Shown piece by piece: positions 1-20,000 of a stretch of 20,000 nt of DNA; positions within the stretch are counted from its first letter, which is position 1; the number at the start of each line of letters is the position of its first letter. The position numbers were made by a program, and so were the translations under genes. This DNA is from an uncultured virus (IMG/VR IMGVR_UViG_3300039171_000040) (Duplodnaviria; Heunggongvirae; Uroviricota; Caudoviricetes): positions 53,044 through 73,043 of IMG/VR virus record IMGVR_UViG_3300039171_000040, one strand, 5' to 3'. A model generated the notes under the pieces. That model made no database searches and was not told the origin of the DNA. It was given only the letters and a program-made list of their open reading frames with translations.

Positions 1-1
1 T

Positions 2-133
2 GCTCATATTGATTATTCTGGCGAACTGAAAGGTTGGAATGGAATCTTTTCAGAGACTCACTTTTCTGGTCTGGTGATAAGTATTGGTGATCACGGTGAC
101 ACATACAAAATTGGTCGATATTGCAGCTTGTAA
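2..133 (+). CDS. 3' end of a hypothetical protein (partial, runs in from before the window)
   Basis: Frame 2 is open from the window edge (AHIDYSGELKGWNG...RYCSL) to TAA at 131-133, followed by a promoter cassette. Confidence 0.55.
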   Translation, partial: AHIDYSGELKGWNGIFSETHFSGLVISIGDHGDTYKIGRYCSL

Positions 134-156
134 TTCATCACTTGTTATGAAATAAT
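128..156 (+). promoter_or_regulatory. sigma70-type early promoter
   Basis: TTGTAA-17 bp-AATAAT with TG extension; 146-178 matches 6634-6666 at 28/33 nt; SD TAGGAG precedes ATG 205. Confidence 0.6.
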
Positions 157-204
157 GGATCTGTACTGAGGGAATGACCTCTAACCCATTTAGGAGTTTT
201 TGAT

Positions 205-459
205 ATGAGCAACGAAGTAAAGTTTTTCGAATTGTCTGAGCTACTTTACAACAATGACCCTGCGGGGACATGTTGTGTAGAGAATGAAATGAATGATGAG
301 TATGACGCAGAAGCCTATAAACTTTGTCTGTTAAAAGAAGATGATCTTAAAGATAACAAAGCTGTTCTTGGTATTTTTAGTGAAATGTTTGATGACAATT
401 ATGATGCAGAAGTCATCAAGAAAATCTTCCCTACAATCAAGCGCATCATCTTGTCATAG
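205..459 (+). CDS. small acidic hypothetical early protein
   Basis: 84-aa ORF with good SD, directly after an early promoter. Confidence 0.75.
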   Translation: MSNEVKFFELSELLYNNDPAGTCCVENEMNDEYDAEAYKLCLLKEDDLKDNKAVLGIFSEMFDDNYDAEVIKKIFPTIKRIILS

Positions 460-469
460 AAATAAATAA

Positions 470-477
470 TATAAATA
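470..477 (+). promoter_or_regulatory. T4-type late promoter
   Basis: Exact TATAAATA, intergenic, about 33 nt upstream of ATG 511 (variant AATAAATA also at 461-468). Confidence 0.8.
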
Positions 478-510
478 GAGATACAACCCATAAAAGGTAT
501 TATCTCTAAA

Positions 511-984
511 ATGAAAACAATCAAGTCCATCCTCATTGAATCCCGCCAAATGGGTCGTTTCGCCTCAGTCAGAGGAAAAGGAAAACGATCTAAGTCCGAA
601 GAACAAGAAGTAGCAAAAGATTCAAACATCTTTTTTAAATATCCTTTCAAGGGATGGAAGTTTGAAGCTACTATTCACGCAGCCGCACAAGAATATGATC
701 GCCGCCCTGATATGCTAGAAGACGATTGGAAAGATTTTCATTCCCGCGTTTTTGACAAGATTGAAAAAATGAAGCCTATCAGTGGTGTTTTTGTGTTCTT
801 TTCAAAAAAGTATCAACAATCATACATCGCCGCAGTTAATTTTGAAACAAAAACTGTTAAGATCATAACCGTTTTGCCTAAAGGTAAATCTGACCCCAGA
901 CAATCTGGTTCATCAAACGCACCCACTATTCGTATGATCATCGAAGGTCAGCAATACGATCTTGAAATGATCGAGTGTGAATAA
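511..984 (+). CDS. putative internal head protein with possible BECR/RelE-like RNase core
   Basis: N-terminus MKTIKSILIE resembles the T4 capsid-targeting sequence; late promoter; core has T-x-HA...R and KIITVLP motifs. Confidence 0.5.
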   Translation: MKTIKSILIESRQMGRFASVRGKGKRSKSEEQEVAKDSNIFFKYPFKGWKFEATIHAAAQEYDRRPDMLEDDWKDFHSRVFDKIEKMKPISGVFVFFSKKYQQSYIAAVNFETKTVKIITVLPKGKSDPRQSGSSNAPTIRMIIEGQQYDLEMIECE

Positions 985-1031
985 ACCATTCTAAATACAA
1001 TTGAGTATAACAGATATAGGGAATAAAAGAT

Positions 1032-1340
1032 ATGCGAGTATTGCCAATTTGGGCTAAGAAGCCTAAGAATAAAAAAGAAGTTATTGCAACACCTAAAGGA
1101 TGGGTGGTCAAAGAAACTGGTGAAGTCTTGGCTAGTTATAAAGGGCTTGATGAAAAACTAAAAGAATTGTTCAAAGAAATTGATCAAATTTCTTTTGTAT
1201 CACCAGAGGCTGTAGAACAAGATGAAGAACCAGCACCCCAACAGAAGCAAGACGAACAAGAAGAAAGCGAATATAAAAAGACAGTCGAAGTAGCAAAACC
1301 AAAAGGTCGAGGCCGACCAAAGAAAAATGCAACTAACTAA
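1032..1340 (+). CDS. hypothetical T4-like phage protein with C-terminal AT-hook-like motif
   Basis: 102 aa; ATPKGWV..TGE N-terminal motif, acidic linker, GRGRPKK tail; SD AGGGA. Confidence 0.7.
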   Translation: MRVLPIWAKKPKNKKEVIATPKGWVVKETGEVLASYKGLDEKLKELFKEIDQISFVSPEAVEQDEEPAPQQKQDEQEESEYKKTVEVAKPKGRGRPKKNATN

Positions 1341-1683
1341 TAAGACGTTTAAGTTGTTCGCTATGAAAGCTTATGATAATCCATATTGCATTAGCGAACA
1401 AGAATTTGAAGAGGACTTGAAAAAAATTCAAACGATCAAAAAGATGATTTCAAATGAGTCATCTGATGAGAGTTCGAATATTCGTTTGTTGGTGAACTAC
1501 TTCATTTCATTTTACAATGTGTTTGAACATAAGTCTGCGACAAAGATTATTTTTCATAAGTTGCAGCCTCATCACAAACCATACGCCAATGCAATATTGG
1601 CGTATCTTTCATTGCCTATTGGTGATGGTGGAGTGGTTGAGGAATTTTACGACCAAATAGAAGAAGAATATAGGGGAGTATAA
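1327..1683 (+). CDS. conserved hypothetical protein of T4-like phages
   Basis: FAMKAYDNPYC..EFEEDLK pattern recalled from marine T4-like phages; overlaps the upstream ORF. Confidence 0.75.
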   Translation: MQLTNKTFKLFAMKAYDNPYCISEQEFEEDLKKIQTIKKMISNESSDESSNIRLLVNYFISFYNVFEHKSATKIIFHKLQPHHKPYANAILAYLSLPIGDGGVVEEFYDQIEEEYRGV

Positions 1684-1686
1684 GGC

Positions 1687-2100
1687 ATGAAAGAATTTAA
1701 AGACTACTTACAAGAAAAGAAAGCTGCCGATGATCCTTGTTGGAAAGGATACAAACAGGTTGGAATGAAAACCAAAGACGGTAAGCAGGTTCCAAACTGT
1801 GTACCAGAAGCTGATGAAGGCGTGGATGAGTCAGACGCACCTACAAACGTCACAGCAGGCGTTGCTAATCCAGACGCACAAACCCTCACCAAAGGCTCTT
1901 TTGCTGGCTATCCATGCTTAGACGTGGACTCAGAGACATATGTGAAGTGTAGTCGCGGTAAAGGTAAGCAACCATACGCACGTTGGAAGAATTACGTAGG
2001 TGATAAAGACTTAGAAGACTTTATCAAAAAGAATTTTAACAAAGAAAAGAAACTACTCATAAAGAATCGGGACACAGGTTCAATGACGTTTCTAAAATAA
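1687..2100 (+). CDS. putative internal head protein with CWxGY...VPNCV motif
   Basis: N-terminus MKEFKDYLQE (capsid-targeting-like); CWKGYKQVGMKTKDGKQVPNCVPE motif; SD GGGGAG. Confidence 0.65.
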   Translation: MKEFKDYLQEKKAADDPCWKGYKQVGMKTKDGKQVPNCVPEADEGVDESDAPTNVTAGVANPDAQTLTKGSFAGYPCLDVDSETYVKCSRGKGKQPYARWKNYVGDKDLEDFIKKNFNKEKKLLIKNRDTGSMTFLK

Positions 2101-2112
2101 GGAACTCATCAA

Positions 2113-2529
2113 ATGTTTGCACTCATCAAAGCAATTCCACTGATGATGAAAACCGCAAAGTTTTGGATAATCGCGGCTCTTGTATCAAGTCTTGTTGGTG
2201 GTGTTACATGGTTGGCATACGACTATAGAAAAACACTACAAGAACTTGCGGTTTCAGAACAACAGGTTGATAATTTACAGAATCAATTGTTGGTTGTTAA
2301 TGGCAGAATTAAAGAAGAGAGGGACAGAACACAAAGTCTCCGCAGTGACAATTCAAAAATATCCTCTCAGTACCTAGCCAAGATTCGAGAACTACAAGAC
2401 TTGAAAGAAAATTATCAAATGCTCAAAGACAAACCCAACGAAGCCGCCTTAAAAATCGAATCATCATTCAACACGTTTATGAATGATGTGTCTTGCATTA
2501 CAGGGGATGCAGCATTATGTCCAAAATAA
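2113..2529 (+). CDS. inner-membrane spanin (Rz-like)
   Basis: N-terminal TM segment (FWIIAALVSSLVGGVTWLAY), long coiled coil, C-terminal cysteines; overlaps a downstream lipoprotein gene. Confidence 0.8.
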   Translation: MFALIKAIPLMMKTAKFWIIAALVSSLVGGVTWLAYDYRKTLQELAVSEQQVDNLQNQLLVVNGRIKEERDRTQSLRSDNSKISSQYLAKIRELQDLKENYQMLKDKPNEAALKIESSFNTFMNDVSCITGDAALCPK

Positions 2530-2876
2530 TTCTTTTACTGATGTTTTGCGTTATCCTATCAGGATGTGCGTCAACACCACCAGACATCTCATTCAATGAA
2601 ACATTTTCACACCCAGAACTACCGAATCCTGTACAACCGTATAAATTTGATTTTTACGTGGTGACAGAGGACAATGTGGAAGAGTTTATTAATCAGCCAA
2701 AAGTATTTGTTGCGATTGAGTATCAACAAACTCTAGACTTTAGACAATTTCTTGAAGATATGAAACGATTTATGCTTGAAGCCAATGGTGTGATCTGCTA
2801 CTATAGAGAAGACTTAAAAGAGCAATTTTGCGAAAACCAACAAAGGTACTTTAATCGTGGAAAAGATCAGCAATAA
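2517..2876 (+). CDS. outer-membrane spanin lipoprotein (Rz1-like)
   Basis: Start re-called to ATG 2517: MSKIILLLMFCVILSG-C lipobox, Pro-rich segment, CYYR motif. Confidence 0.8.
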   Translation: MSKIILLLMFCVILSGCASTPPDISFNETFSHPELPNPVQPYKFDFYVVTEDNVEEFINQPKVFVAIEYQQTLDFRQFLEDMKRFMLEANGVICYYREDLKEQFCENQQRYFNRGKDQQ

Positions 2877-2891
2877 TTTTAGAGTTTTGTC

Positions 2892-3368
2892 ATGATTACA
2901 TTTGTTAACAGATTCGCATTTAAAGAAATGCTTCGCAACAAGAACGCAGATTTCAATCCTTTAATTTCTACCAAGCTTGCGTATGTTTCTATTAGCGATA
3001 CAAACCACGAGCAAGGGGAAATTGAATCTCTATTTACATTTACAGAAATTGATCCATATTCTTATATCACACTATCCTTTCCAGACAACGATGATGGTAT
3101 CCCCTCAGACGAAGCACAGCGCCTTGTAGACTTCATTAAGAAACACCCTGATAAGGACTTCATAGTTCACTGCTTCATGGGTATATCGAGGTCTGGGGCT
3201 GTTGCAAAGTTCATTAACGAATACTATGATATGAATGATGTGATTTTGAATACTTACACAGGCTATAACAAACAAGTGTATAATAGTCTGAATGCTGTGA
3301 TTGGTAAGGATATTGCATCTTATTACGCAGAACTTGAAAAAGCTGATAAAGGATGCTGGTCAGAATAA
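2892..3368 (+). CDS. protein-tyrosine/dual-specificity phosphatase-like protein
   Basis: CX5R catalytic loop VHCFMGISRS; upstream ISISD-like and F-x-D motifs. Confidence 0.85.
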   Translation: MITFVNRFAFKEMLRNKNADFNPLISTKLAYVSISDTNHEQGEIESLFTFTEIDPYSYITLSFPDNDDGIPSDEAQRLVDFIKKHPDKDFIVHCFMGISRSGAVAKFINEYYDMNDVILNTYTGYNKQVYNSLNAVIGKDIASYYAELEKADKGCWSE

Positions 3369-3372
3369 TTTT

Positions 3373-3380
3373 TATAAATA
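3373..3380 (+). promoter_or_regulatory. T4-type late promoter
   Basis: Exact TATAAATA, intergenic, upstream of ATG 3415. Confidence 0.8.
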
Positions 3381-3414
3381 GGTTATACTTTGAACAATAA
3401 GGAATAGTATTAAT

Positions 3415-3849
3415 ATGGCGTACATTGATAAAGGACTAACTCTACCGGAAGTATTTAAAAGAGTTGCAGAAAAAGAAACAATTGAAGAAAAGGCAAAACT
3501 GTTAAAAGCATACGAAACAAAAAGCTTGCGTTGGTTCATTGATTCATTGTATAATCGTGACTTATCTGATATTGTGATTCCAGAATACAAAGTTTCTAAA
3601 AATCCGTCTGGTATTGCTTTCATGAACATTAACAATTCTATGAACAGAATTGAAGCAGCTATCAGCAATAAAGATAAACCATGGATTGTGAATCGCAACT
3701 TAACATTGGTTCTGGAAGGTGTTACTTCTGAGGAAGCAAGTCTCATTGAAAAACTATTAAAAGGCGAACGCAGAATTACTGGCGTGTCGAAAACGGTTTT
3801 TAAGAAGGCATATCCTGAATTTTTTCGTACTGAGGAAGAGGTTCAATAA
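3415..3849 (+). CDS. conserved hypothetical protein of T4-like phages (helical)
   Basis: EVF..V......EK..LL N-terminus, LEG....EA.L and KKAYP C-terminus recalled from T4-like phages; SD AAGGA. Confidence 0.75.
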   Translation: MAYIDKGLTLPEVFKRVAEKETIEEKAKLLKAYETKSLRWFIDSLYNRDLSDIVIPEYKVSKNPSGIAFMNINNSMNRIEAAISNKDKPWIVNRNLTLVLEGVTSEEASLIEKLLKGERRITGVSKTVFKKAYPEFFRTEEEVQ

Positions 3850-3886
3850 TTTAAAGCGGGGATGGAAAAAGATATTCGCTTAAAAT

Positions 3887-3913
3887 AAACCCCATTCATT
3901 CGTTTGGGGTTTT
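3887..3913 (+). terminator. intrinsic terminator-like hairpin
   Basis: AAACCCCA-10 nt loop-TGGGGTTT followed by T. Confidence 0.55.
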
Positions 3914-3933
3914 CAAAAATAGAGAGGATTAAA

Positions 3934-4098
3934 ATGTCATTCCAACATGATAAAGGAAAAATTAAACACAATGCGTTGGCAGCATTGGTAACATCCAATG
4001 CCTTCTTACCAAAGAAAGAAAAGATCAAAAAAGGCAAAGGATCATACAACCGAAACAGTAAACACAAATCAGACTACTCACACAAACGCATTTTTTAA
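3934..4098 (+). CDS. arfA: alternative ribosome-rescue factor A homolog (54 aa)
   Basis: Start re-called to ATG 3934 (SD GAGG). MSFQHDKGKIKHNALAALVTSNAFLPKKEKIKKGKGSYNRNSKH aligns by eye with E. coli ArfA (YQHTKGQIKDNAIEALL...KKGKGSYMR..KH), including the KKGKGS signature. Confidence 0.92.
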   Translation: MSFQHDKGKIKHNALAALVTSNAFLPKKEKIKKGKGSYNRNSKHKSDYSHKRIF

Positions 4099-4124
4099 AG
4101 TGTTTTTGTATGAGTAGTTTTTTT
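4071..4124 (+). terminator. long hairpin over the arfA 3' end (RNase III site and/or terminator)
   Basis: 4071-4093 pairs with 4098-4120 (about 23 bp, 2 mismatches, 3 G-U); stop TAA 4096-4098 at the apex; T-run 4118-4124. Confidence 0.75.
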
Positions 4125-4149
4125 ATTTGACTACACAAAAGAGAATTAT

Positions 4150-4671
4150 ATGGAAAACTCAAACAAAAAACCAGTACGGATACTATTTCTTGACATAGAA
4201 GGGGTTCTAGCCACGCATCGCGCTCAGTTCTCAAAACTTGAAAGAGGGGCTTTGGAAGATTTTGATTCCGTGGTGGTCGAATTCCTAGATTCTATTTGTA
4301 GCAAGTATCTATGTTATATTGTAATAACATCCAGAAAAAGAAAATTATTTGACAGTGTTGATATTTTTAAGTCAAAAATGATAGGATGGGGTGGTGGGTA
4401 TCTAACGGACTTTTTATTTCCTGATGATGATTTATGGAGAACAACAACAAAAACTCTCGATTATAAATCTTTAGAAATTGACGACTGGTTTGAAAAGTTT
4501 GAAAAGAAATTTAAAAATAAATTTTATATTGACAACTACGTTATTATAGATGACAATCTTCTTGGCTCTATATCAAAGCATGATGATCATTTTGTCTATG
4601 TTAAAAATGGATATAATGGAATGGGATGTGATGAGTATAGGGAATTAATTAAAATACTTGATAAGGAATGA
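4150..4671 (+). CDS. HAD-superfamily domain protein (RNA-repair 'Swiss Army Knife' HAD type)
   Basis: ILFLDIEGVL motif I, IVITS motif II, EI..W and YVIIDD motif IV. Confidence 0.75.
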   Translation: MENSNKKPVRILFLDIEGVLATHRAQFSKLERGALEDFDSVVVEFLDSICSKYLCYIVITSRKRKLFDSVDIFKSKMIGWGGGYLTDFLFPDDDLWRTTTKTLDYKSLEIDDWFEKFEKKFKNKFYIDNYVIIDDNLLGSISKHDDHFVYVKNGYNGMGCDEYRELIKILDKE

Positions 4672-4678
4672 TTTAGTT

Positions 4679-4939
4679 ATGACAATTGAAAAAGTTTTAG
4701 TGTGTGACGCATGTAAACAACCGATTAATGATAACAAGCTAGACGCGATTTCGGTTCTTGGTAATATCCATAAAACAGACTGTAATGAAACTAATGGTTT
4801 TGGTGGTAGGTTGTTTGGTGATTGTAATTGGCTTGCGATTGCGAATTTTGAGGCTCTAGATTATTGTGAGATTCCAGTAACCCACGTTCATTTAAAATGC
4901 TTGATTGATTACTTGCAGCCAAAGCTACGACAACGATAG
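4679..4939 (+). CDS. small putative zinc-binding protein
   Basis: CDAC near the N-terminus and HLKC near the C-terminus; ATG 4679 follows SD AAGGA. Confidence 0.65.
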   Translation: MTIEKVLVCDACKQPINDNKLDAISVLGNIHKTDCNETNGFGGRLFGDCNWLAIANFEALDYCEIPVTHVHLKCLIDYLQPKLRQR

Positions 4940-4942
4940 ATG

Positions 4943-4971
4943 TTGACACAATCCCTCATCATCTGTAGAAT
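4943..4971 (+). promoter_or_regulatory. strong sigma70-type early promoter
   Basis: TTGACA-17 bp-TAGAAT with TG upstream; flanked by 10-bp inverted repeat 4952-4961/4980-4989. Confidence 0.85.
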
Positions 4972-5007
4972 GGGTACTGTGATGAGGGAAACTTAGGAGA
5001 TTAAAGC

Positions 5008-5247
5008 ATGGCTAACATGAAAGCAGTGAATAAAGGAATCAAAGAAGCATTTCTTGGTGATATCGGAATTGAAGCTGTTCGTGGTGATGGATACGTCTAT
5101 TTTCATGGGTTATATGGATTTGATAACGTAGAATCAATAATGACTCACCCTGTAAGCACCAGCACAGAAGATATGATTAGACTGTGTGTTGATAACATTG
5201 ATTGTGCTATTGAATCAGGACTTGATATTTATGGAGAAGAATTGTGA
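5008..5247 (+). CDS. hypothetical early protein
   Basis: 79 aa, SD TAGGAG, first gene after the promoter. Confidence 0.8.
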   Translation: MANMKAVNKGIKEAFLGDIGIEAVRGDGYVYFHGLYGFDNVESIMTHPVSTSTEDMIRLCVDNIDCAIESGLDIYGEEL

Positions 5248-5402
5248 GCTATGAAGAATTCAAATTAAAGTACGCAACCTTTCTTGTTCAAATGATGAGA
5301 TATGAGCCTGATCAAGCTGGTTCAAACATCTATGCAGAAAAGCTTGGTGCGCTTTGTGATGAGTATCCAGAGTTTGAAAAGAAATTAGATGAAGATGATT
5401 GA
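5244..5402 (+). CDS. hypothetical early protein (52 aa, absent from the ORF track)
   Basis: GTG start overlapping the upstream TGA (GTGA), SD GGAG; MSYEEFKLKYATFLVQMMRYEPDQ...KKLDEDD. Confidence 0.7.
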   Translation: MSYEEFKLKYATFLVQMMRYEPDQAGSNIYAEKLGALCDEYPEFEKKLDEDD

Positions 5403-5427
5403 CACCAGAACGCATTTCCTTTATACT
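5399..5427 (+). promoter_or_regulatory. sigma70-type early promoter
   Basis: TTGACA-17 bp-TATACT. Confidence 0.85.
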
Positions 5428-5465
5428 GAGTGTAGAAATTGAGAAATACCTACCGGAGATTAGAC

Positions 5466-5834
5466 ATGGACAAGATTCAATTCGCAGTTATCGAAGCCAA
5501 AGTTTCAAACGCAGTTCTGGCTTATGAAGAAGACTTTGCATTTCGTAATGCAGGTTGCTTAGATTTCGGGACTTGTGGTTATGCCATTGTTCTACTAGGA
5601 TTTGGTCGCAAGCGTAAGATCAAGCAAGAATTTCTTGACGCAGGATTCATCAAAGAAAACAACACTTGGGACAGCTACGGAAAAAAGGAATATGTGTTCC
5701 AGCTACAAAAGCCAACCGTAGGAACTCAGTACATCGGTTTCTATGAAGATCGAGTTCGTGCCGCTGTTAATGTTCTTCGTGAAGAGCTTGATGGAACTGG
5801 GGTTGATGTTAATATGCATACGTGGGTAGATTAA
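5466..5834 (+). CDS. hypothetical early protein
   Basis: Start re-called to ATG 5466 (SD GGAG); GTCGYA motif and C-terminal WVD. Confidence 0.8.
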   Translation: MDKIQFAVIEAKVSNAVLAYEEDFAFRNAGCLDFGTCGYAIVLLGFGRKRKIKQEFLDAGFIKENNTWDSYGKKEYVFQLQKPTVGTQYIGFYEDRVRAAVNVLREELDGTGVDVNMHTWVD

Positions 5835-5837
5835 TTC

Positions 5838-5865
5838 AAAGGGGGCTTGCAAGAGTCCCCTTTTT
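5838..5865 (+). terminator. intrinsic terminator overlapping the -35 of the next promoter
   Basis: AAAGGGGGCTT-GCA-AGAGTCCCCTTTTT hairpin plus T-tract. Confidence 0.8.
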
Positions 5866-5875
5866 CGTGTAGACT
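5847..5875 (+). promoter_or_regulatory. sigma70-type early promoter embedded in a stem-loop
   Basis: TTGCAA-17 bp-TAGACT; the downstream AAACTTAGGAGATT is the same as after the 4943 promoter. Confidence 0.7.
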
Positions 5876-5910
5876 GTATGTATTGATTGGGAAAACTTAG
5901 GAGATTGAAT

Positions 5911-5973
5911 ATGAACATTACCAAAAGTCAGAAAAAGACGATTGATGATCGGGAAGCGTGGAAAGACATTTGA
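5911..5973 (+). CDS. 20-aa peptide or truncated gene remnant
   Basis: Strong SD TAGGAG and ATG; MNITKSQKKTIDDREAWKDI then TGA. Confidence 0.4.
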   Translation: MNITKSQKKTIDDREAWKDI

Positions 5974-6048
5974 AACAGAAAGTGGTGAATATTAAATTAG
6001 CAATAAATACTCTACACAATATAGAAATTAAAAAAAAAAGGAATAATT

Positions 6049-6306
6049 ATGAAAAGTTACGAAGCATTCTTAGAAGAAAGCAAATCAAACATGAAAATTA
6101 AAATTTTTAATAGTGATAACAATGTTGTTGGTAATCGTTTAGTTTCTGACATACACCAAAGGGCTGATGTGATTACTGGTGATATTTCATCATTTGCTAC
6201 TGTAAAAATTAATAAAAAAGTGTATACTGTTAAATTGAATAGTTCGGGAACTGTTGGTAAGGTTATTTTAAAAAGAGCTTTAGAAATAAACTACAAAATT
6301 GTCTAA
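6049..6306 (+). CDS. putative internal head protein (IP-like)
   Basis: N-terminus MKSYEAFLEE closely resembles the T4 capsid-targeting sequence MKTYQEFIAE; late-promoter variant AATAAATA at 6002-6009; very AT-rich. Confidence 0.65.
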   Translation: MKSYEAFLEESKSNMKIKIFNSDNNVVGNRLVSDIHQRADVITGDISSFATVKINKKVYTVKLNSSGTVGKVILKRALEINYKIV

Positions 6307-6357
6307 TTGGAAATATCTGTAATGAGGAATTAAACAAACATTTTAAGAGATTTACTT

Positions 6358-6612
6358 ATGAAACTTTTCAAGTATGTAGAAGCAGCCAACGAGTTTTACG
6401 TTTTCTACCCACACATCACCATCGGTGTTAAAATTGAGAATACCTTTGATGGCGAGAAGGCTGTTGTTTTTGAAGACACATACGCCATGAAAGAATTCTT
6501 GAATTACCTCGAAGATAATTCAGTTGACGTTTCTGAGTTAGAAGCATATGCCTTCGATTCATCATGGGAAGAGACTGCATTCATGATGAATGACTTGCTT
6601 GAATTGAAATAG
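6358..6612 (+). CDS. small acidic hypothetical protein
   Basis: 84-aa ORF in the same orientation as its neighbours, with phage-like codon use. Confidence 0.75.
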   Translation: MKLFKYVEAANEFYVFYPHITIGVKIENTFDGEKAVVFEDTYAMKEFLNYLEDNSVDVSELEAYAFDSSWEETAFMMNDLLELK

Positions 6613-6615
6613 GTC

Positions 6616-6644
6616 TTGACTCTAAACCCTTAGTATGAAATAAT
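6616..6644 (+). promoter_or_regulatory. sigma70-type early promoter
   Basis: TTGACT-17 bp-AATAAT with TG extension; near-copy of the cassette at 146-178. Confidence 0.7.
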
Positions 6645-6689
6645 ACCTTTGTACTGAGGAAATGACGAAACAAACTAGGAGATTACATT

Positions 6690-6761
6690 ATGATCAACCA
6701 AAGAATCAAAGTTTTAGAGTCGGAAATAATTGTTTCTGAGTCCGAAGAATTAGCAATTTAG
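6690..6761 (+). CDS. 23-aa peptide or truncated gene remnant
   Basis: SD TAGGAG and ATG; MINQRIKVLESEIIVSESEELAI then TAG. Confidence 0.4.
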   Translation: MINQRIKVLESEIIVSESEELAI

Positions 6762-6812
6762 TTTTGATGATGGAATTTGGAAAGACTAAAACCCCCACGA
6801 AAGGAATTATAC

Positions 6813-6983
6813 ATGACCGACATCGTTATTGAAAAGAAATCATCCAAGCATCTTTATGAAATTGTCACAGTGATTGATGGGGAAATCACTAGCATAGGAG
6901 TTGAGGCAAACACCAGCACACAAGCGGCTTCAATAGCAAAAAAGAATGGCTACACAGTACGTGACGTAAACATGATAGGCTAA
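6813..6983 (+). CDS. small hypothetical protein
   Basis: Start re-called to ATG 6813 (SD AAGGA); 56 aa. Confidence 0.7.
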   Translation: MTDIVIEKKSSKHLYEIVTVIDGEITSIGVEANTSTQAASIAKKNGYTVRDVNMIG

Positions 6984-7004
6984 ATTTTTATAGGAGTATC
7001 CACG

Positions 7005-7040
7005 GAAACGATTGTGTATGCCATGCAATCGTTTCTTTTT
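7005..7040 (+). terminator. intrinsic terminator
   Basis: GAAACGATTG...CAATCGTTTC 10-bp perfect stem (13 with G-U) followed by TTTTT. Confidence 0.8.
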
Positions 7041-7066
7041 AAAACCAAACCAAAAGGTAATACACA

Positions 7067-7360
7067 ATGGCTGAAATTTTTGATAGCTACACGAAAGCAA
7101 TGACTCAATTTAACACTGTATTTGGAACCAATTGGCAGCGACATATTCACCCACAAGATCGTGATGAAATGTGTGGTTATCTGATTCGTATGCTTGCTGA
7201 GTCTGTTCGTCCTTTGTTTAACGTGTGGAACGCAACCACCAATCGACCACACGGTGTTGATAAACTGAGTGGGTGTGTTAAGACTTTGATCAAGACACAA
7301 TCGGGTCGCAGCTACTATGTGGAAGCACCTACAAGGGGATTAATGTATGGAACCCATTAA
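7067..7360 (+). CDS. hypothetical protein
   Basis: 97 aa, SD AAGGT, overlaps the start of the nucleotidyltransferase gene. Confidence 0.75.
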   Translation: MAEIFDSYTKAMTQFNTVFGTNWQRHIHPQDRDEMCGYLIRMLAESVRPLFNVWNATTNRPHGVDKLSGCVKTLIKTQSGRSYYVEAPTRGLMYGTH

Positions 7361-8300
7361 ATACGGGCGTAAGAAGAATGGTATCAAAGCCGAATTAACC
7401 AAAAAAGTTAATGATTGGCTAGACACTATTGATGACCCAGTAGTTCAGGAACTGGCAGCTAAAAATACCATTGTAACCGGTGGGTCAATTGCTTCGATGT
7501 TGCTTGGTGAGCAAGTAAACGATTATGACCTATATTTTCGTGATAAAGAAACGACACTGGCTGTTGCTAATTATTATGTTAACAAGTTCAATGAGGCTCA
7601 ATCTTTAAAAGTTGGTGACGGAGTAGTAGCATCGTGTTCGCCAGAAGTTAAAGAAGACACTCTTAAAAATGCGAAAGGTGAACTAGAAGAACGTGTCCTT
7701 ATCTGGCTACAGTCATCTGGTGTTGCTGGTGAAAATCAAGAGCAATACGAATACTTTGAAGGGAAACCACCAGAGGCAACACAAAAGTTTGTCGAGTCAC
7801 TTGCTAAAAGTATGGATGATGTAGGCAAATCAAGTCATCGACCTGTGTTCTTGTCAGCAAATGCAATCACACTCTCTGACAAATTTCAGCTTGTGATTCG
7901 GTTCTACGGTGAGCCTTCTGAGATACACGACAACTACGACTTTGTTCATGCTATGAACTACTATGACCATGGGGCAAAAGCTCTTGTATTGAAGCAAGAG
8001 GCTCTAGAATGCTTGCTTAGTCGAACGTTGGTCTATGCTGGTTCCCTATACCCTATCGCCTCGGTATTCAGAACCAAAAAGTTTATCGAACGGGGTTGGA
8101 GAATCTCGGCTGGTCAGCAGTTGAAAATGATGTGGCAGATTTCTGAATTGGATTTAAGGAACCCAGTTGTTCTAAGAGAACAGTTGACTGGTGTTGATCA
8201 GGCTTATATGCATCAATTAATTCAAGCTCTAAAGAATGTGGAGCCTGAAAAAATCAATTCTACGTATGTAGCAGAAATCATTGATCGAATCTTTGATTAA
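7347..8300 (+). CDS. Pol-beta superfamily nucleotidyltransferase (CCA/poly(A) polymerase head-like)
   Basis: VTGGSIAS...NDYDLYF (hGG-S...DxD) motif, later YDF motif, and R..KF..RGW C-terminal motif. Confidence 0.75.
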   Translation: MEPIKYGRKKNGIKAELTKKVNDWLDTIDDPVVQELAAKNTIVTGGSIASMLLGEQVNDYDLYFRDKETTLAVANYYVNKFNEAQSLKVGDGVVASCSPEVKEDTLKNAKGELEERVLIWLQSSGVAGENQEQYEYFEGKPPEATQKFVESLAKSMDDVGKSSHRPVFLSANAITLSDKFQLVIRFYGEPSEIHDNYDFVHAMNYYDHGAKALVLKQEALECLLSRTLVYAGSLYPIASVFRTKKFIERGWRISAGQQLKMMWQISELDLRNPVVLREQLTGVDQAYMHQLIQALKNVEPEKINSTYVAEIIDRIFD

Positions 8301-8308
8301 ATCCTAAC

Positions 8309-8335
8309 TGGTGATGGGGTTATTCCCCATCACCA
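8309..8335. terminator. hairpin between convergent genes (probable bidirectional terminator)
   Basis: Perfect 11-bp inverted repeat TGGTGATGGGG-TTATT-CCCCATCACCA. Confidence 0.7.
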
Positions 8336-8820
8336 AAGTTTCCATGCAGCTTAACAATGGCGTTGAAATGTTCTTTTGTGACGAAGTTCTTTTGATTCTC
8401 ATTTTGTAACTTCATCATCTGTTTTTCTAGTTCGTGACTTTTTTCACGAGTAATGTCAATCTTTTTTTCTAAGTCCGTTATTAATACTTTTATCAGATTA
8501 ATCTCACCAAATATAAAGTCTCTAAGTTCTTTGTTTTTATTGTCAATCGCGGAATAAATCTCACTTATACGTTTGTCAAAGTGTTCTCTAAATTCTTTTA
8601 AGTCTTGTCTTGCCTCTGTTGATGTCTTATCTTGTGTAGTAACAATAGAATTTATCATTTCTTTGGTTGACTCTTTAAGTGCGACAACCATTTTTTCAGC
8701 GGATTGTTGTGTTTTTGTTGACTGAGTGCGAGAATACCATATAGCAGGAGCTACCAGAGTAAAACACATCCCAAATATAATTGATACTATCTGCCATATT
8801 TCTAGTTGTTCTGCACCCAT
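8320..8820 (-). CDS. late membrane protein, single N-terminal TM plus coiled coil (holin-like candidate)
   Basis: IWQIVSIIFGMCFTLVAPAIWY hydrophobic segment followed by heptad-rich region; own late promoter. Confidence 0.65.
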   Translation of the reverse strand: MGAEQLEIWQIVSIIFGMCFTLVAPAIWYSRTQSTKTQQSAEKMVVALKESTKEMINSIVTTQDKTSTEARQDLKEFREHFDKRISEIYSAIDNKNKELRDFIFGEINLIKVLITDLEKKIDITREKSHELEKQMMKLQNENQKNFVTKEHFNAIVKLHGNFGDGE

Positions 8821-8863
8821 AAGGATTGCCCACTATCTTTTATTGTGTTAGAATTTATACTAC

Positions 8864-8871
8864 TATTTATA
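8864..8871 (-). promoter_or_regulatory. T4-type late promoter
   Basis: TATTTATA on + equals TATAAATA on -, about 43 nt upstream of ATG 8820. Confidence 0.75.
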
Positions 8872-8892
8872 TACTTAGGAAACGAACTTATT

Positions 8893-9927
8893 ATGTTTCA
8901 AACGAAGCTCTATGTAGATGAGGCTTGGATGAAGCGATTGAGCTTAGGTCTTCTTCGTTTCAGGAAAGTCAAACCTAATGTTCATGTATGTCGGTGTCCA
9001 TTTTGTGGTGACTCAAAGAAAAGCAGCACAATCACTCGATTCTTTTTGTATGTTAGAAAAGGATCATTGAATGTGCAGTGTAAAAATTGCAATTACTCTC
9101 GATCCTTTTATAACTTTGTGTTTGACTACGCACCACAACAATTTGAAGAATACAAAAAAGAAACACTACTCCATAGCTTCACAACAAAGAAAAAAGAAGT
9201 TCCTGTTAAAAAGACAACAAAACCATCTTTCAATACAGTCATAAACAAAAAAGAAGAAACTTCACTAACTGTTTTGACTAATACGGTAAATTGTGCTACC
9301 TTACCTGACAATCATCCTGCTATAACTTATTTATGTGAGCGAGGATTCAAAAAAGCTCAGATTGAACGGCTTTTGTATACCGATGATTTTAAATCGGTTT
9401 GTATGCAGTTAAGTAAAAGTTCGTCTAAGAATTTACTTGAAAACGAGCCAAGAATCGTGATACCTTTTTATGACGAACTTGGTAACATAAAATTGATTCA
9501 AGGCAGAGCTTTAAAGAAATCTAAGATGAAATACATCACCATCAAAACACATGATGACGTGACAAAAATATACGGGTTGGAGAATTTGGATAAGACCAAA
9601 ACAACCTACTGTGTTGAAGGGCCGCTTGATTCTTTGTTCGTAGATAACTGTCTTGCAACATGTGATGCTAACCTAACAAGGTCAGATGCAGATGTTTTAA
9701 TTTTTGACAATGAATCGCGTAACGAAAATATAGTAAAGCTCATTGATTCCGCCATAGACCAAGGGCGATCTGTAGTGATCTGGCCAAACTCAACAGACAA
9801 TAAGCAAGATATAAATGATATGATACAGTCTGGAATCTCACAAAAACTACTCATGGGAGTTATACGCAAAAGAACATTTAAAGGTTTGATGGCAAGACTA
9901 GAATTCAACAAATGGAAAAAGGTTTAA
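8893..9927 (+). CDS. gp61: DNA primase (T4 gp61-like)
   Basis: Start re-called to ATG 8893; zinc finger CRCPFCGDS...CKNC, YL.ERG, RIVIPFYD, QGRAL, TOPRIM VEGPLDSLF, FDNE, DINDM. Confidence 0.96.
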   Translation: MFQTKLYVDEAWMKRLSLGLLRFRKVKPNVHVCRCPFCGDSKKSSTITRFFLYVRKGSLNVQCKNCNYSRSFYNFVFDYAPQQFEEYKKETLLHSFTTKKKEVPVKKTTKPSFNTVINKKEETSLTVLTNTVNCATLPDNHPAITYLCERGFKKAQIERLLYTDDFKSVCMQLSKSSSKNLLENEPRIVIPFYDELGNIKLIQGRALKKSKMKYITIKTHDDVTKIYGLENLDKTKTTYCVEGPLDSLFVDNCLATCDANLTRSDADVLIFDNESRNENIVKLIDSAIDQGRSVVIWPNSTDNKQDINDMIQSGISQKLLMGVIRKRTFKGLMARLEFNKWKKV

Positions 9928-9928
9928 T

Positions 9929-11551
9929 ATGGCAGCATTACTAGAAGATGATAATGTCAAGTTAGAAGTTCTAAGATATAAACATGATAGTCTTTCAACG
10001 AGGCAGATCAGCCAATTGACAGGAATTGCAAAATCAACACTTAATGATTTTTTGTTGAAAAAGACATACATTAAATGGTGGGATGAGTACAGTGAAAAAC
10101 CTGTAGCGTCTGGTAAATTGTCAGCATTGCACGAAGACATTGAAGTTTTGGGTGAAGGTGTTTACATTGCTATTTCTGCTCAGAACAACACGTTTGTGCA
10201 TAACAAGTTTATGGACAGCTTAGAAGTGTTAGCGGGTGAAAGGAATGCACAAATTTTATGTGGAACATTTACCTACAACACATCAGGGTTTCAGAACCTA
10301 CAAAAAGGAACTGATTCAGAAGAGGTGTGGTATGATCCTCGGATTAAGAAGTATATCCTAGACAAGCCTATGATGCTCTGTAACGACCTTATGTGGTGTG
10401 GTGAACTCAACATACTACCTACAGCCGTAAACCCTCTCAGCGGTCTTCACAGCTACACTCGTGCTGCTTCTGCTATAGTTCCTCATGCCAAATTGCAACT
10501 TGAGTCGATTCCAACACATAAATCACTCCCCGCGAAGATTATGTACACTACAGGTGCTGTGACAAAGCGAAACTATATTCAAAAGAAAGCTGGACAAAAG
10601 GCAGAGTTTCACCATGCTTTCAGTGCGCTTTTGATTGAGGTTGACAAAGAAGGGGATTTCTTTGTTCGTCAGTTGAATGCAGAAACCAGTACAGGTTGCT
10701 TTTATGATCTGGACAAGTATTATACACCCAATGGAGTGTATAATTCTAATTATGTGGAAGCGATTAATTGGGGTGATCTGCATTCTGAGAAAAAAGATGT
10801 TGAAGTGTATGATCTGGCATTTGGTAGAAATTCAAACAGTATGATTGACACTCTGCGACCTAAGTTTCAGTTTGCAAATGATCTTGCTGATTTCACCTCT
10901 AGGAATCATCACAGCATAGGTGATCCCTATTTTCGATTCAAGACACACACTCATGGAAATGATTCTGTGCGAAGTGATATTTTTAATGTCATTGCAACAC
11001 TTGAAGACATGGATCGGGATTTCTGTAAGACCGTTGTGGTTGAGTCAAATCACGACCTAGCACTTGAACGGTGGTTGAAGAATGCTGATTACAAAATTGA
11101 TCCAGAAAATGCTATCTTCTTTCTTGAATGTCAGCTAAAGAAGTACAAGACAATTGAAGCGGGTGACTTTGGGTTTTCTGTTTTTGAATGGGCTGTCAAG
11201 AACAATTCGAAAGAACTGGATCATGTTCGGTTTTTGAAAACGGATGAGTCTTTCCGTATTTGTGACGAAGATGGTAATGGTATTGAATGCGGTCAACACG
11301 GCCATAACGGTGCAAACGGTAGTCGAGGTGGTGTAGCTGTATTCCAAAGGCTAGGAAGTCGCCACAACGTAGGACACACTCACACAGCAACGATCAAAGA
11401 TGGGGTGTATTATGCCGGTGTAATGGCTAAATTAGACATGGGGTATAATGTGGGCGGTTCAAGCTGGTCACAAAGTTGTATTATAACGTACCCAAATAGC
11501 AAAAGAACTATCATTACAATCAAAGATGGAAAATGGAGAGGTAAGGTATGA
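9929..11551 (+). CDS. T5 A1-like protein: N-terminal HTH plus calcineurin-like metallophosphoesterase/nuclease domain
   Basis: HTH STRQISQLTGIAKSTL; SAQNNTFVH, ELNILPTA..PLSG and NYIQKKAGQKAE recalled from T5 A1; metal motifs GDLH, D, SNHD, HGH, GHTH. Confidence 0.8.
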   Translation: MAALLEDDNVKLEVLRYKHDSLSTRQISQLTGIAKSTLNDFLLKKTYIKWWDEYSEKPVASGKLSALHEDIEVLGEGVYIAISAQNNTFVHNKFMDSLEVLAGERNAQILCGTFTYNTSGFQNLQKGTDSEEVWYDPRIKKYILDKPMMLCNDLMWCGELNILPTAVNPLSGLHSYTRAASAIVPHAKLQLESIPTHKSLPAKIMYTTGAVTKRNYIQKKAGQKAEFHHAFSALLIEVDKEGDFFVRQLNAETSTGCFYDLDKYYTPNGVYNSNYVEAINWGDLHSEKKDVEVYDLAFGRNSNSMIDTLRPKFQFANDLADFTSRNHHSIGDPYFRFKTHTHGNDSVRSDIFNVIATLEDMDRDFCKTVVVESNHDLALERWLKNADYKIDPENAIFFLECQLKKYKTIEAGDFGFSVFEWAVKNNSKELDHVRFLKTDESFRICDEDGNGIECGQHGHNGANGSRGGVAVFQRLGSRHNVGHTHTATIKDGVYYAGVMAKLDMGYNVGGSSWSQSCIITYPNSKRTIITIKDGKWRGKV

Positions 11552-12144
11552 GAAAAATGGAATCAGTAATGGTTAACAGCGTTACAAACCCAGTAGAACA
11601 CAGAGCTTATCCATCTGGAGCTATTCATAACTTTTATGTTTATGGAGAAATCGTTTCTGATATTGGATCATACGTTGATATGATCACAGTAATGGATTTA
11701 GCAGAAGAACAGGATGTAATTAATCTTTATATCAACACAGGTGGTGGTTCTCTTGAATCTACTATTTCCATTGTTCATGCAATGCTTAGATCAAACGCAC
11801 AAATCATTTGTCACGCAGATGGACAAATTGCTAGTGCAGGAACTCTTATCTTCTTTGCAGGAAGCTCTTTTGTGGTGTATCCTTTTGCTCATGCTATGTT
11901 CCATGACGGTTCCACTATTATTGGTGGCAAATTTTCAGAAAATTTGAAAGCCGCAGAAGCTACAAGCAAATTGATCAAGAAAATTTGCATGGAAATATAT
12001 GTCCCATACTTTACCAAAAAAGAAGTTAAAAATATTCTAAATGGTAAGGATATGTACTTGACATCAGAAGAACTTCATGATCGGATTATTGTGGGTGCAG
12101 AGATTGCAAAAAGAGAACTTGAAGAGGCGGGTGTTGTTGAATAA
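11548..12144 (+). CDS. clpP: ClpP-like serine protease
   Basis: LYINTGGGS, IASAGTLIF (catalytic Ser), MFHD (His), KDMYLT (Asp). Confidence 0.85.
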   Translation: MRKMESVMVNSVTNPVEHRAYPSGAIHNFYVYGEIVSDIGSYVDMITVMDLAEEQDVINLYINTGGGSLESTISIVHAMLRSNAQIICHADGQIASAGTLIFFAGSSFVVYPFAHAMFHDGSTIIGGKFSENLKAAEATSKLIKKICMEIYVPYFTKKEVKNILNGKDMYLTSEELHDRIIVGAEIAKRELEEAGVVE

Positions 12145-12159
12145 ATAATTTTTTGTTAG

Positions 12160-12240
12160 GGGTCTGTATGTACATAAAGTTCCATAATCTATACATACAG
12201 ACCCTAATATGTACATAAAGCTCTATAATCTATACATACA
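12160..12240. repeat. intergenic nested inverted and direct repeat
   Basis: 13-bp perfect IR 12160-12172/12192-12204; 33-bp direct repeat 12167-12199 and 12208-12240 with 2 mismatches. Confidence 0.9.
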
Positions 12241-12256
12241 AAAGGAAAGTAATTAA

Positions 12257-12535
12257 GTGAAAGTATCTTTTATTAATGTTGATGGTATTGAATACGTTGC
12301 TCAGTACGATAAAGAAAACGTGTTCTTTTCAACAAAAGGTGAAGACAAGTCAAGGAAAATGGTTGTTGTTGAATTGGCTTATGGTGAAATCAAAACAGCC
12401 CGAGTTATGAAGTCTGGTGTGAGTGAAAATCTTCAAGTGTTCCCAGATTTCCAATTCAATAAATCAGCACATGACATTGTTCGTCATTACGCACCCATTA
12501 TGCAAAAGGTATCATTTGATGCAAAAGTTGCCTAG
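12257..12535 (+). CDS. hypothetical protein
   Basis: GTG start after SD AAGGA; 92 aa. Confidence 0.75.
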   Translation: MKVSFINVDGIEYVAQYDKENVFFSTKGEDKSRKMVVVELAYGEIKTARVMKSGVSENLQVFPDFQFNKSAHDIVRHYAPIMQKVSFDAKVA

Positions 12536-12887
12536 ACTAGATATGTCTATGATTGAATTCAGGAAGACCAGACATAGTGATACTATTGATTATCATTCTT
12601 ATGTTAAATTTAATCCATGTAACACCACTGTTAGCATCAGCGCATTAGAACAAATGTTCAATGATTGTATATTGGATGATGAGATAAAGAAAAAACATCT
12701 CTATTATCATGATCAAGAAGTCTATGGTCAATTCAGAAAAGAAATGCAAGATATTATGTTTAATTTTCTTTACACTATTAAGAGGTATGATGATGACGGT
12801 AAATCTTGGAAAACCACAATTGATATACCCAGAGCCGAAATATATAGTTTAGAGGCTAAATTAAAGTCAATCCTTTCAGGAATATAA
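12519..12887 (+). CDS. hypothetical protein
   Basis: Start re-called to ATG 12519 (SD AAGGT); ATG 12543 is an alternative. Confidence 0.65.
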   Translation: MQKLPRLDMSMIEFRKTRHSDTIDYHSYVKFNPCNTTVSISALEQMFNDCILDDEIKKKHLYYHDQEVYGQFRKEMQDIMFNFLYTIKRYDDDGKSWKTTIDIPRAEIYSLEAKLKSILSGI

Positions 12888-12890
12888 TCA

Positions 12891-13154
12891 ATGCCAAGTT
12901 ACGTGTATAAATGTAGAAATTGTCAGATTACCAAAGAAGAAACCCTTCCTATAGAAGCACGGAACAAACCCTGTGAATCACCCTGTAAATCGTGTGGGTC
13001 TTTTTCTCTGTATATACAAGTCCAAACCACTAATATAAGCTATCAAGGTACAATGAACACTACGCTCAATTTCAATGACAGATTAAAGGACATTAGCAAA
13101 GCTTTGCCAGAGGGAAGTTCAGCACAAAGAAATATCACGGATCAGATTCGTTAG
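12891..13154 (+). CDS. FmdB-family zinc-ribbon protein
   Basis: MPSYVYKCRNC...PCKSCGS; typical neighbour of phoH in T4-like phages. Confidence 0.85.
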   Translation: MPSYVYKCRNCQITKEETLPIEARNKPCESPCKSCGSFSLYIQVQTTNISYQGTMNTTLNFNDRLKDISKALPEGSSAQRNITDQIR

Positions 13155-13157
13155 CGT

Positions 13158-13165
13158 TATAAATA
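13158..13165 (+). promoter_or_regulatory. T4-type late promoter
   Basis: Exact TATAAATA, intergenic. Confidence 0.75.
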
Positions 13166-13229
13166 GAATTGAACCATGGGAGCAATAAATGCAAACCATT
13201 TCATTTCAAGAAAATTCCTAGATTCCCCC

Positions 13230-13270
13230 AAAAGCTCATTCCGCTTATCAAAAGTGGTCTGAGCTTTTTT
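13230..13270 (+). terminator. terminator/attenuator hairpin in the phoH leader
   Basis: AAAAGCTCA/TGAGCTTTT outer stem, CCGCTT/AAGTGG inner stem, T-tract. Confidence 0.65.
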
Positions 13271-13322
13271 GTTATGACTCAGCATTAAAAAAAAATATTT
13301 AAACAACAAGGTGCTAATAGCA

Positions 13323-14069
13323 ATGAGCAAAAAGCCGAGAAGATTAAAGATCGTAGAAGGTAGTTCACCAGAGGCGCATAAGACCTATGCTGGTAAAAAA
13401 TTAACACAACATGATCTTGCCGCATTCCCTGATAATCCAACCTATCCGCAACAGCAATACATGGATAGCCATTTCAGAGATACAGACATTATTCTGCAAC
13501 TAGGAAGTGCAGGTACTGGTAAATCTTTTACAGCAATGTACTGTGCGTTAGCAGATGTTTTTAATAGTGCAACACCCTATGATAAGATTGCAATATTCCG
13601 TAGCGCCGTTCAAGGTAGGGATATTGGTTTTTTACCGGGTGATCAAGCTGAAAAAGATCAGGCGTATGAAGCTCCATACAAAGCATTGTGTGATGAGGCC
13701 ATGAAATTCAAAACCAATAACTATGATAACTTAAAAGCTTCTGGTTATATTGATTTTCATAATACATCATTCTTGCGAGGCACCACCTTTAATGATACAA
13801 TCATGATTGTCGATGAATGTCAGTCCATGACCTATCTTGAATTGTCAACACTTATCACTCGTGTTGGTATTCGTTCAAAGATTATTTTCTGTGGCGACAC
13901 AAAACAGAATGACTTACATAAAAAAACTGACATATCTGGACTGGAACAGTTTTTGAAAGTTATTGATAAGATGGCGTCATCGTCTGTTGACATTGTAAGA
14001 TACACACCAAATGACATTGTACGATCTGGAATCTGCAAAGCGTTCTTGTTAGCAGAAGAAGAAGTTTAA
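13323..14069 (+). CDS. phoH: PhoH-family ATPase
   Basis: Walker A GSAGTGKS, IGFLPGD, FLRGTTF, Walker B IVDECQ, TRVG, GDTKQND, DIVRSG; start re-called to ATG 13323. Confidence 0.96.
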   Translation: MSKKPRRLKIVEGSSPEAHKTYAGKKLTQHDLAAFPDNPTYPQQQYMDSHFRDTDIILQLGSAGTGKSFTAMYCALADVFNSATPYDKIAIFRSAVQGRDIGFLPGDQAEKDQAYEAPYKALCDEAMKFKTNNYDNLKASGYIDFHNTSFLRGTTFNDTIMIVDECQSMTYLELSTLITRVGIRSKIIFCGDTKQNDLHKKTDISGLEQFLKVIDKMASSSVDIVRYTPNDIVRSGICKAFLLAEEEV

Positions 14070-14080
14070 GCCCAATATAC

Positions 14081-14111
14081 GCACTTTTTGGAAGAAACCT
14101 CTGAAAAGTGC
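14081..14111. terminator. hairpin after phoH
   Basis: GCACTTTT/AAAAGTGC inverted repeat; no clear T-tract. Confidence 0.4.
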
Positions 14112-14148
14112 ATATAAAGGTACATTCCGCACAAATATGTTATTCTTT

Positions 14149-14178
14149 TTGCACATCCTTTTTAAATCGTGATACAAT
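14149..14178 (+). promoter_or_regulatory. sigma70-type promoter for the ligase gene
   Basis: TTGCAC-18 bp-TACAAT with TG extension. Confidence 0.55.
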
Positions 14179-14209
14179 ATATTGATATTCACACAATAAA
14201 GGAAATGCA

Positions 14210-15628
14210 ATGGAAGTCTGTCAAATCATCAACAAACTGCAAGCCACAACCAAGCGAACTGAAAAAGCTGCTATACTCGAAGCCATAAAAGACACTCCCG
14301 AAGAAAACCTGTTCAAACTTGTTGCTTGGTTAACATATGACCCATCAATCACATTTGGGGTTAAGGATGTTGACCTACCAAGCGAACCTGTGTCGGTTGG
14401 TAATCTCTTTGGAGATCTCTTTGGAGATAAAAAAGAATTATCTTTATCCGAAGCTCTTGACGTTTTGGAGTTTCAAATTAGTGAGCGTGATGTGACTGGT
14501 AATGCCGCACATGAACTAATACAAGAAACATTTAATAGTTTATCTAAGAATGATGGGTATGTCTTTAAATGTGTTATTGATCGTGATCTTAAATGTGGTG
14601 CGTCTGCAAAGACAATCAACAAGGTCTGGCCTGATCTAATCTATGTTCATCCCTATATGCGGGCATCTTCTTTTAGCGAAAAGAACTTGAAGAAAATTCA
14701 ATTCCCTTGCATTTCACAGACAAAGGAAGATGGTGAGTACGAAGATATCATCATTCATCCAGAATCTGAAACATTTGAAGTTCGTTCGCGTAGTGGTGCT
14801 ATTAATAATCACCACATCTCTAATGACATGTTTTTAGCAATTTCTAATTTAGACTTGCCTTATAGTTGTGTTCTTATGGGGGAAATTCTTGTTTATGAAA
14901 CACCAGCGCGACAAAAGTTAATGCCTCGTCAAAAAGGAAACGGATATCTGAATTCTAACGAAGTTGATCCCGAAAGGCTGCTTCACGTACTGTGGGATGT
15001 GGTTCCATACAGCGAGTTTAAAGAGTGTGTTTGTCACACTCCCTACGTCGATAGGTTTGAGAGGCTAAAAGCTATTGTAGATGATCTGAGAGAGTACACA
15101 GACCAAGTTAAGCCTATCGACTCCCGTATTGTGAATAGTGTTGATGAAGTTATTGAACATTTCATGGAAAATATTAAAGATGGTCTTGAAGGGACTCTTG
15201 TTAAAAACCAGAGTGCTAAATGGAAAGATGGAACCAGTAACGATTTTGTGAAGATTAAAACAGAGTTTACATGTGATCTTATCATTACAGGATTCAACCA
15301 AGGGAAAACGTTAGGGGAATGGGATGAAGTTCTCGGTTCGTTGATTTGTGAAAGTTTAGATGGTAAGCTTGTGGTTAATGTGGGTACTGGACTAACTGAC
15401 GAACTCAGAAAATCAATCTGGGAAAATCAAGAACTGTATCTGGGAAAAATTGGTGAAATTAAATCTAATGACATCATTGCAAGTGAAACCAAACCTGATA
15501 CGATGAGTTTGTTTCTACCACGCTTGGTTAAGTTCAGAAACGACAAGACACAAGCGGATAGTTATGATAGAATCGTTGAACAGAAAGAAGCTTTTGTTCA
15601 CACACTGGAAGTCATTAACGAGGATTAA
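14210..15628 (+). CDS. gp30: ATP-dependent DNA ligase (T4 gp30-like)
   Basis: RDLKCG...TINKVWP, adenylation motif KEDG, RSRSG, GEIL, WDVV, EGTLVKN, KIK, VGTGLTD, SLFLPR..FRNDK. Confidence 0.96.
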   Translation: MEVCQIINKLQATTKRTEKAAILEAIKDTPEENLFKLVAWLTYDPSITFGVKDVDLPSEPVSVGNLFGDLFGDKKELSLSEALDVLEFQISERDVTGNAAHELIQETFNSLSKNDGYVFKCVIDRDLKCGASAKTINKVWPDLIYVHPYMRASSFSEKNLKKIQFPCISQTKEDGEYEDIIIHPESETFEVRSRSGAINNHHISNDMFLAISNLDLPYSCVLMGEILVYETPARQKLMPRQKGNGYLNSNEVDPERLLHVLWDVVPYSEFKECVCHTPYVDRFERLKAIVDDLREYTDQVKPIDSRIVNSVDEVIEHFMENIKDGLEGTLVKNQSAKWKDGTSNDFVKIKTEFTCDLIITGFNQGKTLGEWDEVLGSLICESLDGKLVVNVGTGLTDELRKSIWENQELYLGKIGEIKSNDIIASETKPDTMSLFLPRLVKFRNDKTQADSYDRIVEQKEAFVHTLEVINED

Positions 15629-15634
15629 AAGATT

Positions 15635-15850
15635 ATGTCAAAATGTTCAGTTGTATTTGAAGATGTGAAAGATGATCAAGTGGGTATGAATATTGACCTA
15701 CCAAGTCTTGAAAACGCAGATGATTACACAGGGGCTGTGCATCTAACACTTCTCATAGAATTTATTATTAAACGTGGGTATCATACTCAATTCGAGGAAG
15801 AATTCTATAATCATGAAATCAAAGAATTGAAAGATCAGAAGGGGCGTTAA
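15635..15850 (+). CDS. small hypothetical protein
   Basis: 71 aa, SD GAGGA, directly after the ligase gene. Confidence 0.7.
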   Translation: MSKCSVVFEDVKDDQVGMNIDLPSLENADDYTGAVHLTLLIEFIIKRGYHTQFEEEFYNHEIKELKDQKGR

Positions 15851-15855
15851 GCCCC
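15841..15855. terminator. hairpin between convergent transcription units
   Basis: GGGGC-GTTAA-GCCCC followed by a pyrimidine run. Confidence 0.55.
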
Positions 15856-15868
15856 CTCTCTCTTTCCT

Positions 15869-17848
15869 TTACTGGCTATACGCTCGTGAATAATCTGCGT
15901 AACTTTTATTGCGGAAGTTTACATCGGGGTTAGCTGTGTTACCGCCACCGCCTTCTACTATTGTGTTACTGACATTTGTATTAGAAGGCGCGTTTACGAT
16001 AGCCGCAGATGATTGTTGTTGTTTTTGTTTTGTAGAATTCATTCCTCTATTTGTCATGCTGAAAGTTTCAGCAGTTTTAGTGCTTCCTGAATCACCATAA
16101 CCAAACCTTCTGTCAAATTCAGCCTGCAAATCTTCGTCAGATGTATCTTTTACTCCACTGATTTGATCCATGCTTCTCTTTGCAATTTCCTGAGAACCAA
16201 CAAATCCTTTTTTCTCTTCATCATCACCAAAACCAAGAAACGATTTAACAGAATTAAATCCGCTTTTAACCGTATCACCAGCAAAATCTTTTATACCACC
16301 AACAAAAGAGTCAAGACTATCACCTATAGAAGATAGAAATTCACCCGCACCTTCAAAAGATGGTATATTATCTGTAAAGAATTTAACAATGGAATCAAAT
16401 ATACTAGAAACAAATCCAGTAACTTTTGAAATTACTGTATTAATTCCTTCCGTAACTTTATTTCCAATATCTTCAAACGTAATTGCATCAATCCCAAAAA
16501 ATCCAGTCACCATATTAAACAAAGCCAAAGGAATACTCAGAACACTTTTTGCAATTCCTTTTACACCATCTAACAAAGACTGTTCTTGATCTGGGCCAAA
16601 GCCAAACAATGACAACACATCATTGAATATACCTTTATAGAAATCAAACATTCCTTTTATACTGTTGGAAATTATTTGTTTTGAATTCTCTGGCATGAAA
16701 TCAATATCCATACCAAACCAACCCATCACTGTAGACACAATGGAATTAATCATACTCAAAAATCCATCGACAACAGAACCTATACCCGCTGCAATTCTGT
16801 CGCTTATTGTTACCTCACTCTCACCAAGCCCTAAAATCTCACCAGCGTTAAAGAAACCCTCAATAAACTCATAAATTGCATAGATCACAGCAGGGATTAT
16901 AGCTACCTTAGCAGCGAGTCCAGCAATAGTGCTACTGGCAGCAAGGATAGGGCCGAAAAAGCCAGCTATGCCCGTTACAGCCGCCATGATAGCGCCACCC
17001 ATACCACCGCCAAGAATACTATTCAGCATGGAATCTGATTCTGGGTCGCCTGTTGGTGAAGGTGATCCACCTCTTTCTCCACCAGCATCTTGTCGTCTTT
17101 GTGCTTCTATATTATCGTACTCGTTTTGCTCTCTTAGAAGTCTTTGCTCTTCTTTAACCTCTTCTTCAACTCTAACAAGTTCTGACAACTTTCTGTTTGT
17201 TTCAGTTGTTCCATCTCCCCAAATCGAATTAAGAGTGACAAGCTGATCTAATATACTTTCTAAGTATTTTTCAGAATCACTAACAGAACCACCGCCACCA
17301 GAAACAGTATCTTCATCATCATCTAGAATATCATTTGCTCTTATTTGCCCATCACGCTCTTGTTGTGAACGTTGTAATTTCTTTGATTTCTGATTGCTTG
17401 CGCCTTCACCAACAGTTTGTAATAATCTAGCACCATATCCAAGAATTGGGCTTGCAGTCATAATAGCAGATGTGATGTTGTCAAAGCTTGGAAGAACGTT
17501 TGCTAATCCTCCACCCCCACCACCAGAAGAGGCACCACCACCAGATTCAAGATCTTTTGTCAGATCGTCGCTCAGATTTGTCAGCTTTCTAACCATGTTC
17601 TTTTTGGTTTTTTCGCTAACACTAATATTTCTATTTACCAAATCCCTAACAGTCTGATTAAGCTCTTCAATGCTTCTCATCATCAGCCTTGGTTTATTGG
17701 ATGTCTGAGCAACAATGGCAGATTCAACCATTTTTTTGATAATGGCTTTTACGTCATTGTCATTCTCAGCAGCCCTCAAGTCAATTGCTCTTTTCATCTG
17801 AGTTTTTTGAGAAAGTGCTTTTATTATACTGTTTGCGGGAGATGCCAT
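15869..17848 (-). CDS. tail tape measure / baseplate hub protein (T4 gp29-like)
   Basis: 659 aa; coiled coil, hydrophobic Gly/Ala-rich segments, periodic aromatic amphipathic repeats, C-terminal NAPSNTNVSNT; lies downstream of gp26/gp51-like genes. Confidence 0.8.
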   Translation of the reverse strand: MASPANSIIKALSQKTQMKRAIDLRAAENDNDVKAIIKKMVESAIVAQTSNKPRLMMRSIEELNQTVRDLVNRNISVSEKTKKNMVRKLTNLSDDLTKDLESGGGASSGGGGGGLANVLPSFDNITSAIMTASPILGYGARLLQTVGEGASNQKSKKLQRSQQERDGQIRANDILDDDEDTVSGGGGSVSDSEKYLESILDQLVTLNSIWGDGTTETNRKLSELVRVEEEVKEEQRLLREQNEYDNIEAQRRQDAGGERGGSPSPTGDPESDSMLNSILGGGMGGAIMAAVTGIAGFFGPILAASSTIAGLAAKVAIIPAVIYAIYEFIEGFFNAGEILGLGESEVTISDRIAAGIGSVVDGFLSMINSIVSTVMGWFGMDIDFMPENSKQIISNSIKGMFDFYKGIFNDVLSLFGFGPDQEQSLLDGVKGIAKSVLSIPLALFNMVTGFFGIDAITFEDIGNKVTEGINTVISKVTGFVSSIFDSIVKFFTDNIPSFEGAGEFLSSIGDSLDSFVGGIKDFAGDTVKSGFNSVKSFLGFGDDEEKKGFVGSQEIAKRSMDQISGVKDTSDEDLQAEFDRRFGYGDSGSTKTAETFSMTNRGMNSTKQKQQQSSAAIVNAPSNTNVSNTIVEGGGGNTANPDVNFRNKSYADYSRAYSQ

Positions 17849-17849
17849 T

Positions 17850-18035
17850 TTACCCTGCCTCTATTTCTTTTATTAGATTTTGTGCCATCGAAAGATAAAT
17901 CTCTCTCTCATAAGGTAACATGTTTTCAAGATCATCAAGTGTGAAATTGTTAGAAACTTTAAAGTTGTGGTTTGGATGAAATAATACACTAAAGTTGTTT
18001 GTATAATAGCTTTCAACCGACTCATGACAAACCAT
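17850..18035 (-). CDS. short gp51-like baseplate hub assembly ORF (possible frameshift extension of the upstream gene)
   Basis: YYTNNFS...FTLDDLENMLPYEREIYLSM motif typical of the short 'gp51' of T4-like phages; TAATG overlap. Confidence 0.8.
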   Translation of the reverse strand: MVCHESVESYYTNNFSVLFHPNHNFKVSNNFTLDDLENMLPYEREIYLSMAQNLIKEIEAG

Positions 18036-18760
18036 TAGATAAAAAAATCATTGATGCCTTTAAACGTAATGGTTTCTTTCTTATTGTCCAGCTTTGGAAG
18101 TGTAACGTCCACCTTGTGTTCGATACGCGGGATGCTTGAAAAGAATTTATTAATTACTTTCATGTTTAACATATCAATATCATCAACAAACTCAATCATC
18201 TCTTCATCGCTAATATCTTCACGGTTGTAAACATTTTCTGCATCAAACACACACACGATACATTTTGAAATAAGTTCAATGTCGTCATTGGTGTCTTTCA
18301 TTTCACGAATAATCTTCAAAGTTGGATATCTAAGCTTAACACCAAGCTGTGATTCTTTATCAAGAATTATTTTATCATCAACTTTTTCTTCAACCACAAC
18401 TTTGATATCATCAATGTTGATTTCGATATTAACAAAATCTGTTTTTTCAATACCCTTTTCATCGGTGTACTTGTAGCTAAATCTTGGCTTGATAATCTCA
18501 CCAACAGACTTGGCACGAATTCTAAGGAATATATCTTCCATGTCAAACGAACTAAGATTGTCGATATCAATGTCATCAAGAATACAATTATGCAAAATCT
18601 GCATTACAGCTTCAAGGATTCGACTTGTGTTCTTTTCTTCTTGTTTAGCCAGCAACAGAATCTTTTGTTCCGCGTTTGTGAACGGGCGATAAGAAACTTT
18701 TTTGTTCAGACCCACCAAGTGGTGTGTGTATTTCGGGTGTTTAATCTTAGGTAATGCCAT
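18035..18760 (-). CDS. gp26: baseplate hub subunit / assembly chaperone (gp26-like)
   Basis: MALPKI..P.Y, YRPF...EQKILLLA, FDMEDIFLRIRAKSVGE, LRYPT, FF.SIP, C-terminal G.NDFF. Confidence 0.9.
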   Translation of the reverse strand: MALPKIKHPKYTHHLVGLNKKVSYRPFTNAEQKILLLAKQEEKNTSRILEAVMQILHNCILDDIDIDNLSSFDMEDIFLRIRAKSVGEIIKPRFSYKYTDEKGIEKTDFVNIEINIDDIKVVVEEKVDDKIILDKESQLGVKLRYPTLKIIREMKDTNDDIELISKCIVCVFDAENVYNREDISDEEMIEFVDDIDMLNMKVINKFFSSIPRIEHKVDVTLPKLDNKKETITFKGINDFFI

Positions 18761-18767
18761 CTTACTT

Positions 18768-19721
18768 TTATCCTAATTTGTCCAGTGTTCCATCAATCAA
18801 ACCAATTAATTGAGCTTTTTGGTCGCTGCTAATTACATTGTTTAAATCGAGGTTGGCTTTAATGCCATTTAATAGTGATGCTGATTTGTTCGTAGATTGA
18901 CCGGTTGTGTTCTTCACAACATCATCAACCATATTGTATATATCTACAGCTTCACCCTCTAGACTTGCACCACCTAAAAATTGAGTCTCTACAAAGTCTA
19001 TGCCGCGCTGTACCGCTGGATTAGAAAGTATAGGGGTAGTGAATGGGCCTAGCGGTGTCTGTGCAAGAGAACCCACACCAGACGGTTGTGTGACCTCAGC
19101 AGTTGTCCACTTTCTGTAAGCAAAAGTAACACTGATTTTGTGATACTCGTCATTGCTTTCATTGGAAAGCTGCATCGTGCTTATGTCAACAGGGAAAGCG
19201 TCTTTAATAATAACCTTATGTGTTACTTGATCCAGTTCGTTTAGTTGTTGAATTTCAATACTAGGCGACACATACGTATTAAAGTAAGAAATTTCATGTG
19301 TGTTAGGATCAATGATCATATTCATCCACTTGTCAATAATATTCTTTTCCAAAAAATCTCTTGACACAACAAATGTAAATTCAACAGGTGTGTATGTGAT
19401 GTCATGAGCCGCACTGAAATAATCAGAATTGTACTTGGTTTCTGACACAGCCAAAGCCTTTGATGGAAATTGTGCTGATTCACACATGATATCCAATCCA
19501 CGCACAATTTCTGTACCAGACCCCAGATAACTCTTAACCAAATTGATACCAACAGAACCGATTAAAGGTTGAAGAAAATTACCAGCCTCATCATCATCAG
19601 ACTTTTCAGAATTCAAACTTTGTTGTAGAATTTCAGGCAAGCTTATGATAACATTAAACCTATTGGTTCGAGCTAAACCATGCTTTGTTATATGTTTTAT
19701 TGATTCGTTTAGCGAAGCCAT
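18768..19721 (-). CDS. tail tube / baseplate-tail tube initiator family protein (gp19/gp54-like)
   Basis: GLARTNRFNV, CESAQFPS, TF.V..D......KW, DAFP.DIS..QLS, VTFAYRKW. Confidence 0.85.
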   Translation of the reverse strand: MASLNESIKHITKHGLARTNRFNVIISLPEILQQSLNSEKSDDDEAGNFLQPLIGSVGINLVKSYLGSGTEIVRGLDIMCESAQFPSKALAVSETKYNSDYFSAAHDITYTPVEFTFVVSRDFLEKNIIDKWMNMIIDPNTHEISYFNTYVSPSIEIQQLNELDQVTHKVIIKDAFPVDISTMQLSNESNDEYHKISVTFAYRKWTTAEVTQPSGVGSLAQTPLGPFTTPILSNPAVQRGIDFVETQFLGGASLEGEAVDIYNMVDDVVKNTTGQSTNKSASLLNGIKANLDLNNVISSDQKAQLIGLIDGTLDKLG

Positions 19722-19730
19722 ATTTTAAAC

Positions 19731-19738
19731 CATAAATA
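19731..19738 (+). promoter_or_regulatory. late promoter variant for gp2
   Basis: CATAAATA about 45 nt upstream of ATG 19784. Confidence 0.55.
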
Positions 19739-19757
19739 GATAATTAGACTATACTGT

Positions 19758-19765
19758 TATTTATA
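19758..19765 (-). promoter_or_regulatory. T4-type late promoter for the tail module
   Basis: TATTTATA on + equals TATAAATA on -, about 36 nt upstream of ATG 19721. Confidence 0.8.
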
Positions 19766-19783
19766 ACGCACCACAGGAACATC

Positions 19784-20000
19784 ATGGCAGAGAATAAAGA
19801 ATATAAAAATACAACAGGTACTGATCTAAAGGTTTTGCAAAACCTTGAGAAATCGTATTTTGAAAGCCAAGGCCCAAAGTCAAGACGTAACATTAAAAAG
19901 AGTATGGACTGGTTTAGAAAACGTGTTACAAAGAACTTTAGTAGCGTAAGAACTGCTAGGATGTTTCGTGATCAAGAATTGTTTTCAAGCGGAATGACTC
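19784..20000 (+). CDS. gp2: DNA end protector (T4 gp2-like), 5' part only
   Basis: ATG after SD AGGA; open to the window end; KKSMDWFRKRV motif; divergent from the tail tube-like gene as in T4-like genomes. Confidence 0.7.
   Translation, partial: MAENKEYKNTTGTDLKVLQNLEKSYFESQGPKSRRNIKKSMDWFRKRVTKNFSSVRTARMFRDQELFSSGMT

Follow-up and report, generated by a model that had tools for sequence, protein, structure and literature searches.

ArfA, a short peptide, adopts its fold only on the ribosome. The Escherichia coli protein, also known as YhdL, is an RF2-dependent alternative ribosome-rescue factor. RNase III cleavage of Vibrio fischeri arfA expressed in E. coli was reportedly described by Schaub et al. 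in 2012. A substrate of this enzyme is expected to have a stem about 20 bp long.

The literature on bacterial arfA describes a back-up factor that is confined to some beta- and gammaproteobacteria. In E. coli, it is encoded by 72 codons, with a hairpin within the ORF followed by a hydrophobic tail, and the substitution A18T abolishes its release activity (PMC8012679). In E. coli, RNase III cuts the hairpin or transcription stops early at it, which leaves a non-stop mRNA under tmRNA control (PMC8012679, PMC8327144). In Neisseria gonorrhoeae, the arfA hairpin terminates transcription before the stop codon (PMC8327144). Hairpin mechanisms of this kind yield non-stop arfA mRNA that is repressed by trans-translation (PMC8012679, PMC8327144, PMC13159725).

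Phage ArfA is not new, as it has already been annotated in print for two other phages. Gene g10 of Citromicrobium phage vB_CbaS-RXM is annotated as ArfA (PMC8953757), and gp30 of pelagiphage HTVC027P carries a PF03889 domain, with high expression 3 h and 12-15 h into infection (PMC12753301). By annotation, both proteins resemble the ArfA described here, and their hosts are Alphaproteobacteria. The accessible parts of the two papers report no regulation or activity for either protein (PMC8953757, PMC12753301). In the open literature, to which subscription journals and supplements may add, our searches turned up neither a functional test of a phage ArfA nor a description of its hairpin.

Here, we analyze an arfA gene from a salt-lake phage. 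The window (the whole stretch of DNA that was analyzed, 20 kb) forms the end of an IMG/VR virus record of 73,043 bp, for which CheckV gives a completeness of 46%. Like E. coli ArfA, the encoded protein keeps the whole conserved domain, the alanine equivalent to A18, and the KKGKGSY motif, and a hairpin lies directly after the domain. Unlike E. coli arfA, the gene has 54 codons, its stop codon lies in the hairpin loop, its product has no hydrophobic tail, and its carrier is a phage.

RESULTS

The arfA ORF and its product

The coordinates, product length, and Shine-Dalgarno region that the first-pass annotation gave for the ORF were confirmed (Table 1). Its assignment to ArfA also held when checked with a profile. 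The Pfam ArfA profile (PF03889) matches the 54-amino acid protein at 65.5 bits (E = 2.8e-18) against a curated cut-off of 25.5 bits, and a six-frame genome search with the same profile recovers the window arfA at 64.5 bits. Searches of NCBIfam and PHROGs with the protein gave no match. Among PDB chains, phmmer matched only E. coli ArfA (six distinct sequences, best E = 6e-9), and the matched chains come from ribosome-RF2 complexes.

The N-terminal stretch of the phage protein reads N13-A14-L15-A16-A17-L18. Within this N-A-x-x-A-L stretch, A17 lies opposite A18 of E. coli ArfA (alignment to chains 7oj0_6 and 5u4i_w), and the equivalent alanine is invariant in two ArfA family alignments (A1 and A4). 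Further along, K32-K33-G34-K35-G36-S37-Y38 is identical to the corresponding stretch of the E. coli chain, and the KKGKGSY motif is nearly invariant across two family alignments (A3 and A4). On its sequence, the ORF is a genuine arfA gene of the ArfA family. Both functional halves of ArfA are kept, namely the RF2-activating N terminus and the basic KKGKGSY tail that senses the empty mRNA channel.

Table 1. Features of the arfA locus, in window coordinates.
Feature	Position	Strand	Details
Upstream gene, 144 aa	3415..3849	+	phrog_461 (unknown function), E 3e-13; homolog of pf16 gp200
Short GC hairpin, AAACCCC...GGGGTTT	3887..3912	+	between upstream gene and arfA; also in contig L003
Shine-Dalgarno region AGAGAGGA	3921..3928	+	GAGG core 3924-3927, 6 nt before ATG
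arfA ORF	3934..4098	+	ATG at 3934, 54 codons, TAA
ArfA domain (Pfam)	3940..4068	+	residues 3-45 = profile positions 2-44 of 44
Long AU-rich hairpin	4071..4120	+	20-21 bp, 4-nt loop, from codon 46
Stop codon TAA	4096..4098	+	in hairpin loop
T7 run, terminator-like	4118..4124	+	foot of hairpin
Downstream gene, 173 aa, HAD-family phosphatase	4150..4671	+	PF18143 HAD_SAK_2, 48.8 bits vs cut-off 27.5; phrog_1818

Genomic context

Around arfA are genes for two Rz-like spanins, a primase, a T5 A1-like "DNA transfer" protein, and a Clp-like protease. The window also encodes PhoH, an ATP-dependent DNA ligase, a tape-measure-like protein, and a T4-type baseplate protein. Elsewhere in the record, we find T4-like neck, sheath-stabilizer, and baseplate-wedge genes, an endolysin, an RNA ligase, and one tRNA-Met. 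That arfA is phage-encoded, as initially proposed, is borne out by the phage genes on both sides and by synteny with the cultured Pseudomonas phage pf16. DNA of the phage was found in 23 runs labeled salt lake metagenome, none of which is on record as RNA.

The phosphatase encoded downstream of arfA (Table 1) is of the HAD type that is found in "Swiss Army Knife" RNA repair proteins. An RNA ligase (PF09414, 44.4 bits) and a Zeta_toxin-like P-loop kinase (36.6 bits) are encoded at positions 37020-37994 and 46477-47313 of the record, respectively. Taken together, the RNA ligase, the P-loop kinase, and HAD_SAK_2 would be parts of an RNA-repair kit, which fits a phage coping with RNA damage. We make no claim of a conserved arfA-repair operon, since the HAD_SAK_2 gene does not stand beside arfA in the other loci covered by the neighbor survey.

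Two further genes of the record are recorded here as observations. Two genes before arfA, a 158-amino acid protein (window 2892-3368) has a weak, sub-threshold match to PF00782, the dual-specificity phosphatase domain (21.1 bits against a cut-off of 33.5), and a match to phrog_5614. On the minus strand of the record, an ORF at 11688-12236, among tail-fiber and baseplate genes, matches the family of the lipid A 3-O-deacylase PagL (PF09411, 35.5 bits).

Age of arfA in the phage lineage

A megablast search of the whole window against cultured phages gave no match, and tblastn with the 54-amino acid protein against cultured phages gave nothing at E 1e-3. When the tblastn threshold was E 10, the matches were all weak, to pf16 and to bacterial Salmonella records. 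The relationship to pf16, a 158-kb Chakrabartyvirus, is seen in the A1-like protein (60.8% identity) and in the order of genes: homolog of gp200, arfA, primase, A1-like protein, and protease follow one another in both phages (tblastn, pf16 112-138 kb). The upstream gene of the window (3415-3849) matches the pf16 gene directly before pf16 arfA with 43% identity over 139 amino acids (tblastn).

The pf16 arfA gene is unannotated (KU873925, 131766-131918; 3001-3153 of locus L064), and a hypothetical gene has been drawn over it on the opposite strand. Its product scores 70.9 bits in the Pfam search and is 59% identical to the window ArfA over 37 residues. Its tail comprises 9 residues, and by our test its stop has no hairpin that reaches 14 bp, whereas the window protein has a tail of 16 residues with a hairpin. 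Because the gene occupies the same syntenic place in pf16, arfA is, by the measure of gene order, old in the pf16-related phage lineage.

Near-identical copies occur in two other IMG/VR contigs, with amino acid identities of 100% (L002) and 96% (L003). Over codons 1-45, the window and L003 differ by eight synonymous changes and one nonsynonymous change, and the flanking DNA is 83-86% identical. This ratio of changes indicates that the window arfA is under purifying selection. In a tree of 76 ArfA domains, which has few columns and is poorly resolved, the window protein groups with L003 and three metagenome proteins and nests in no sampled bacterial genus. The nearest bacterial homologs by sequence identity are all Gammaproteobacteria, and the closest cultured phage infects Pseudomonas.

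These data bear on whether arfA might be a passenger, that is, a recently captured host fragment with no role for the phage. ArfA is patchy among related phages, as would suit such an origin, and it is missing from all five of the more distant phages that share the A1-like protein (KASIA, Paraglaciecola GD1, Vibrio 1.121.O, Slicko01, and Shewanella 1/40). However, pf16, whose host belongs to another genus, carries the gene at the same place in the gene order, and all but one of the differences between the window gene and L003 are synonymous. Furthermore, the window sequence falls within no bacterial genus sampled in the poorly resolved tree, and at least four further phage genomes carry a full-length ArfA above the Pfam cut-off. 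We therefore consider a mere passenger very improbable.

ORF length among bacterial relatives

The first-pass annotation saw in the phage copy an ArfA already trimmed to its active length, which would imply escape from regulation. As a description of the ORF, the lack of a hydrophobic tail is correct: the protein ends 16 residues past KGKGSY without one. As a trait specific to the phage, it does not stand, since bacterial relatives are equal in this respect.

A scan of bacteria, limited to one genome per species, gave 41 loci (L005-L045) with 48-68% identity. Most are from Pseudoalteromonas, and the others are from Shewanella, Thalassotalea, Paraglaciecola, Aliivibrio, Vibrio, Psychromonas, Rheinheimera, and Ferrimonas. 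After KGKGS[YF], the tail at these 41 loci is usually 16-17 residues long, with no hydrophobic stretch. Tails of this length are seen in Pseudoalteromonas, Thalassotalea, Aliivibrio, Psychromonas, and Vibrio (L005-L044), whose proteins are 51-68% identical to that of the phage and equal to it in tail length. Long tails are restricted to Rheinheimera, Ferrimonas, and a few others. In a library of 1.8 billion proteins, 119 matches range from 51 to 124 residues, many of them being 51-66 residues long.

Because the short tail is common to the nearest bacterial homologs, it does not set the phage copy apart. The short ORF is instead the norm for this branch of the ArfA family and not a phage adaptation. 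The proposal that trimming releases the gene from regulation is not supported, on two counts: the usual tail at the 41 bacterial loci is equally short, and the hairpin around the stop codon is retained.

Differences between the phage and bacterial proteins are found at both ends. Bacterial ArfA proteins carry longer basic N-terminal leaders than that of the phage. Furthermore, 32 of the 41 bacterial ORFs end in Ala-Ala (e.g., -SYLIAA and -PYSKAA), whereas the phage tail ends in KRIF. The Ala-Ala ending resembles LAA, with which the ssrA tag ends, and on that ground may act as a degron; it may also stand in for the hydrophobic destabilizing tail of E. coli ArfA. If the ending does mark full-length protein for proteolysis, then the full-length phage product would be stable. 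Thus, the KRIF end raises the possibility that regulation of the phage gene may have changed.

A hairpin at the 3' end of arfA

The long hairpin at the end of the gene (Table 1) begins directly after the Pfam domain, and its 5' arm codes for the last 8 codons. Its stem comprises 10+5+6 pairs. The segment folds with an energy of -21.6 kcal/mol (z = -4.36), and none of 200 shuffles was as good. Among the 15 sites of the 73-kb record that combine a hairpin with a T6 run, the arfA hairpin is the longest (21 bp) and the most stable (-20.3 kcal/mol). The clear GC-rich terminators of the phage record have 5-8 bp.

Rfam held no relevant family, the sole match being a chance one to a miRNA (E = 0.38), and a pattern scan for promoters and terminators did not call the long hairpin. 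The same scan found no promoter before arfA, with promoter-like sites being no commoner than in shuffles, and it missed the short GC hairpin upstream of the gene because the loop exceeds 8 nt. This short hairpin is probably the terminator of the upstream gene or else part of the arfA leader. Over positions 3800-4250, T3899G, in the loop of the short hairpin, is the sole difference between the window and four salt-lake contig sets, all of which read G. The four sets are near-identical to the window and so contain no variants of the arfA hairpin.

Variants of the gene's end are found in L003 and in a metagenome sequence. In L003, a one-base deletion shifts the stop codon into the 3' arm, giving an ORF of 60 residues. 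Even so, its RNA forms a hairpin of 20 bp (-22.4 kcal/mol, z = -4.94), with compensatory changes on both arms. In the metagenome variant P0002, the stop codon of the loop is gone and the frame reads on, and the stem is kept. The RNA structure, rather than the exact stop or tail, appears to be conserved.

Bacterial arfA genes share this layout. By our score, a stop codon counts as enclosed when it falls within an unbranched hairpin of 14 bp or more. This is the case at 34 of the 41 bacterial arfA loci, 33 of them with the stop in the loop. Among control ORFs, the same test was passed by 21/119 in the bacterial loci (other ORFs of at least 100 codons) and by 15/108 in the phage record. A looser test, which accepted any enclosing pairs, was passed by 65/119 controls, and the unbranched-hairpin test was used in its place. 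The bacterial hairpins are 16-40 bp long, enclose the stop codon in their loop, and have a T-rich tail, and they lie in register with that of the window. The phage stem is more AU-rich than theirs, and most bacterial loci have a shorter T run.

An RNAalifold consensus of the window, L003, and 33 bacterial loci places the phage hairpin in the bacterial columns, with 12 pairs, 6 of which have compensatory changes. Eight of the 41 bacterial loci were left out of this fold (seven without the layout and one with its stop in the 3' arm). Judged by its in-register alignment and retained pairing, the phage arfA hairpin is inherited from bacterial arfA and has been maintained.

The same region can also be read as a terminator and nothing else. 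Under this alternative, the stop codon would be kept in the message, and a stable, active 54-residue ArfA would be made constitutively throughout infection, with no tmRNA tagging. The position of the T7 run accords with it: the run comes immediately after the stem, and termination there would occur downstream of the stop codon, so a simply terminated transcript keeps its stop, and a non-stop message would need a nuclease cut. The window thus departs from Neisseria-type arfA, which it resembles in having a hairpin at the ORF end that would control whether the message carries a stop; here, the T run comes after the stop codon, and termination alone keeps it. The phage's KRIF end, where most bacterial ORFs have Ala-Ala, and the high early and late expression of the ArfA-domain protein of HTVC027P (PMC12753301) likewise favor constitutive production. 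Furthermore, arfA loci from virus collections without a hairpin at the stop (L051/L052, and L053, which looks bacterial by its neighbors) suggest that unregulated copies seem to exist.

Other features of the hairpin argue against constitutive production. A 20-21-bp AU-rich stem far exceeds the ordinary terminators of this phage, and it is homologous in register to the hairpins of bacterial arfA. In addition, the stop has been moved in L003 and lost in P0002, while the stem has been kept in both. We regard a constitutive product as possible, but doubtful.

ArfA in other phages

The survey of phage genomes for ArfA that the original proposal suggested was run on a sample, and it gave full-length ArfA in several phages. 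Matches above the Pfam cut-off were found in pf16, in Salmonella phage Arash, and in three IMG/VR genomes (G001-G003), at 68-74 bits. The three IMG/VR genomes measure 151 kb, 182 kb, and 106 kb, and terminal repeats are present in the two larger ones. In Arash, ArfA is gp99c (2923-3147 of locus L063), which has been labeled "ribosomal protein L2"; a tRNA cluster is adjacent to it. A tblastn search of cultured phages with another phage ArfA as query (L054) retrieved Arash and pf16. When IMG/VR was scanned for the pattern of a 13-sequence alignment, 17 loci emerged, two of which (L049 and L053) look bacterial by content.

Most of these genes lack a long hairpin at the stop. Among nine further ArfA loci from virus collections, some of which encode the same or near-identical ArfA and one of which (L053) looks bacterial, eight fail the test for a hairpin of at least 14 bp (L048, L050, L052-L055, L058, and L063), and only L057 passes. 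This scarcity weighs against the view that the window gene has retained gating by tmRNA. At L048 (~4100-4153) and L054 (~4110-4159), a short GC hairpin is present with a U tract that runs into the TAA stop. By analogy with N. gonorrhoeae arfA, termination at this tract would give a stop-less message.

Part of the protein occurs on its own in other viral ORFs. The C-terminal motif, without the N-terminal part, is found at four loci: L004, L060, and L062 have small ORFs in viral contigs with this motif only, and L061 has a phage ORF of more than 1000 residues (3197-6427) with an internal KAKKGKGSYTRRAKHKG, the ArfA C-terminal motif alone.

A phage ArfA might also be repurposed as a ribosome binder, which would occupy the empty mRNA channel against tmRNA-SmpB or divert RF2, altering host quality control or a defense that depends on it. 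Phage ORFs with a KKGKGSY-type motif alone are circumstantial evidence for this reading. The window protein, however, keeps the whole ArfA domain, including the N-terminal segment and the A18-equivalent alanine, and looks complete. For this protein, we find repurposing improbable.

DISCUSSION

We describe an arfA gene that is carried by a phage together with a hairpin of bacterial type around its stop codon. Phage-supplied rescue capacity during infection is plausible. By family membership and conserved residues, the 54-residue ArfA most likely acts with host RF2 to free, during infection, ribosomes that have run to the 3' ends of truncated mRNAs and stalled. The gene would be a long-standing resident of a T4-like-tailed, pf16-related phage lineage, inherited together with the bacterial regulatory hairpin.

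How its production is controlled is the point on which the explanations differ. We favor retained gating by tmRNA, at slightly better than even odds in our judgment, over a constitutive product. Under retained gating, host RNase III most likely cuts the hairpin, as in E. coli arfA, and the message would thereby lose its stop codon. While trans-translation has spare capacity, tmRNA-SmpB would tag the nascent ArfA for destruction, as the conserved anatomy of the gene suggests. ArfA would then accumulate only once trans-translation is saturated. Thus, the phage would carry a self-gated back-up rescue factor and not a trimmed one that is constitutively active. The control rates for stops inside hairpins are not negligible (21/119 and 15/108), which weighs against gating, as does the scarcity of long stop hairpins at other phage arfA loci.

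A bolder version of constitutive production is that the phage ArfA has been uncoupled from both host safeguards, with the hairpin serving as a terminator only and the Ala-Ala ending, a possible ClpXP-type degron, having been lost. An always-on factor, together with the RNA-repair genes, would then counter host defenses that cut mRNA or tRNA. We think this unlikely. If it is true, the HAD_SAK_2 phosphatase, the RNA ligase, the P-loop kinase, and a stable ArfA would amount to a counter-measure against RNA-cutting host defenses.

Phage arfA is not a new principle; the gene is an ordinary-looking family member in an unusual carrier. Our analysis adds that the regulatory hairpin is retained, that the locus is syntenic with that of pf16, and that two cultured phages have annotation gaps. 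In pf16 and Pseudomonas putida, a cultured phage-host pair that carries arfA offers a simple, testable system. The presence of a complete arfA in several unrelated large phages suggests that stalling on broken messages recurs in phage infection. At least one phage lineage keeps the self-regulating hairpin, which suggests that a tmRNA-gated design may be useful to a phage too.
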